DNA from: a virus
Lineage: Duplodnaviria > Caudoviricetes
Strand: one strand, 5' to 3'
Virus record (IMG/VR): IMGVR_UViG_3300021090_000024
Span: 1 to 55,879 of that record
DNA: 55,879 bases
Shown here: positions 1-55,879 of the stretch, one piece after another
Numbering within the stretch: the first letter of the stretch is position 1
Layout: the number at the start of each line of letters is the position of its first letter
Notes under the pieces: model-generated
What the model saw: the letters and a program-made list of their open reading frames with translations, nothing else
The model's database searches: none
What the model was told of the DNA's origin: nothing
Made by a program: the position numbers and the translations under genes

Positions 1-600
1 GCGCCTTGTGTGGCGCGCATTGTGCTTTGCGCACTGTGCCCAATATCTTACATAGTGCGCGTGGCGCAGGGTATGTAAGATATTGGGATTTGGCCTCACA
101 CCACGCGCGCCGTGTGGTGTACGTGGTGCAGTGCGCATATGCGTACATGCCCAATATCTTACATGGCCTCGATGCATACCATACACACACCACACACGTG
201 GTCGTGTACGTGGTGGTGGTGGAGGGAAGGCAACGCACGGCGCGCCGTGCGTACCGTGGCGCGTGGTGTGCCTACCTATCCTCAGTGCACCACACACGTG
301 GTGTGTGGTGGTGGCGCGTGGTGGTGCGTGCCCTGGCCTCAGTCTACCAGTGCACACGTGGCGCGTGGTGGGGTGTGTGCATACGTGGGCGTGGTACGTG
401 TACGTGGTGGTGGAGGGAAGGCGCGCGCCATGCGTACGTGGTGTACTCCGGCCACCACCACGCGCCACGTGGTGGGACACATGTGGTGTGTGGTGGTGAG
501 TAAGAGGAAGAGTAAGCACACCACACACAAGGTAAGTAGAGACACACAACGCAAACGTGTAAACAGAAACGCAATAGAACAAGTGTGTGACCCCACGACC
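1..600. repeat. Low-complexity GTG/CAC-rich non-coding region with direct and inverted repeats
   Basis: TGCCCAATATCTTACAT at 37-53 and 148-164, with an inverted 15-nt copy at 73-87; GTGGTGGTGGAGGGAAGGC at 213-231 and 404-422; CACCACACAC/GTGTGTGGTG inverted repeat at 288-310; ORFs here are compositional artefacts. Confidence 0.75.
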
Positions 601-692
601 CCCCCACGTACAAATGTTCTAAAGAACCTATGTGCGCGTCTACCACGCGGGCACCTCCGCAGTGGACTAGGCGTCGCGCTTTGTAAGGTATA

Positions 693-835
693 CCCCTACT
701 CTCTACGCACGAGTTCCTTTTAGAATGAAAGGTAGTGCCGGTGCTGTAGGTTCACCCTGACCGAACGTACTACCCCCCTGGTGTTGCGCGCGGAGTTCCT
801 TTTATGCCCCCTAGTCTCTAAGCATGAGTTCCTTT
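693..835 (+). promoter_or_regulatory. Repeated operator/promoter-like boxes upstream of the first gene
   Basis: 28-nt repeat (25/28 identical) at 693-720 and 808-835; core GAGTTCCTTT also at 793-802. Confidence 0.5.
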
Positions 836-857
836 AGGGTGGTATAGGAGGTATGCA

Positions 858-1532
858 ATGAACTTTGTTGACGACGACTGGAAGCCGCACGCAAGCCATG
901 TGATGACAGAGTGGCATTCCACCATCTTGTCGATGGCTAGTAACGACCGTTTCGGAGACATCCGCGAATGTCAAAATTGTCATGGCGAAGAAGCGCGCGC
1001 TGGTGGAGCGGGGAGCCATGTCAGACATTATGAACTTGATTTTCTTTGTTGTGTAAGTCAAGTCAACGCTGAATGGGAAGAGGCGTTCGAGAAACATTTC
1101 GAACCTTCAAACTTCAGCACACCCGCTCTCAAAGCAGCGGTGGCCGAGGTATTCCGCGCGGGATGGAACGCGGCAGAGCTACAGAGGGCGATTGCATTAG
1201 AAGCAAAGCTGGAAATTGCTACCGAGAGGGCTGAGCAACTTAAGGAAGCACTGAAATCAACTGCTAACGCAGAAGGAAACGCATTAGAGAGGGCTGAGAC
1301 GGCAGAGCGGGTAGCAGAACGTAATGCGGAGAAGGCGGGACTTCTGGATATTGTGGCTGATTGGCGATTAGACAAGGCAATAGAGCACTTCGGTGAATTG
1401 CTGGCCGTGAGCCGTAGTCTTGGTCGTGAGCCGAACCCAATTCTATATCGCTATCAAGGATGGCTGCTCATGTTGAAAGATAGTATTGGTGCCCTGACCA
1501 CGCCAGCGCCAACAGAGACGGAGATGAAATGA
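858..1532 (+). CDS. Hypothetical protein (N-terminal Zn-ribbon-like motif, C-terminal coiled coil)
   Basis: SD AGGAGG; CxxC; Ala/Glu-rich heptads. Confidence 0.75.
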   Translation: MNFVDDDWKPHASHVMTEWHSTILSMASNDRFGDIRECQNCHGEEARAGGAGSHVRHYELDFLCCVSQVNAEWEEAFEKHFEPSNFSTPALKAAVAEVFRAGWNAAELQRAIALEAKLEIATERAEQLKEALKSTANAEGNALERAETAERVAERNAEKAGLLDIVADWRLDKAIEHFGELLAVSRSLGREPNPILYRYQGWLLMLKDSIGALTTPAPTETEMK

Positions 1533-1669
1533 GTAAGAAGCCTGACTGTCAGAAAGATGGTCATCTCTTCAGTATTGCGCCGTCGCGTGTCTTAGGTTGG
1601 GGACGTGTACCTGTAGCTCAATGCCTCCATTGCCCTTATCGGCGTGTCTATTGGGAGTGGTTGGTATGA
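1529..1669 (+). CDS. Small Zn-ribbon protein (46 aa)
   Basis: ATGA overlap with the upstream gene; CxxxGH...CxxC. Confidence 0.5.
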   Translation: MSKKPDCQKDGHLFSIAPSRVLGWGRVPVAQCLHCPYRRVYWEWLV

Positions 1670-1911
1670 CCACTAACGCCGAGGGCCAGGGGTGGCCATG
1701 ATGACTACCAGTGGCGGTGTGAGCGCTGCCCTGGCGCTGGTCTCGACGCGCGCGACGTATTGCGCGAGTGGGGCGGCGTCAACGTCTATAGTGGTGGGAA
1801 GGGGATTGAGATGTGGCTTATAGCTAACGACATCCCTTGTTTCTATGTACATGGTGATCTATATTGAACTTGCACGGCTCCGAGTCAAAGTACCGGAAGC
1901 AAAGGAGAGAT

Positions 1912-2352
1912 ATGAACATCCCATTTGAAAACCCTATGTTACTCGTGAAGGAGACACGGCTGAACGCGGTCGGTCTCGTGTTTGTTAAGGCGGAGGGCGC
2001 GTCGCGTCCTGTGCCTGTAGAGATGGAGAACCGGCGTGTCGGCGAAGTAGTCGACATCCCTGGCCCCTCCGTTCATTTCACCTGGTGGTCGGAGTATGGC
2101 CCTGCGCCCGTGCCTGGCGACTGGCTGGATATGCGCCTCACCAAGCTCGTGCATGATGAGGTTTACCTCTCGGCAGATGAGGCGGTGGCGCGCGATAGGC
2201 TCCGGCGGAGCGAGATCGAGGCTGCGGCAGTAGTGTTAGATGAAGAGGGGCGCGTCTTACGAATGGACGAGCGTTTGCAATTTAACACTGCGGGCCTACG
2301 TTTCCTTGTTGTCCCGCATGACGAATATGCGCGGCTGTATCACTTAGTCTAG
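1912..2352 (+). CDS. Hypothetical protein
   Basis: SD AAGGAG before ATG 1912. Confidence 0.7.
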   Translation: MNIPFENPMLLVKETRLNAVGLVFVKAEGASRPVPVEMENRRVGEVVDIPGPSVHFTWWSEYGPAPVPGDWLDMRLTKLVHDEVYLSADEAVARDRLRRSEIEAAAVVLDEEGRVLRMDERLQFNTAGLRFLVVPHDEYARLYHLV

Positions 2353-2389
2353 GAAATGACGAAGGGCCGTGCACCCTTTTGGAGACGCC

Positions 2390-2596
2390 ATGACTCGCAG
2401 CTACAGGCCTTACACTTATCACGGTTATAGTTACCCATCTATCTTCGCCAACCGTCTCGGTTGGTTCTTTTGGAAGCGCCTCTTCTGCCGCACCGGTTGG
2501 CACCTGTGGGATGAAGTATGGTCGCTGGACTTCCACGGCCTCTTTTGTGATGCGTGCGAGATTGAGGAAGAGATTAAAGATGCCGCCGACGTTTAA
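2390..2596 (+). CDS. Small Zn-ribbon protein (DUF1660-like pattern)
   Basis: SD GGAG; CxxGWHxW...CxxC. Confidence 0.6.
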   Translation: MTRSYRPYTYHGYSYPSIFANRLGWFFWKRLFCRTGWHLWDEVWSLDFHGLFCDACEIEEEIKDAADV

Positions 2597-2732
2597 GTTC
2601 TGCGGTAAGTGTGGTGAGATGTACGTCTATATGCGCGTGCATAAGATCATGAGCGGGCATCGTCCCACGCCGCCGCCCACGATGCCGGAGCGTTCGATGG
2701 GCATCAGACAAGATCGTGTAGGCGGGCTATGA
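2580..2732 (+). CDS. Small hypothetical protein
   Basis: CxxC; overlaps both neighbours. Confidence 0.45.
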   Translation: MPPTFKFCGKCGEMYVYMRVHKIMSGHRPTPPPTMPERSMGIRQDRVGGL

Positions 2733-2992
2733 GCATTCGTTGGCGGAAAGATGGGCGAATGCTATGTGCGGCTATGACAGAGCCGGAAGAGAACGACACA
2801 TACATAGACGACCGGCTGCACTATCAATTATCTGTAATCTCGCGCACCATTCTCGCGGACGTGAATCATGAGACAAACGGCCTATGGCATTGGGTTCATA
2901 ATGATTTCCTGCGTGTCGAAGCGGAGCACGCCGTCATTGCCAGATTGGAAAAAGCATGTACGCCATCAACATCACCGCTAGTCTCGATTTAG
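2729..2992 (+). CDS. Hypothetical protein
   Basis: ATGA coupling with the upstream ORF. Confidence 0.6.
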   Translation: MSIRWRKDGRMLCAAMTEPEENDTYIDDRLHYQLSVISRTILADVNHETNGLWHWVHNDFLRVEAEHAVIARLEKACTPSTSPLVSI

Positions 2993-3201
2993 AACGCTAC
3001 ACTGCGCTCGCGAAACTGCGCGCTTATGGCGGCTCTCACTATGAGGATGGCTGGCTCACCTATCGTGTTGAATTACATGATGTGGAAGTGGCTGATGAAT
3101 GGGTGGCGGAGCACGCCACGGCGGGCTTTTCGCTGTCGCGCCGCGATGAGAAACGGCTGAAGGAAATGGAGAAGGAGGACGACGATGGAAATCTCGCGTA
3201 A
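2956..3201 (+). CDS. Hypothetical protein
   Basis: ORF in the tightly packed + strand chain. Confidence 0.6.
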   Translation: MYAINITASLDLERYTALAKLRAYGGSHYEDGWLTYRVELHDVEVADEWVAEHATAGFSLSRRDEKRLKEMEKEDDDGNLA

Positions 3202-3406
3202 GGATTTGCTCAAAGTCGGCGATGCCATGCGCTATGTTAATTGGGCGGGGCCATGTATGCGTGGATATGTAACGCGCGTTGGGCGGACACGCTACAATGT
3301 AGATGATGGCCGCGCCTACATCTACTTCTTCGAGGCGCATACTGAGCCATGCGAGCGCTGCACCGATCATCCGCAGACGGATTATCCACGAGGATACGAT
3401 CTATAG
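3185..3406 (+). CDS. Hypothetical protein
   Basis: SD AGGAGG upstream. Confidence 0.65.
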   Translation: MEISRKDLLKVGDAMRYVNWAGPCMRGYVTRVGRTRYNVDDGRAYIYFFEAHTEPCERCTDHPQTDYPRGYDL

Positions 3407-3564
3407 TGCCGTAACATTTTCACGGCACAGGCGTTTTTCACAGTAGCGGTGAAAATATTAGGAGGAATGAAAATGATAACTGTTCGACTACTCGCGTATT
3501 ACGTTTTTATCTTTGGTGTCGTTGTAGTAATGGCGCAATGCCTAAGCGGTGGGGCGATCTACTG

Positions 3565-3915
3565 ATGAAATCCCTCGAAGCTATTAAGGCGGAGAACATC
3601 GCCAACGCTTGTAACGGTATCGAAGGCGGAAGACACGACCTTCGCATTCAAGGCCATCCGAATTTTTCTCGCATCTATAGAGAATTCGCCACAGCCGACA
3701 ATCTCGACGTGGAGCTTACCTGCATCAAATGCGGTATCTCACGTAAGTGGCTAGGCGATCCCGACCGCCCAATCCGCGATCTACTCATCAGCCTGTATTC
3801 CGAACATGCGCTAGTGCCCACACCAGATGGTTATTTGTCCATCGAGAACCCCGTTCTGCTGCTCGATAAACTGACAGAGATCACAGAAATTCTCGCGGAG
3901 GAAGCCGATGTATGA
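3565..3915 (+). CDS. Hypothetical protein with Zn-ribbon motif
   Basis: C...H...CxxC pattern; coupled to neighbours. Confidence 0.6.
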   Translation: MKSLEAIKAENIANACNGIEGGRHDLRIQGHPNFSRIYREFATADNLDVELTCIKCGISRKWLGDPDRPIRDLLISLYSEHALVPTPDGYLSIENPVLLLDKLTEITEILAEEADV

Positions 3916-4207
3916 GTCCAATGCCTTACGTACCATGACTCCCGAAGAAGTGGCGGAATGGGAACAAGCCTTGGATGCACTAGAAGCAGCACAAACTTAC
4001 TCCCTCCGAAATTTCAAACAATTCAAAGGCGCGGCTGACTGGTCTCTCGACTTCACGTTCGACTTCTGCCGTCAGGGTAAGTTGCTGCGCAATCCATTTT
4101 GGGTACGGCCCCTAACTCCTAACCACAATACGCTCACACTTTTCGGGATTATTCTATTCCGTCTAAGTTTGCGTGTGGTGCTTAGTTGCACAAAGGCAAA
4201 TGTCTAA
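3908..4207 (+). CDS. Hypothetical protein
   Basis: SD GGAGG. Confidence 0.6.
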   Translation: MYESNALRTMTPEEVAEWEQALDALEAAQTYSLRNFKQFKGAADWSLDFTFDFCRQGKLLRNPFWVRPLTPNHNTLTLFGIILFRLSLRVVLSCTKANV

Positions 4208-4539
4208 TGGGACAGTTAATAAAAATTGACGAAGGCTTTTGGCAGATGGTCTATACCGATGCGGAAGTTGAGGCTGCATGGTTAAAGCCGGATCGCTATT
4301 TCTTGAGCCGCATGTTCGAAGGAGAATTTTACACAGCAAAAGTAAAGTGCACCAAAGACACGGCCATCGAAATCGCTCAACTTTGGCTCACAAAAATCTT
4401 CACCGATCCAGCCTGTCAATACTACGATGGTCAACGGCTTTGGCTTTACTGCGGAGCCGCAGGGAGCAACGCGGCCACTGTCCTTGCCGCTACTGAAGCC
4501 CTCATCGATGGTTATCTTGCTGCTATACGTAAAGCCTAA
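4207..4539 (+). CDS. Hypothetical protein
   Basis: TAATG coupling. Confidence 0.65.
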   Translation: MGQLIKIDEGFWQMVYTDAEVEAAWLKPDRYFLSRMFEGEFYTAKVKCTKDTAIEIAQLWLTKIFTDPACQYYDGQRLWLYCGAAGSNAATVLAATEALIDGYLAAIRKA

Positions 4540-4540
4540 C

Positions 4541-5137
4541 ATGATCGAAGAAGTAGCAGAGCTTCGGCAAGGTTGGCGCACAGTAGCGATTGATCCAACT
4601 GGCACCATGTATGGCCATCGTTCACATGATGTCTTAGCTTCCTATGATTTACAAGCCGAGTGTCGTCCAATTGTAAATGAGGATGCAGCCCAACACTGGA
4701 CGAATTTTACCTTAGCCCAACGACAGGCTTTAGCTGCTAAGCATCTAGCTACTGGCGAATGTGGTTGCGGTTATTATGTTCTAAGTGATCCGCCTTTCGA
4801 GCGTATGCTTGGCGGATGGAGATGGGAGCAGCAACTTGTCACGCATTATTATAAACAGGCAGGCGTTAGTCAGACTTATTGGCATTGCGCAGTTTTTGTA
4901 ACCTATTGGGGTTATGCGGCTAAATTTGATGTGCCTCTAAGTTTCGTCAACGACCTGGCGGATGAAGAACGTGAAAAACGCTGGATAAGACGGGTACAAT
5001 TTGTTCGGCATGAGGCTATAATTGTACCTAATGCAATGACTGTTAAGCTTATAGCAGATATTCAATCTATCTACACTGTACCAGTCATGCATTTAGAGGA
5101 GTGGCAAAATGGAAACCGGCAAACAACGCAAGATTGA
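4541..5137 (+). CDS. GWR...CxCGxY family protein, function unknown
   Basis: Motifs GWR, H-x5-CGCGYY, VTYWG. Confidence 0.7.
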   Translation: MIEEVAELRQGWRTVAIDPTGTMYGHRSHDVLASYDLQAECRPIVNEDAAQHWTNFTLAQRQALAAKHLATGECGCGYYVLSDPPFERMLGGWRWEQQLVTHYYKQAGVSQTYWHCAVFVTYWGYAAKFDVPLSFVNDLADEEREKRWIRRVQFVRHEAIIVPNAMTVKLIADIQSIYTVPVMHLEEWQNGNRQTTQD

Positions 5138-5237
5138 AATCATCCAAGCACCTGTGCGTGCGCCACAGCTTCAGCCAGTACGTGTACCAGATCGTGAGCG
5201 CGAAGCCGTGCCAGCGGGCGCACCCCAACGTCGATGA
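5109..5237 (+). CDS. Small Pro-rich peptide (42 aa)
   Basis: SD GAGGAG; METGKQRKIEIIQAPV...; ATGA overlap with the next gene. Confidence 0.55.
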   Translation: METGKQRKIEIIQAPVRAPQLQPVRVPDREREAVPAGAPQRR

Positions 5238-5587
5238 GATTACTCATCACTGGCTCACGTGGATTTGATAACCGAAAGTTGATGCATCGAGTCCTCCTTG
5301 AGGCTTGGGATAATGGTTATCGCGTTCTTATCCATGGCGCTGCGAGAGGTGCCGACCGTCTAGCCGCAGAAGTGGGAGAACGAATTGGTTTTGAAATCGA
5401 GGCCTATCCGGTACGTCGACAACTCGATGGGCCGTGGCCCGCTGCCGGTGTGAAGCGGAACAGTCGGATGCTCGAAGAGAGTCAGCCGCATATATGCTTC
5501 GCCTTCCCTCTAGCCGATAGCAGAGGCACGTGGGATATGGTGAATAAGTGCAAGGCGGCGGATGTACCATATGTGATTTGCACGTAA
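5234..5587 (+). CDS. SLOG superfamily YspA/DUF2493-like protein
   Basis: ITGSRGF, IHGAARGAD, AGVKRNxxM, SRGTWDM motifs. Confidence 0.9.
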   Translation: MRLLITGSRGFDNRKLMHRVLLEAWDNGYRVLIHGAARGADRLAAEVGERIGFEIEAYPVRRQLDGPWPAAGVKRNSRMLEESQPHICFAFPLADSRGTWDMVNKCKAADVPYVICT

Positions 5588-5601
5588 ACTAAGGTTGGCG
5601 C

Positions 5602-5844
5602 ATGATGCTAGATATGATCACATTTGCAATCCTATGGGTCGGGATTCTCAATCTCCCCCGTATCGTGAGATTGATCCGACGGGGTTTCTCCTTCCTATTC
5701 AAGGACATGGCTTGGTGTGCCTTTGGCTTCCATCGCTGGAACGAATGGCGTCACGATGGCCGGTACATCCGCCAATACAAAGCCGACATTCGGCTCTGCA
5801 CCATCACAGGCTGTCGAGCACGTCAGGAGCGTTCCTATGTCTAA
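5602..5844 (+). CDS. Small membrane-anchored Zn-ribbon protein
   Basis: Hydrophobic N-terminus; CxxGFHRW...CxxxxC. Confidence 0.55.
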   Translation: MMLDMITFAILWVGILNLPRIVRLIRRGFSFLFKDMAWCAFGFHRWNEWRHDGRYIRQYKADIRLCTITGCRARQERSYV

Positions 5845-6322
5845 TGCACCGTATCCGCACTGCGATTCTTTGGTACTTCATGCCCCAGGAGAATGCGTGT
5901 TCTGTGACGACCGGCCTGATCTTCAAGCCTATCGACAAGAGCATGGTTTGAATTTCACCGGTCATGGGCCTGACATGGCCTCAGCACGGCGTCCGGTCGA
6001 GACCATCAACCAATGGTCTGGAAATCGGCCTGTTACCCAAACCGATATAGATGATTTCTCCACACAAACCCGTCGCACATTCAACTTGATGGTAGCCACT
6101 AAGACGGTACTCGGCGAAGTGAATGTAGTTTGTGATCGCTGTCGCAAAGAGGTTACGGGCTGGAATACTGTACAAGGTACGTCAAACTTTTATGCACTTC
6201 GGCCAGACGATTCACGGGAGTTCCCTTGGGCCTCGTGCTTTGGGCCGGATGAGGTAATCATTTGCGATGCCTGCATGTATGCTGACCCAGGCTACATCGC
6301 AGCATACGGGTCACGTGGCTGA
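5837..6322 (+). CDS. Cys-rich hypothetical protein
   Basis: SD AGGAG; three CxxC motifs. Confidence 0.7.
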   Translation: MSNAPYPHCDSLVLHAPGECVFCDDRPDLQAYRQEHGLNFTGHGPDMASARRPVETINQWSGNRPVTQTDIDDFSTQTRRTFNLMVATKTVLGEVNVVCDRCRKEVTGWNTVQGTSNFYALRPDDSREFPWASCFGPDEVIICDACMYADPGYIAAYGSRG

Positions 6323-6555
6323 TGGACGATCTAGTAGAGTACGCTTTAGAAAACGATGGACAGCGCCGACGCATTCGTGAATTGCTTGTGCTCCTTCGTA
6401 AGTCACATGATCTCATGGATGACTACAACGTGCAGCATGATCCGCAACAAAAGGTGCCGCGTTGCCTCTGGTGCCATACTCAAGGCGTTGACATTTTTGG
6501 TCAAATGCACACAACTGATTGCATACTCGTGCAGATCAGATTAGCAACACAATAA
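6322..6555 (+). CDS. Hypothetical protein (CxxC...HxxxC)
   Basis: TGATG coupling. Confidence 0.6.
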   Translation: MDDLVEYALENDGQRRRIRELLVLLRKSHDLMDDYNVQHDPQQKVPRCLWCHTQGVDIFGQMHTTDCILVQIRLATQ

Positions 6556-6567
6556 CGGAGGAAAGAA

Positions 6568-6732
6568 ATGCCTGAATTGACGATTTGGCGACTACGGGAT
6601 TTTGACGATGATCGCGGCCCATTCAGTGATTGTACTCAGGCTGAAGTTATGGCTGCTATCGCAAATGGCGATGCAGTGGCAGAGTATGTATCGATAGAAG
6701 AGCCAGAGGTGCCGGATGCCCTTCGGCCCTAA
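6568..6732 (+). CDS. Small acidic hypothetical protein (54 aa)
   Basis: SD GGAGG; not in the ORF track. Confidence 0.55.
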   Translation: MPELTIWRLRDFDDDRGPFSDCTQAEVMAAIANGDAVAEYVSIEEPEVPDALRP

Positions 6733-6895
6733 CTGCGAATACGCTACCTTCGATGAGTGTGTAAAGGCAAACAAGGATAAGAAAGACCCTGACGCCTATT
6801 GCGCTACCATCATGCGTGACACCGAAGAGCACTGCAAAAACAAGAGCTTCGTGACTGTTATGCGCGATCTCTTCACGCGGTTTAAGCGAGGATGA
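6716..6895 (+). CDS. Small Cys-containing protein (59 aa)
   Basis: SD GAGG; MPFGPNCEYATFDECV...AYC; not in the ORF track. Confidence 0.55.
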   Translation: MPFGPNCEYATFDECVKANKDKKDPDAYCATIMRDTEEHCKNKSFVTVMRDLFTRFKRG

Positions 6896-6896
6896 T

Positions 6897-7424
6897 GTGG
6901 CTGAAATCCCTGTAGAGGAATTGACATTAAGCACCGTCTTTAGGGTGAAGCGTGTGAGGCTTCACCCCAATGATTTGCATACAATTTTTCTTACCTGTTA
7001 TTCCGGCTCTCTAGTAGCCATGACGCTATATACTAATGGGTCGGAACCATGCCCCTTTTTGGAGGGCGACTTTTACGGCACAGAGATAAGTCAACATGGC
7101 GATTGGCATCTCGTGCGTTTGCCGCAAACCACAATCGATTATATTAGAATTGAAGAAGCTGCAATTGCAGCGCTCTCACCGGCTGAAAAGGCTAAGCGCA
7201 CTAAGGCATGGCATAACAGAGTTCGAACCATTTCTGAAGAAATACGTCGAGAAAAGCTTCGACATCATGCTACTGATTCTGAAGAACAGTGTGAATCTAA
7301 ATTGTTTCTTTCACAAAATGAGGCTCCAATTAACTGCCAGTATGTCTTAGGACATTCTGGATCGCATTGGAATGGACGCGGTATGGGCGACGGTTATACA
7401 TGGGATGATGCTGATGTGCTGTAA
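6897..7424 (+). CDS. Hypothetical protein with C-terminal C..C..HxGxH Zn-binding motif
   Basis: SD GAGGA before GTG; CQYVLGHSGSH. Confidence 0.65.
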   Translation: MAEIPVEELTLSTVFRVKRVRLHPNDLHTIFLTCYSGSLVAMTLYTNGSEPCPFLEGDFYGTEISQHGDWHLVRLPQTTIDYIRIEEAAIAALSPAEKAKRTKAWHNRVRTISEEIRREKLRHHATDSEEQCESKLFLSQNEAPINCQYVLGHSGSHWNGRGMGDGYTWDDADVL

Positions 7425-7950
7425 CACTAGAGTAGATGTCCGCCTTCCAAGGGACGAGATTGCGTCGATCCTGCTTATTGCGGGATTTCGTGCGACACAA
7501 CATCCGCCTCTATTCATCCGTGAATTCGAGCCAATGCAGACTGAACGTCGTTGGATGGACGGCACCCCTATAACCGAAAACCGGCTAGTGCGGGCAACGA
7601 TACAGCCCTATGGTGTAAGCTTCTCCCTATCCCCATCTATCGCCAGTCACACTGAGGAACAGCACGCTCTCAATGCCCTTGGTGCGGCCATCATGTTCAA
7701 AACCGTCATGACGCTAGCCGAGCGCGGCGGCGGTAGTGCACGACAACTTCTACTGATGGCCGATTGCTTACGCGAAAATAGTTCGGATAGTAGGCTCTTA
7801 GCGGACTATAGTATAGAGCCTCCGATACAACTCGATTTCGCAAACCTATGTCTCGGCTTTAGAACCGTTTTGCTACAAGGCATAGGCGATGCTACAAGGG
7901 GAGCATTCGATGGAGAGTACCATTCGGAACCAGAAGCGCCGCCAGCGTGA
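7414..7950 (+). CDS. Hypothetical protein
   Basis: Long ORF in the chain; start uncertain. Confidence 0.6.
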   Translation: MCCNTRVDVRLPRDEIASILLIAGFRATQHPPLFIREFEPMQTERRWMDGTPITENRLVRATIQPYGVSFSLSPSIASHTEEQHALNALGAAIMFKTVMTLAERGGGSARQLLLMADCLRENSSDSRLLADYSIEPPIQLDFANLCLGFRTVLLQGIGDATRGAFDGEYHSEPEAPPA

Positions 7951-8437
7951 GCGTGCTGCTGATCTCCTAAAACGAGTTTGCACCCATCTCGGATATGAGT
8001 GTTGGTGGTGCAAACGGCCTCTAGTCTTAGCTAGAGACATCCCTGATGTCAATGTACTCAAGCGCACTGCGGATCATCTCACCTGGCGGTCTAATCGTCA
8101 CGGGCCGATCACAAAGTTGATCGCTACTGTGGATCATGTGTTACCATTAGCAGATGGTGGCAACAATTACTATACGAACCTGGTGCCGTCCTGCGGGCCA
8201 TGTAATCGGGATCGTACCAACAGGCCAGCCATATTCGCGAGACGGTTAGAGCAATTTCGCAGAGAGGCCTACAATGCCGAGCTACAACATACCATTCAAA
8301 GGCAGGGGAGTGGACGAAGCTGGCTACCAAGCGGTAGTGGCCAAAGCACTGCGCGAAGAAACCAGCGGGCCAGTCCTCATACGACCGCGAGGCCGTATTC
8401 GCGGAAAGTCGTGGGACAGCTACAAGAGGCTTTCTAA
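7910..8437 (+). CDS. HNH endonuclease
   Basis: CWWC...TVDHVLPLADGGNNYYTNLVPSCGPCN. Confidence 0.85.
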   Translation: MESTIRNQKRRQRERAADLLKRVCTHLGYECWWCKRPLVLARDIPDVNVLKRTADHLTWRSNRHGPITKLIATVDHVLPLADGGNNYYTNLVPSCGPCNRDRTNRPAIFARRLEQFRREAYNAELQHTIQRQGSGRSWLPSGSGQSTARRNQRASPHTTARPYSRKVVGQLQEAF

Positions 8438-8448
8438 AAACTAGCAAA

Positions 8449-8546
8449 ATCCATAGTTGATACATCAATGTTAATCGGCGTATATGAAAATAGATACGAA
8501 AATGGCCTAATATACGGCGATTAACATTTATGTATCAACTATGGAT
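8449..8546. repeat. 37-bp inverted repeat (35/37 paired) with a 24-nt spacer
   Basis: Arms 8449-8485 and 8510-8546; AT-rich. Confidence 0.9.
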
Positions 8547-8588
8547 ACAAAACCTTCCTGAAAAAATCGGGGAAAAAGGAGTGAAAAC

Positions 8589-8798
8589 ATGGACAATTGC
8601 ATCTGTCAGCCTTTCATCTCATATTGGGATGGGAGCGCCTATGCCGGTGAATTCAACAGCATACCAACCAGAGATTGCCCTGAACATGGTGATGCTGCTG
8701 AGGAGCGCTTTCGTGCGCTTGTGACTGCCATTGATGAAGTACATCGCGAAGCAGGGATCGATTCGAAAGACGGCTTTGAACTAGGCGGTGGTCACTAA
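8589..8798 (+). CDS. Small hypothetical protein
   Basis: SD AAGGAG; CxC...CPEHG. Confidence 0.6.
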   Translation: MDNCICQPFISYWDGSAYAGEFNSIPTRDCPEHGDAAEERFRALVTAIDEVHREAGIDSKDGFELGGGH

Positions 8799-9054
8799 TG
8801 ACTACTGTGATTGGCATTCCGCTCCCTGGCGTGCGGGTGACTATGCCCACTGTACGCGACTACCCTGGTATCCATATCAGTAGGCCACAGCCCAAGCCAA
8901 ATAGCGCTCCTAAGAAGGTCTAGCATGAACCCATTGAAGAAGCTGAAGCATCGGGCGCAGCGCGTTGGCGGAGCATACGGCCATCAGCATGTCAATAAAT
9001 GGTTAAAGCGGGCGGCGAATCGTTTCATCCGCCGCTTCCTAAAGGAGGAACGTC

Positions 9055-9591
9055 GTGAATATGAAGATTGACGATTGGCCAATGGTTGGCTCGGCGGTCT
9101 TTTCGCCGGATAGACGCTATCGCTATACCCTAGAACGCATGTTTACCGCGACGCCGAATAGGTGGTATGAGTATCATGCGATCTTCATTATGCTTAACCC
9201 ATCGACGGCGGATGCAGACGTGGCTGATCCGACCGTCCGGCGCTGTATAACCTATGCGTATGATTGGGAATGCAATGGCGTCACGGTCTTGAACCTCTTT
9301 GCGCTGCGCTCCACCAATCCGCGTCATCTTAAAATTGTCGATGATCCTGTAGGGCCAGGCAACGATGATGCGATCCGAGCTTCATTGGAAGAACTCAAGG
9401 CTGATCGCCCTGAGCCAATTGTAGTGTGTGCCTGGGGTGAGCACGGGGCCTATCGGTATCGAGGCTCCGCCGTCTTGAATATAGTGCGAGAAGCAAACCT
9501 TACGCCTCATTATCTGAAGCTGAATGCTTCGGGACAACCGGCCCATCCGCTCTATCTCCCCAAAAATTTGACGCCCATTCCATATGTGTGA
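9055..9591 (+). CDS. DUF1643 family protein
   Basis: YRYTL, FIMLNPSTAD, DPTVRRC, NLFALRSTNP, CAWG, PAHPLY motifs. Confidence 0.9.
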   Translation: MNMKIDDWPMVGSAVFSPDRRYRYTLERMFTATPNRWYEYHAIFIMLNPSTADADVADPTVRRCITYAYDWECNGVTVLNLFALRSTNPRHLKIVDDPVGPGNDDAIRASLEELKADRPEPIVVCAWGEHGAYRYRGSAVLNIVREANLTPHYLKLNASGQPAHPLYLPKNLTPIPYV

Positions 9592-9597
9592 TATGTT
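9568..9597 (+). promoter_or_regulatory. Sigma70-type promoter for the tRNA array
   Basis: TTGACG-N18-TATGTT with an extended TG, 26 nt before the first tRNA. Confidence 0.55.
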
Positions 9598-9623
9598 TTA
9601 ACCTCATACACGTTTTAATCAGT

Positions 9624-9699
9624 AGCGCGGTAGAGAAGTGGTTATCTCGCTGGCCCCATAAGCCGGAAATCGTGGGTTCAAATCCCACCTGCGCCACCA
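9624..9699 (+). tRNA. tRNA-Met(CAT), initiator-like
   Basis: Cloverleaf; loop CCCATAA; A1:C72 mismatch; CCA end. Confidence 0.85.
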
Positions 9700-9706
9700 A
9701 TGTGCA

Positions 9707-9791
9707 CACCGTCTCTCGCGGCGGTTAAGGGCGAAGTAGCCCAACTTCGGATAGGCGAGCCACCGCTGATCACGGTGATTAGTTTCCGAGG
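9707..9791 (+). ncRNA. Putative pseudoknotted structured RNA (element A)
   Basis: Four stems plus a loop-to-downstream pairing, paired by eye. Confidence 0.5.
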
Positions 9792-9828
9792 CATTATGGC
9801 TGGCCCCTATGTTAGGGGCAGTTGAACG

Positions 9829-9888
9829 GGGCGGTGACAAGAGGTTTGGAACCTCTTCCGGTTTCCGGTTGCAGACGGATAGCCGCCC
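9829..9888 (+). ncRNA. Putative three-way-junction RNA (element B)
   Basis: GGGCGGT/GCCGCCC closing stem with two hairpins. Confidence 0.45.
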
Positions 9889-9968
9889 AATTTTCTAGTA
9901 TGTGGGGCGCGCTGTCGTGTCGTGAGTCATTGGAGGCTCCCTTGATTTCGACTCAAACACGACAATTT

Positions 9969-10042
9969 TCCCCGTTAGTCTAGTGGTAGGACGTGTGGCT
10001 CTGAACCACAAGGGCGGAGTTCGAATCTTTGACGGGGAGCCA
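9969..10042 (+). tRNA. tRNA-Gln(CTG)
   Basis: TGTGG-CTCTGAA-CCACA arm; TTCGAAT; CCA. Confidence 0.95.
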
Positions 10043-10069
10043 GACAAATAAGAGAAAAGGAGGTTCGAC

Positions 10070-10198
10070 GTGGACGGCGATAATCGCAGCGGATGGACGC
10101 CACGCATGGTTTTTTGGAATACCTTGGGCACCGTTGTTGGTGCTGTCTGCGGAACCTCCGCCTTGGTAATTTCTGTTATAGCCCTGCTTCAATCTTAA
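10070..10198 (+). CDS. Small single-TM peptide (42 aa)
   Basis: SD AAGGAGG, GTG start; hydrophobic C-terminal helix. Confidence 0.6.
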   Translation: MDGDNRSGWTPRMVFWNTLGTVVGAVCGTSALVISVIALLQS

Positions 10199-10232
10199 AG
10201 CAGACGCACTTTTACAACTGAATAGTGAGCGC

Positions 10233-10307
10233 CCTGGCGGGGTGTGAAGGATGCATCCCTCCCTGTCAAGGAGGAGGTAGCGGGATCGATACCCGTCGCT
10301 AGGGCCA
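10233..10307 (+). tRNA. tRNA-Asp(GTC)
   Basis: CCTCC-CTGTCAA-GGAGG; T-loop ATCGATA; CCA. Confidence 0.9.
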
Positions 10308-10403
10308 GACGCATATCACGGGAAGGCGATAGCTTTAGGGGCATAAGCCTGGAAAAGCGGGTATCGTCAACGTTGGTAACGGGTTAGGCCAACAGGTTGG
10401 TTC

Positions 10404-10479
10404 GGGGGTGTAGCTCAATTGGGAGAGCAAGTGCCTTGCACGCACTAGGTTGCAGGTTCGAGACCTGTCACTTCCACCA
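10404..10479 (+). tRNA. tRNA-Ala(TGC)
   Basis: AGTGC-CTTGCAC-GCACT; G3:U70; CCA. Confidence 0.95.
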
Positions 10480-10488
10480 AGAAATAAC

Positions 10489-10591
10489 GCATGGTTCCGC
10501 ATTTCGTAAGGATGCGGCGAGGAGTCGGGAAGGTGGGAGATGATGCGCCACCGCAGCAGGGTAGCAAGTAAGTCCCTAGCGCCAACCATGC
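10489..10591 (+). ncRNA. Putative multibranch structured RNA (element E)
   Basis: GCATGGTT/AACCATGC closing stem enclosing three hairpins. Confidence 0.5.
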
Positions 10592-10595
10592 ATGA

Positions 10596-10670
10596 GCGTT
10601 CGTAGCTCAATGGCAGAGCAGGCGGCTCTTAACCGTCAGGTTCAGAGTTCAAATCTCTGCGGACGCACCA
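10596..10670 (+). tRNA. tRNA-Lys(CTT)
   Basis: GGCGG-CTCTTAA-CCGTC; CCA. Confidence 0.95.
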
Positions 10671-10695
10671 AGAAACTTGCGGCTAGAAGGGAACC

Positions 10696-10865
10696 TCCGG
10701 CTAGGTTTGTGGACTTTAAGGGTGCCGGACGAGCGGCTTGTGGAGTGGTTTACACAAGCGAAAAGAGAAGTGCAGGGACAGGTCGGGGATCGGACAGCGG
10801 ACGGTCTGATCGGGTCGGAGGCGCGGGCGCGGTACTAGCGCGAAGGGGCTATCCGACCGGCTGGA
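10696..10865 (+). ncRNA. Putative ~170-nt structured RNA (element F)
   Basis: Terminal stem plus internal 7- and 8-bp hairpins. Confidence 0.5.
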
Positions 10866-10866
10866 T

Positions 10867-10938
10867 GCGAGTGAGTCATGGCGACAAGCTGTGTCTCCAA
10901 AACCAGTGATGTGGGTTCGATTCCTACCACTCGTGCCA
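10867..10938 (+). tRNA. tRNA-Trp(CCA), atypical
   Basis: Loop CTCCAAA; short D-arm; bulged anticodon stem; normal T-arm; CCA. Confidence 0.8.
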
Positions 10939-10949
10939 AAAATAGCTAT

Positions 10950-11024
10950 TCTGAGGTAGCTCAGCGGTAGAGCGGCTGTCTGTTAAACAGTTGGTCGAAG
11001 GTTCGAATCCTTCCCTCAGAGCCA
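10950..11024 (+). tRNA. tRNA-Asn(GTT)
   Basis: GCTGT-CTGTTAA-ACAGT; CCA. Confidence 0.95.
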
Positions 11025-11034
11025 AAAAATTTAC

Positions 11035-11110
11035 GGCTCTCTAGCCCAACGGCAGAGGCAATGGCTTCAAAACCCATCCAGTCTGAGTTCAAATCTCAGG
11101 GGAGCTACCA
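11035..11110 (+). tRNA. tRNA-Leu(CAA), short variable arm
   Basis: ATGGC-TTCAAAA-CCCAT with C31:C39 mismatch; CCA. Confidence 0.8.
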
Positions 11111-11189
11111 AGAAATTTCGGGGCACTTAAAGGGGTCTGCCGCCATACGTGGCACTTATTTTTTTAGAGCAGACCCGCCCCTTTTATAC

Positions 11190-11261
11190 GGCCCTTTCTG
11201 CTAGCGGTTAGGCATCCCGTCTCTCGAATGGGCAACGCCGGTTCGAATCCGGCAAGGGCCA
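11190..11261 (+). tRNA. tRNA-Glu(CTC), no encoded CCA
   Basis: CCCGT-CTCTCGA-ATGGG; GGCCCTT/AAGGGCC acceptor. Confidence 0.9.
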
Positions 11262-11262
11262 C

Positions 11263-11337
11263 GGCCCCTTCTGTTAACGGTTAGGCAGCGTGTCCTTCAA
11301 ACACGTAACGCGGGTTCGACTCCCACAGGGGCCACCA
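11263..11337 (+). tRNA. tRNA-Glu(TTC)
   Basis: CGTGT-CCTTCAA-ACACG (C33); CCA. Confidence 0.9.
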
Positions 11338-11356
11338 GAAAAGAGGAGGAAGCAAA

Positions 11357-11521
11357 ATGAATGACGAATTGTATGATCTCATCGAAACTCTACGAGCACT
11401 ACGTGCAAGGGTGGACGACTTAAATGAACCGGAGATGGACGAGCATCGCGCGGCAGCAATTATGGAATCACTGACCAGTGCCATATCCAGTTTATTGGTA
11501 GCACGTCATCTCGTGAATTAA
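11357..11521 (+). CDS. Small helical protein (54 aa) inside the tRNA array
   Basis: SD GAGGAGG; stop abuts tRNA-Phe. Confidence 0.7.
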   Translation: MNDELYDLIETLRALRARVDDLNEPEMDEHRAAAIMESLTSAISSLLVARHLVN

Positions 11522-11597
11522 GCCGTGGTAGCTCATACGGTAGAGCGCTTGCCTGAAAAGCAAGAGGTAGCTGGATCGTTACCAGCCTGCGGCACCA
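11522..11597 (+). tRNA. tRNA-Phe(GAA)
   Basis: CTTGC-CTGAAAA-GCAAG; T-loop ATCGTTA; CCA. Confidence 0.92.
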
Positions 11598-11609
11598 AAT
11601 AATTATTAT

Positions 11610-11687
11610 GCCGGTGAAGCTCACGTTGGCTTGAGCGCCCGCCTTGTAAGCGGAAGAACGGGGGTTCGATTCCCTCTACCGGCTCCA
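11610..11687 (+). tRNA. tRNA-Thr(TGT)
   Basis: Loop CTTGTAA; CCA. Confidence 0.92.
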
Positions 11688-11688
11688 C

Positions 11689-11765
11689 GCGGGTGTGATG
11701 TTTAATGGCTAGCATGTCTGCCTTCCAAGCAGAACGAGGGGGTTCGAGTCCTCTCATCCGCACCA
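11689..11765 (+). tRNA. tRNA-Gly(TCC)
   Basis: TCTGC-CTTCCAA-GCAGA; CCA. Confidence 0.95.
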
Positions 11766-11804
11766 AGAATGGGCCAATTCACGAAAAGCATGAATTCGTG
11801 AGTA

Positions 11805-11974
11805 GGAACTCTGCGAGGGGCGCAGGAGCGCTTGAAAGTGTGTGGCTGGATCGGAGTGTCGTAAGCACCAGCCTAGCGCAACGGTGAGCGGATACGCTCA
11901 TTAAACGCAAACACGTAGAGGGTTGGGTCGACCCAATGCCGTTGACACTGGCGGGTCGGTGGTAGCAGAGTCCC
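11805..11974 (+). ncRNA. Putative ~170-nt multibranch RNA (element H)
   Basis: GGAACTCTGC/GCAGAGTCCC closing stem plus at least four internal hairpins. Confidence 0.55.
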
Positions 11975-11977
11975 AAT

Positions 11978-12065
11978 GCCAGTGCGCCGGAGATGGGGAG
12001 CCGGAGCGGTCTGTAAAACCGCCGCCCTTCGGGGCTAGTAGGTTCAAATCCTATCGCTGGCACCA
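11978..12065 (+). tRNA. tRNA-Tyr(GTA)
   Basis: GCGGT-CTGTAAA-ACCGC; long variable arm; CCA. Confidence 0.95.
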
Positions 12066-12074
12066 AAAAGTTTC

Positions 12075-12149
12075 GCCCGCTTAGCTCAGCGGAAGAGCAT
12101 GTTCCTTACAAGAACGGGGCCGGAGGTTCGAATCCTTCAGCGGGCACCA
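12075..12149 (+). tRNA. tRNA-Val(TAC)
   Basis: TGTTC-CTTACAA-GAACG; CCA. Confidence 0.95.
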
Positions 12150-12236
12150 AGTCAAAGCGGGTCTTCATCAGGTAGATGCAATGCGCACCCTGAACCAGCA
12201 AACATGATAGTGAAAGTGGAGATAAGAGACTATCTT

Positions 12237-12314
12237 GCCCTTGATGCTCGATTGGACAGAGAAACGGAGTTCTAACCCGTATAAAAGTGGGTTCGAATCC
12301 CACCGAGGGCACCA
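12237..12314 (+). tRNA. tRNA-Arg(TCT)
   Basis: ACGGA-GTTCTAA-CCCGT; CCA. Confidence 0.85.
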
Positions 12315-12315
12315 C

Positions 12316-12400
12316 GCCGGTATGACGGAATAGGCAGACGTAGCGGTCTTAAAAACCGTGGCCTTCGGGCATGTAGGTTCGACCCCTACTATCGGCACCA
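12316..12400 (+). tRNA. tRNA-Leu(TAA)
   Basis: GCGGT-CTTAAAA-ACCGT; long variable arm; CCA. Confidence 0.95.
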
Positions 12401-12413
12401 GAAAATTGAATAC

Positions 12414-12491
12414 GGCTTTCTATCCCAATTGGCAGAGGAGACAGTCTTAGAAACTGCTAATGTCTCGGTTCGAGTCCGAGGAAAGCCACCA
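12414..12491 (+). tRNA. tRNA-Leu(TAG), short variable arm
   Basis: ACAGT-CTTAGAA-ACTGC; CCA. Confidence 0.88.
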
Positions 12492-12497
12492 AGAATT

Positions 12498-12572
12498 AGC
12501 CCTTTAGCTCAGTGGTAGAGCATCGGCCTTATAAGCCGGAGGCCGTTGGTTCGAATCCAACAAGGGCAACCA
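12498..12572 (+). tRNA. tRNA-Ile(TAT)
   Basis: TCGGC-CTTATAA-GCCGG; A1:A72 mismatch; CCA. Confidence 0.88.
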
Positions 12573-12581
12573 GACAACTTT

Positions 12582-12668
12582 GGAGGAGTCGGCATGGGAA
12601 ACGCCAAACTGTCCTGAAAACAGCGGGCCGTAAAAAGCCAGGGGGTTCGAATCCCTCCTCCTCCGCCA
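12582..12668 (+). tRNA. tRNA-Ser(TGA)
   Basis: Loop CCTGAAA (C33); long variable arm; G73; CCA. Confidence 0.9.
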
Positions 12669-12743
12669 GCCCGCTTAGCTCAATGGCAGAGCATCCGCCT
12701 TTTAAGCGGTCGGTTGTAGGTTCGACTCCTACAGCGGGCACCA
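12669..12743 (+). tRNA. tRNA-Lys(TTT)
   Basis: Loop CTTTTAA; CCA. Confidence 0.95.
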
Positions 12744-12750
12744 GAAAATG

Positions 12751-12848
12751 GGAATCCTCAACTCCTGCGTGCAGGGTAGGGGCTACAGTGACTGGTCAGC
12801 ATTGTAGCAATAAGGGATGAGGCAATTCCGGTACGTGGAGAAGCCGGA
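12751..12848 (+). ncRNA. Putative pseudoknotted RNA (element J)
   Basis: GGAAT-CCTCA/TGAGG-ATTCC stem, 9-bp hairpin and long-range pairing. Confidence 0.5.
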
Positions 12849-12854
12849 TAACAC

Positions 12855-12930
12855 GCCCTTTTAGCTCAGCGAACAGAGCAGCGGTCTTCGAAACCGCGTG
12901 TCGGGGGTTTGAATCCCTCAAAGGGCACCA
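12855..12930 (+). tRNA. tRNA-Arg(TCG)
   Basis: GCGGT-CTTCGAA-ACCGC; T-loop TTTGAAT; CCA. Confidence 0.92.
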
Positions 12931-12935
12931 GACAA

Positions 12936-13010
12936 GCCTGCTTAGCTCAGGGGTAGAGCACTGATCTGATACGTCAGTTGTCGGTGGTTCAAATCCATCA
13001 GCAGGCACCA
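12936..13010 (+). tRNA. tRNA-Ile(GAT)
   Basis: CTGAT-CTGATAC-GTCAG; CCA. Confidence 0.95.
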
Positions 13011-13068
13011 ATAAATGATCGTGTTGTCATCTTGACTGTTTTAGTGATTCTGACAACATAAGCATATA

Positions 13069-13143
13069 CGGGGTGTGGGGCAGCGGTAGCCTACTTGATT
13101 TGGAATCAAGATGTCGCTGGTTCGAATCCAGCCACCCCGACCA
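13069..13143 (+). tRNA. tRNA-Pro(TGG)
   Basis: CTTGA-TTTGGAA-TCAAG; CCA. Confidence 0.95.
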
Positions 13144-13195
13144 ATACTTCAAAATCCCTCATACTTGAGGGGCAATGCAGTAACATGTTCACCAA

Positions 13196-13272
13196 CGAGA
13201 GAGTGGTCTAAATGGTTAAGACGATAGATTGTGGCTCTGTAAATGCGAGTTCGAATCTCGCCCTCTCGACCA
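13196..13272 (+). tRNA. tRNA-His(GTG), atypical acceptor stem
   Basis: ATAGA-TTGTGGC-TCTGT; acceptor pairs only with one bulged A; A discriminator. Confidence 0.8.
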
Positions 13273-13679
13273 AAAAATGCACGAAATGTGGCCTCATCAA
13301 ATCGATTGAGGATTTCTTCTTGCGCAGTGATCGGTCTATGACACATCGCCCTGAATGCAAAAAATGCCACGGTGAGCAAACAAAACGTAATCATCGAATG
13401 CGTCCTGGCCGACATTTGAGGCCCCAATACGGTATAACTGAAGAGCAATATCAGACTATGCTCAAAGCACAAAATGGTGTGTGCGCTATTTGTCAACAAA
13501 ATCCAAAAGATCGGCGCCTAGCAGTAGATCACGATCACAGAACTATGCGCGTGAGAGGACTGCTTTGCAATACGTGCAATCGCGCTATTGGTCAGATGGG
13601 AGATGATCCAGTACGGCTTCGACGCGCGGCAGAATATTTAGGAGAGGTGGCAGAGAGGTTGAATGCACCGGATTGCTAA
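13212..13679 (+). CDS. Endonuclease VII-like (beta-beta-alpha-Me) endonuclease
   Basis: YGITEEQY..QNGVCAIC..LAVDHDH..VRGLLCNTCNRAIG..DDP..LRRAAEYL; N-terminal CxxC..CxxC. Confidence 0.9.
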   Translation: MVKTIDCGSVNASSNLALSTKKCTKCGLIKSIEDFFLRSDRSMTHRPECKKCHGEQTKRNHRMRPGRHLRPQYGITEEQYQTMLKAQNGVCAICQQNPKDRRLAVDHDHRTMRVRGLLCNTCNRAIGQMGDDPVRLRRAAEYLGEVAERLNAPDC

Positions 13680-13730
13680 TCCGGCAGGCCCGCAAGGGCC
13701 TCGTGGGTTCGAATCCCACCCTCTCCGCCA
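13641..13730 (+). tRNA. tRNA-Ser(GCT)
   Basis: CCGGA-TTGCTAA-TCCGG; long variable arm; CCA. Confidence 0.95.
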
Positions 13731-13899
13731 AGAATATGTCGGGAAATCAGCACATTGCAGGAATGTCTGAAAATGAGCACAAAAAGCGAACGCAGGGAGG
13801 CCATCCGCCGTAAGCGGCGCGGCCACCGCGTGCATCAAAGCTTCTTGCGCGTAACACGTGCACTGGCTGAGCGTTTTAAGCTACAGAGGAGAAAACAGA

Positions 13900-14127
13900 A
13901 TGTTCAAATACCTGATTAGGCATCTCATGCCATACGCCGTCCGCACTGTCATCATGGCCGGATTGCTTATCGGCGTCCTACACGAGGCGGGGATCGCCAC
14001 TTTGCTCACTTTGGGGTTGATTTTCATGTCTATTGAGGCTCATCGACTGAATCACGGTATTCAAGCGCTTCGCGGCATGGTTTTTGCACCAATTAGGCAA
14101 AATAATCCCCGTTTTCGCATAAAATAG
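13900..14127 (+). CDS. Small membrane protein
   Basis: SD GAGGAG; two hydrophobic segments. Confidence 0.6.
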   Translation: MFKYLIRHLMPYAVRTVIMAGLLIGVLHEAGIATLLTLGLIFMSIEAHRLNHGIQALRGMVFAPIRQNNPRFRIK

Positions 14128-14433
14128 CCTCAAAAAGGCGCAAAAAGGTAGAAAAACGCTCCAAAGTGACCATTTAGGGTCGCCAAGGGGCGTTTTTCTT
14201 ATGGTAAAGTACCAAAAATCGTTTTTAAGGGTGCGCTGTACTACCTCTTATGTGGCTGTCCGAGGCAGGAAACTACAGCTATACCGCCCCACACAAGGCC
14301 TCTGGAAGGCCTTCCAAAGCCCTTCACGCGGTTTAACCTACCAATGTAGGCCTCCGCACCGACCATGCACATTCTGGATGCAGCAGCGGTCGGACAAAAT
14401 TCACCTGTTTAGCCGCCATTCCCTGGCAAATAG

Positions 14434-14475
14434 TCGGCTCAGCACTAGCGGCTGCGGACTTGAATCACTTATATT
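14434..14475 (+). promoter_or_regulatory. Phage promoter motif copy 1
   Basis: TCGGCTCA-N4-TAGCGG-N18-TATATT upstream of the lysis-type cassette. Confidence 0.7.
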
Positions 14476-14509
14476 CAGATTACAAAAGCACGCACCAAAC
14501 GGAGTTTCC

Positions 14510-14761
14510 ATGATGAACACCATTCTTGATGTCGCCCCAAAGCAGCCACGGCAGATCGCACGGGAGCGATTCCCAACTGAGGCGCGCATAATTATGGCGG
14601 AAGACGATCTCGACGGACATGAGCGTATTTTCAATGCGCTTGTTCAGCAAACCGCGATTTTGAATGCCACTATGTTCAAATTGTTAAGCGCTATAATCGT
14701 AGCTATTCTCGGAATAGCGGGTGACATAGCAATTCGCATACTTCCAAAACTACTCGAATAA
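14510..14761 (+). CDS. Holin/XhlA-like membrane protein
   Basis: SD GGAG; coiled coil plus C-terminal TM; next to the endolysin cassette. Confidence 0.55.
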   Translation: MMNTILDVAPKQPRQIARERFPTEARIIMAEDDLDGHERIFNALVQQTAILNATMFKLLSAIIVAILGIAGDIAIRILPKLLE

Positions 14762-14776
14762 AAGAGGAGAATTCTA

Positions 14777-15862
14777 ATGGCAATCGTTGGTCAGATATGG
14801 GATACAAGTTCGCTAACTGCTCCACAGCATGAATTAGTTAGGCAAGCCGTTGAGGTTCGTAGCCGCTTTCCGTGGCCCTTGCTATCGCCAGGACTACTGG
14901 CAGGGAATGAGTGGTCGACGCCTGGCAAGACAGTCATTCCGGTAAATGTAAGAAGCCTCGCCAATTTTGCCCAAGAAGCAGCAGCAAATGGCTGGATTGA
15001 AGGTATCCACTATCACGCTATCCGTGTGAACCCTCTTACAGGCAAACTTGTTAGTCACGATGATGCAGTAACTAGCGGGATCGTGGAGTCTGACGTGGCC
15101 TCTGCTGTCTATGGTTTGTTCTGGTTTTACGGTCTTGTGGAAGTTGAAGAGACATTGGTACAGACACCAATTCTGTTCATTGAAGTCTTCCTTGCTGAAG
15201 GCGCACATGCTATCGACTTTTACTACATGCTGCCTACAGGCAAGCGTGGGGTTATTCATGCCATAATGTGCTCAGGACATACGAAGCACGCTTGGTTCCA
15301 GCCAACCCCTTATTTCGAGATGCCAGGCGAGGGTTTCATGGCATTCCCAATTGCAGGATTCTCAGATGTCCCTGTTACATTGCAAGGCTTCAGTCATCAG
15401 GCAATTGAGCCTGCGTTAAGTCTCGTGAAAAAGGTACTTGTACCGACCATAGACCCGCCACCTCCTCCAAAACCCGTTACAACTCGCCTAGCGATGAACG
15501 CACAGCCGGTTGGCGGCGTTCGCGGTACAAAACTTGCGGACTTCTCCATAAAGTTGCTAGACGCCAATGACGCGGTTAATGTGCTGGATAATTCAACACA
15601 AGTTACCGTGGCGATCCAGCCTGGTAACTACAACACCCGCACAGTCCAAGCAATCAACGGCATAGTGCCGTTTATTGGTGACATATTCCGCAATCTCACT
15701 GGTACGTTCTACTATTCAGTACGAGCATCCAACCTTGCGAGTATTGTGTCAGATTCTTTCATCATTGTGGCAGAGGGAACACCTCCACCATCTAGTGAAT
15801 ATGCGGAGGTAATGACACCAACCGGCGGGCACTTCAACCCAACGTTATGGGTTCGGAAGTAA
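14777..15862 (+). CDS. Protein with a degenerate zincin-like motif, Pro linker and beta-sandwich C-terminus
   Basis: SD GAGGAG; FLAEGAHAID and downstream EGF; PPPPPKP linker. Confidence 0.6.
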   Translation: MAIVGQIWDTSSLTAPQHELVRQAVEVRSRFPWPLLSPGLLAGNEWSTPGKTVIPVNVRSLANFAQEAAANGWIEGIHYHAIRVNPLTGKLVSHDDAVTSGIVESDVASAVYGLFWFYGLVEVEETLVQTPILFIEVFLAEGAHAIDFYYMLPTGKRGVIHAIMCSGHTKHAWFQPTPYFEMPGEGFMAFPIAGFSDVPVTLQGFSHQAIEPALSLVKKVLVPTIDPPPPPKPVTTRLAMNAQPVGGVRGTKLADFSIKLLDANDAVNVLDNSTQVTVAIQPGNYNTRTVQAINGIVPFIGDIFRNLTGTFYYSVRASNLASIVSDSFIIVAEGTPPPSSEYAEVMTPTGGHFNPTLWVRK

Positions 15863-16797
15863 TGCTGAGTCTTGGTGTCGACTTCTCACAAGGGGCATCG
15901 CTTACCCAGGCAACCATGGCCGCATGGAAGGCCGCAGGCGTCAAGCACGTCTACGTTCAATATAGTGCCAAGTTGCCTGAGTATCTTGCCGCTCTTGATG
16001 GGCAAGGCTTCATTGTCGACGTTTACGTATACCTCTATTTCCCACTCTCCCCGTGGGGTCAGGCACCAGAATCAAGAGTGCGCGCGGCCATCGAGATGTG
16101 TCGTGGACATGCTGTACGAACCATCTGGCTGGATGTGGAAGAGCCTACAGATAACGCAGGCCCCGTTGTCACTGTAGAGGCGCTGAAGCGCTGTGAGGCC
16201 ATTGTATGGGTGGCAGGGCTACAACCAGGCATCTATAGTGGGTTTTGGACATACATAGATCACACAGGCAACAGCGAAGCATTTGCGCATCTACCGCTGT
16301 GGCACGCAGATTACTTAGGCGTAGCGCCGCTGCCGGACATGGCCAAGCGTCCGACCGAGATAGTCTTTCGCAATGGCGCGTATGGTGGCTGGCACAAGCC
16401 CGCCGTTTGGCAATGGTGGAACACGACCATGTTCGGTGGGCATAGTGTCGACATGGACATCGAGGAAGAAATCGAGGAAGAAGAAATGTTCAACGTACTA
16501 GCATACGGTAGCGTTACGTGCTATCCAGACCCGAATGGTGAGACTCCATTCAATGTTGGCGATTTTGGACTACCTATCGGCGCTGCGCGTTATCGCTTGC
16601 AAGTGTTCTTCAATAACGATGCACCGGTCATCTTTTATCACGGGCTTCCTGACCCGTCTAATCGTGAGGCTGGTCGGACGTATGCGCCTTATGGCATAAT
16701 TGAGGTAATAGCGTCGCCGGAAGGGAATTTCTGGATCGTAGGAGATCACGAAATCACAATCGTACCGCTAGGCTATTATTCCGAGCGACAAGCGTAA
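15862..16797 (+). CDS. Endolysin, GH25-like muramidase
   Basis: GVDFS, YVYLY, IWLDVE, GIYS, LWHADY, WQW, VDMD motifs. Confidence 0.85.
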   Translation: MLSLGVDFSQGASLTQATMAAWKAAGVKHVYVQYSAKLPEYLAALDGQGFIVDVYVYLYFPLSPWGQAPESRVRAAIEMCRGHAVRTIWLDVEEPTDNAGPVVTVEALKRCEAIVWVAGLQPGIYSGFWTYIDHTGNSEAFAHLPLWHADYLGVAPLPDMAKRPTEIVFRNGAYGGWHKPAVWQWWNTTMFGGHSVDMDIEEEIEEEEMFNVLAYGSVTCYPDPNGETPFNVGDFGLPIGAARYRLQVFFNNDAPVIFYHGLPDPSNREAGRTYAPYGIIEVIASPEGNFWIVGDHEITIVPLGYYSERQA

Positions 16798-16805
16798 AGG
16801 GAGAA

Positions 16806-17174
16806 ATGATGCGTTTATCTACATTTGCTGGTACTATGGTTGTGGGCCTTACCCCACTCATCTTCGCGATAGGCATATTGGTCGGAACAATCTACTCTGA
16901 TCCACGTGTGCCTGAGAAGGAATGGGTCTTGCCCGCTTATTTCAATGGGCAAGGGGCGTTCACACTAGGTTGTGCGCTATGGGATGAGACGTATGTTACA
17001 CCGTATGGGCCAGAGAATGCGCGAACAGATTTCGCCGCCCTATCGTTCGACTCAGAAGGGTTATTGGCGTTCATCGATGGGCCTAATGGCACGGAGCTTA
17101 TCAGCGGGAAGCACTGTGGCATCTCGGTCGACTGGCGCGCCATACCGCATGGCCCACAGCGACCAGGGGAATAG
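16806..17174 (+). CDS. Membrane-anchored hypothetical protein
   Basis: SD AAGGGAG; N-terminal TM. Confidence 0.65.
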   Translation: MMRLSTFAGTMVVGLTPLIFAIGILVGTIYSDPRVPEKEWVLPAYFNGQGAFTLGCALWDETYVTPYGPENARTDFAALSFDSEGLLAFIDGPNGTELISGKHCGISVDWRAIPHGPQRPGE

Positions 17175-17188
17175 GTCTCGGCAAGTAG

Positions 17189-17566
17189 CTAGGGGTCTTG
17201 TCTTACGAGGTGTCCTTCGCTATCAAAATACATATCCTCAACATCCCGATGATAGCCGTCATGGTTCGCCTCTAACACGCACGCGCCGTCAAATGCGCCG
17301 CAGATGATTAGAGCGGGATGCTCTGTTTCCTCTATTAAAGCACCATGCTCTTCTGCTGCCATAGTGAGTAAGCGCTCAATACGTGCTAAATCTGCGGCCA
17401 TTGCAACCACAAGATCAGACGAGGCCTCCCCGAACCAAGCAATGTAAGGCCGCTTTGTAGTAGCGTGCTGAAGAACAAAACCCATCGAGGCAATACTGCC
17501 TGCGTTGATAATCGCGGCTGCTACGGTTTCAAGGAACGCAATCTCTGGTCGTTTCTCAGTCATCAT
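17189..17566 (-). CDS. Hypothetical protein
   Basis: SD GGAGG on the minus strand; coupled to the upstream minus-strand ORF. Confidence 0.65.
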   Translation of the reverse strand: MMTEKRPEIAFLETVAAAIINAGSIASMGFVLQHATTKRPYIAWFGEASSDLVVAMAADLARIERLLTMAAEEHGALIEETEHPALIICGAFDGACVLEANHDGYHRDVEDMYFDSEGHLVRQDP

Positions 17567-18182
17567 TTGCCTCCAAGCCATATTGTACAGCACGGTGCAA
17601 CATCTCGCGCTCATGCGCGACGGCGGCAGCGTAGCGTTTGTCGTCGGGGTTGTCTTTGCGCAATTGGCGGAACCTCATATTGAAAACATAGTCCATAGCA
17701 GATGCGCGATCTAAGAGGTGATAGTGCTTCCTATCTACGATGTAACAATTGAATTCCCGCACATGATCTCTTTGCTTCTGTGTATTATTTCGCAGGCGTT
17801 CTTTCCAGCAATCTTTGCATGTATTGCGGCGTTCTGCAAAGTCCTTTAGATCAAGATATGCACCACATTCTTTACAGAACTTATGCGTTTCTGGATGCAA
17901 TCTTTTTGCTTGTTCTTGTCGTGTTTGACGAAGGCTAACAAGTTCCCAATTCGAGGGTTCAAGATTCATCCAATTACCGTCGACTGGCCGGAGGTGGGCG
18001 ACCCGTGATGGCGCTGGAACCCCATGAATTTGCTCCCACAAGATGCGGTGCGCCGGAGCCAACACATGGCGACTGGCGTGATCTGGCGGCTCGGTGCAAC
18101 GGAGCAAATAGGGATGTCCGTGGCTGTTCATTGTCTCGCCGTAAGTACATAGGTCGTTCACGCCGTGGTCTATACACCTCAC
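17556..18182 (-). CDS. Degenerate HNH-family protein with Zn finger
   Basis: AHRILWEQIHG..P..DGNWMNL..SNW; CxxC..CxxC; start uncertain. Confidence 0.65.
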   Translation of the reverse strand: MRCIDHGVNDLCTYGETMNSHGHPYLLRCTEPPDHASRHVLAPAHRILWEQIHGVPAPSRVAHLRPVDGNWMNLEPSNWELVSLRQTRQEQAKRLHPETHKFCKECGAYLDLKDFAERRNTCKDCWKERLRNNTQKQRDHVREFNCYIVDRKHYHLLDRASAMDYVFNMRFRQLRKDNPDDKRYAAAVAHEREMLHRAVQYGLEANDD

Positions 18183-18288
18183 GCTTAGTATATGTATATA
18201 GTATTAAGAACAAGTATTACGTACAACGCACTTAGCGATCTTCCCCAAACGTGCGGTGTATAGACCACGGCGTATGCGAACAAAGGAC

Positions 18289-18317
18289 TTGACACCACGC
18301 GCCAGAAAACGTATGTT
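18289..18317 (+). promoter_or_regulatory. Sigma70-type promoter
   Basis: TTGACA-N17-TATGTT; GTG start follows at 18325 with no SD. Confidence 0.7.
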
Positions 18318-18324
18318 CTAAAAC

Positions 18325-18510
18325 GTGAGTGCAATTGATCATGTTCATACTCCTCTTGAGGGAACCGTTCTCGACGCTGAAGGACGCGCGACGAACGATG
18401 TCTGGATAAGTTGCAAAACGTGTGGCGCACCGCTAGGTATAAAAAAAGCTCTCCCATTCCCCCAGGAACCTCTTAAAGGTTATACAGCGTTTCTAACAAA
18501 AATACAATGA
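18325..18510 (+). CDS. Small Zn-ribbon protein
   Basis: HxH...CxxC; ATGA overlap with the next ORF. Confidence 0.55.
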   Translation: MSAIDHVHTPLEGTVLDAEGRATNDVWISCKTCGAPLGIKKALPFPQEPLKGYTAFLTKIQ

Positions 18511-18875
18511 AACCATCATACAGTGGAAAGCGTGGCTACCGCATCCTTTATTTGCATTGCAATAAGTGCAAAATGGAGCGACCATTTTTCCGAGTTAATT
18601 CCTGGCCAACGCCTCAGAAGAAAATAATTCGGCGTATCGGCGATCATCGATTCGTAGTATTGCCGTCGCCCAACCCTCTTCTTGGTGTGTCACCTACCGC
18701 CCGCTTGGTGAATGCAACTTGTATGATTTGTGGGAAGGCCGCACAGTATGTGGTGTCGCTGAGGGTCTTGGGCCGGAGTAAATACACCACGAGCGATTTA
18801 TGCTCTTGCGGTCTGCCGGTGCAGCACGTCGGCGCGCATTTGGAGGTTCTACGTGTCAAATCCAAAACCACCTAG
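18507..18875 (+). CDS. Zn-finger protein
   Basis: CNKC, CMIC, CSC..HVGAH. Confidence 0.6.
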   Translation: MKPSYSGKRGYRILYLHCNKCKMERPFFRVNSWPTPQKKIIRRIGDHRFVVLPSPNPLLGVSPTARLVNATCMICGKAAQYVVSLRVLGRSKYTTSDLCSCGLPVQHVGAHLEVLRVKSKTT

Positions 18876-19605
18876 ACTTTGCGCGAATGGTGATGGGAAG
18901 AAGCATTATGCTAATGGTTATTGCCAAGCGTGCTATATGCAATCTTACCGTGGCGGTGGCGCGCCTCTTGAGCCTGAAGAGGAAGTTGACTCGAATACTA
19001 TGGCTGGTGCTCCGCTGGCTCAGTCTGATTTAGATGAGCTTCTATCTGCCACCGCATCGCGTTACCCAACGAGTTTTTTAGCTGTTGATCCTCAAGAGGA
19101 TGATACCGATGGCGTGCGCCGAATGCGCCAACGTCTCTCACGTCAAGTATATTTAGCACGTCGGGAAATCGTGCGCATCATGCTTTTTGACGGCTATGAA
19201 TCGTGGCAAATTAAGAATGAGTTCTTGGTGCGACCGGAATTATTGAAACGCTTCGTGGCACCGCTGCGCGATCCAGATCGGATTTTGGATGACGATATTG
19301 CGTCAATTAAAGCCGAGGGTCGGTTGAATCCTCTGGCGCGCTATGTCGATGGCATCAAACGAGCACTTCGTCGGGCCAACGCCTTCGCTGACGATTCTGG
19401 TCTAAGCGCTAAGGAACGTTCAAGTTGGGCTAAGTCTGCTGACGACATGCAGCGCAATTTGGCTATCTTGGAAAAAGCTATCCACGTTGTGCCAGGCCAT
19501 GGTGATATGCCTGTGACCGGTGCAGGGATGGGTGATCCTGATGAGGATGATGGTGAGTATGACTTGCCGGATGTGGAGGAAGACGATGATAACGATACAG
19601 AATGA
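18853..19605 (+). CDS. Probable terminase small subunit
   Basis: SD GGAGG; helical/HTH-like body, acidic tail, upstream of TerL (positional inference). Confidence 0.5.
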   Translation: MSNPKPPRLCANGDGKKHYANGYCQACYMQSYRGGGAPLEPEEEVDSNTMAGAPLAQSDLDELLSATASRYPTSFLAVDPQEDDTDGVRRMRQRLSRQVYLARREIVRIMLFDGYESWQIKNEFLVRPELLKRFVAPLRDPDRILDDDIASIKAEGRLNPLARYVDGIKRALRRANAFADDSGLSAKERSSWAKSADDMQRNLAILEKAIHVVPGHGDMPVTGAGMGDPDEDDGEYDLPDVEEDDDNDTE

Positions 19606-19783
19606 GGGTCGCTATCCTTTCTTGTTGGATTCTACGATTAGTTTTGAATTAAAAACCGGTCGCCCACCTATTTCTGGTGAGATCGAGCGACTTGAGCAAG
19701 GAGACAGTTTGCTTATCAAAGTTGGCCACGATGTGAAAATCGTTTTGAGAGATGACATTTTAGCCATCCGTGCTGTAGTATAG
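19586..19783 (+). CDS. Sm/Hfq-like small protein (65 aa)
   Basis: SD GGAGGA; ISFELKTG..ISGEIERLEQ..LLIK..IVLRDDILAI follows the Sm1/Sm2 pattern. Confidence 0.55.
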   Translation: MITIQNEGRYPFLLDSTISFELKTGRPPISGEIERLEQGDSLLIKVGHDVKIVLRDDILAIRAVV

Positions 19784-19810
19784 AGACAGAAAAGAATTAG
19801 GAGGCTAATC

Positions 19811-20020
19811 ATGCGGTGGGATGTTGTTAAATCTTTAGCTCTACGAACGGCGGTTTCGGCGGTTCTAGCGGGGCTAGCTTACGGGGCAGATCATGTGACA
19901 GATGTGGGCGCAAGTGCGGATAATGCAGCGCTAATTACATTTGGCCTAACTTATGTGATGCACTTTGTGCACGCATTAGCCACGAAGTACGGTGTTGATC
20001 CGGCTGTCGACAGGGCGTAA
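19811..20020 (+). CDS. Putative holin
   Basis: SD AGGAGG; 69 aa with two hydrophobic helices. Confidence 0.55.
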   Translation: MRWDVVKSLALRTAVSAVLAGLAYGADHVTDVGASADNAALITFGLTYVMHFVHALATKYGVDPAVDRA

Positions 20021-20030
20021 TTTGTAGGTC

Positions 20031-21491
20031 ATGGCTAAGCCTAAAAACTATTGGGAGCGCGAACGTGAGCGGCGGCGCAATGCAAGCACCGACCGTCGTT
20101 CACAGCGCATTGCTGGTCAGGATGTTTCTAAGAAATTCCATCCCATAAATCGTGGACAGACGGATGCTTGGAACTCTGATGCCGATATAGTTGCGGCTAT
20201 TTCGGGGCATGGTGGCGGGAAATCACAGCTTGGGGCTTATTGGTTATTGCGCGAGGCTAAGCGCTGGCCAGGCGATACCTTTATCGTTGCAGGCCCTACT
20301 CACAACACGCTTGAAAAGTCTTCGATTCCTAAACTCAAGGCCATTCTTGCACTCCACGGATTACCGTGGGATTATGATCACAACGCCAAAATCGGGTTTC
20401 GCGTTCAGCAGAAACAATACATGCTACCCAAGGGCGGTATCATTTATTTTGGCTCTTGTGAAAAGCCTGGCTCGATGCAGGGCGCACATGCGCGTGCTTT
20501 TTGGATGGATGAGACAGTTGACACTGAATACTACGCTTTCGAGACATTATATGGCCGTGTCGCTTTCAATGAGGGCCGTGGGATTATTACATCGACTCCT
20601 TATGACATGGGGTGGCTCTACGGGCAGATTTATCAGCCTTGGATCGCTGCTGGTCGCCCCGATGCTGCCACGGCAAAAGACATTTTTGTGGCACAATGGA
20701 AGAGCGTCGATAATCCTGCATTCTCGAAGTCACGCTTCGAAAAACTACGGGCAAAGCTCGAACCATGGCGTTTCCGCTTGCTCTATGAGGGTGAGTTTGA
20801 GCGACCAATGGGTCTGGTTTATGATTGCTTCACGCCGGAGACTTGGGTTAAGCCGTTCGAGATTCCACCAGAATGGCCCCGCAAACTTGGTATAGACTTT
20901 GGGGTGGTCGACCCAACTGCTTGTATTTGGATGGCTCAAGCACCTGATAAAGTGTGGTACGCCTATGACGAATACTATCAAAGTGGTTGGATGCGCTTTG
21001 CTGATGAGATCGAATCAGATGCTCTTTCTGGTAAACATTCGACACAAATGGAAATGATTGACGAAATTGTGGCACGCTGCATTGCGCATGAAGAGAAGCC
21101 AAGGGCGGTCTATTGCGACGATTCTGGTAAGGACTACATCATGCAGGCCAAGGATAAGTTTTATGAAACCCTTGGCACTAATGCTGTGTATCCTGCACAT
21201 AAGAAGGACATCTCCTCTGGCATTCAGCGGTGTTATGGTCTGGTTCGCAGTGGCAAGTTTCGTATCTTCAATACCTTGAAATATTTTAGGAATGAAGTTG
21301 AGAGCTATAGCTATGAACTCGACAAGGATACAGGTGAGTTGGCTAAGGGTGCGGCTCCGAAGGATAAAAACAATCACCTTATGGACGCATGGCGTTATGC
21401 GGTTGTTGGTTCGCCGGATGAGGCCTTCAATAGTTTCGGCTACGGCAGTCTTGGCCCGAATGACAACTTCCGTATGCCAGGGTTGAGTTAA
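20031..21491 (+). CDS. terL: Terminase large subunit
   Basis: Walker A GHGGGKS, Walker B FWMDE, TSTP, nuclease GIDFG and NHLMDAWRY. Confidence 0.95.
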   Translation: MAKPKNYWERERERRRNASTDRRSQRIAGQDVSKKFHPINRGQTDAWNSDADIVAAISGHGGGKSQLGAYWLLREAKRWPGDTFIVAGPTHNTLEKSSIPKLKAILALHGLPWDYDHNAKIGFRVQQKQYMLPKGGIIYFGSCEKPGSMQGAHARAFWMDETVDTEYYAFETLYGRVAFNEGRGIITSTPYDMGWLYGQIYQPWIAAGRPDAATAKDIFVAQWKSVDNPAFSKSRFEKLRAKLEPWRFRLLYEGEFERPMGLVYDCFTPETWVKPFEIPPEWPRKLGIDFGVVDPTACIWMAQAPDKVWYAYDEYYQSGWMRFADEIESDALSGKHSTQMEMIDEIVARCIAHEEKPRAVYCDDSGKDYIMQAKDKFYETLGTNAVYPAHKKDISSGIQRCYGLVRSGKFRIFNTLKYFRNEVESYSYELDKDTGELAKGAAPKDKNNHLMDAWRYAVVGSPDEAFNSFGYGSLGPNDNFRMPGLS

Positions 21492-21495
21492 ATAG

Positions 21496-21537
21496 TCGGC
21501 TGAGCGCTCGACAGGGAAACATCTTCCGTCTTACCCT
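21496..21537 (+). promoter_or_regulatory. Phage promoter motif copy 2
   Basis: TCGGCTGA-N4-TCGACA-N18-TACCCT; ATG at 21544. Confidence 0.75.
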
Positions 21538-21543
21538 TGCTTT

Positions 21544-21801
21544 ATGGCGATTAAGAGAATTGTGCCTTTCATTACTACAGGAGACAACCATAAGGTTACT
21601 TTTGCGAACGGTGATAGGCAATTAGCAGATTGGGAGCAGCCCTACGCTACGGATAGACTCTCTATCGACTTGACTGGCAAGCCAATGGTTGAACTAAACT
21701 ACGAGGAGTGGTTAGAGAAGGTCTACCATACCATGTTGGTTAGACAGCAATTGGTGAATGAGGTGCGCAGTCAATATGCAGCGCACTTCAAGCGATTCTA
21801 A
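21544..21801 (+). CDS. Hypothetical protein
   Basis: Probably leaderless start after the promoter. Confidence 0.7.
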   Translation: MAIKRIVPFITTGDNHKVTFANGDRQLADWEQPYATDRLSIDLTGKPMVELNYEEWLEKVYHTMLVRQQLVNEVRSQYAAHFKRF

Positions 21802-21815
21802 CAAGGAGTAAAACG

Positions 21816-22457
21816 ATGACACGAGGATTAAAAGCAGTTATACCAGGTGTTGGCCGCAGCATTCGTGTCAAGGCAGATGAGATCGAATCTGGCGCGGTCG
21901 AAGCGGCGGCGTTGGGTGTAGGTGTATTGGTTCCAGAATACTTAGGGATACCTGATCTTGCCGTCGATGATCATTTTCTCAATTCAATCGATATGCAGGC
22001 GACGGCTTATACGCTTACTGCGACCACTCTTCCGGCAGGGAATCCTCCTCGAACATTGACCTTCACACATACTTCTGATGGCGGTGCGGACACACTTGGA
22101 AATGTTGTTGTGGAAGGCACTGATGGCGAGGATGCTGTGATTACTGAGACTGTTGCACTTGTTGCGGCTAGTGCGGTCACAAGTCTAAAAGCATTTAAGA
22201 CGGTCACATCTGTCATCACTGCGGGTTGGGTGACTAACGGTGCGGCTGATCAGATTAAGGTCGGCTTTGGTGCTGGTCTTGGTTTAACGCGTCGCCTCAC
22301 AGCAGATGCCCAGGTATTCTTGGCAATGCTGGCTGGTTTGGTACGTTTACCTGATGCCATCAGCACTGATGTAACTGACATTGCTCTGAATTGGATTAGT
22401 CTAACCGGCGGCACTTACGACGGTGCAAAAGAAGCCCGTGCAATACTGGTGCTATAA
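21816..22457 (+). CDS. Putative virion structural protein
   Basis: SD AAGGAG; Ala/Gly/Thr/Val-rich beta composition; head module. Confidence 0.6.
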   Translation: MTRGLKAVIPGVGRSIRVKADEIESGAVEAAALGVGVLVPEYLGIPDLAVDDHFLNSIDMQATAYTLTATTLPAGNPPRTLTFTHTSDGGADTLGNVVVEGTDGEDAVITETVALVAASAVTSLKAFKTVTSVITAGWVTNGAADQIKVGFGAGLGLTRRLTADAQVFLAMLAGLVRLPDAISTDVTDIALNWISLTGGTYDGAKEARAILVL

Positions 22458-22469
22458 GGGAGCCACATA

Positions 22470-22859
22470 ATGGACATTGTTAAGAACATTTTTCGTAATG
22501 TAGGTCGTTTGGTGCATGGCTTTCGTGTGGGCCTTAATTTTACTAAGGCTTCAGATGGGACTTATACACTTACTCCCTCAATTGCAGCAGACCGTAATGT
22601 ACTGATTGCGGTTAAAGTCACAGAGACATTTGCTGCTGGCGACGGCGCTAAGCCGACATTCAAAATCGGTCAGACAGGTTCCACAAGCAAATTTGCGGCG
22701 ACAACTGCCTTTTCTGTCAGCGCCATTATGGGGGATGTACTGATATTCTCTGGCGTTTTGTCATCGGGTGCTGCCCTGCTTGTGACAGTAACAGCCGCTA
22801 CAGGCACCGCGACTGGTGCACTTGCGGTTGAGGCAATTGTCTTGCCTGCCACGGTATAA
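22470..22859 (+). CDS. Putative virion structural (decoration-like) protein
   Basis: SD AGGGAG; beta-rich. Confidence 0.6.
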   Translation: MDIVKNIFRNVGRLVHGFRVGLNFTKASDGTYTLTPSIAADRNVLIAVKVTETFAAGDGAKPTFKIGQTGSTSKFAATTAFSVSAIMGDVLIFSGVLSSGAALLVTVTAATGTATGALAVEAIVLPATV

Positions 22860-22881
22860 GCCGGAGGGAGGCACTTTTACT

Positions 22882-24369
22882 GTGCCACGTAATTTTCGAT
22901 TTGAATCACAGCCAGAACTGATAAAGGCGACGCCAGAACGTCTTGCAGAACGCAAGGTCGGTCTGGCGATTTTGCCTATTCCGAACACTCCGGCTGCTAA
23001 GCGTGATGTAAAACTCTATCGTGCATGGGCAGATCAGAATGAATGGATTCGTGCTGCAATCAATCATCGTAAATTTCAGGTCTCTAGCGCGCCGTGGGAT
23101 ATTGTTCCTATTGATTCGGAAGCCCAATACGATTTATCGACCCAACTTCGCATGATTGATCTACTTCAGCACCCTAATCCTGCTACAGACGGCTTCCGCA
23201 CCCTTATGGAGAAGAACGTTGAGGACATTCTAGTTTTGGATGCTGGCTGTATTGAAACAGTACGCACCTATCGCGGCATCCCTGCGCAGCTATGGAATGT
23301 CGATGGTGCCACCATGCGTGTGAGTCAGACATGGATGGGTGATGAGGATGAGCCGCGTTACTTCTGGTATCCTAATGGTCGTTTTGGCGCAGCCTTGCTC
23401 GATAAAGACTTGATGTATATGATGCAGAATCCGTCTACACATCGTGTGTTGGGCTTGTCTCCTCTTGAAACCTTGCGCGAAACAATTGATGCAGAAATGC
23501 AGGCGTCACGGTATAACAAGGGCCAAGTTATGCAAGCTCCTCCGCATGGGATTATTCATCTTGGCGAAGATGCAACTGTGGAGAATGTAGATCAATTCGA
23601 GCGCTACTGGCGAGCAGAAATTGCCGGTATCAAGACAACAGCCGTTATAGGCGGAACTAAAGACCCCAAGTTCTTGAGTTTCGGTCGCTCACAGCGTGAC
23701 ATGCAGTTTCTTCAGTGGCAGAGTTATTTGATCCGTAAGATTGCGGCGGTATTCGGCATCTCACCGCAGGATTTGGGCATCTTATTCGATGTCAACCGCG
23801 CCAATGCGGAGACACAGGCTGATCTATCTGAGGATCGCGGTCTGCGTCCCTTGATTAGTTTGATCGAATCCTATATCAATCGTGAGGTTATCGGCAACTT
23901 CCAGCGTCAGAAGGCTAAGCAGATGTTCTATCAGGGAACAATGACTGGTCAAACAATGGCTAATGCAATTGCATTGAGTTATCTCGATACGCGTACAGAG
24001 TCACGGTTGAAATTATTCAAGCAATTGACTGAGGCCAATGTTACGAATTTGGCCTTCCGATTTAAGATTCCCTCCGGTCGGAATACCGCAGCGCGCGCGG
24101 CGACGCATAAACTGGAACTTGGTGGGATTCCGTGGCAGACGGTTAATAAGGTACGTGACGAGGAATTAGAAGACCCTGTAGAGGGTGGCGATGAAATCAT
24201 TGTGATGACGCCGCTTGGCCCTGTGCGTTTGTCAACCATTACCGGTGCGACACAGCCAAATACCTTGGAGCAGGCATTCATTCAGAATTCTATATATGAG
24301 CGCAAGATAATTATTGGGTCTGGTAAGAAATCGGCTGAAGACTCGACAAGCGAAGCAGAGCTAGGCTAG
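22882..24369 (+). CDS. Portal protein (HK97-type)
   Basis: GLSPLE, DMQF, IAAVFGISPQDLG, TVNKVR..PVEGGD; GTG start after GGAGG. Confidence 0.95.
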   Translation: MPRNFRFESQPELIKATPERLAERKVGLAILPIPNTPAAKRDVKLYRAWADQNEWIRAAINHRKFQVSSAPWDIVPIDSEAQYDLSTQLRMIDLLQHPNPATDGFRTLMEKNVEDILVLDAGCIETVRTYRGIPAQLWNVDGATMRVSQTWMGDEDEPRYFWYPNGRFGAALLDKDLMYMMQNPSTHRVLGLSPLETLRETIDAEMQASRYNKGQVMQAPPHGIIHLGEDATVENVDQFERYWRAEIAGIKTTAVIGGTKDPKFLSFGRSQRDMQFLQWQSYLIRKIAAVFGISPQDLGILFDVNRANAETQADLSEDRGLRPLISLIESYINREVIGNFQRQKAKQMFYQGTMTGQTMANAIALSYLDTRTESRLKLFKQLTEANVTNLAFRFKIPSGRNTAARAATHKLELGGIPWQTVNKVRDEELEDPVEGGDEIIVMTPLGPVRLSTITGATQPNTLEQAFIQNSIYERKIIIGSGKKSAEDSTSEAELG

Positions 24370-24372
24370 TGT
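24331..24372 (+). promoter_or_regulatory. Phage promoter motif copy 3
   Basis: TCGGCTGA-N4-TCGACA-N18-TAGTGT; ATG at 24380. Confidence 0.75.
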
Positions 24373-24379
24373 GATTGAT

Positions 24380-26374
24380 ATGGCGAACATGCAACAGCCA
24401 ACGCGATTCGATATTCTTCTTGGCGCTGTTAAGGCAGTTGACGAGGGCGGCTCTCCGCGCATAATTTGTACGGCATCGTCTGACGTAGTTGACCTTGGCG
24501 TAGATCGTTTCATGTTGTCTGCGCTCGAACAGATGGCCGTTACTTTCCCTGGTATGGCAATCTTTTTGAACCACAAATACGTGGTGCCAGAGGATGTGTT
24601 CGGTGCCGTAACAAAGGCCACAATTGTAGATCGGGAAGGCCATCACGATCTCGATCTTGAGATTGCAGTCGATACGCATAATGAACGGGCAATGGTGGTT
24701 TATCGCCAGATTCAGTCCGGCGTGAAGTTGGGTGTGAGTGTTGGTGTTTTGGTTTTGGATGCCGAATATTCCAGCGAAAAAGTGGACGGCAAGAAGATTT
24801 TGAATATTAAAAGCGTCAATACGTTGGAGGCCAGCATTGTTGGCATTCCAGCTAATCGTCGGTCTTGGGTGCAAGGTGCTCTTAAAGCAGCCAGTATGTA
24901 CTTCGAAGGCGAGACGCGTGAACTCCTTGAAAAGCTGGCGAATTCGATTCAGACCAGCGACGGAGGTACAGTAATGGAACTCGATGAACTAGCTGCTTTT
25001 GAAAAAGACGAAGATGTGCAAGTTCCTACTCCTGAAGAGGACGTAGAGGATGCGCCTACTCCTGATGAAGAAGGCGCTGAGGAAGATGAGCCGGAGATTG
25101 TCGAAGATGCGGTTGTAGAGATGGCACCTGTGCTGGCAGAAGTTACGGACTCCCCCGCAGTAAATGCTGAAGCAGTAGAAACGATAGTCGAGGATTCGGC
25201 GGAGCAGATCGTTACGGAACCGGAAGCAGAGCTTGCCGTGCCAGAGGAGCGACCCGAAGCTGAATCAGTATCGGTCATACTTGCTCGGCAGCGGTTAAAG
25301 CACGCTGACAAGAATCGTAAATGGTACGACATTACTGTAAAGGATGCCGAGCCAGATGATCTTGCAGCAGAAACCGAGGATTCGGTATCTCGTGTTGCAG
25401 AAGTCCTCATTTATGATTCTATCGGTGGCGCTGAGACTACTCAAGCCTTCGTTAATGCTGTTGATTCATTGGATGTGGAGCGCATTAACTTGCGTATCAA
25501 TAGTCCTGGCGGCATTATCGATGACGGGATCGCTATTCGAAATGCTCTATCTCGAAACAAGGCGGATGTTTACACATACGTTGAAGGTCTAGCAGCTTCG
25601 ATGGCATCGATCATTGCAATGGTTGGTAAAGAGTGCATTATGGCTCCTGACTCTATGATGATGATTCATGAGCCTTGGGGCTGTGCAATGGGTGATGCGA
25701 GTATCTTCGAAAAAGAAGCACGCATTCTCAACAAGTATGCTAATCAACTTGCCGGTGTGTACGCGAATAAGGCTGGCGGTGATCGTGAAGAATGGCGCGA
25801 TGTGATGCGCATTGAGTCATGGTACAGTGCTGAAGAAGCAGTAGATGCCGGTCTTGCTGAACGTGTTGGCGGCGAATCTGATGGCTATAAGGCTCCAAAG
25901 AAAAAGCCAATGCCTGGGGAAGAGCCGGAAGAAGAGCCAATGCATAAGGGCTTTGATGTCGACATTTTTACATTGTTCAAGAATGCACCTGTTTCGGCGA
26001 AGCGTTTCTTCACGCGAGAGTTCGTGCCAGAGCTTGTGGCCACTGTCGATCCGACAGAAATGACACAGATGGCTATTGGCATTAGCGGCTTGTCGACTGC
26101 TCTGCGTACAGCGCAGAAGGACAACGATTCTCTACGTGATAAATTGCTAGATAAGGAAACAGCCGTAACTACTCTTGAAACTGAGCGTGCGACCTTGTTT
26201 AAGGAAGTGCAGGAACTTATGGTGCATGTTAACCGTGTGCTTGACACGCCAATGCCTCGCCGTACAAGTGCGGTTTTCGCAAATGCTATCGAGGGAATTG
26301 CAAGTAAATGGCCTTGGTTGGACGAGCGCATTGTAGCACAGCTTGCACGGACAGAAGGTGAACCATCTAGCTAA
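24380..26374 (+). CDS. Head maturation protease: HK97-type protease fused to a ClpP-like domain and a coiled-coil tail
   Basis: IFLNH, GVSVG, LEASIVGIPAN; then INSPGG, GLAASMAS, MMIHEP, ESWYSAEEA. Confidence 0.9.
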   Translation: MANMQQPTRFDILLGAVKAVDEGGSPRIICTASSDVVDLGVDRFMLSALEQMAVTFPGMAIFLNHKYVVPEDVFGAVTKATIVDREGHHDLDLEIAVDTHNERAMVVYRQIQSGVKLGVSVGVLVLDAEYSSEKVDGKKILNIKSVNTLEASIVGIPANRRSWVQGALKAASMYFEGETRELLEKLANSIQTSDGGTVMELDELAAFEKDEDVQVPTPEEDVEDAPTPDEEGAEEDEPEIVEDAVVEMAPVLAEVTDSPAVNAEAVETIVEDSAEQIVTEPEAELAVPEERPEAESVSVILARQRLKHADKNRKWYDITVKDAEPDDLAAETEDSVSRVAEVLIYDSIGGAETTQAFVNAVDSLDVERINLRINSPGGIIDDGIAIRNALSRNKADVYTYVEGLAASMASIIAMVGKECIMAPDSMMMIHEPWGCAMGDASIFEKEARILNKYANQLAGVYANKAGGDREEWRDVMRIESWYSAEEAVDAGLAERVGGESDGYKAPKKKPMPGEEPEEEPMHKGFDVDIFTLFKNAPVSAKRFFTREFVPELVATVDPTEMTQMAIGISGLSTALRTAQKDNDSLRDKLLDKETAVTTLETERATLFKEVQELMVHVNRVLDTPMPRRTSAVFANAIEGIASKWPWLDERIVAQLARTEGEPSS

Positions 26375-27093
26375 TGACAGCACGAATTTATGGCCTTATT
26401 GATCCAGATACAATGGAGCTACGTTATGTTGGTCAGACACAGATGCCTTGGCCTAAACGTTTAGCTTGCCATATAAGGGCTGCTAAAAAGGGTCAGACAT
26501 ATGTCCACAATTGGATAAACTCCTGTGTTACCGCTCCTCTTTTGATTACTTTAGAACGCGATCCAATGGATTTGGATGAAGCCGAACGCCGATGGATTAA
26601 AGAAATGTTAGCGCAGGGCGCGCGTCTTACTAATATTTCTTCAGGTGGTGCTGGTATAACTGCGGCTGTCCGTATAAGCCAGCGCATAGCGCATTTGGGT
26701 AAAACTGTTTCTTGTCCTCCTCCTTCTTGGCTTGGTCGCCATCATACTTTAGAATCATGTATGGCAATAAGCAAAGCAAGAATGGGAATGCGCTTTTCTG
26801 TTGAGCATCGGGCGGCAATTAGTGCAGCACAGATTGGTGTTCCTTTAAGCGATGCTAAACTGGCACAGCTATCTAAACTGAGCGCTGGAAATATTGGAAA
26901 GAAATTTCCAGGTCGTGGTACTGGCAGGAGTCCAACTGCGGAAACTAGAGAAAAGATTAGTGCGTCACAGATGGGTAAAATTATTTCAGATGAAACTCGT
27001 GCTTATCAAAGTGCTGCACATTTAGGTAAGCCTTGGAGCGACATCCGGCGGGCAGCTTATATGCGTAAGTATGGGCTAGCTTTTCAAGAATAA
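26374..27093 (+). CDS. GIY-YIG homing endonuclease with NUMOD3-like repeats
   Basis: IYGLIDP..RYVGQT..RL..H, E..WI, LTN...GG; repeats like TAETREKIS. Confidence 0.9.
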   Translation: MTARIYGLIDPDTMELRYVGQTQMPWPKRLACHIRAAKKGQTYVHNWINSCVTAPLLITLERDPMDLDEAERRWIKEMLAQGARLTNISSGGAGITAAVRISQRIAHLGKTVSCPPPSWLGRHHTLESCMAISKARMGMRFSVEHRAAISAAQIGVPLSDAKLAQLSKLSAGNIGKKFPGRGTGRSPTAETREKISASQMGKIISDETRAYQSAAHLGKPWSDIRRAAYMRKYGLAFQE

Positions 27094-27135
27094 TCGGCTG
27101 AGGACTTGCGCGCTCCATATGCAATACATGAGAAT
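27094..27135 (+). promoter_or_regulatory. Phage promoter motif copy 4
   Basis: TCGGCTGA-N4-TTGCGC-N18-GAGAAT upstream of the major capsid gene. Confidence 0.7.
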
Positions 27136-27186
27136 GGCCTTGTAAGCGTAAAAGCAACAAGCCAAACTCCTAAAGGAGAAACGAAG

Positions 27187-28485
27187 ATGGCAACTGAAAA
27201 CGACAACCCAATTGGCGATGTGCGCACAGCTAGCGGCTTGCTCAAGGACATTGCTCCTTTGATCGAGAAGTGGGCTGCGCAGACCGCTCCTGATCCAACT
27301 CAGGTGGCCGCTCCTTCTGCACCGGAAACGCGTGCGGCAGAGAAGACTTTCGAGGAAATGCTCGATCTGCGTACCAATTTGATTAAGCAGAACGATGCCG
27401 TTCTCCATCGCATGATTGGCTATCAGTTGGTCAAGGGTGCACGTGAGAAGCAGGGTATATCTCTGCACCAGTGGCTTGGCGGAGATCGCCACGCATTGGC
27501 AGCACTTCAGTCTGATCCAATCATCTCAAAGGCACTCGATACGGCAGTGGGTTCTGCCCTGATTCGTCAGGACTTGGAGCCTTTGCTCTACGCAGCTTTT
27601 GTGCGGAAGTTCCCGTTGTGGGATCGTATTCGGAAGGAGCCATCTAACGGTTTGGTTCACGCCTACAACCGTACCGATGCTGCACCGGACGCATCCTTCA
27701 TCTCTGAACTTGGTGCTGTTCCAAGCGGTAATGGTGTCTACACACGTGCAGTCGCCAATGTCGCTATCGCAGCCATCAAGGTTGGGGTATCGGTGAAGAT
27801 GCAGCTAGCGGCTATGGCCGGTGGCGGTGGCTGGAACCCTGAGACTGAAGAGATTGCAAATGGTTTGACTGGTCTGCGGCGTAAGCTTCAGCGCACAGTC
27901 TTCAGTGGCAACTCATCTGTTCCTGGTAAGGTCGCAACCGATCCTGAAGGTCTGTTCGACATCAATGGTTTTGACGGTCTACGTGGGTTGATTCCCGCAG
28001 CCAACAAGACCTTGCATGATCCGGCAAACTTTAGCCTGACTCAGGACTTCAACAACGCGGATTCCGTGTTGTCAGTGTTCGGCGGAATGGCCTCCATCTT
28101 GGTGATGGATACTCGTGACAAGACGTTGTGGATGAACGAGCTTGAAGTTGCTGAGCGCATTCAGTTGCCTCAGTTGAGCCTCGTGCCTGGTCTTCCAAAC
28201 ATCACAGGTATCAACCTTGGCAACTCCGGTGAAGTTCCGGTTCTTGGAATTCCTGGTGACGAGATTGGTCACTACACCTTCGGCGGCGACGATGTTCGCG
28301 ACGCGTACCTTTTGGACGAGTCAACTATCACCGTCCCGTTCTTGGGCAGCGATATGCCAACCATCTTGGACATTCCAACGGGTACGGACGGTACTTTGAG
28401 CCATGTCTTCATCCTCTTCCAGATGGCAGGTTTGGCGGCAAAGATTCCGAACTACCTCTCAGCACTGCGTATCCCAACCCCATAA
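27187..28485 (+). CDS. Major capsid protein
   Basis: SD AAGGAG; KALDT..GSALIRQDLE and FDGL motifs; follows the protease; 432 aa. Confidence 0.9.
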   Translation: MATENDNPIGDVRTASGLLKDIAPLIEKWAAQTAPDPTQVAAPSAPETRAAEKTFEEMLDLRTNLIKQNDAVLHRMIGYQLVKGAREKQGISLHQWLGGDRHALAALQSDPIISKALDTAVGSALIRQDLEPLLYAAFVRKFPLWDRIRKEPSNGLVHAYNRTDAAPDASFISELGAVPSGNGVYTRAVANVAIAAIKVGVSVKMQLAAMAGGGGWNPETEEIANGLTGLRRKLQRTVFSGNSSVPGKVATDPEGLFDINGFDGLRGLIPAANKTLHDPANFSLTQDFNNADSVLSVFGGMASILVMDTRDKTLWMNELEVAERIQLPQLSLVPGLPNITGINLGNSGEVPVLGIPGDEIGHYTFGGDDVRDAYLLDESTITVPFLGSDMPTILDIPTGTDGTLSHVFILFQMAGLAAKIPNYLSALRIPTP

Positions 28486-28540
28486 GGGTTGGGGTGATGT
28501 AGGCAACGAAAGTTCCATCACCTGACTAAGGAGAACGACA

Positions 28541-28978
28541 ATGACGATTACAGCATTTCAGACAAACAGCGAGACTAATCTCGCTAATATGGCGGCAGAC
28601 TTGCTGGCATTCTTTGGCACAGACCTTGATGGTGCCACAGATTCCAATGAGAATGCACAGATTCTCACAGTGATGTGGGCATTGGTCAAGGTTATCAAGG
28701 CTCGCCAGCACGCGGCACCTCATGTTGCCGCCGACGCAGGCAAGCTTGGGCGGGATCGTCTGTTCGAGCTTATTGGTGGCCACACAGCTAATGCATTCAT
28801 GGCGCTCGTCAACCAGATTGACGAGGTGTACAACGAGTTCTACGTCGCCTTCAACAGCGTCGACCAGAATCTCACGAATGATGACGATGAGATTTGGGGA
28901 ACAGCGCTTGGTACACGTGGCCCTGTGGGTGGCCCAATCTTGGGTTCGCCGAATTACACGGCTGGTCTCAGTCCGTAA
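28541..28978 (+). CDS. Hypothetical virion-associated protein
   Basis: SD AAGGAG; directly after the capsid gene. Confidence 0.7.
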   Translation: MTITAFQTNSETNLANMAADLLAFFGTDLDGATDSNENAQILTVMWALVKVIKARQHAAPHVAADAGKLGRDRLFELIGGHTANAFMALVNQIDEVYNEFYVAFNSVDQNLTNDDDEIWGTALGTRGPVGGPILGSPNYTAGLSP

Positions 28979-28998
28979 TCTCGGTAAGATGGAATTTA

Positions 28999-29036
28999 AG
29001 AGGCGGAGCGCTATACGCTTCGTCTCTTTTGTTTTG
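28999..29036 (+). terminator. Rho-independent terminator
   Basis: AGAGGCGGAGCG-CTATA-CGCTTCGTCTCT followed by TTTGTTTT. Confidence 0.8.
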
Positions 29037-29046
29037 AGGGACACTA

Positions 29047-29703
29047 ATGGCTGATACCGTTTATCTGACTCCGACTGAATGGCAAGATTTAGCAACAGGC
29101 ATTGATTTCAGCGCATTAACGAATGCTGAAATGGAGGCCTTAATTGCTCGTGCTAGCGCTTTGGCGGAAGCAGAGGCTGGTTTAGCCAATGGTGGGTCTT
29201 GGCTGCTTACCGAATATATCAATGAACAGCATTCATGGCGGCAGACACATCGTGCCTATTTGTATAACTGGCCAGTGTCAGAGCTTACAGAGGTGCGTAT
29301 ACGGGTCGGTGCGCAGACTTCCGCAACAATTCAAGGTACTGAGGTATATGTTAACAACACGGCCCATCATATTGAAATCTCGTCTTTGGCATTGGCGTTC
29401 GGTATCGCACCGGATATTGTTAGCCTCGGATTAGCCGAGCCAGTAGTGGAAGTCGACTATATTGCAGGCTATGAGATCATTCCAGATGACATTAAGCACG
29501 CCGTGGCGATCATCGCTGCCTCCTTGTATCTATCTAAGTTGCTATTTGAAGAAGGCACAGCCGGTGTTGTTAGTTTCACCATCGGCAGCTATCAGGTTTC
29601 TTTTGGCACTAAGCAGCTTGGCGGAGTAGCTGGATTCGCGAACTTCGTGCCAGATCAGGCTAAATTGTTGCTACGCGGGTATAAGTCGATCTTCTTGAGG
29701 TAA
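29047..29703 (+). CDS. Head-tail connector/adaptor
   Basis: YLT..E, VDYIAGY..IPDDIKHA, IGSYQVSF, LLRGY. Confidence 0.85.
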   Translation: MADTVYLTPTEWQDLATGIDFSALTNAEMEALIARASALAEAEAGLANGGSWLLTEYINEQHSWRQTHRAYLYNWPVSELTEVRIRVGAQTSATIQGTEVYVNNTAHHIEISSLALAFGIAPDIVSLGLAEPVVEVDYIAGYEIIPDDIKHAVAIIAASLYLSKLLFEEGTAGVVSFTIGSYQVSFGTKQLGGVAGFANFVPDQAKLLLRGYKSIFLR

Positions 29704-29705
29704 AA

Positions 29706-30062
29706 ATGTTCGGGACAAATAAACGGATTTCGATCATTGAGACGACTCGGCCCATCTCAGATTCGGGCGCTGTTATGGAGGAGCTTGAAACTATCATCGC
29801 GTCCAATATTCCTGCCGCCATTCAGCATCATTTATTGAACAACCTTCCTCCGGCTCCTGATAGACCTATGCCATCTGGTATCTTCTATTTGAAGGAATAC
29901 CGTTGCTGGATACCTGTAAAGGCCATAGTGGGCCTCACGCCGCGTGTGACGTGGGTTATTCAGGACGAGGTGACTGGTGACAAGTTCCGCGTGCGCTCGG
30001 TCGCTGATGACGCTGGTAGAGGCCACCATTGGCTTTTACGTATGGAGAACTATGATGGCTAA
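29706..30062 (+). CDS. Head closure/stopper protein
   Basis: Position; FRVRSV.DDAGRGHH. Confidence 0.7.
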   Translation: MFGTNKRISIIETTRPISDSGAVMEELETIIASNIPAAIQHHLLNNLPPAPDRPMPSGIFYLKEYRCWIPVKAIVGLTPRVTWVIQDEVTGDKFRVRSVADDAGRGHHWLLRMENYDG

Positions 30063-30573
30063 ACAAGGTATGTGGATTGAATTCTCATTCGATGCTGGTG
30101 GCCCTATCATGCTCTTTGACGATATTATCCCTCGGCAGTTGCCCCAATGGATTAAAAAGGGTGCGGGTGCAGGCGCGATACGTGTGCAAGATATAATGAG
30201 GGCGGAACTTGACCGACTCATTTACTCCACGCCAGAATCGCCTAATTACAAACGAACGCATACATTGATGCGTGCTACTTATGCCGCGCGTCCTGGGGCA
30301 AACCATAGTGGTGATCATGCAGCGGCCAAGGCTGGCCAGGATTTGCGTGTATCGGCTCCGGCGGCTGGTGGTGTTGTAAAACTCGTTGGCTATGTGGCGC
30401 AAATTGATGTCGGGTCTTGGGCTGATTGGGCATGGCATGTGCACGAGGGTCATGGTAATGGTTCTCGTATACCCAAACCGTTTACAGTACGGCCTTTGAA
30501 CGAGGCTCAGGGTATTTTACGAGAAGAAATCGGCCAAGCATTGAATCTAGGACTGGCCAGTATTTTACGATGA
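30052..30573 (+). CDS. HK97 gp10-like neck/tail-completion protein
   Basis: RTHTLM, WAWHVHEG, PKPF..P motifs. Confidence 0.75.
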   Translation: MMAKQGMWIEFSFDAGGPIMLFDDIIPRQLPQWIKKGAGAGAIRVQDIMRAELDRLIYSTPESPNYKRTHTLMRATYAARPGANHSGDHAAAKAGQDLRVSAPAAGGVVKLVGYVAQIDVGSWADWAWHVHEGHGNGSRIPKPFTVRPLNEAQGILREEIGQALNLGLASILR

Positions 30574-31037
30574 ATACACGTAGAGAAGAGTTAGCGTGGG
30601 CCGCAGGTTTCTTTGATGGTGAAGGTTATACATCTGCAAAACCAGAGCGTCGAGATATTTTTATAGGGTTGCGTTTAGGTATATCGCAATCAGAAGAACC
30701 ACCATTTTCGTTGAAACGTTTTCGCGAGGCGGTTTCTGGTATAGGGACAATACATGGCCCATATTTGACAATGCATAAGCCTCGCTATACTTATTCTGCT
30801 AATGGTGTTGAAGCACAGGCTGTATTTGCAATGCTTGCTAGTTTTTTGGGGCCTGAAAAATTCAAACAAGGTGCAGACAAGATAAGAATTTGGTCGGCAT
30901 ATAGGCAAAAATGGCAGAAATGCGCTGCATTGGGTCATCGTATTCAAATCGGCGTGAATGCTAGCGGTGGCCCAAAACGTTATTGTATGGATTGTGTACA
31001 TAAAACTGATAAATCGGCTGAAGCCTTGCCAGAATAG
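30570..31037 (+). CDS. LAGLIDADG homing endonuclease (single motif) with C-terminal Zn motif
   Basis: LAWAAGFFDGEG; C..GH...RYCMDC. Confidence 0.88.
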   Translation: MNTRREELAWAAGFFDGEGYTSAKPERRDIFIGLRLGISQSEEPPFSLKRFREAVSGIGTIHGPYLTMHKPRYTYSANGVEAQAVFAMLASFLGPEKFKQGADKIRIWSAYRQKWQKCAALGHRIQIGVNASGGPKRYCMDCVHKTDKSAEALPE

Positions 31038-31054
31038 GCTTAATTATGGAAGAT
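31014..31054 (+). promoter_or_regulatory. Phage promoter motif copy 5
   Basis: TCGGCTGA-N4-TTGCCA-N17-GAAGAT; ATG at 31061. Confidence 0.65.
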
Positions 31055-31060
31055 AGTCTC

Positions 31061-31210
31061 ATGGCAACCAAATTAACTTTCACAGATAGTAAGCTGCATA
31101 CCTCGCAACATATAGAGGTGAATCATGGACAAATACGTCCTGTGGAGCGGATACTGTCTATTAAGACATCAACGGTGAAGCCGAAGGAGAATGACGATGG
31201 CAAGAGTTAA
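31061..31210 (+). CDS. Small hypothetical protein (49 aa)
   Basis: ATG just after the promoter; overlaps the next gene. Confidence 0.4.
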   Translation: MATKLTFTDSKLHTSQHIEVNHGQIRPVERILSIKTSTVKPKENDDGKS

Positions 31211-31577
31211 TATTCCCATTCTTGATGCTGATAAGAATTCGGCTGTTGGCCTTGATTTGACAGTAGGATCAGTCGCGGCTGATGTCACTGAAGATCACAA
31301 ATTATTGAACCGTACCTCGCGCATCATGCTTTTGGTTTGGACGGCTTCTGCCTCTGGTGTCGACATTTCATTTGATAGCGTTCCTGATCCTTATGGGCGA
31401 GAAGGCGACGCGACAGAGGAAGGCCCAACAACTATTGGTGCCTCAAAGTTTATGGCCTTTGGCCCATATTCTCCTGGCTTGTTCACGCAAAAGACTGGTA
31501 CATACAAGAATTACCTACAGGTAAATCTTGCCAATCTCTCTGGTACAGTGAAATTGGTTGCCGTCTCTATTCCATAA
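31191..31577 (+). CDS. Putative structural protein, paralogue of 31593-32381
   Basis: SD AAGGAG; shared MAR..IP, DPYGR, P..F.Q, LVAVSI. Confidence 0.7.
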   Translation: MTMARVNIPILDADKNSAVGLDLTVGSVAADVTEDHKLLNRTSRIMLLVWTASASGVDISFDSVPDPYGREGDATEEGPTTIGASKFMAFGPYSPGLFTQKTGTYKNYLQVNLANLSGTVKLVAVSIP

Positions 31578-31592
31578 AGAAGGATACTCAAT

Positions 31593-32381
31593 ATGGCACG
31601 CTTGGAAATCCCTGTAATTGTAATCTCTGCTAACGCTTCTGCCGAACTTGATTTGGGCGCGGTAGGTGCTCTTTTGAGTGATAAGGCCGCATTGGGCGGG
31701 CCTGATGGCGATGGCTATTACTTCGTCAATCCAGGTGGCCGTACTGTGCTTTTGTGCTTCCTAGACGATCCTGGTAAGTCTCAGGGCACCTTGACTGTCG
31801 ATGCACAGCCATCCGCTACAGACACCATGACTATTGGTGTTGCCGGAGGCGTAAAGGTATATACCTTCCGTGCTCTTGTGGATTGGGATGTCGATGGCGA
31901 GATCGCTATTGGAGCCACCCTTGCAGAGACACAGGCAAATATCGTGGCGGCGATCAATGGTACAGATGGCGTCAACACGCCTCATACACAGGTCATCATT
32001 GAGGCCTTCAATGACGAGGAAAAGGCTGTCATTACAGCCATAGTCCCAGGTACGACAGGCGACACGATTGCGACAACAGAGACCTTCACACCCGTAACAG
32101 ATGTGTTTGATGCAGCGACACTTGGTACAACCTCGGCTGGTGGTGCACAGGGTGCCGTTACGGTGAAGATTCTTGGTGTGGATGATCCTTATGGTCGTGG
32201 CGCAAGTCCGGCTGGCGATGTCACCTATACTCTGACTACTGGAAATGACGAGCGCGTACCATTTGTCCTTAGCCGTTTCACGCCAGCGATGTTCAATCAA
32301 AGCGGCGCGAACACGCGGCGTGTGCATGTGGATGTTTCTGCCCTAACGGGAACCGGAATACTGGTAGCCGTTAGCATTTAA
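31593..32381 (+). CDS. Putative structural protein with an inserted beta domain
   Basis: Paralogue of the upstream gene with a ~125-aa Thr/Ala-rich insertion. Confidence 0.7.
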   Translation: MARLEIPVIVISANASAELDLGAVGALLSDKAALGGPDGDGYYFVNPGGRTVLLCFLDDPGKSQGTLTVDAQPSATDTMTIGVAGGVKVYTFRALVDWDVDGEIAIGATLAETQANIVAAINGTDGVNTPHTQVIIEAFNDEEKAVITAIVPGTTGDTIATTETFTPVTDVFDAATLGTTSAGGAQGAVTVKILGVDDPYGRGASPAGDVTYTLTTGNDERVPFVLSRFTPAMFNQSGANTRRVHVDVSALTGTGILVAVSI

Positions 32382-32398
32382 CGGGGATAGAGGCTCAC

Positions 32399-32854
32399 GT
32401 GACAGTAGCTCGTGATGCGGCACAGCAACTCTATAGGAGCGTATATGCCATCCTGAGCGGCGATACCTCGTTGAATGATTTATTAGCATCCTCTCCTGAA
32501 AATCCAAAAGTATTTCAGACTTTCATTGATTTTGATTCTGCCTTTGCGCTCAAGAACGAGCAATGGCTTACCTTTGGCATCGTGGACGACCGGCCAATGG
32601 ATATTGAACAGATGCAGGATGTGCGCGAAATTGCGCTTGACGTACATGTTTGGGTACGAGGGCCAGGCTCCGATCTGGCAGAATTATTGGAAAAAAGGGT
32701 TCGAGAAGTTTTGGATAACGCAGACTTGTCTACCGCAACGCTTTTCGCTTGGTTTTGTCATTCAGTAGGCTACTCAAAGGTTTATGAAGCGGCTCCGCAA
32801 CTGTGGCACATTACAAGCAGCTATAATGTGTTATGTATGGCACAGGAAAATTGA
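32399..32854 (+). CDS. Tail terminator protein
   Basis: Y..LSGD..L..LL, WLTF, LDVHVW; position before the tail tube gene. Confidence 0.8.
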   Translation: MTVARDAAQQLYRSVYAILSGDTSLNDLLASSPENPKVFQTFIDFDSAFALKNEQWLTFGIVDDRPMDIEQMQDVREIALDVHVWVRGPGSDLAELLEKRVREVLDNADLSTATLFAWFCHSVGYSKVYEAAPQLWHITSSYNVLCMAQEN

Positions 32855-33300
32855 TGTGGGCAATACCCATAAAATCCGAGAGCCATATTGCAGTTATGAC
32901 ATAGGACGCGGATATGTGTTGGCCAATTTTTCAATACATATTCATAGAAATCACCATTAGGTAAAGAGCGGCGTTCGGCTCTACCTCCACCATTGATATG
33001 ATCAAGCGCTAAAAATTCTTCTCGATCCTCAGCACAACAAGCACATTTCCCGCCATAATATTGGAGTACCTTATGTCGAATTTTCTGGTGACGTATTTTA
33101 CTCGCATGGCTGTCTCGCTCGAAACAAGAATGACAACGTTGTTTGGTGCCATCGCTACCCCGTGGGCGTCCGCATGATTGACATTTGCCATCAGCGAGTC
33201 GTTGTTTCCTTTGCTTTCGTGCGCGTTCTCGGCAAATCGCGCATGTTTTATAATTAGAGCTTGCTGGTCGAATCTTGCAAGTCGAGCATTGTATTTCCAT
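32821..33300 (-). CDS. HNH homing endonuclease (antisense insertion)
   Basis: YGGKCACC..EFLALDHINGGG..RVLCHNCN..CPH. Confidence 0.9.
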   Translation of the reverse strand: MEIQCSTCKIRPASSNYKTCAICRERARKQRKQRLADGKCQSCGRPRGSDGTKQRCHSCFERDSHASKIRHQKIRHKVLQYYGGKCACCAEDREEFLALDHINGGGRAERRSLPNGDFYEYVLKNWPTHIRVLCHNCNMALGFYGYCPHQFSCAIHNTL

Positions 33301-33345
33301 GTACTCATACTAATCTATATGAGTACATTGGGCAAATGCCAATAA

Positions 33346-33387
33346 TCGGCTCAAGCATAGACAGACCACTATATATATGATTAGGAT
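33346..33387 (+). promoter_or_regulatory. Phage promoter motif copy 6
   Basis: TCGGCTCA-N4-TAGACA-N18-TAGGAT upstream of the tail tube operon. Confidence 0.75.
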
Positions 33388-33409
33388 ATTAACGTATTAG
33401 GAGGCCGAG

Positions 33410-33664
33410 ATGCCACGTGTGCGTAAGTCGACAGCGCAACTAGAGTTAGGAATTGTCCGACTTACAGGTCGCGCTAAGACTCTTCGAAAGCGTGGGCCAT
33501 CAGGAACTCTCTATGTATTTGAGCGTAGAGAGTTAACAGAAGTGCTTCCTAAAGATTGGGATTGGCTGGAAACATTTAATAGCGGGTATTCGCGCTTGGA
33601 GATTGTCTCGAAACCGAAAGTACCGGAGCCTGTTGTGACTAGCTCAGTCGAAGATCAGAACTAA
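33410..33664 (+). CDS. Hypothetical protein
   Basis: SD AGGAGG. Confidence 0.7.
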   Translation: MPRVRKSTAQLELGIVRLTGRAKTLRKRGPSGTLYVFERRELTEVLPKDWDWLETFNSGYSRLEIVSKPKVPEPVVTSSVEDQN

Positions 33665-33675
33665 GGAGAACTACG

Positions 33676-34269
33676 ATGGCCTTTGATCCTTCCAAAATTC
33701 GTGTAGCGGCTGGTCGCATCTATTTCGGTGTGACTAATCCGACTTCCGGTGATCCGCTTGCTCTTACATCTGGTGTGCCTGCTGATGGTGATGAAATTGG
33801 TCTGACACAGGGCGAATCGACCATGACCTATGAAGTCACTTATGACGAGGAAATGGCCGATCAGGTTCTTGCACCTGTCGCGGTATTCGCCACACAGGAA
33901 GCCTTCCAGCTTGAATTCACCATGTTGGAGTATGCGGCCACTCAGTTGACCGTGTTCTTCCAGAATGCAGAACTAACGCAGGATGAGATTTCTACTCCGA
34001 AGACCGATCTTTACACCATCGGCAACCTGGCAGATGGTGCAGGTAGCTTTGTCGATCTGAATTCCATTTACCTGATTTCGCCGATTCCTGGCACTAGCCC
34101 ACAGCGATACACAATCGTTGGTCTATATCAGGCATACCAGAGCGAGCCTGGCGCGATTCGGTACACGCGTGAGGGCGCATCTGTCATGAAGTCGACCTTC
34201 AAGGCAATTACTGACCTTACACGCGACCCTGGCGACTTCTTGGGTCAGGTGGTTGTGGAACGTAACTAA
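33676..34269 (+). CDS. Major tail tube protein
   Basis: SD AAGGAG; GRIYFG, IGLTQG, FTMLE; precedes the chaperones and tape measure. Confidence 0.85.
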   Translation: MAFDPSKIRVAAGRIYFGVTNPTSGDPLALTSGVPADGDEIGLTQGESTMTYEVTYDEEMADQVLAPVAVFATQEAFQLEFTMLEYAATQLTVFFQNAELTQDEISTPKTDLYTIGNLADGAGSFVDLNSIYLISPIPGTSPQRYTIVGLYQAYQSEPGAIRYTREGASVMKSTFKAITDLTRDPGDFLGQVVVERN

Positions 34270-34297
34270 AAATCAACTAGCGAGGCTTGGTAGGCAA

Positions 34298-34324
34298 TGC
34301 CCTTCCCTTTTCGGAAGGGCATTT
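34298..34324 (+). terminator. Probable terminator hairpin after the tail tube gene
   Basis: TGCCCTTCC-CTTTTC-GGAAGGGCA-TTT. Confidence 0.6.
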
Positions 34325-34381
34325 GCGCGTCTTGTGGTATATTGTTCTTAGTACAAATGTTCTTTGGAGGAGATACAACCC

Positions 34382-34852
34382 ATGACGCGCACACAAAATG
34401 ATTTTGAAGTTCTGGCCCCGAAGCCAGTAGATGTGACGGTTGGTGATCGTAAGTTCGTGCAGGAGCCTTTATCGCTTCGTGCCACTACTGGCTTGATAGT
34501 GGCTGTTTCGGAAGAATTTGAACGAGCCACATCGTCACCAGCGGTGATGGAGTTTATGGATTCCGATATGGAGAAAGTGCCTGCACTTTCATTCGTACCC
34601 AAACTTCTGAAGGCACTTTCTGATATTCCGAATGCGGTGCCACGGATTCTTTCTATCATCCTCACGGGCGATGATACAGATGCGGATTTAGTGGCCTTCA
34701 TTGATAAGCAGTGTCGTCCGGTACAGGCCTTGCGCATTCTTCGCACATTCGTTGAGCAGAATGAGCCAGAGGAATTGATCGAAAATTTTACCGCGCTGCG
34801 GTCGATGCTCGGAAACGCAATGAACAAGGCGAAGGAGAAGGCGACAACGTAG
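34382..34852 (+). CDS. Tail assembly chaperone (gpG-like)
   Basis: SD GGAGGAG; between tube and tape measure genes; slippery A AAT TTT at 34783-34789. Confidence 0.85.
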   Translation: MTRTQNDFEVLAPKPVDVTVGDRKFVQEPLSLRATTGLIVAVSEEFERATSSPAVMEFMDSDMEKVPALSFVPKLLKALSDIPNAVPRILSIILTGDDTDADLVAFIDKQCRPVQALRILRTFVEQNEPEELIENFTALRSMLGNAMNKAKEKATT

Positions 34853-35256
34853 AAAATAAATTCAGCCACTATCTTGCGCTTCAAATCGAATCGCTAATGG
34901 CTGATTGGGGCCGCACTCTTGCGGAAATACTTGACGGTATGACATTGCCGCAGTTTCGCCTTTTGGCAAAGATGCGTCAGCGTCGTATAACAGATGATCG
35001 CCGATGGGATTTGCAAATTGCAAGTTTGAGCCTGCAAACAGAAGAGCAGTCTGAGGCTTGGTCTGTTTTGATGGACAATCTAACGGAGGCGGAAACGGGT
35101 GAACCGGCACAGGCGGATATGGGTGGAGGCTTCACAGTCTCTAAGCGACATCCATTGCTTCATGAATTAACAGAAGCACAAGTTAGGGCAGACCCACAAC
35201 TACGTCGGATTATCAGATTCCGCAAAATTACGGAGCCAAGTAGTGTCGAAGCTTAG
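34783..35256 (+). CDS. Tail assembly chaperone gpGT extension via -1 frameshift
   Basis: The -1 frame is open from 34765 to 35256 and includes ORF 34897-35256. Confidence 0.75.
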   Translation, partial: KFYRAAVDARKRNEQGEGEGDNVENKFSHYLALQIESLMADWGRTLAEILDGMTLPQFRLLAKMRQRRITDDRRWDLQIASLSLQTEEQSEAWSVLMDNLTEAETGEPAQADMGGGFTVSKRHPLLHELTEAQVRADPQLRRIIRFRKITEPSSVEA

Positions 35257-38200
35257 CGAAATTGTCATTAAAATCAAGGCCGACGCGATTCAATATCGTG
35301 AGACCTTGAAGAGTGCTGCCTTGGAATCGAAGTTGCGTATGCAGCAGATGCGTGAGGATGCACTTCGACTACGTACAGCGCATACAGACCTGGGTAAAAG
35401 CACTGATGGACTCTTGAGCAAGTTTAAGAATCTTGGTCTTGGCGTTATTGGCAACATCGCACGATTCACGGCCTACTATTTGGCCGTGGGTGCTTTGAAG
35501 AATATCTTCGGTGGTGCCATTGATGAGATGCGTAAGTTTGATGAAGCCTTGCGCAACATTCAATCGATTACCCTTCAATCCGATGAGGAAATTTCCCAAC
35601 TTAGTCAAGACCTCTTGGCTTTGGTATTCAGTGGAGATGCGGCTGGCGCATCGGCATCTGATCTTGCTGCCGGTATGTATGAATTGGTGTCTGCTGGTTA
35701 TAACTCTTCTGAAGCGCTTGGTCTTATCCAAATTGCTGCCGTAGGTGCTGCTGCTGGTTTATCCACTGTACAAAATTCTTCCCTTGCTTTGTTGGGCATT
35801 CTTCAGTCATATCATTTGCCTGTATCGCAAGCAGCCGAAGTTATGGATCAATTGTTCACCATTGTGGACTTGGGTGTTATTCATTTTGATGATCTCGTGA
35901 CAGGTCTTGGTTACTTGATTCCAACCGCCGCCGCCTTGGAAATACCTCTTAATGAAGTCGGTGCTGCCATTGAGATGCTAACCCGACAGGGCCAGATGTC
36001 GAGTCGGGTGATGACTAACCTAAATGATCTCATGACACGTTTGTTGAAGCCGAATAAGGATTTGGCGTTAGTAATTGCTGATTTAGGTTTTTCATCCGGT
36101 AAAGCAATGGTCGACGCGTTAGGGTTCGCTGGCACTATTCAGGCACTTGAACGCGCATCGCACGATACGACTAGAGCTATAAAAGAGCAGGCGGAAGAGA
36201 CTGAACATTTACAGTTGGCACAGCAATCGGCCAATCTCGCATTAGCAGATGTGCGCGATAGGGAGATCGATGCGGCAGAAGCGGTGAAGGAGGCTCAGGA
36301 AGCCTTAAACAAGCCCTTTAAGTTTCAGAAGGATAGGGATAAGGCTCAGCGTGATTTGGTGAAAGCACAGCGTGACTATCAGAAGGCCCTTATCGCCACG
36401 CGTGAAGCGGAGATGAAAGTTAGTGCTGCGACGGCAGAGTACACCGATAAAGTCAAGACGAATAGCATGACATTGGAGGACTCTGAAGGTAAGCTGGCTC
36501 GTATGGTTGGAGATGTGCGTGCGATGCGCGCCCTTTTGCCTCTAGCGGCAGAAGGCGGTGCATTGCTCAATGCCCAACTTGCTGAGCATAACAGAGTTGT
36601 GGGAGAAGGTGAACGTACTCGAAAGGCTTTGAATGAGCAGTTGAAATCCTTTAATCTACAGTCGAAATTAGCTGTATCTAATTTGAAGGCTTTCATAATG
36701 GCCATGATTGGGCCACTGCTTCCATTTATCAACAAGCTGCTTGTTTCTTTCAATAAATGGTTCCATCAATTTTCAGATTGGGATGAAAAGCAGGGGAAGT
36801 GGGTTCTAAATCTTTATAAGTTGAAGGATGCTGTACGAAAGGTATGGATGGCCGTTATTGCGGTTGCTACTCTGCTCGGCGCAGCCTTTATTGGCCCATT
36901 TGCATTGATTATTGGCGGAATCCTTTTGCTATTATTTAAGACGAATACGCTAGATGATGCTTTCCGTCTTTTGAAAAAGACTGTAAGTACGGTTTTCAAT
37001 GTCATCAAATCTGTCATAGAAGCTGTTATCCCTGTACTTGAGAGATTCGCTCACTTCTTTGCGCTCGGTCTCGGTGGCGGCGCAATGGGCGGTAAGCATA
37101 GCTTTATTGAGAAGATGGTTTTTGGTATTGGTAAGGCAATTCGAGATGCCCTACCGTATGTTAAGACTTTCATCTCAACCATTAAGGAATTAGTGCGATT
37201 ATTCCTCCTTGGTTTCAAAGGCGGAGGCATTGGTGGGGAGTTCAGTGGATTAGAAAAGGCGGCATTTAAGGCTGGTCAGGTTGTTAGCAAAATTTTGGAC
37301 TTCTTGAAGCAAAAGGTCGTCCCGTTTGCGCTGACTACGATAGTGGATGCCGCAAAGTCGTTATATGCTTGGCTTTTGAAAATGCAAACCAAGTTGGAAG
37401 AGATATGGAATTCTCCTGTTACAAAAAACGCTATAGCAGCATTTATTATAGCGTTGAACGTTATCGGTCAAGTAATCTCCTTTGTGGTTAAAAAGGTGGG
37501 AGAATTTTTTGCATCCGAGGCCGGTCAGAAGGTCTTAGAATTCCTTGGCAAGATCGTGCCAATAATTGCGGCTGTTGCTTTGGCAATGAACCCATTTGTG
37601 ATGCAATTCAGCGCAGCGGTGTTAGTTGTATGGTCGATTGTCAAGGCGATTGAATGGCTAGTTGTTCAATTTAATATGGTGAAGGACGCTATTGGCAATG
37701 CTTGGAATGCTATGATCGCCTTCGCAAATGGTATTGGCACAAAATTCTCCGAGATTAAGGACGCCATTGGCGGTTTCATTGAGGATGCTATTGCCACGCT
37801 CTCCTCCTTCCCAAGTCGGATTGGAGAGCTTGCTTCACGAGTATATACGGAGGCTAAAGGTATTGGCTCATCCTTTGTCGACGGTATCGTTGAAGGATTG
37901 AAGTCTATGGCTGGTTCCACGATGGAGATCGCCGGAACCATTTATGCTGCCTTGAAGGGCGCATTCAATCAAGCCTTAATGTGGGCACACAACAACCTCA
38001 AAAAGCATATTGGTAAAATCGGCGTTGGTAAATTCGCTGTCGATCTTGGTGATTTGCAATTCCCACTCGTGCAGTTTGCAAAGGGTGTGAGGGATTGGGG
38101 CGGTGGTTTGGCGATGATGGGCGAGAAGGGGCCGGAGGCGGCTATTCTACCAAGAGGGACATCGGTAGCTAATGCGCCTAAGACAAGTCGGATCATGGAT

Positions 38201-38386
38201 AATTTAGCTAGAACGGATCGTGGTGGCGCTACGGTAAACGCCAACTTCAATATCAACGGACAGACGCTCGATCAGATTCAGTCCCAATTGCTTCAATCTG
38301 TTAGCGAGCTTATGCGCGATTTGCGTCAGGGTTCTATTCGACGGGGTGCGGCATTAAATAGTAGACTACAGATAGCACCTAGTTAA
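35243..38386 (+). CDS. Tape measure protein
   Basis: 1047 aa helical; TP901-like core (MYELVSAG, GLGYLIPTA); C-terminal MGEKGPE. Confidence 0.95.
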   Translation: MSKLSEIVIKIKADAIQYRETLKSAALESKLRMQQMREDALRLRTAHTDLGKSTDGLLSKFKNLGLGVIGNIARFTAYYLAVGALKNIFGGAIDEMRKFDEALRNIQSITLQSDEEISQLSQDLLALVFSGDAAGASASDLAAGMYELVSAGYNSSEALGLIQIAAVGAAAGLSTVQNSSLALLGILQSYHLPVSQAAEVMDQLFTIVDLGVIHFDDLVTGLGYLIPTAAALEIPLNEVGAAIEMLTRQGQMSSRVMTNLNDLMTRLLKPNKDLALVIADLGFSSGKAMVDALGFAGTIQALERASHDTTRAIKEQAEETEHLQLAQQSANLALADVRDREIDAAEAVKEAQEALNKPFKFQKDRDKAQRDLVKAQRDYQKALIATREAEMKVSAATAEYTDKVKTNSMTLEDSEGKLARMVGDVRAMRALLPLAAEGGALLNAQLAEHNRVVGEGERTRKALNEQLKSFNLQSKLAVSNLKAFIMAMIGPLLPFINKLLVSFNKWFHQFSDWDEKQGKWVLNLYKLKDAVRKVWMAVIAVATLLGAAFIGPFALIIGGILLLLFKTNTLDDAFRLLKKTVSTVFNVIKSVIEAVIPVLERFAHFFALGLGGGAMGGKHSFIEKMVFGIGKAIRDALPYVKTFISTIKELVRLFLLGFKGGGIGGEFSGLEKAAFKAGQVVSKILDFLKQKVVPFALTTIVDAAKSLYAWLLKMQTKLEEIWNSPVTKNAIAAFIIALNVIGQVISFVVKKVGEFFASEAGQKVLEFLGKIVPIIAAVALAMNPFVMQFSAAVLVVWSIVKAIEWLVVQFNMVKDAIGNAWNAMIAFANGIGTKFSEIKDAIGGFIEDAIATLSSFPSRIGELASRVYTEAKGIGSSFVDGIVEGLKSMAGSTMEIAGTIYAALKGAFNQALMWAHNNLKKHIGKIGVGKFAVDLGDLQFPLVQFAKGVRDWGGGLAMMGEKGPEAAILPRGTSVANAPKTSRIMDNLARTDRGGATVNANFNINGQTLDQIQSQLLQSVSELMRDLRQGSIRRGAALNSRLQIAPS

Positions 38387-38401
38387 AAGGAGAGTTTCAT
38401 C

Positions 38402-39058
38402 ATGCGACACATTCATATATTGCGGAAGTACGGAGCAGCAACTACCATTTACCTGCCTATCATAAAACGGGCAGTTCAGGATTTCGCTGTCAGCGCGGAT
38501 TGGACGCCGGTTGCAGGTGATGTCAAGATTGATAAGAATGAGGCTGGCCCTGCTAACATTGCGACTTTGCCAACCCCTATTACAGCCGGTAACGGGGCTT
38601 ATTGGAAGCAACCATTAGCTGCCGCAGAGATGGAAGCAGCTAAAGTTGTGATCACAATGATCGATGCCGCGACTAAGACTATTGAAGACACGATGATCAC
38701 TATCGACACCTATGGCAATGCTTCGGCTGAGCACGCGGTTGATCTTGATGATTCGGTTCGTGCAGGCCTTACAGCCCTGCCTAACTCTATACCAGGCATT
38801 CGCGGTGGTCTCACGCTTCAGGGTGAGTTCTATAGCGGTGTGGCGGCATCTTCAACTCTCTCAACCGTTGTGTTACCAAATGACGCGCCATCAGGCGACG
38901 ATGATCTCAACAATGCTGTTGTGGCCGTCATCAAGGGCACTGGTAAGGGTCAAATGCGGCGCTGCACTGATTACACTGGTGCCACCCGTACAGTGACCAT
39001 AGACAGCGCATGGAGCACGCTACCGGATACTACGAGCTTGATCTTGGTCTGCTACTAG
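38402..39058 (+). CDS. Tail/baseplate accessory protein, paralogue of 46248-46934
   Basis: SD AGGAG; shared D.VR.GLTALPN. Confidence 0.65.
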   Translation: MRHIHILRKYGAATTIYLPIIKRAVQDFAVSADWTPVAGDVKIDKNEAGPANIATLPTPITAGNGAYWKQPLAAAEMEAAKVVITMIDAATKTIEDTMITIDTYGNASAEHAVDLDDSVRAGLTALPNSIPGIRGGLTLQGEFYSGVAASSTLSTVVLPNDAPSGDDDLNNAVVAVIKGTGKGQMRRCTDYTGATRTVTIDSAWSTLPDTTSLILVCY

Positions 39059-39067
39059 GAGGACGCT

Positions 39068-39463
39068 ATGAGTGTTCCTCTACTCTTTCTGCTCCTTGAA
39101 GAGGAAGGAGGGTCGGGTGCAGGTATCAATGCCCAACTCGGCTCCTTCGTCTTCCAAACGGGGCTGGATAATGTCGAACCACAATCTGATAGTGATTGGA
39201 ATCGCGAACCGAGCGTGCAGATTACGCGTGCACGCGGGTCAGCGAAAGACACTATCTTGCGGCTCGCTATGGGATCATTCACACGATCATTTTCAGTATG
39301 GACGACGCCGGAACGTTTCCGCATATTACGCACGATGGTCTCGACTTTGCAGACTTTTGTAGATTGGGATGGGGAAACGCGTATCGTTTTTGTACAGACA
39401 GTCCATCGACAGGTGGGGCGACCCTTCCGCTGCAAAGTAGATATTGAATTGATTGAGCAATGA
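39068..39463 (+). CDS. Distal tail-like protein
   Basis: SD AGGAGG; size and position between tape measure and hub genes. Confidence 0.55.
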   Translation: MSVPLLFLLLEEEGGSGAGINAQLGSFVFQTGLDNVEPQSDSDWNREPSVQITRARGSAKDTILRLAMGSFTRSFSVWTTPERFRILRTMVSTLQTFVDWDGETRIVFVQTVHRQVGRPFRCKVDIELIEQ

Positions 39464-42390
39464 GCGTACCACTAATTCTTGCACTCTTGGAAGATGATGG
39501 CGGTGGCGAAGCCGGTGCTGCTGTTGCCGAAGCTATTTCTTTAGCGACACTCTATGAGGAGGTTAATTATAAGACCTTCCATATGGTTGTAGCTATTGCC
39601 GGTCATTGGCTCGTGCCTAATGCGCGATCTCAAAGCCACACCTTCAGTATGGGTCAAACGCCAACTTGCAGCTTTGAAATTGATAATCCCGTACCAGCCT
39701 ATGTAACTGAAGATGCTTCTGTTGTAGTTTGGCATGGCTTCAATGGCCTGACGAAAGAAGTATTTAATGGCACGATTGAGAGCGTAAGTAGGACTGATAC
39801 CGGTGTGACCATACAGTGCTCCGGTCAAATGAAAAAACTTAGTGCACCATTTAAGCAACTTGTCTCGACAACAGGTAGCGGCTTATCCACAGCGGATGGA
39901 GGGCTTTTATCTTGGTTACAGTCCACACCATTCGTTGCTCCAAATCCTGGGTATGCGTTTGGTCTGCAAGAGGATTCTTCATTCAATATATGGAGTATGT
40001 ATCGAGGCATATTGCCACTCCCTAATGGGGCTTTTAATGTATTTACGGCGGTGGCATGGTTAGCGGCGCATGGAGTGCCTGGCTTTATACCGACAGAATT
40101 GATCGCCTTTTTGAATACCTCTGTATTTGATGCACCTAATGCTGCTTATAATTATGGTTTGCAAGAGGATTCTTCACATGATGTATGGCTGGTTTGGCAT
40201 GGCCAATCTCCCGCACCTAATGGTGCATTTACTTTAGAAGCAGCGACCGCTTGGTTATTGGAACATGGGGCATACGCAGTCAGCGGTACTGCTGGTGCAG
40301 CATTATCCGCACAGGATTTGGTTAACACTATCTTGATTGCGGCTGGTGTGACTAATAAGTATGTGAATCTTGGGCCTTGGGTGCCTGGTACGGTTGTGCA
40401 GCAGCCTCTACAATTTCAGACTTATGCGGATGCCGTTAACACACTTGCGGAGCCATTTGGCTCTCCTGCATATGAGATGCCTAATGGTCAAATTAGGGTA
40501 GAGCTTCGTGATCCGATACCTGCACCAGGATACTTCCGGCAGTATTTTGTAGGCATGATTAGCGCTGATGGTTCCGTAACGCAGCCATCGGCAATAGCGA
40601 ATGCTTTATCTCTACCGCGTATTCGCAGCATTAGCGCCAATATATTGCGTCGAGAGGTGTACAACAAAATCATAGTGCGGGGTGCATCCATACCACAAAC
40701 AGGGCCAGAAGGCGAAGAGAATAGTATCCTTTTGGAGACAACGGCATTTGCGACATCGCCTTGGATTCCTCCAATCAATGGTGTAGATCAATATAATGAG
40801 CTTCCTTATCAAAGCGAACTTTTGGATGTTCCGCAAGACCTTGCAACAGTTGCTTTGCGTTATCTCGATCTTTACAATCGTCTGATTGAAGAACTTAACG
40901 TCTCTATTGATGGCGATCCTGAGATAGCCCTTGGCATGACTGTGTACATTGCTGATCCGCAGAATACCGGTATTAGCTTCCGTTATTTCGTGTCCGGTTA
41001 CACGACAAGTGTTTCGGATAACGATTATGTGACCGAACTAACCTTACGTGGAGGACGCGCTGCTGGCTCTACACCACATATCGCGCCCTTTGCCAATTTT
41101 ACTTGGCGCAATCAATATTCTCAGATTCCACCTGCACAGGATAATCAGTCTCAGAACTCAATTAGCAAATCATCTATAGGATCAAAGGTGCAACAATTTG
41201 TGCCTACCGATGCTTTAGCCGATGACGATCCTGGTGTAGCTGGTCAGCGAGTATTGATCACATTTGATGCAAGCCCATCTTTTGATCCAGATGGTCGAAT
41301 TGTGGCGTACTCTTGGCGCGATAACTATGCTTACACTCGATCAGGAAAAAGAGTAACACTCGCATATGATCCTGATGCAGCCGGTAGCATTGAGATGACC
41401 TTGACTGTGTTTGACAATGAAGGGCTGTCCGCAACAGTGACGCAGACGGTTAACATCAATACATTTGGCCCTTCTGATGGCTATATCACAGGAGAGGATG
41501 CGGGCGGAAATTCTCAGACAGTTAGCGTCATGGTGGTGGGTGACGGTATTGCCGGTATCTCTAGTGATGGTGCCGAGAATTGGAATCTCTATGATGCGGC
41601 ATTTAGTGGAAGCGTTATAGGTGTAGTTGCTTACGGCCCATTGTCGGCAGTGCTATTTCTTGGAGAAGAATCTGGTTTGATCACACTCGATGGCGGAGTG
41701 ACATGGACTGTGATTGAAGGATTAGGTGAGACGCCTGCCGATGTAATCAGCCTGACAGTAAGCAACGATAATGGTGAGTTCTCACATTTTCAGGTATTGG
41801 CTACTAGCGGTCATGTCTATACCAGTGAGGTTAGCCGTTTACTGAATGGCGGCGTTTGGGATGCTTATCCTCTTTCACCTTCTAGGCTTCCTGGTTATGA
41901 GTCCGCTGCCGCCCCTACTGATTCTTTTACGAATGGCCGTATGTTCGCTCAGTATATTCTAGGCGCAAGTTATTTGTGGGTTGAAGGTGAGGTAATTTTC
42001 GGCGCTACAAATCGCGACTTGGGTGTTATTGAAGGTAACAGTGTTTCGGTACACGCTTGGACGAAATTGAAAGCGTATACAGCCCCACCAACTCCGTCGT
42101 TTATAACTGCCATAAGCGACGATGGAGATGTTGAATTCATAGCCGTACCCTCGCCAGTTGATACGGACGGGCCTGTGGTCGACATTCAAGCTGAATCGGG
42201 TATGGAAGGTACAATGCTGCTCGCAGATGCGGGCAAGATTTATAAGACTATCGATGGCGGAGACACGGTTGGTGAAGTCTTTGTAGTAGCAGATCATCCT
42301 GAAACAGCAGGTGGTACAATTATAAGGATCAGCACGCAGAATGTGCCCTCAATGGCTCCTGATGCTGATCTATACGAGATAGGGTCTTAG
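39460..42390 (+). CDS. Tail tip/baseplate hub protein with PKD domain and BNR-like repeats
   Basis: VFNGTI, YNKIIVRG, GDPEIALG; FDASPSFDPDG.IVAYSW (PKD); SSDGAENW, TLDGGVTW, TIDGGDT. Confidence 0.8.
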   Translation: MSVPLILALLEDDGGGEAGAAVAEAISLATLYEEVNYKTFHMVVAIAGHWLVPNARSQSHTFSMGQTPTCSFEIDNPVPAYVTEDASVVVWHGFNGLTKEVFNGTIESVSRTDTGVTIQCSGQMKKLSAPFKQLVSTTGSGLSTADGGLLSWLQSTPFVAPNPGYAFGLQEDSSFNIWSMYRGILPLPNGAFNVFTAVAWLAAHGVPGFIPTELIAFLNTSVFDAPNAAYNYGLQEDSSHDVWLVWHGQSPAPNGAFTLEAATAWLLEHGAYAVSGTAGAALSAQDLVNTILIAAGVTNKYVNLGPWVPGTVVQQPLQFQTYADAVNTLAEPFGSPAYEMPNGQIRVELRDPIPAPGYFRQYFVGMISADGSVTQPSAIANALSLPRIRSISANILRREVYNKIIVRGASIPQTGPEGEENSILLETTAFATSPWIPPINGVDQYNELPYQSELLDVPQDLATVALRYLDLYNRLIEELNVSIDGDPEIALGMTVYIADPQNTGISFRYFVSGYTTSVSDNDYVTELTLRGGRAAGSTPHIAPFANFTWRNQYSQIPPAQDNQSQNSISKSSIGSKVQQFVPTDALADDDPGVAGQRVLITFDASPSFDPDGRIVAYSWRDNYAYTRSGKRVTLAYDPDAAGSIEMTLTVFDNEGLSATVTQTVNINTFGPSDGYITGEDAGGNSQTVSVMVVGDGIAGISSDGAENWNLYDAAFSGSVIGVVAYGPLSAVLFLGEESGLITLDGGVTWTVIEGLGETPADVISLTVSNDNGEFSHFQVLATSGHVYTSEVSRLLNGGVWDAYPLSPSRLPGYESAAAPTDSFTNGRMFAQYILGASYLWVEGEVIFGATNRDLGVIEGNSVSVHAWTKLKAYTAPPTPSFITAISDDGDVEFIAVPSPVDTDGPVVDIQAESGMEGTMLLADAGKIYKTIDGGDTVGEVFVVADHPETAGGTIIRISTQNVPSMAPDADLYEIGS

Positions 42391-42392
42391 CT

Positions 42393-43919
42393 ATGCCTTT
42401 TCGACGCATGTTTCCTGGCCCCAATTGGGCATCCGCGAGTGCCGATGATGACGGTATTTCGGACGATACTGTGGCTAAGAAATTGAAGTATCATCCACGT
42501 TCGAAGCTTATGACATATGTGACTGGTGGCGTTACAGGTAGTTTACGGGTTTCTAGCGATTCGGGCCGCAATTGGGAAGAAGCAACTCTGCCAACCGGTT
42601 GTGATGGCTGTCTGGACGTTATAGAGGCCTCTGGTGCCCTCTATGGCCTCTTTTACGTGTCTAGCACCGATACAGCTAAAGTGGCCACCTCTGTTGAGGG
42701 ACTAGCATGGGCTATTATCTATACGCACTCGACAGGTCATCAGGCTTTCAATATTGCGGCATCGGGAAGCAAGGTCGCATTCATAGCGCGAAATGCGCCT
42801 GTAGGGAGTCTTGGCACGCTTTATGAATTGGTGCTTGCGTTAGATGGGTTGGATTTTCAAATTAAGCCTATTGCAGAGAGCATCATGTCAGATTCTAACG
42901 ATATTCCTCTTGTCGCATTTACCGGTGGGAGCATACTTATCTACATGGCAGGTGATCCTGTGACGGAGGTGTTTACGCGGGTGTGGATTGCTAGTCAGGT
43001 ATATGATCCAGATACAGATAGTTGGACAATATTGCCGGAGGCCCCTCTTAGTGATAAGCCTATCGGTAATCCGGCTATAGATACCGTAGGGGCGTTGCTG
43101 AGCATCGATAACTCTGAATGGATTTCTACTGATGCATTGGCTTCTTTTACCAATTTTGCAGGGCCTTCGGAATCTGTAGGTGCGCATTGTTTTGATGCGG
43201 GTGGCCGATTATGGATATTAGGCTCTTTGGATGCCTATTTTTCAGACGATCTTGGACAATCTTGGGCAGCAGCGGGTGCAGGAGTAGAGCGATTTGGTCG
43301 TTGGAATATTGCGGCACATCCTACGGATCAGAATAAGATCGTCTTTACCGATTCTGATGAAATTACAGGTAATTGGGTGGCATTTATTACAGAAAATCGG
43401 GGAGTTTCTTGGACAGTAGTGGATGTCGCCCCTGTTTCGGCAAATAATGATGGGGTGCAGGGCGCACCCATTTGGATGGAAAACGGTACAATTATAGTGC
43501 CTTTTGAGAATTCAGGCACTCAAATCTTGGAAGTTTATGCAGGTGATCTTGGAGGATTTTCACAAGTTTATGTGCATCCAGAAGGGTCTGTTTTAGTAGA
43601 TGTGTGTGTAGGGGCTGGTTATGGCTTTGTGGGTGTGCTCAATCTTATTGATGCGAGTAGTGAGATTTTGCGGAGTGCTGATGGTGTGACGTGGGTAGCT
43701 TTACCGCTACCAGCCGAAGCAAATGGTGGGTTGGTTGCGATCAATTATCTGGCGCATACTAGCACTCTATATATGCTAGCCATGACTGTTCTTCCAACAG
43801 GCCGTCGTTTTTATGGTGTGCCAGATGCTACGATTTCTTGGTCTCCAATTTCGCTTACAGCCCCATCTGTTCTTCCCACTAATCCGCATGGGTTAGGTCT
43901 TATTGGTGCGAACGTGTAA
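42393..43919 (+). CDS. BNR/Asp-box beta-propeller tail protein (putative receptor binding)
   Basis: SSDSGRNW, SDDLGQSW, TENRGVSW, SADGVTW. Confidence 0.8.
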   Translation: MPFRRMFPGPNWASASADDDGISDDTVAKKLKYHPRSKLMTYVTGGVTGSLRVSSDSGRNWEEATLPTGCDGCLDVIEASGALYGLFYVSSTDTAKVATSVEGLAWAIIYTHSTGHQAFNIAASGSKVAFIARNAPVGSLGTLYELVLALDGLDFQIKPIAESIMSDSNDIPLVAFTGGSILIYMAGDPVTEVFTRVWIASQVYDPDTDSWTILPEAPLSDKPIGNPAIDTVGALLSIDNSEWISTDALASFTNFAGPSESVGAHCFDAGGRLWILGSLDAYFSDDLGQSWAAAGAGVERFGRWNIAAHPTDQNKIVFTDSDEITGNWVAFITENRGVSWTVVDVAPVSANNDGVQGAPIWMENGTIIVPFENSGTQILEVYAGDLGGFSQVYVHPEGSVLVDVCVGAGYGFVGVLNLIDASSEILRSADGVTWVALPLPAEANGGLVAINYLAHTSTLYMLAMTVLPTGRRFYGVPDATISWSPISLTAPSVLPTNPHGLGLIGANV

Positions 43920-43931
43920 AAGGATAAACTT

Positions 43932-44417
43932 GTGGCGAGTTCGATAATTCTTACAAGCAACGATGAAGGAGAAACTTGGGAGATTTCTTATCCTGATAGC
44001 ACTGGCGCTTTGCCTATTGATTTGCTTCAACCAATGTACAGCGGCCCTATTTTCGCATTACGAGATTCATCGCTTACCGGCCCCTCGATTTTGCGGACTA
44101 CTAATGGTGCTACTTTTGATAGCTTCAATGATCCGGCGATAATAGCCGGTCTAAATGCGACTCCATTATCTATTGCGTATGATCTGGTTAAAGATGAATT
44201 GTATATCAGCTATACTGGCACTACCAGCATTTATGCTCTTATGAACGCTTCTCAGGTAGAGCCTGCGGCAGCTAATGCTGCTTTAGCCTCAGCAGCGGAT
44301 TCAGGTTTGCTTTTGATTACAGGCGCACTTCCGTATTGGCGGAGAATTACACCGCGATCTACAGTAGGGCGCGGCCCTCGTACTTTATTGGCAATTAAAC
44401 TGGCGCGAATACCATGA
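43932..44417 (+). CDS. BNR-repeat tail protein
   Basis: SNDEGETW, TTNGATF. Confidence 0.65.
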   Translation: MASSIILTSNDEGETWEISYPDSTGALPIDLLQPMYSGPIFALRDSSLTGPSILRTTNGATFDSFNDPAIIAGLNATPLSIAYDLVKDELYISYTGTTSIYALMNASQVEPAAANAALASAADSGLLLITGALPYWRRITPRSTVGRGPRTLLAIKLARIP

Positions 44418-45544
44418 ATAAATTAGACATACCAGCTTTTCGCGAGCTTCAAGATGATTTACATCGGCAAGAAGCGGAGATTTTGCGCCTGAGAACTAGG
44501 ATCAATTTGATCTCCACTGGTTCACAGATTATTGGCACGCAGCCTACCGTGCCATCATCAGTCCCTATTGTGGTTTGGCTTAATGCTTCTGGCGCTGCGC
44601 GTGTTCGCGGCGAGGTTGTAGTATATACGCTCTCTACTGATCGCTCGTTTAATGTTACTTCCACAGAAGGCGATGCCGCTGTTTTGGGTGTGGTAGATGA
44701 GGCCATTGCAGTAGGGGCGAATGGCCGTATAAAGCACATTGGCTACCATAGTAATGTCGCGGTCATAGGAGCCGTTATTGCCGGTAGCTTTCTCAAGACA
44801 AGCTCCACACCTGGCAAGGCAATGGATGCGGGTCTCACGCCTGTATCTGGTGCTTTTGCGCGGGCATTGACTTCCGCAGCAGGGCCAGGCGAAAGTACGG
44901 TGGGTGCATACATATTTCCAGCATTGCGTGGTTCGAACCATGCAGAGCAGCATTATGAAAATGCTGCTGATGAGCTTATTGTAGAGAACCTTGGCTCCCT
45001 AGAATTTGATACATCTAAACGGCTTGGGCCTGATGGCTTCGGCGGTTTGTCTTGGTTGTCAGGAGGTGCTAGTCCTGGCTATACCATCATTCCTTTTGGC
45101 TCTGAAGCAATCGATGGGCATGGTTTTACAAATTCCGGTGGTGCCGATGCCTACACTCAGTTTGGAGTTGTACGTCGAAAGATTAGTCCAATAGTGTTTG
45201 GTTACACACCTCTGCGTATTCTAATAGAGGTGACTTTAGAGACATTAACTGCTGGAAAAAATGTTAAGGCACGTCTTTGGGATGCAACAGATAGCGCAGC
45301 TATTGCCGACTCGACAGTGGAAACAACATCAGAGACACCGGTACGTTTGCGATCTTCCTTTTTGACATTGGATACCGATGAACATGAGTATTACATCGAA
45401 TTTGGTGGGGAAGCTGCTGGTTCTTATGTGTGTTATGATGCAGTCATCTATGTAGGTGATTTGTCACTATCAGAACCAATCTATGCAGGCGGTAGGTGGT
45501 TCTCGAATTGGTTTGCTAGGTATATGGGTGCAGGGGTTTCATAA
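44414..45544 (+). CDS. Minor tail/virion protein
   Basis: N-terminal coiled coil; Gly/Ala-rich beta domain. Confidence 0.65.
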   Translation: MNKLDIPAFRELQDDLHRQEAEILRLRTRINLISTGSQIIGTQPTVPSSVPIVVWLNASGAARVRGEVVVYTLSTDRSFNVTSTEGDAAVLGVVDEAIAVGANGRIKHIGYHSNVAVIGAVIAGSFLKTSSTPGKAMDAGLTPVSGAFARALTSAAGPGESTVGAYIFPALRGSNHAEQHYENAADELIVENLGSLEFDTSKRLGPDGFGGLSWLSGGASPGYTIIPFGSEAIDGHGFTNSGGADAYTQFGVVRRKISPIVFGYTPLRILIEVTLETLTAGKNVKARLWDATDSAAIADSTVETTSETPVRLRSSFLTLDTDEHEYYIEFGGEAAGSYVCYDAVIYVGDLSLSEPIYAGGRWFSNWFARYMGAGVS

Positions 45545-46248
45545 TGGCATTTCCAACTGTATTAGATGCACTCATTCAAGTATTTACATCATCAAATACA
45601 TCGCATAATGTGGCTATGCCTGCGACTGTGGGTGCCAACAATGCCTTGCTGGTGCTTATTCAAATGGCCGGTAATGTGACAATCACCACACCAGGCGGGT
45701 GGACTTCTTTGGGCCAGGTTGCGGATTCCACTCCTTCGTCACGTATGGCAGCATTTGGAAAAGTAGCGGTTGGTGATGAGGATGGAACTACTGTAGATTT
45801 TGTGTCTGCATCTGCATGTAAGGCTGCATCAAACGTCTATCAGATTTCGAGTTGGTTTCAAGATTTAGCAGGCATTGCAATTGCCACAGGTGGCTCGAAT
45901 AACCATGATCCGCCTTCCCTTAGCCCTTCATGGGGTGCACTTGATACTCTATGGATTATTACAGCTTCTCAGGATGGCAATATTGGCGTTAATGCTGGTA
46001 CGGTTCCCACAGATTATGGGAATAGAATCAATGCACATTATGATGAAAGTACACTTGAGTCATATGTGGATTCGGCTCGACGTGAATTTAATTCCGCTAC
46101 GGATAATCCAGTGGCATGGGGGAACTCAGCCGCGAACTTTGCTTTCACACTCGCTATCCGTCCATCGGCAGGCGGAGGTGGTGGTACAATTAAAGGACGT
46201 AGAACACTTCACATGCTCGGAACGCGTATGGGATCGAGGACACTCTAA
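45544..46248 (+). CDS. Minor tail/virion protein
   Basis: TAATG coupling; TPGGWT; Gly linker before a basic C-terminal peptide. Confidence 0.65.
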   Translation: MAFPTVLDALIQVFTSSNTSHNVAMPATVGANNALLVLIQMAGNVTITTPGGWTSLGQVADSTPSSRMAAFGKVAVGDEDGTTVDFVSASACKAASNVYQISSWFQDLAGIAIATGGSNNHDPPSLSPSWGALDTLWIITASQDGNIGVNAGTVPTDYGNRINAHYDESTLESYVDSARREFNSATDNPVAWGNSAANFAFTLAIRPSAGGGGGTIKGRRTLHMLGTRMGSRTL

Positions 46249-46934
46249 TGTATCCAATCAAACAATCTACAACTGCACAGCCTCTCATGTTTCTCATGGT
46301 GGATTCTACGGATCACGTGACAGGTAAAACTGGCTTGACACCTACTGTGACCATTTCCAAGAATGGTGCTGCTTTTGGCGCACCTGCTGGTGCGGTAACA
46401 GAGCTTACAAGCGGCTGGTATAAAGTGGCCGGTAATGCTACAGATACTAATACTCTTGGCCCTCTTCTATTGCACGCGACAGGTGCAGCCGCAGACCCAA
46501 CAGATGTGGTGTACTATGTCGTATCCTATGATCCACAGGATGCAGTACGGCTCGGTCTCACAGCCCTGCCTAACGCAGCCGCAGAAGCCGCAGGAGGCCT
46601 CTACACGCGCGGTACGGGTGCAGGACAGCTTAATCAGAATGCCAACGGTCAGCACGATGTGCGTGCGGTGACTTTAGCTGCGGACGTAATCACAGATACG
46701 TCTCTCGCAACTTCAGCGGGCACTGAATTAGCTGATGCCATTGCTGATGAGGTTTATGAAGGTACAGAGACCTTGCGACAGATCATTCGACTCATGCGTG
46801 CAATTATGTTAGGCGCAACTACTGGTCAGCCAAGCTCACCTGTCTTTAAGAGTGAGGATGGTGGAACCGACCGTGTGACGGCTACAGTAGATGGCAGCGG
46901 TAATCGTTCTGCCATTGTGACTGATCCAGATTAG
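46248..46934 (+). CDS. Tail/baseplate accessory protein
   Basis: TGKTGL, ISKNG, DTNTLG; paralogue of 38402-39058. Confidence 0.65.
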   Translation: MYPIKQSTTAQPLMFLMVDSTDHVTGKTGLTPTVTISKNGAAFGAPAGAVTELTSGWYKVAGNATDTNTLGPLLLHATGAAADPTDVVYYVVSYDPQDAVRLGLTALPNAAAEAAGGLYTRGTGAGQLNQNANGQHDVRAVTLAADVITDTSLATSAGTELADAIADEVYEGTETLRQIIRLMRAIMLGATTGQPSSPVFKSEDGGTDRVTATVDGSGNRSAIVTDPD

Positions 46935-46944
46935 GATTTGATCG

Positions 46945-47139
46945 ATGCGCATTAAATTGAGTACCGGTGCAATTTATGAACTTTTTGGCTCTTTGAAAGT
47001 AGGCGCTATCGGGGTGCCTGCGGCTAATGAGGAAGGAGATGTGAACGCAATGCGTCTTTTTCTTAATGGTGTAGAAGTAGTCCCTGGTGGTAGCATAAAT
47101 CAAACGGTGGCAATGAAGATTGCTTCATTGCGCGGTTAG
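46945..47139 (+). CDS. Small hypothetical protein
   Basis: SD AGGA; fills the gap in the tail operon. Confidence 0.55.
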   Translation: MRIKLSTGAIYELFGSLKVGAIGVPAANEEGDVNAMRLFLNGVEVVPGGSINQTVAMKIASLRG

Positions 47140-47145
47140 AGGTAT

Positions 47146-48666
47146 TTGATGATCATCTTAGATGCTACAACGAAGAGCCTAGAAGTAGATTTGGATGGCG
47201 CTATCGCCACCAATCAACTCCCAATAGTTGCATCGTTTGTCGATGTAACAACTACGACATATGCGCCTGGTGCTACCGATACGGAAACCAATAATACGAC
47301 TGCGGTAACTGCCGTGGCCGCACCTGCGGCGTCTACGCAGCGACAGGTTAAACTCCTCACGATCTATAACCGTGATACGGCGGTAGCTATCGTGACGGTT
47401 CAATTGAACAATAATGCGACGCTCCGCACACTAATTAAAGTGACCTTAGCTGTAGGCGATACTTTGGTCTATACCGATGGCGAGGGATGGCGAGTCGTGA
47501 CAGCATCGGGGCAGATCAAGTCAGGTTTTGGACAGCATGATCACTCGCTCTCAACAGAAGCCAATGCACTCGTTCCCCTTTCATTAGATGTGACTGGCGG
47601 GCCTGTGAAGCTATCAGGCGATCTCTCTCCCTCACAGATCACGGCGAACCAGAATAACTATAATCCGACCGGATTGGCGACAGCGAGCATTTTGCGCCTC
47701 ACCTCCGATGCATCGCGTAACGTCACCGGCCTGGCAGGTGGGGCTGATGGGCGTCTTCTCATCATCTACAATGTTGGTTCAAATGATATTGTTCTGATTG
47801 ATGAGAGCAGTAGTTCCGACGCTGACAAGAGATTTGCACTTCCATCTGATAGTCTCACTCTTCAGATTGATCATGGTATTTTATTACAATACGATTCAAC
47901 AGTCTCTCGCTGGCGTACAGCGGAGACCCCTGCGCTGACCGGAGTGATCAATCCTTCACAGCTTGTAGCTAATACGAATGATTGGAATCCGACCGGCCTT
48001 GCCGGTGCAACGCATATTCAGTTATCGACTGATGCATCGCGCGATCTTACAGGCATTGTTGGCGGATATTCGGGCCGAATCCTGATACTGTATAACATCG
48101 GGACTAATCCTATTGTGCTGAAGAATGAATCAGGATCATCGTCGGCAACTAATCGCTTTAATATGGTGGCCGACGTTATCGTTCTTCAGAATGAGATGGC
48201 CATATTTCGATATGGCACCACGTTCAACAGGTGGCGTTATGTAGGGGGTTCGGCTTCGGGGTCTCAGGCCTGGACGCCTATACTATATCAAAACAACGCA
48301 TCGGTGACGGCTACAGTAGACTTAGCTCGTTACCTGCAAGTTGGAAAGCGAATCGATTACGTGGTTCGCTTATCAACAACAGGGACAGGCACCATTAACA
48401 CGATGATTGAAGTTAGCGTACCTGTAACAGCGCTGCCCGCTTGGAGTGGGGCCTTTGCCTTTGTCGGTTATGGTTTGCTGTTTGACTCCGACACTGGATT
48501 GGTATATCCATTCCTAGTTCAACTTGATTCGGGGAGTGGCCGTTTTTCATTTAGGCCCACGACTACTACGACCGATGCGCGTCTCGGTTTAACCGGCGCT
48601 CCTTTTACTGCGGCGCTCGCATCGGGGGACATCATCCAAATTTCAGGCTCATACGAAGCGGCATAA
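47146..48666 (+). CDS. Tail fibre-like protein with two tandem ~110-aa repeats
   Basis: PSQ..AN.N..NPTGLA...DASR..TG..GG..GR.LI.YN.G.N.IVL..ES.SS....RF occurs twice. Confidence 0.75.
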   Translation: MMIILDATTKSLEVDLDGAIATNQLPIVASFVDVTTTTYAPGATDTETNNTTAVTAVAAPAASTQRQVKLLTIYNRDTAVAIVTVQLNNNATLRTLIKVTLAVGDTLVYTDGEGWRVVTASGQIKSGFGQHDHSLSTEANALVPLSLDVTGGPVKLSGDLSPSQITANQNNYNPTGLATASILRLTSDASRNVTGLAGGADGRLLIIYNVGSNDIVLIDESSSSDADKRFALPSDSLTLQIDHGILLQYDSTVSRWRTAETPALTGVINPSQLVANTNDWNPTGLAGATHIQLSTDASRDLTGIVGGYSGRILILYNIGTNPIVLKNESGSSSATNRFNMVADVIVLQNEMAIFRYGTTFNRWRYVGGSASGSQAWTPILYQNNASVTATVDLARYLQVGKRIDYVVRLSTTGTGTINTMIEVSVPVTALPAWSGAFAFVGYGLLFDSDTGLVYPFLVQLDSGSGRFSFRPTTTTTDARLGLTGAPFTAALASGDIIQISGSYEAA

Positions 48667-48677
48667 GAGGAGATGAA

Positions 48678-48896
48678 ATGGCTCAATTTGTGATTACGAT
48701 TCCAGATCAATTCGTCACACGTGTGAGGACTGCCGTAGGTGATGGTCAATTGGCAACGATTCCCCAGGCGGAGGCTTTGATTCTCGGTTGGCTGCGCGAT
48801 TTTGTATGGGCTTATGAGGATCGCATACAGACATCATTGAAATTAACTGAAGCGAATACTGCCAATAGTGCACGTCGCAGTGAGATATGGGCGTAA
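48678..48896 (+). CDS. Small hypothetical protein after the fibre gene
   Basis: SD GAGGAG. Confidence 0.65.
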   Translation: MAQFVITIPDQFVTRVRTAVGDGQLATIPQAEALILGWLRDFVWAYEDRIQTSLKLTEANTANSARRSEIWA

Positions 48897-48943
48897 TTGA
48901 CTCTAACCTTACACTTGATGTAACAATGGTGTATGGAGGGTAG

Positions 48944-50464
48944 ATGTCGCTCGTAGAAATCGCCGTAACCAACACGCGCGCACGTATTAGGGCTAAGGAT
49001 CAGCTTATCTATGGGGATGTGGACAAGCTCCTTTCCTATTTCTCGAAGGTTGCGCCTTATCAGAAATCCTACAAGGTTTACCTTCGGGATAAAGAGAAGG
49101 CGCGCAAGGAAGGGCGCACACCTCGCGGTTGGAATGGTATAACCCATCTCTTTCGAGATAGTGATAAAAGTTTCCCTGCCGGTTTGTCCGAACGCCTGGC
49201 AGGTGCCATGCAAAACGCCGAGTATGAGATCGCTTTTCACGATAATCGCATTCGGCCAGATAGCCATCCTAAATTGACTGATGGGTACATTGTAGCCGAT
49301 CCACGGGAATGGCAGACCGGCGCATTCGAAGCAGCGAAAGCCAATGAACGTGGTGTATTTGAAGCCGCAACCGGCACCGGTAAAACCACATTGATGGCGC
49401 AGAACATCGCGCATTATGGCCAACCATCGTTGGTCTTGGTCAATCGCAACACCTTGGCGAAACAAACACTTACACGTTTTCAGAGCATCATTCGTTTTCC
49501 ACATGCAGAGAATCCCTTTGGCATCATCGGAGACGGTATTTGGGAACCTGGCTTGATTACGATAGCCACCTATCAGACGCTTCATTCCATGCTCATATCT
49601 GACAAGAAGGGTACGATGGAATGGCTCCGGCTATTTAAGGCCTTGCATGTGGATGAGGCACATCATGTACCGGCGCGTACCTTCTATGATTTGACGAATG
49701 CGACAGAAGAATGCTTTTATCGCTATGGCTATAGCGCCACACCATTTAAGAGCGATAAGGAAACCGAACTTCGACTTGTTGGAGTATGCGGTGAAATCAT
49801 CTATAGCTACACAGCACTTGATGCGATTAAGGATGGCGTTCTTGCACCTCCGCATATTTATGTGGTCGACCCTGATTTTTCTAGGCTCGCTAAAGCAAAG
49901 GCGGATGAAGATGGCAAGTATCATGGTAAATTCGGAGACGAATATAAGGAAGGGATTGTCGACCATCGAGAACGCAATCATCTTCTTGCGAATCTTGCCG
50001 AGATATGTGCGGACGCACATCTTCCTACCCTCGTCCTAGTGCGCCAGAACGCGCAAGGACGACGCCTACGCCAGTTGATTGATGATTCCGAGTACATCAA
50101 TGGGTCTACGTCTACAGAGGGCCGTGAGGAGGCTAAGAGACGGTTAGGATCGGGAGATTTGCCTGTATTGATTGCTTCGACTATCTTCAATGAAGGAGAG
50201 GACATTCCTGCCGTTGGTGCATTGATCCTCGGTGGTGGCTATAGAGCCGAACATTTAGCAATGCAGATGGTGGGCCGTGGTTTACGGCCAAGCCCTGGCA
50301 AGAAGTTCGTACTTGTATTTGACTGCTATGACAGCCAAAGCTTTCGTCTTGAGAGACATTCAAAATCGCGGATTAAGGCTTGGCGCGACGCTGGCTTCAA
50401 TATACACATTGTGGATTTAGATGAGCTTGAGGCCTTAATGGATAAGAAAGGCTTTTTCGGATGA
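48944..50464 (+). CDS. uvsW: SF2 DNA helicase, UvsW-like
   Basis: ATGTGKT, VDEAHH, SATP, EGEDIP, QMVGRGLR. Confidence 0.9.
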   Translation: MSLVEIAVTNTRARIRAKDQLIYGDVDKLLSYFSKVAPYQKSYKVYLRDKEKARKEGRTPRGWNGITHLFRDSDKSFPAGLSERLAGAMQNAEYEIAFHDNRIRPDSHPKLTDGYIVADPREWQTGAFEAAKANERGVFEAATGTGKTTLMAQNIAHYGQPSLVLVNRNTLAKQTLTRFQSIIRFPHAENPFGIIGDGIWEPGLITIATYQTLHSMLISDKKGTMEWLRLFKALHVDEAHHVPARTFYDLTNATEECFYRYGYSATPFKSDKETELRLVGVCGEIIYSYTALDAIKDGVLAPPHIYVVDPDFSRLAKAKADEDGKYHGKFGDEYKEGIVDHRERNHLLANLAEICADAHLPTLVLVRQNAQGRRLRQLIDDSEYINGSTSTEGREEAKRRLGSGDLPVLIASTIFNEGEDIPAVGALILGGGYRAEHLAMQMVGRGLRPSPGKKFVLVFDCYDSQSFRLERHSKSRIKAWRDAGFNIHIVDLDELEALMDKKGFFG

Positions 50465-51075
50465 TGTATGTCATCGAACATGACGGCGATTTGAGTCAGA
50501 TGCCGAAATGGTGGGAATGGTGGTATGCTTCATTGCGACCACAATGGCAAGCGCGCGATCTTTATTTAAGGTTGTGTCGGCCTGAATACGCTGAATCCGA
50601 GAAAGCTATTGCCGATAGACTATTGGCGCATCAGGCCAATCTCTCGAAGTTCGCGTTAGAACGTAGTCTGCACGCATTGGAAGCCATTGAGTTTCTAAGC
50701 CTCTTTGAGGATGAGGGCACGACCTTTATTAAGGTGTTCTCGCCGCCTAAGCCCACATCTGCGGAGGAACAACAGGCTGATGTGATTGGCAAGCAACGCC
50801 GTGAAACAGAGCATCAGGCCGCAGATGAGTTTGTCAAAATTTGGAAACGCGATTTTGAAAAGACGTTCAATGAGGCTTATCTTCCTAATGGCCTTGACCA
50901 GCGTATGGCGCAACGCCTTGCCCACAATGAACCGGATTGGAAAGGTATTCGCGCTGTGATCGAATATTATTGGCATTATGAGAATGATGATCAGTATAAG
51001 CGATTTTCTGCTTTTGCTACTGAGTATGATCGTTTTGCAACTGAGAAGGGTCGACTCGAAAGGAACATGCTTTAA
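50461..51075 (+). CDS. Hypothetical replication-associated protein
   Basis: Coupled between the helicase and DnaB genes. Confidence 0.65.
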   Translation: MMYVIEHDGDLSQMPKWWEWWYASLRPQWQARDLYLRLCRPEYAESEKAIADRLLAHQANLSKFALERSLHALEAIEFLSLFEDEGTTFIKVFSPPKPTSAEEQQADVIGKQRRETEHQAADEFVKIWKRDFEKTFNEAYLPNGLDQRMAQRLAHNEPDWKGIRAVIEYYWHYENDDQYKRFSAFATEYDRFATEKGRLERNML

Positions 51076-52556
51076 TGGCAACGCAAGAGCGATTTCGTTT
51101 AGCCGCCTTGCACGCACTTTGGGGATTGTCCCATAATGAACATTTCATGCGCGAGTTTGCAGACATCATTTCTCCCGATACATTTGGACATCAGGCAGAG
51201 CAGCTATTCGCTAGTTGGTGCCTCGATCATTGGAAGAAATACCAGGCTATCATCACAGATTCCGCACTCGACATTTACATGGACGAAGATGATGAATTCG
51301 AGATTTTGGAGCTTACTCCTCGCAGCATTGATCGGCTTATCGAAGAGATGCTACCCATCGGTCAGAAAGATCGTCTACGTATTTATGAGGATATAGCCGA
51401 ACTATGCCAGCGCATGGCATATAAGCGGGCACAGGAAGAAGCTAATCAAATTCTTGAGGATGAAGGCGCGGAGGCTGCGTTTGAAGCGTTTGAACGTGCC
51501 CGTAAGAGCGCGCCGCGTAAAGGTGCAGTCACCGGCTATAACTTTCCTGATGATGAACGTACCGCCACTAACAGCATGTCTACATTGGAAACAATTAAGA
51601 CCGGCCTACCAAAGCTCGACATATGTATGGATGGCGGCGTTGGTTTAGGTGAAGTAGCGATTTTCGTTGGCGCGACCGGAACAGGGAAGAGCCAATGGCT
51701 ATGCTTTGTGGCTGCACAGGCTATGATGCATGGCATTGATTGTGTCTTCTATACATTGGAGCTAGGGCCGGAAGAAATTTACGCTCGTATTGAGGCCTCT
51801 GCTACCGGTTCATCTATTGACGACATTAAGAGCCTTGCTGAAGAAGGTAGCGATCCTGAATTGGATGCGCTCCGCAAGAATGTAAAGGCTAATTACACTC
51901 TTTTCAAAAAGCGTATGCTAAGAGCCGGTCATGGAAAGAACATAGTTAGAGTGCGTGATTTGTCTGATGAAGCGCCCGATATGCAAATGATTCTGGATGA
52001 TCTCGATGTCTTGGAACGTGAAGGCTTCAAACCGCCGTTAATCATTATTGACTATGCGGACATGCTTCAACCTCGGGATAAGTACCCTACTGAGCACGCC
52101 GGTCAGACAGAAATCCATAGGGAATTATCTCGTTTGGCTAAGTCGCGCAATGTTGCAATTTGGACGGCCTCGCAGGTTGGACGTAAAGGTTTGACGATTG
52201 CGGATAAGAGTATTGCAGCATTGCTTGCCGATATTCAAGGTGCTTTTGCTAAGGCATTCACAGCGACGTTTGTGGTATGGAGCACGCAGAAGGCACAGAT
52301 GCGAAAGCGTAATGAAAGCATCTTCTTGATGGTTAAGGCTAGACGTGGTAGATATGCTGGACATCATTTCTTTGTGAACTATGACTATGCGCGTTCTTAT
52401 TTCCGTGCAGCAAAAGATGCTGACGATGAGGGCGATGAGGATGGTGCATTTACAAATGCCAATACCTATGAACGCGATAGCATCTATAACGATCCTTTTG
52501 ATAAAGAAGAAAATGAAGAGGATGATGATTTTAATTACCGGTCGAGACGCCAATGA
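51075..52556 (+). CDS. dnaB: Replicative DNA helicase, DnaB-like
   Basis: GATGTGKS, YTLEL, IIIDYAD, WTASQ, KARRG. Confidence 0.93.
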   Translation: MATQERFRLAALHALWGLSHNEHFMREFADIISPDTFGHQAEQLFASWCLDHWKKYQAIITDSALDIYMDEDDEFEILELTPRSIDRLIEEMLPIGQKDRLRIYEDIAELCQRMAYKRAQEEANQILEDEGAEAAFEAFERARKSAPRKGAVTGYNFPDDERTATNSMSTLETIKTGLPKLDICMDGGVGLGEVAIFVGATGTGKSQWLCFVAAQAMMHGIDCVFYTLELGPEEIYARIEASATGSSIDDIKSLAEEGSDPELDALRKNVKANYTLFKKRMLRAGHGKNIVRVRDLSDEAPDMQMILDDLDVLEREGFKPPLIIIDYADMLQPRDKYPTEHAGQTEIHRELSRLAKSRNVAIWTASQVGRKGLTIADKSIAALLADIQGAFAKAFTATFVVWSTQKAQMRKRNESIFLMVKARRGRYAGHHFFVNYDYARSYFRAAKDADDEGDEDGAFTNANTYERDSIYNDPFDKEENEEDDDFNYRSRRQ

Positions 52557-53497
52557 GCGCATTTGATCAAATGTTGCGACATTGGGATGTGGTGCGCTTT
52601 TTGCGTCGGCATGGTTTTGAGATTCATTTGACCGAGACCGGCGAAGCACATGTTAAATGCCCTGGTTGTCATGATCATAAAGCACGCCTCTATATCAATC
52701 GTCGTTCCTTCAATTGGACTTGTCACAATTGTTCGGGCAAGGGCCGTGGCGCGCTTAGTTTTGTCAAATGGGTGCTCTCTTGCGATGAAGACAAAGCTAT
52801 AAAGGCTATTGTGATGACAAAAACAGTAGCTATGCGGTACGAGACAGATGCGGAAGAAGAGCCTTCAAAATCGCATACTGCTGAAGAGCCGTTACCGTTA
52901 GGTTATCGTGCCCTTGAATTGCCTATGGACGAGCGCTCCACACCTTATTGGGAATATGTGCTGAGTAGAAATATCACGCCCTCAATGGTGCGGCAGTATG
53001 GTCTTGGCTACTGTCGATATGGGCCTTATAAGGGACGAGTAATCATTCCAGTGAATATTTTTGGTGTACGGCGTGGTTGGGTAGGCCGATCTCTTAGTGA
53101 TACTGTTGCACGTAAGTACATGAACCCTGATGATGTACATACGAGCCGCCTTCTTTTCAACATAGACGCTGTGATCGCTAGTGGTTCGGACAAGGTGATA
53201 TTAGTCGAAGGCGTATTCGACGCTTTGCGACTTCCAGATACTGCTGTATGCACCTTCGGGAAGAAAATCAGTATTCAGCAGATCGAGATTCTTCGTGAGG
53301 CTGGTTTCCGTAAGTGGGTATTTTGTTACGATGGAGACGCTATTGAAGATGCAGAGTATTTTAGCGAGCGTATGCCATCAGGTGTTCAATGCTATAAAGT
53401 CGAATTGCCGGAAGAGTATGATCCAGGAAATGCTCCTATGAGAGTGCTCACTCAGGCGATAAACAATGCGAAACTATGGAATCGTGTATCAGTTTGA
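52553..53497 (+). CDS. dnaG: DNA primase (Zn-binding plus TOPRIM)
   Basis: CPGCHD..CHNC, RVIIP, KYMNP, VEGVFD, YDGD. Confidence 0.93.
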   Translation: MSAFDQMLRHWDVVRFLRRHGFEIHLTETGEAHVKCPGCHDHKARLYINRRSFNWTCHNCSGKGRGALSFVKWVLSCDEDKAIKAIVMTKTVAMRYETDAEEEPSKSHTAEEPLPLGYRALELPMDERSTPYWEYVLSRNITPSMVRQYGLGYCRYGPYKGRVIIPVNIFGVRRGWVGRSLSDTVARKYMNPDDVHTSRLLFNIDAVIASGSDKVILVEGVFDALRLPDTAVCTFGKKISIQQIEILREAGFRKWVFCYDGDAIEDAEYFSERMPSGVQCYKVELPEEYDPGNAPMRVLTQAINNAKLWNRVSV

Positions 53498-53505
53498 GGT
53501 AGCAT

Positions 53506-53736
53506 ATGCCACGAAAATCTAAGCAGGAAGCACCGCCGACGATCACATCTTGGGCAGAATTTCGCCGAACTCTTGGTCTGCCTGAATCGCTTCAACTTCG
53601 CGCGCATGGTAAGTGCTACGATTGTGGCGCTGATCTCTCACCAGGGCCATGCGGCTTTTGGCATTCACGAGTGATTGAATACGGACGTGTTGGTTATCCA
53701 GTAGAATTTTGTTGTAGGTGTGCCGGTCATGGCTAG
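53506..53736 (+). CDS. Small Zn-finger protein
   Basis: SD GAGG; CYDC..CCRC. Confidence 0.6.
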   Translation: MPRKSKQEAPPTITSWAEFRRTLGLPESLQLRAHGKCYDCGADLSPGPCGFWHSRVIEYGRVGYPVEFCCRCAGHG

Positions 53737-53959
53737 ACGAATTATCATTCCCGATCCTACGCTCAAGTATTGGCGTGTCAAATTGACTGAAACGATTGGT
53801 CTCTTAACTGTGGAAGGTTGGATTCGCCACATATGGGCAAAGTCCAAGGAAGAAGCGGCAACGAAAGCGCTTCTGTTTCATATGCGGAAGAACCCTGGTA
53901 GCAGACCGCATCTTCAGGCAGTGGAGCTTGAACCATACTCGCACCCCATTCAAATCTAG
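53729..53959 (+). CDS. Hypothetical protein
   Basis: Overlaps the upstream stop. Confidence 0.55.
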   Translation: MARRIIIPDPTLKYWRVKLTETIGLLTVEGWIRHIWAKSKEEAATKALLFHMRKNPGSRPHLQAVELEPYSHPIQI

Positions 53960-53963
53960 GGGG

Positions 53964-53992
53964 TTGACTCTAACAAAAGCCCGATTTACATT
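53964..53992 (+). promoter_or_regulatory. Sigma70-type promoter
   Basis: TTGACT-N17-TACATT; TTGACTCTAAC recurs at 48897 upstream of the UvsW-like gene. Confidence 0.6.
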
Positions 53993-54009
53993 GACAAAGA
54001 AGGGAACAG

Positions 54010-54465
54010 ATGTCCGATACAACTAAGCCGACCAATCCCAAAGATGCTTTAGGCGCTGATAAGGTGCCACTGAGCCTCTGGCCAGAAACCGCGACCATAT
54101 TAGGTGCAATGGGTCTTTTAGATGGGATGCTCAAATATGGCCGTTTGAATTGGCGTGCAGTAGGGGTTCGAGCTTCCATCTATGAAGATGCGGCTCGTAG
54201 GCACCTTGCTGCATGGTTTGAAGGCGAAGATACTGATCCTGATTCTGGTCTACCGCATCTTGCACATTGTCTTGCAAGTCTCGCCATTATTGTGGACGCC
54301 ATTGCTACCGGCAAGTTCCGTGATGACCGTCAAATACAAGGCGGTTATCGCGCTCTCCTTGATGAGATGACGCCGCATGTTAAGCGTCTCAAAGAGAGAC
54401 ATGCGAATAAGAATCCTCATCATTACACCATTGCTGACAATGGGAAGGATTTCGACAGTGCCTAA
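54010..54465 (+). CDS. dATP/dGTP diphosphohydrolase domain protein (DUF5664-like)
   Basis: NPKD..G..K.PL.L, G..KYG..NWR, Y.DAA.RHL..W..GED.DPDSGLPHLAH. Confidence 0.88.
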   Translation: MSDTTKPTNPKDALGADKVPLSLWPETATILGAMGLLDGMLKYGRLNWRAVGVRASIYEDAARRHLAAWFEGEDTDPDSGLPHLAHCLASLAIIVDAIATGKFRDDRQIQGGYRALLDEMTPHVKRLKERHANKNPHHYTIADNGKDFDSA

Positions 54466-54943
54466 TGTGGGAAAAACTAGAGCCACCGCTCCGATCTTCG
54501 ATGATGTCTTCATCAATGACGAAGATGTGACCGAGGAAATTACAGATGTATTTCATAGGCTCAAAATCGATGCCAATAATCTGGCTGATGAGGCTGTAGA
54601 TCATCCTTCGCTTTTCGCTCGAATTGCGGTATTGGCGGAAGAAGCGTCTAGTGAGGCTCGCTTTGCGCGGCGTCGTCTTGATCTTGCAAAGGCTGCATTA
54701 GATGGTAAGATTCGGCGTGAGTCTTCGGTAGATGGCGGTAAGAAGCCGACCGAACCTCAAATCGAGAATATGGTTGTGACTGATCCCGAAATTACAGATT
54801 TGACGGAAGCCTGGCTGGACAGTGAACGCTGTGCCGGTATTGTCAGCGCCATTCGTCAATCACTTACACATAGACGAGAGATGTTGGTCGAGCTTATGCG
54901 CGACCGTCGACATGAGAATGCGTCGTATACCACTAACGAATAG
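54458..54943 (+). CDS. UvsY-like recombination mediator
   Basis: LKIDANNL..E...HP, GKKPTE..IE..V..DP; helical. Confidence 0.7.
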   Translation: MPNVGKTRATAPIFDDVFINDEDVTEEITDVFHRLKIDANNLADEAVDHPSLFARIAVLAEEASSEARFARRRLDLAKAALDGKIRRESSVDGGKKPTEPQIENMVVTDPEITDLTEAWLDSERCAGIVSAIRQSLTHRREMLVELMRDRRHENASYTTNE

Positions 54944-54952
54944 GAGGTAGAG

Positions 54953-55120
54953 TTGAATTCTGAACTTTTTTATGTGTTAGATGTTGGAGACGCCTTAGCC
55001 ACCCCACTTAGTGGCATACTTCAACCCATGCTGGCAGGTATTGTGGGGCACTTAGTTTCGTTTGCACTTAATGGTGCGTTATGGATCGGCCTCGCAGCCG
55101 TTGCCATACGAATCGTTTAA
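54953..55120 (+). CDS. Small membrane protein (55 aa)
   Basis: SD AGGAGG, TTG start; hydrophobic. Confidence 0.55.
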   Translation: MNSELFYVLDVGDALATPLSGILQPMLAGIVGHLVSFALNGALWIGLAAVAIRIV

Positions 55121-55138
55121 TAGAAAGGGAGAACACAA

Positions 55139-55879
55139 ATGGCACTCAACGTAGGCAAGGTTAACGCAAAGAAAGCTGCTGAGACTCAGCATGAGATAGA
55201 GAAGGGTAATCGGCGTTATTGGACGCCGGATGAGGGCCGTAACGAGATACGCATCATGCCGCCGCCCGCCGATCATGATGAATACTTCTCGAAGGCTGGT
55301 TTTCACTACCAGGTCGGGCCAGACAATCGGATGTTCCCATGTCCGAAGCTTGGTGGAGCACGTCGTACTTGCTTCCTCTGCTCTGTATCGGACAAATTGA
55401 AGAAGTCGGATGACGCCGATGATGTAGCCGAAGGTAAAGAACTTCAGCCAACGAAGCGGTATCTCATGTCTGTTGTAGATGTGACGGCCCCGAAGGATCG
55501 CTTCCAAGTCTGGACGGCAGGTGTTAAGGCCTTCGCTGAGATTAACTACTACTTTGCTGATCCTGAATGGGGCGATGTGAGTGATCTCGAAGAGGGTTAC
55601 AACTTCGTCATTAACCGTAAGGGTACGGGTCTTGGTACGGACTATAATGTGAAGATTGCCAAGAAGCCGTCTAACTTCGTGGACTTCTTAGAGGACAACC
55701 TTGGAGATGATTACTCCGAGGAAATGTTCGATGAACTTCCGGTTCTGGAAGAATTCTTAGAGTATCCAACGGATGCAGAAATGGAAGCCGCTTATAACGG
55801 TGTCGTGACTGCTGCTCGCGGGTCATCTAAGAATGAGGAAGAGGATGAGGAAGAGGAAGAGGAAGAGGAAGAGGAAGAA
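55139..55879 (+). CDS. Single-stranded DNA-binding protein, T4 gp32-like (truncated at the window end)
   Basis: Translated by hand: IRIMPP, H..C...CFLC Zn site, D.EKGYNF.I.R.G.G..T.Y; poly-Glu tail. Confidence 0.85.
   Translation, partial: MALNVGKVNAKKAAETQHEIEKGNRRYWTPDEGRNEIRIMPPPADHDEYFSKAGFHYQVGPDNRMFPCPKLGGARRTCFLCSVSDKLKKSDDADDVAEGKELQPTKRYLMSVVDVTAPKDRFQVWTAGVKAFAEINYYFADPEWGDVSDLEEGYNFVINRKGTGLGTDYNVKIAKKPSNFVDFLEDNLGDDYSEEMFDELPVLEEFLEYPTDAEMEAAYNGVVTAARGSSKNEEEDEEEEEEEEEEE

Follow-up and report, generated by a model that had tools for sequence, protein, structure and literature searches.

The window analyzed here is the complete 55.9-kb contig of an uncultured phage, with freshwater sediment as its source. 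Between positions 9624 and 13730 it carries a tRNA array in which ARAGORN finds 24 tRNAs, all on the plus strand, and to which Rfam adds two sub-threshold tRNA-like genes, giving 26 consecutive tRNA or tRNA-like genes that share their strand with all of the embedded ORFs. The first of the two, a tRNA-Trp-like gene (10867-10939, plus strand) with anticodon CCA and an aberrant D arm, was missed by ARAGORN and is matched by RF00005 over 10867-10935 at 25.5 bits, against a gathering score of 29; its T loop reads GGTTCGATTCC. The second, a tRNA-Ser-like gene (12582-12667, plus strand) with anticodon UGA, a long variable arm, and an odd D arm, likewise escaped ARAGORN and is matched by the tRNA-Sec model over 12582-12664 at 28 bits, against a gathering score of 47.

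Counted by eye on the gap table, CCA is encoded in 25 of the 26 array tRNAs. Among trailers of at least 5 nt, also inspected by eye, 18 of 22 start with five bases of which at least four are purines (AGAAA, GAAAA, GACAA), and after 18 of 22 array tRNAs a purine-rich unpaired linker precedes any helix. With the tRNA-like genes counted, the array contains 25 inter-tRNA gaps in two size groups, 12 short ones of 0-13 nt and 13 long ones of 52-368 nt. A first-pass annotation of this DNA had given 0-13 nt for the short spacers and 60-270 nt for the others.

Three of the long gaps contain real ORFs, all on the plus strand. A 42-aa ORF (10070-10198) in the Gln-Asp gap follows an AGGAGG ribosome-binding site and has a hydrophobic C-terminal half, and a 54-aa ORF (11357-11521) in the Glu-Phe gap follows GAGGAGG; neither has a Pfam match, and in a collection of 5.8 billion proteins the 54-aa ORF matched only itself. 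These two gaps were absent from the first-pass list. The third ORF, in the His-Ser gap (13212-13679), belongs to the endonuclease VII family (PF02945, E = 1.5e-27), and its sole in-frame start codon falls within tRNA-His. An HNH gene lies outside the array at 7889-8437. Eight other long gaps, totaling about 1.2 kb of the 56-kb phage, contain the ten elements that the first-pass annotation had listed as structured. With ORFs running antisense through a tRNA excluded, 10070-10198 and 11357-11521 are the only cases among long-gap start codons in which a Shine-Dalgarno sequence accompanies an ORF longer than 20 aa. None of the listed spacers has such a pair, in agreement with the earlier statement that they lack credible ORFs.

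The array is framed by two putative transcription signals on the plus strand. A sigma-70-like promoter match (9568-9597; TTGACG, 18 nt, TATGTT, with TG before the second hexamer) precedes the first tRNA by 27 nt. It agrees with the consensus and no more than that, and promoter-type matches in the region are at chance level (4 observed versus 4.2 expected in shuffles). Downstream of the array, beyond two further small ORFs, the unit is closed by a strong, canonical intrinsic terminator (14150-14199), in which TTTTTCTT comes after a perfect outer stem of 13 bp. The surrounding region (14110-14205) folds with z = -4.91, and 0 of 200 shuffles fold equally well.

Folding of the ten elements was scored as z against 200 dinucleotide shuffles, using the coordinates of the first-pass annotation. 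The values are -2.50 (9707-9791), -2.28 (9829-9888), -3.74 (9913-9964), -1.98 (10327-10396), -1.91 (10489-10591), -3.14 (10696-10865), -2.64 (11121-11180), -2.44 (11805-11974), +0.23 (12159-12236), and -1.46 (12751-12848). Nine of the ten fold better than the shuffle mean, seven reach z = -1.9, and two reach z = -3. The count of about ten structured elements was therefore generous, 12159-12236 being the one that fails. The description of the folds as closed holds for 9829-9888, 9913-9964, 10489-10591, 11121-11180, and 11805-11974, while each of the others consists of separate hairpins in a row. Because these element boundaries were picked by eye, their z values are pushed downward; z values for whole gaps, whose limits are set by the tRNA ends, provide the unbiased version.

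The eight gaps, all given here on the plus strand, differ in size and in predicted architecture. S1, the 269-nt Met-Gln gap (9700-9968; whole-gap z = -2.83), comprises hairpins (9707-9791), then a closed three-way fold (9829-9888), and finally, stopping 4 nt short of tRNA-Gln, a closed hairpin (9913-9964); the part from 9913 to 9968 has z = -3.92, with 0 of 200 shuffles folding equally well. S3, the 96-nt Asp-Ala gap (10308-10403; z = -2.24), forms two hairpins. S4, the 116-nt Ala-Lys gap (10480-10595), is weak at z = -1.72, with three hairpins inside an 8-bp closing helix (10489-10591); its topology is cloverleaf-like, yet it is not a tRNA, and tRNA models give no match to it at E up to 10. 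S5, the 196-nt gap between tRNA-Lys and the Trp-like gene (10671-10866; G+C 0.61), is predicted to fold into three helical domains. S7, the 79-nt Leu-Glu gap (11111-11189; z = -3.06; a second estimate is -3.44, none of 200 shuffles being equally good), is a long interrupted helix followed by TTTTATAC; the apical loop of the helix holds a small hairpin and then a seven-T run, a terminator-like match at 11138-11154. S10, the 212-nt Gly-Tyr gap (11766-11977), has a closed multi-branch fold of about six hairpins (11805-11974) and includes a perfect 14-nt palindrome, TTGGGTCGACCCAA. S12, the 87-nt Val-Arg gap (12150-12236; z = +0.10), has no folding signal, and S16, the 111-nt Lys-Arg gap (12744-12854), has two hairpins with weak support (z = -1.69). 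Beyond the range of the first-pass annotation, two short A+T-rich gaps flanking tRNA-Pro (13011-13068 and 13144-13195, plus strand) form one hairpin each, with z = -2.39 and -2.89. The predicted spacer folds stop 1-8 nt ahead of the next tRNA. When spacers are folded together with their flanking tRNAs, the predicted pairs retained are 34/34 in S4, 54/60 in S5, 27/33 in S3, 55/86 in S1, 38/68 in S10, 11/31 in S16, and only 9/18 in S7.

As a group, the eight spacers fold better than their dinucleotide shuffles, and individually only about two or three are convincing. Their mean whole-gap z is -2.21, compared with -0.36 (sd 1.35) for 60 windows of 80 nt drawn at random from this genome, 12% of which fall below z = -2 and 3% of which reach z = -3 (Welch test, p = 0.002). 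Nineteen other ORF-free gaps have a mean z of -1.28 and a median of -0.95, a few of them being strongly folded (Mann-Whitney, p = 0.04 against the eight). At a threshold set post hoc, z is below -1.6 in seven of the eight spacers versus five of the 19 other gaps (Fisher, p = 0.006). Individually, z = -3 is reached only by S10 and S7 as whole gaps and by 9913-9964 and 10696-10865 as parts.

Folding of the minus strand is about equal to that of the plus strand, being equal or better for S1, S4, and S10 (z = -4.77 on the minus strand of S10 versus -3.68 on the plus strand), and in S7 the z of the minus strand likewise matches or falls below the plus-strand value. Since the two strands fold comparably, folding alone cannot place the signal at the RNA level. 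The palindromes could instead act in DNA, as recognition sites for endonuclease VII-family or HNH enzymes, as cruciform sites, or as recombination points for the shuffling of tRNAs, and the minus-strand values of S1, S4, S7, and S10, the perfect palindrome in S10, and the endonuclease VII-family gene within the array are all consistent with such a role. We nevertheless consider it very improbable: S5 (z = -2.54 on the plus strand versus -1.01 on the minus strand), S16, and the 13144-13195 hairpin clearly favor the plus strand, the stems are mostly imperfect and branched, unlike protein-binding palindromes, and there is no repeated site.

A search of the whole window with Rfam 15 (4227 models, among them GOLLD, ROOL, HDV-like, hammerhead, twister, 6S, tmRNA, and group I and II introns) gave 22 matches at the gathering score, all of them tRNA. 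At E up to 10 over 9400-14000, the only matches within long gaps were the two tRNA-like genes; the remaining relaxed matches (tRNA-related, plastid, and weak chance matches) overlap tRNAs and lie far under their gathering scores. An origin of the spacers as decayed tRNAs was rejected, as local alignments to the 26 tRNAs are at shuffle level (p = 0.21-1.0) and tRNA models match none of the eight at E up to 10. Outside the tRNAs and the two tRNA-like genes, the T-loop motif occurs only in S10, as a palindromic GGTCGACCC that matches it on the minus strand too. Nor are the spacers copies of one another, pairwise local alignments also being at shuffle level (p = 0.07-0.98); each is unique, and they have no common motif or repeated site.

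Compared by blastn with 50,697 phage records under an E limit of 1, S10 and S5 had no match and S1 had one 35-nt chance match, which belongs to a faecal phage; the five other spacers, searched within a whole-array query against the same records at E up to 1e-6, had no homologue, and 20-mer scans of IMG/VR found none for any spacer. The stretch is contained in 13 sequencing runs, none of them an RNA run, and near-identical pieces of the same phage in four environmental runs have no listed difference within any spacer. In the relatives that are closest by terminase, the contigs are free of tRNA genes. Two of these contigs end 3.6-4.4 kb upstream of the terminase, the array of the present phage sitting 6.3 kb upstream, and in the third a 344-aa ORF occupies the corresponding region.

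A second alternative treats the long gaps as neutral filler, the scars that gene gain and loss would leave in a fast-changing array (decayed small ORFs, homing-endonuclease traffic, or pieces brought in with captured tRNAs), and their hairpins as incidental. Small ORFs and an endonuclease VII-family gene are indeed mixed into the array, and the HNH gene (7889-8437) is in the same genome. In the collections searched, neither the 54-aa ORF nor the spacers have homologues, and the neighborhood is mosaic among relatives, which suggests that the region is young or fast-evolving. The lack of a common motif, the equal signal on both strands, and the strong folding of a few other gaps of the genome would also be expected of filler. 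We regard this explanation as unlikely, if still a serious one, given the excess of gaps with z better than -1.6 in the array (7/8 versus 5/19), the absence of any trace of decayed tRNAs, and the consistency with which the domains stop just ahead of the next tRNA.

RNase P and 3' end maturation would cut such spacers out of a precursor. We tentatively favor, at somewhat less than even confidence, a reading of the locus as one polycistronic phage tRNA-mRNA operon, in which the eight ORF-less long spacers would be self-contained folded precursor modules. The operon would extend from the promoter-like site (9568) as far as the terminator near 14200 and would be transcribed as a unit; the polycistronic cassette proposed at first pass agrees with this anatomy, with its single direction, promoter-like site, terminator, and group-level folding excess. 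Each module would run from an encoded CCA through a purine- or A-rich single-stranded linker into a compact domain, either a hairpin or a multi-helix fold, and then through 1-8 unpaired bases to the next tRNA. RNase P would cleave immediately 5' of the downstream tRNA and an RNase E-type endonuclease in the A-rich linker, with subsequent trimming of the CCA end, so that the folded domain would be freed as a discrete piece. The fold would act mainly in cis, by preventing mispairing of the neighboring tRNAs and by offering the cutting sites as single strands. Counting against this operon of folded modules are the absence of a shared motif, which is unexpected if one common signal directs processing in cis; the loss of pairs in context in S7, S10, S16, and S1; the chance-level promoter match; the relatives' contigs without tRNA; and the minus-strand folding, which would also fit palindromes that arose neutrally or at the level of DNA.

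Once the normal maturation enzymes have excised them, pieces of a polycistronic tRNA precursor can persist as trans-acting RNAs, as in the E. coli glyW-cysT-leuZ operon, whose 3' external spacer acts as an sRNA sponge. Such bacterial spacer RNAs come from a host operon and are short pairing regions, for the most part single-stranded, whereas the present pieces, from a phage, are predicted to form long and compact folds. The first-pass annotation took the array to be a carrier of about ten different structured RNAs freed by tRNA processing; in the corresponding reading, about eight to ten different phage small RNAs would each act in trans on a separate host or phage target. This reading accounts for the same anatomy and folding excess as the operon of folded modules, and the uniqueness of every spacer is what different jobs would predict. 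S7, once cut by RNase P, would end in a helix and a U-rich tail, as bacterial small RNAs usually do at the 3' end, and about 1.2 kb of a 56-kb phage is devoted to the gaps. Yet complementarity of the spacers to the rest of the phage genome never exceeds 13 nt, the chance expectation; no Rfam family matches, GOLLD, ROOL, and the ribozyme families included; and folding per element is modest, with one element failing. We therefore judge distinctly unlikely an array of separate trans-acting RNAs, for which the T4 RNAs RNAC and RNAD are a precedent.

RNAC and RNAD (species 1 and 2) are described as small non-tRNA RNAs from the T4 tRNA region whose role is unknown (PMC3014915), detected by Northern blot and RNA-seq as late RNAs (PMC9697503). 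The idea as such is accordingly not novel, a tRNA region that makes two small RNAs being already described for T4 (PMC3014915, PMC9697503). The present spacers resemble RNAC and RNAD in being non-tRNA segments on the same strand of a phage tRNA region; the two T4 RNAs were shown to accumulate, whereas here there are up to eight candidates, predicted from sequence. S1, S5, and S10 have no homology to RNAC or RNAD by blastn against the 50,697 phage records, assumed to include T4.

Structured non-tRNA elements directly beside phage tRNA genes are also a feature of theta ribozymes, minimal HDV-like ribozymes of Caudoviricetes with a nested double-pseudoknot fold and a catalytic C in J4/2, for which a role in tRNA 3' end maturation has been proposed (Kienbeck et al. 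2024, PMC10879173). In that account, the cleavage site (G1) lies at most 5 nt from the tRNA 3' end, CCA is encoded in only 4.5% of the associated tRNAs, and more than 80% come from gut phages (PMC10879173). In the present array, by contrast, 25 of 26 tRNAs encode CCA and an A-rich linker lies between tRNA and fold, two departures from the theta arrangement, in which cleavage falls so close to the tRNA 3' end and CCA is usually missing. At E up to 10, none of the HDV-like Rfam models, from which theta's own RNArobo descriptor is separate, matched anywhere in 9400-14000. A further comparison is with large structured non-coding RNAs. GOLLD and ROOL, which often lie beside phage tRNA genes, are of this kind; the present spacers are far shorter, and the GOLLD and ROOL models have no gathering-score match in the window.

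Within the operon of folded modules, the helix at the 3' end of a released piece would slow exonucleases, so some pieces could persist like T4 RNAC and RNAD. The best candidates for such stable pieces are 9913-9964, S5, S7, and S10, of which S7 may serve as a partial terminator too.

The window is a single contig of 55,879 bases, the entire record of this genome, and it encodes a large terminase, a portal, a major head protein, and a tape-measure-like protein. ARAGORN predicts 24 tRNAs between positions 9624 and 13730, every one on the plus strand, 22 of which are recovered by Rfam at gathering score. A permissive Rfam scan of 9400-14000 added two tRNA-like genes overlooked by ARAGORN, both with canonical T loops: a Trp-like gene with anticodon CCA (10867-10935, plus strand; 25.5 bits versus a gathering score of 29) and a Ser-like gene with anticodon UGA and a long variable arm (12582-12664, plus strand; 28 bits with the tRNA-Sec model). 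The 26 genes of this 56-kb tailed phage represent 19 amino acids and include a tRNA-Ile with anticodon TAT; no Cys tRNA was found among them. CCA is encoded in 25 of the 26, the sole exception being the first of two tRNA-Glu genes (11190-11337; anticodons CTC and TTC, 75% alike) that adjoin with zero spacer. The immediate upstream neighbor of the array is a gene for a DUF1643 protein (9055-9591).

The 25 gaps between these genes split cleanly into 12 short (0-13 nt) and 13 long (52-368 nt) ones. Real genes occupy three of the long gaps: a 42-aa ORF (10070-10198) and a 54-aa ORF (11357-11521), each with a strong Shine-Dalgarno site and together the only long-gap candidates to have both a plausible frame and a ribosome-binding site, and an ORF of the endonuclease VII family in the 13196-13679 region. 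A sigma-70-like match lies 27 nt 5' of the first tRNA, although such matches are no more frequent in the region than expected by chance, and 3' of the last tRNA two small ORFs are followed by a textbook intrinsic terminator (14150-14199). Taken together, the tRNAs with their embedded ORFs, the promoter-like match, and the terminator suggest that the array is a mixed tRNA-mRNA operon. The sole in-frame start of the endonuclease VII-family ORF, at 13212, falls inside tRNA-His (13196-13272), so that full-length translation would require a precursor that has not been processed; its N-terminal CxxC motif starts directly after the tRNA. A homolog of this ORF (57% over 44 aa by tblastx) is present on the opposite strand of L016, a contig carrying a related terminase, with no tRNA nearby.

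The first-pass annotation had proposed that the array carries about ten structured non-tRNA RNAs. The ten elements sit in eight gaps that a check of ORFs and ribosome-binding sites confirmed to be free of ORFs, and small proteins were rejected as their content, there being no credible ORF with a ribosome-binding site in any of the eight. When whole gaps, whose limits are set by tRNA ends and are thus free of boundary-picking bias, were folded against 200 dinucleotide shuffles, the z scores were -2.83 for S1 (9700-9968), -2.24 for S3 (10308-10403), -1.72 for S4 (10480-10595), -2.54 for S5 (10671-10866), -3.06 for S7 (11111-11189), -3.68 for S10 (11766-11977), +0.10 for S12 (12150-12236), and -1.69 for S16 (12744-12854), with a mean of -2.21. 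The individual elements scored -2.50 (9707-9791), -2.28 (9829-9888), -3.74 (9913-9964), -1.98 (10327-10396), -1.91 (10489-10591), -3.14 (10696-10865), -2.64 (11121-11180), -2.44 (11805-11974), +0.23 (12159-12236), and -1.46 (12751-12848).

As controls, 60 random 80-nt windows of the genome gave a mean z of -0.36 (sd 1.35; 12% at z < -2 and 3% at z < -3), and 19 other ORF-free gaps gave a mean of -1.28, most of them near zero and four strongly folded, the latter likely representing terminators or other hairpins. The difference between array gaps and random windows reaches Welch p 0.002, and that between array gaps and the other ORF-free gaps is modest (Mann-Whitney p 0.04); z falls below -1.6, a cut-off picked after the data had been seen, in 7/8 array gaps versus 5/19 others. 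Hence, the folding excess is real at the level of the group, whereas singly it is convincing only for S10, S7, S5, and the 9913-9964 hairpin within S1. Element 12159-12236 carries no signal.

Folding specific to the plus strand, considered as a sign of RNA-level selection, gave a mixed outcome and was set aside. The minus strand of the spacers folds about as well as the plus strand, and action at the RNA level consequently does not follow from the folding signal. We regard palindromes acting at the DNA level as a very improbable explanation.

None of the spacers belongs to an Rfam family, and across the full window tRNA is the sole family with hits at gathering score. Decayed tRNAs were rejected as their origin, as the best local alignments to the 26 tRNAs were no better than those of shuffled spacers (p 0.21-1.0), and so was a repeated spacer family (spacer-versus-spacer alignments, p 0.07-0.98); all direct repeats in the region are parts of tRNAs. 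Theta ribozymes are likewise neighbors of phage tRNAs: they are described as HDV-like, abutting the tRNA 3' end, and accompanying tRNAs that lack CCA (PMC10879173). The array departs from that description in both position and CCA status, and its spacers gave no match to the HDV-like models of Rfam, through which the fold was compared.

A common layout recurs at the long gaps, in which an encoded CCA is followed by an A-rich unpaired linker, a compact fold, 1-8 unpaired bases, and the next tRNA. Of the 22 trailers that are 5 nt or longer, 18 have at least four purines in their first five bases (counted by eye on the gap table), usually starting with AGAAA, GAAAA, or GACAA. In tRNA maturation, RNase P cuts at the tRNA 5' end, an endonuclease cuts downstream of CCA, and trimming follows. 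Ordinary maturation would thus free each fold as a piece with a helix at its 3' end, while in the precursor the folds could insulate neighboring tRNAs and expose the cutting sites. We tentatively favor the reading that the folds primarily serve the precursor in these two ways; the freed pieces may or may not persist. When folded together with the flanking tRNAs, the spacers retain 34/34 pairs in S4, 54/60 in S5, 27/33 in S3, and 20/20 in S12, compared with 55/86 in S1, 38/68 in S10, 9/18 in S7, and 11/31 in S16, although this is a soft test because the same runs misfold some of the tRNAs. In S7, a long helix is followed by TTTTATAC, and the loop holds a small hairpin plus seven consecutive T; this spacer also looks like a partial terminator.

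The first-pass annotation had instead read the locus as a cassette of small RNAs released by tRNA processing. This interpretation is plausible and its underlying observation was largely right, but the approximately ten elements are not all folded. That the array is a cassette of trans-acting RNAs is, in our estimate, unlikely. Antisense targets within the phage were rejected, the longest complementarity to the rest of the genome (13 nt) being the chance expectation. A more specific version, in which the operon acts as a processing scaffold for at least four and at most eight mutually unrelated structured small RNAs absent from catalogs, with RNase P and 3' trimming cutting them out and a different host or phage target for every one, appears distinctly unlikely. 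It would be a multi-RNA counterpart of RNAC and RNAD, two small RNAs of unknown role that the T4 tRNA region yields (PMC3014915) and that accumulate late in infection (PMC9697503). RNAC and RNAD are the same kind of thing as the candidate spacer RNAs. Since T4 makes them from its tRNA region, we do not call the locus categorically new; it represents a further, as yet isolated case of something already known. A literature search on phage tRNA-array spacers and non-coding RNAs found nothing specific.

When the array was searched by megablast and blastn in 50,697 phage records, only tRNAs matched, and blastn of S10, S5, and S1 singly (E up to 1) against these records returned one 35-nt chance match; no cultured phage is alike beyond individual tRNAs. 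In IMG/VR related-locus searches, neither the DUF1643 protein nor a 361-aa downstream protein found a relative, and the terminase found relatives at 23-29% identity only. 20-mer scans of IMG/VR gave no hit for the S10 core, the Glu-Glu junction, or the Trp-like D arm, while the tRNA-Gly D arm hit two unrelated large phages with similarity at the tRNA level only. The 54-aa ORF has no homolog in 5.8 billion proteins; the DUF1643 protein has more than 2,300 metagenome relatives (E up to 1e-15), the best non-self one at 57% identity, with three relatives (P0024-P0026) spanning 57-53%, on short contigs. A terminase protein search found relatives at 80, 75, 74, and 66% identity (P0002-P0005), whose longest contigs measure 15.5 and 23.5 kb and which were aligned before metagenome, viral, and genome contigs were scanned. 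Genome contigs hold terminase relatives at 30% identity only, and the three close loci, L003 (80%), L016 (73%), and L005 (52%), carry no tRNA on their contigs, Rfam included. Upstream of the terminase, two of these contigs run out after 3.6-4.4 kb, compared with 6.3 kb for the array in the window, and L005 has a 344-aa ORF at the expected place of the array.

Near-identical DNA is present in 13 listed sediment or freshwater-sediment runs from 13 studies, and the source may be among them; there is no RNA run among these 13 with the stretch or part of it. In four of the 13 (X4, X5, X7, and X8), the 32 longest of 814 pieces derive from the same phage, each showing 0-1 differences. The differences listed for these 32 sit in tRNAs, where they mostly come from tRNAs of other organisms, or in genes flanking the array, and none is internal to a spacer. 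These outcomes do not count against conservation or covariation of the spacers. The long gaps could also be neutral filler of a fast-changing array, which we consider rather unlikely; the absence of alignable spacers in the records searched would sit easily with such turnover, and the group-level folding excess and recurrent layout less so.

With this locus, phage tRNA arrays with structured spacers gain a further case, in a lineage that has no sequenced relative at the array, and the CCA, linker, fold, and leader layout offers a concrete processing model that can be tested in vitro. Should some spacers prove to be stable RNAs with a function, phage tRNA arrays would constitute a general platform for small-RNA expression, and the sixty-year-old puzzle of non-tRNA RNAs in phage tRNA clusters would gain new, diverse test cases.

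Several other sites stood out. A very long, A+T-rich, near-perfect hairpin at 8460-8595 (z -6.15, 0/200 shuffles as good) lies some 1 kb ahead of the array, directly 5' of a gene that has a ribosome-binding site, and the ORF-free gaps 1-111 (z -4.67) and 34270-34347 (z -4.00) also fold far beyond their shuffles. The 80%-identical terminase of L003 is split by approximately 1 kb (2664-3671) missing from the phage in the window, and a related terminase protein, P0002, has 821 aa versus 486; the insert resembles either an intein or an intron that harbors a homing gene. Finally, L064, an unrelated 121-kb IMG/VR phage, carries a loose tRNA array at 5427-9098 with gaps of 500-1300 nt, including an ARAGORN-called tRNA-Pyl (anticodon CTA) that is a possible amber suppressor.

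Follow-up and report, generated by a model that had tools for sequence, protein, structure and literature searches.

An Endo VII-type nuclease gene in the tRNA array of a sediment phage, with a longest reading frame that begins and ends inside the flanking tRNA genes

Introduction

Homing endonucleases need to be present at very low levels so as not to cut their own phage, and to our knowledge it is understood for only a handful of free-standing ones how they are throttled. Phage tRNA clusters repeatedly contain nuclease genes, as in T4 and T5, and tRNA maturation has been proposed as the brake.

In the case of T4, segB belongs to the tRNA cluster, and its transcript is part of a 1.75-kb tRNA precursor (PMC2330249). 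Its Shine–Dalgarno sequence (SD) and start codon are predicted to lie inside a hairpin quoted at 20.2 kcal, and the maturation of tRNA-Arg cuts the precursor between the last codon and the stop codon of the gene; according to the 2008 proposal, the hairpin and the processing cut may both restrain expression (PMC2330249). The restraint by tRNA processing was likewise proposed for the nucleases of the T5 tRNA cluster (F-Tfl) (PMC2330249). In the T4 record, segB is separated from tRNA-Ile, upstream, by 41 nt and from tRNA-Arg, downstream, by 5 nt.

In the T5 record (NC_005859), three nuclease genes run into the next tRNA gene: hegC/F-TflI extends 14 nt into tRNA-Ser2, hegD/F-TflII 23 nt into tRNA-Gln2, and T5.069 24 nt into tRNA-Asn. 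At the other end, hegC starts 17 nt after tRNA-Leu1, T5.069 starts 21 nt after tRNA-Cys, and hegA starts 23 nt after tRNA-Ile2, while hegD follows the coding sequence (CDS) T5.062 and not a tRNA. In bacteria, Hudson, Lau and Williams (2014) counted 379 same-orientation overlaps between CDSs and t(m)RNA genes in 2031 genome projects; tRNA maturation is predicted there to sever the overlapping CDS from its stop codon and so to leave a non-stop mRNA, and a CDS that starts within an upstream tRNA is considered a probable error of start calling (PMC4131195).

Structurally, the relevant enzymes are Hpy99I and T4 endonuclease VII. Hpy99I contains two beta4-alpha2 repeats with one zinc each, held by two CXXC motifs, and its first repeat inserts into the major groove and reads bases (PMC2699513). 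In T4 endonuclease VII, the residues of the beta-beta-alpha-metal site are D40, H41, and N62 (PMC2699513).

Thus a nuclease stop codon inside the next tRNA is already known from T5, and a self-limiting nuclease tied to precursor processing has already been proposed for segB. The new element of the locus described here is that the gene has lost its own start, and that the sole full-length canonical start lies inside the upstream tRNA; this arrangement is unusual, and the use of that start is a candidate feature.

Results

The tRNA array and the nuclease locus

The source is a sediment phage, represented by an IMG/VR contig of 55,879 bp that was analysed whole and is called the window here; it is listed as a linear contig, which CheckV estimates to be 53% complete. 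Nearly all long ORFs of the window are on the + strand, and terminase, portal, head protease, and endolysin are encoded in it. ARAGORN places 24 tRNA genes on the + strand of the window at 9624–13730, 22 of which are confirmed at the Rfam gathering score. The nuclease locus is constituted by the last two tRNAs of this array, His(GTG) and Ser(GCT), together with the 368-nt spacer between them. The nuclease gene is situated between same-strand tRNA genes and inside the predicted transcription unit of the array, the location expected of a SegB-like tRNA-cluster nuclease. The features of the locus are as follows.

13196–13272, + strand: tRNA-His(GTG) by ARAGORN (Rfam RF00005 at 13197–13268, 50.6 bits), holding the candidate SD and the candidate start of the nuclease ORF
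13641–13730, + strand: tRNA-Ser(GCT) by ARAGORN (Rfam at 13641–13727, 62 bits), anticodon at 13675–77
13212–13679, + strand: Endo VII-type nuclease ORF in its longest form, 155 aa, from an ATG in the tRNA-His D loop to a TAA in the tRNA-Ser anticodon loop
13278–13640, + strand: conserved core, with the zinc repeat (C23, C26, C49, C52) followed by the Endo VII His-Me finger domain, up to a conserved Tyr-Leu
13197–13203, + strand: SD-like GAGAGAG in the 5' strand of the tRNA-His acceptor stem, 8 nt before ATG 13212, anti-SD pairing −4.7 kcal/mol
13185–13211, + strand: in-frame mini-ORF of 8 codons, from ATG 13185 to TAA 13209–11, abutting ATG 13212 (TAAATG)
13308–13322, + strand: alternative internal start, with GAGG at 13308–11, an 8-nt spacer, and TTG at 13320–22; predicted product of 119 aa, without the first CxxC
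13338–13340, + strand: alternative internal start ATG (M43, 'MTHRPEC'), no SD, −1.1 kcal/mol; predicted product of 113 aa
13677–13679, + strand: TAA stop, covering anticodon base 36 and tRNA positions 37–38, at nucleotides 37–39 of tRNA-Ser

The conserved core fills the spacer between the two tRNAs and is flush at both ends. On the left, the first Cys codon (13278–80) begins 5 nt past the CCA of tRNA-His (13270–72); the only codons between them are two Lys codons, the first of which starts on the A of CCA. On the right, the domain closes with the conserved Tyr-Leu, whose last base, 13640, directly precedes tRNA-Ser, and the last 12 residues and the stop codon are encoded by the first 39 nt of that tRNA. 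The ORF overlaps tRNA-His by 61 nt and tRNA-Ser by 39 nt. The gene has neither a start codon and ribosome-binding site of its own nor a tail and stop codon of its own. From 13212 to 13677 the frame is uninterrupted; ATG 13212 is the sole canonical in-frame start upstream of the first Cys codon. The original prediction had placed the first CxxC right after the His CCA, the sole upstream in-frame ATG in the tRNA-His D loop with the GAGAGAG of the acceptor strand before it, and a TAA overlapping the GCT anticodon of tRNA-Ser, which proves to share the third anticodon base. All of its coordinates are borne out by ARAGORN, Rfam, and the reading of the ORF.

The sequence of the locus recurs in contigs of two further metagenome studies. 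For run X2, Logan contigs span 12800–13344 with one difference and 13346–13730 with none, and those of run X3 cover 12982–13241, 13252–13402, and 13377–13655 with two, zero, and zero differences, respectively. This agreement indicates that the locus sequence is not an assembly slip. Only two variants within the ORF occur among the run contigs: 13292 C>T, which is synonymous (Gly27), and 13345 A>G, an H45R substitution present in one of two X2 contigs.

Several trivial origins of the arrangement were considered and rejected. An assembly or indel error, the repair of which would bring the out-of-frame ATG 13277 into use, does not fit, since this ATG overlaps the first Cys codon and the two other assemblies agree with the window. 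Another genetic code or a suppressor tRNA is likewise discarded, since there is no suppressor among the 24 tRNAs and table 11 gives normal readings of the genes. The scar of a replaced tRNA was sought by a direct-repeat search of 9500–14600, which returned only T-arm and acceptor motifs common to tRNAs; no partial copy of tRNA-His or tRNA-Ser was found beside the ORF in the same search.

Two further small ORFs are situated between tRNAs of the array. One starts at ATG 11357 with an SD of −12.0 kcal/mol and has its stop flush against tRNA-Phe, and the other starts at GTG 10070 with an SD of −12.3 kcal/mol. From the strength of these two SDs, the array transcript looks to double as an mRNA. Tight packing against tRNAs is a local rule in this array. 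A promoter-like site at 9568–9597 precedes the first tRNA, but matches to the consensus are no commoner than in shuffled sequence. An internal promoter for the nuclease was rejected: one weak consensus match lies at 13338–13365, and the region holds 4 hits against 4.2 expected from shuffled sequence.

Chance expectation for the two ends of the frame

The array itself served as the control set, with 24 tRNAs in three frames giving 72 combinations. An ATG within the tRNA, open to the tRNA 3' end, is present in 12/72 combinations, and an ATG, GTG or TTG in 33/72. The median distance from the entry of a frame into a tRNA to its stop is 27 nt, and 16/72 frames stop at nucleotide 10; the 39 nt that the nuclease frame travels in tRNA-Ser before its stop are ordinary against this median. 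The exact positions of the ATG and the TAA are thus what chance gives for an ORF that abuts tRNAs. The non-random part is the flush fit of the conserved core to the 368-nt spacer at both ends.

The nuclease and its family

Residues 68–143 of the product match Pfam PF02945 (Endonuclease_7) with an E-value of 1.5e-27 and 95.8 bits, against a cut-off of 23.6, over profile positions 3–80 of 82, and the ORF also matches phrog_2633 'endonuclease VII' (E 7e-41). Endonuclease_7 is the only Pfam domain above cut-off, and a GIY-YIG domain is absent; the gene is an analogue of segB, outside the Seg (GIY-YIG) family.

An alignment of 22 sequences was built from the ORF and 21 homologues, chosen for high coverage from the 120 matches listed. 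All 15 invariant columns are present in the ORF. The catalytic residues D106, H107, H109, and N123 are invariant, as is the Cys4 site formed by C91, C94, C119, and C122, for which zinc binding is predicted. In the N-terminal unit, C23 and C26 are invariant, and C49 and C52 are nearly so. No frameshift, internal stop or lost conserved residue is seen in the ORF reading and the alignment, yet the gene's own start and stop are absent.

Searched against the PDB, the alignment profile matches Hpy99I (3fc3) with an E-value of 3.5e-17 over both units, the first unit weakly (14.8 bits, i-Evalue 0.23), and T4 endonuclease VII with an E-value of 4.3e-13 over the catalytic unit only (T4 residues 9–73). 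The AlphaFold model has a mean pLDDT of 87.6. Residues 1–19 are poorly defined (about 60), whereas residues 21–60 and 71–150 exceed 90. A confident unit of four strands and a helix is modelled for residues 20–62, and the strands and helices of this region span about 20–73. The last helix (133–150) extends into the tail encoded by tRNA-Ser, with a pLDDT of 97 for residues 141–150. Foldseek returns Hpy99I as the top match (E 2.5e-6, TM 0.35) and T4 endonuclease VII next (9e-4), with TM-scores that are low throughout (0.29–0.35).

By analogy with Hpy99I, we infer that the N-terminal zinc unit is a DNA-reading module. As this unit appears to correspond to the base-reading repeat of Hpy99I, a site-specific enzyme would need a start upstream of C23. 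To judge from its sequence and modelled fold, the nuclease cuts DNA like other enzymes of the Endo VII / Hpy99I type and is ordinary among them. The suggestion that the nuclease is coupled to tRNA processing, as an enzyme acting on tRNA, has nothing in its support. The protein is not classed as a Holliday-junction resolvase: the C-terminal helical dimerisation domain is missing, and nothing indicates junction resolution.

Candidate start codons

Anti-Shine–Dalgarno pairing was scored at 38 hand-listed likely gene starts (one of them, 13901, is one base off and was scored on TGT), with a median of −5.4 kcal/mol. At ATG 13212, the score of −4.7 kcal/mol is equalled or bettered by about 18–25% of random positions. 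The ATG lies in an unpaired loop, and its SD is paired in the acceptor stem of tRNA-His, which folds at −22 kcal/mol. Of the three candidate starts, TTG 13320 has the strongest SD (GAGG, 8 nt upstream; −6.0 kcal/mol, reached by about 10% of random positions), and it is located outside the tRNA fold. ATG 13338, at −1.1 kcal/mol, has no SD. From these scores, no candidate is decisive, and translation starting at ATG 13212 is plausible.

The mini-ORF at 13185 is preceded, at a distance of 12 nt, by an SD-like GAGGGG (−7.6 kcal/mol). The mini-ORF, which ends in TAAATG at 13212, may be a coupling device or may be due to chance. By the time it had translated this frame to the end, a ribosome would have unpaired the 5' strand of the tRNA-His acceptor stem, which is suggestive and could be coincidental.

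It had been claimed originally that the nuclease can be made only from the unprocessed precursor. On the side of the stop codon this stands up: the RNase P cut at 13640/13641 would sever the stop for any start, so that dependence on the unprocessed precursor, which follows from a stop inside tRNA-Ser, holds whichever start is used. On the side of the start codon the claim is weakened, since ATG 13212 has a mediocre SD (−4.7 against the median of −5.4 kcal/mol), is embedded in the tRNA fold, and has alternatives in TTG 13320 and ATG 13338, to which the original prediction had given only partial consideration.

Relatives, empty sites, and RNA

Among the 21 homologues of the alignment, a Met is found 3–5 residues before the first Cys in 15 and 9–27 residues before it in the other six. 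The family's normal start would accordingly fall inside the 3' end of tRNA-His, in the 3' strand of the acceptor stem, and the 22-aa extension of the longest form has precedents in the six homologues with longer N-termini. The product of the nuclease ORF itself is absent from the 5.8 billion predicted proteins searched, and the closest of these, among the matches listed, is 59% identical. Many family members among the matches listed are about 100 aa long (97–110 aa), lack the N-terminal repeat, and consist of the catalytic domain alone.

A nuclease scan of metagenome contigs gave eight loci, at no more than 55% identity, none of which (0/8) has a tRNA in flanks of up to 2 kb. Among the best 80 of 595 IMG/VR relatives, two have a tRNA within 1.5 kb, in both cases a tRNA-Leu about 50 nt downstream with no overlap. 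A general association of this nuclease family with tRNAs was rejected on these counts (2/80 and 0/8).

Close relatives of the array were sought by a distant blastn of 12800–14200 against the phage record collection, which returned short tRNA matches only. Protein-based IMG/VR scans for relatives of the phage gave one locus for the nuclease (48%), two for the terminase (29% and 23%), and none for the upstream gene. A 20-nt pattern of the tRNA-His 3' end has one chance match in IMG/VR, inside a coding region and without a tRNA, and a 24-nt pattern has no match in the metagenome contigs. Neither an empty His–Ser junction nor a nuclease-less array was found in phage records, IMG/VR or metagenome contigs. 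No joints across the ORF, which would mark a nuclease-less allele, occur in the DNA runs X2, X3, and X4. The RNA run X16 covers parts of tRNA-Ser only, with 2–6 mismatches, which indicate that the reads probably derive from other organisms.

Comparison with known systems

Like T4 segB, the nuclease gene lies between same-strand tRNAs with minimal spacers, and segB is part of a tRNA precursor for which two brakes are proposed in the published account (PMC2330249). There are significant differences, however. SegB is a GIY-YIG enzyme whose gene has its own SD, start, and stop, whereas the protein here belongs to the Endo VII / His-Me finger type; the occluding structure here is the tRNA itself (−22 kcal/mol), and both ends of the ORF overlap tRNAs (61 and 39 nt). 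Homing by SegB is established, whereas homing by the nuclease described here is putative.

In common with hegC, hegD, and T5.069 of T5, the stop codon is supplied by the next same-strand tRNA. In contrast to T5, where hegC and T5.069 start outside tRNAs, the start here is also inside a tRNA and the overlap at the 3' end reaches the anticodon loop; furthermore, the T5 enzymes are HNH proteins of another family. Compared with the bacterial CDSs that start inside a tRNA (PMC4131195), for which a misplaced start is the probable explanation, the domain here begins 5 nt after the tRNA, so that a downstream start truncates it.

Among named sequences, the nuclease is closest to the gp13.5-type 'endonuclease VII' genes of T7-like phages (for example phiYeO3-12 gene 13.5), with 42–47% identity over 99–100% of the 124-aa core. 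They share the putative two-repeat architecture and are free-standing small genes, but their neighbours are structural genes, they carry a start and a stop of their own, and they have no tRNA context. Hpy99I (PDB 3fc3) and T4 endonuclease VII (1en7, 2qnc) are the best solved relatives. The nuclease resembles Hpy99I in both zinc repeats, with a weak sequence match in the first, and T4 endonuclease VII in the catalytic repeat with its Asp-His...Asn and Cys4 site. Unlike Hpy99I, it has no beta-barrel and is not a restriction enzyme; unlike T4 endonuclease VII (157 aa), it has no C-terminal dimerisation domain, and T4 residues 9–73 alone are matched.

Discussion

The explanation that we favour, tentatively and at slightly less than an even chance, is low-level translation of the 155-aa nuclease from the unprocessed tRNA precursor, starting at ATG 13212. 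A free-standing homing-endonuclease-like gene of the Endo VII / Hpy99I type in the tRNA array would have been trimmed to its conserved core between tRNA-His and tRNA-Ser, and the whole array would be transcribed as one precursor. A few ribosomes would load at GAGAGAG and ATG 13212 on the nascent RNA while the 3' strand of the acceptor stem is still to be transcribed and the tRNA is not yet closed, and the product would be a protein of 155 aa, of which the first 22 and the last 12 residues are encoded by tRNA sequence. Translation would be ended by the folding of tRNA-His, by a cut in the A-rich trailer after CCA, and by the RNase P cut at 13640/13641. The last of these would remove the stop, leaving a non-stop message from which ribosomes may be sent to trans-translation. 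In this way the dose of the nuclease would stay very low, an extension by one step of the control that has been suggested for T4 segB.

This explanation draws on the complete core, on the SD-like GAGAGAG at a distance of 8 nt, and on the small mRNA-like ORFs elsewhere in the array. Counted against it are the chance frequency of an in-tRNA ATG (12/72), the pairing of the SD in the acceptor stem, and the fact that its score of −4.7 is reached by about 18–25% of random positions; in addition, family members of about 100 aa without the N-terminal repeat suggest that a truncated product could still cut DNA. Two considerations lead us to prefer translation from ATG 13212 over its rivals: both trims end exactly at the edges of the core, and a site-specific enzyme would need C23 and C26. 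Selection that keeps the protein explains a core flush at both tRNAs more easily than random decay does.

The locus may instead be a recently dead remnant, in which deletions removed the SD and ATG on one side and the tail and stop on the other, with the tRNAs bounding them, so that the open frame is due to chance and no protein is made. We consider this rather unlikely, and still a serious competitor. Decay after fixation is an established part of the life cycle of homing endonuclease genes, and the lack of a nuclease-less allele in the three DNA runs fits such a decay. The position of the family's native start, 3–5 codons before the first Cys in 15/21 homologues, is taken by tRNA sequence; a start within a tRNA arises by chance in 12/72 (ATG) or 33/72 (any canonical start) combinations, and the position of the stop is ordinary. 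A short match of the tRNA end and trailer (ACCAAAAA) to a native Thr-Lys-Lys gene start possibly aided the deletion; ACCAAAAA reads Thr-Lys-Lys in frame, similar to the native N-terminus of one homologue, and the left edge could therefore need no selection. The absence of the product from 5.8 billion predicted proteins, with a best match of 59%, also agrees with a remnant. What a remnant accounts for poorly is the state of the gene: frameshifts and internal stops are absent, the catalytic and zinc residues have all been kept, both trims end precisely where the conserved core begins and ends, as random deletions would seldom do, and the tail encoded by tRNA-Ser is modelled as a confident extension of the last helix (133–150; pLDDT 97 for 141–150).

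An internal start at TTG 13320 or ATG 13338, which would yield a nuclease of 119 or 113 aa with the full catalytic domain and half of the N-terminal zinc repeat, seems to us unlikely. The Pfam domain (residues 68–143) is complete downstream of TTG 13320, and catalytic-domain-only family members of 97–110 aa exist among the matches listed. TTG 13320 has the best SD of the three (−6.0 kcal/mol, about 10% of random positions) and is free of the tRNA fold. After 3' processing of tRNA-His, moreover, the out-of-frame ATG 13277 would be almost at the 5' end of the RNA, and its 10-codon frame ends with TGA 13307–09 atop the GAGG, so that it could feed ribosomes to TTG 13320. However, this GAGG comes from the Glu-Asp codons of a conserved stretch and may be incidental. 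The shorter products would retain an orphan CxxC (C49, C52), with the zinc site lost in the unit that reads DNA in Hpy99I, and the flush preservation of C23 and C26 would be left unexplained. Their translation would, besides, still rely on the stop inside tRNA-Ser.

Beyond the favoured explanation of low-level translation from ATG 13212, a stronger version can be put forward, which we regard as doubtful. It describes a homing endonuclease that lives wholly on its neighbours, being translated only from the nascent unprocessed precursor, with initiation at the D-loop AUG of tRNA-His and termination in the tRNA-Ser anticodon loop; the mini-ORF may help to open the acceptor stem, and ribosome loading in competition with folding and with RNase E and P would set the dose. 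If this were true, every precursor that is translated would mean delayed or lost maturation for two tRNAs, and the D loop and acceptor of tRNA-His would be under a dual constraint, as RNA and as coding sequence.

The locus is the limiting case of the T4 and T5 arrangement, with no untranslated sequence left and both frame ends inside tRNAs. In either event it carries a warning for annotation, as the masking of tRNAs will lead gene callers to overlook or shorten genes of this kind. If the start inside tRNA-His is used, the locus would show clearly that the sequence of a bacterial-type tRNA can serve at once as ribosome-binding site and as coding sequence, and would offer a simple system in which to measure translation against tRNA processing on one transcript. 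If that start is unused, the locus would be a snapshot of the first step in the decay of a nuclease gene, bounded by selection on the flanking tRNAs.

Trailers and additional tRNA-like elements of the array

Most of the tRNAs in the array, which comprises 24 plus-strand genes called by ARAGORN (9624–13730), have a similar A-rich trailer directly downstream, occurring as AGAAA, GAAAA, AAAAA, GACAA, and AGAAT in the first 5 nt after each tRNA (9700–13735). This A-rich trailer may be a shared processing site. At the distal end of the array, the trailer of tRNA-His supplies both Lys codons ahead of the first Cys of the Endo VII-type nuclease, whose ORF lies between tRNA-His and tRNA-Ser(GCT). Two further tRNA-like elements are situated within the array:

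12582–12664, +, tRNA-like element, not called by ARAGORN and below the Rfam threshold
10867–10935, +, second tRNA-like element, RF00005, sub-threshold

The element at 12582–12664 is located in the 96-nt gap from tRNA-Ile(tat) to tRNA-Lys(ttt). An acceptor stem (GGAGGAG/CTCCTCC), a T arm, and a CCA end can be recognised in it, and its variable arm is long. Its Rfam score is 28 bits with the tRNA-Sec model (E 0.016). The anticodon loop was read by eye as TGA and, if this reading holds, the element would be a Ser(UGA) tRNA. The element at 10867–10935, located in the 279-nt gap from tRNA-Lys(ctt) to tRNA-Asn, scores 25.5 bits, below the cut-off of 29, and contains a T arm and an acceptor end followed by an A-rich trailer as in the other array tRNAs.

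Acceptor end of tRNA-His

The acceptor end of tRNA-His (13196–13272) is odd. In the 77-nt frame given by ARAGORN, the first pair is C13196:G13268, and the discriminator A13269 is followed by CCA. One folding contains an A–C mismatch and one extra nucleotide between the acceptor and D stems; in an alternative folding the acceptor has 8 bp and the T stem 4 bp. The G-1:C73 pair, usual in bacterial tRNA-His, was not found in this gene when the sequence was read by eye.

Small ORFs and promoter- and terminator-like sites

Two small ORFs exist inside the array, both with strong Shine–Dalgarno sites (energies are for predicted pairing with the anti-Shine–Dalgarno sequence):

10070–10198, +, small ORF, 42 aa, −12.3 kcal/mol
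11357–11521, +, small ORF, 54 aa, −12.0 kcal/mol

The ORF at 11357–11521 starts 19 nt past tRNA-Glu(ttc), and its TAA lies flush against tRNA-Phe. The product of the ORF at 10070–10198 looks like a small membrane protein. Two candidate transcription signals are positioned as follows:

9568–9597, +, promoter-like site, 27 nt before the first tRNA
11138–11154, +, terminator-like hairpin with a T run, in the tRNA-Leu(caa)–tRNA-Glu(ctc) spacer of the array

Neither promoter-like nor terminator-like sites exceed in number those of shuffled sequence.

Occurrence in other metagenomes and the upstream HNH gene

Other studies of sediment metagenomes yielded contigs with near-identical DNA of this phage for 12800–14200: those of run X2 span the whole region, those of X3 the greater part, and those of X4 some portions. 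Depth is very high over the 3' half of tRNA-Ser, drawn from tRNA-Ser genes of other organisms.

A separate endonuclease gene is located approximately 1.2 kb upstream of the array:

7889–8434, +, HNH endonuclease gene, product of 182 aa, match to phrog_338 at E 4e-11

For bacteria, too, an HNH gene is reported upstream of long tRNA arrays (PMC8421152).
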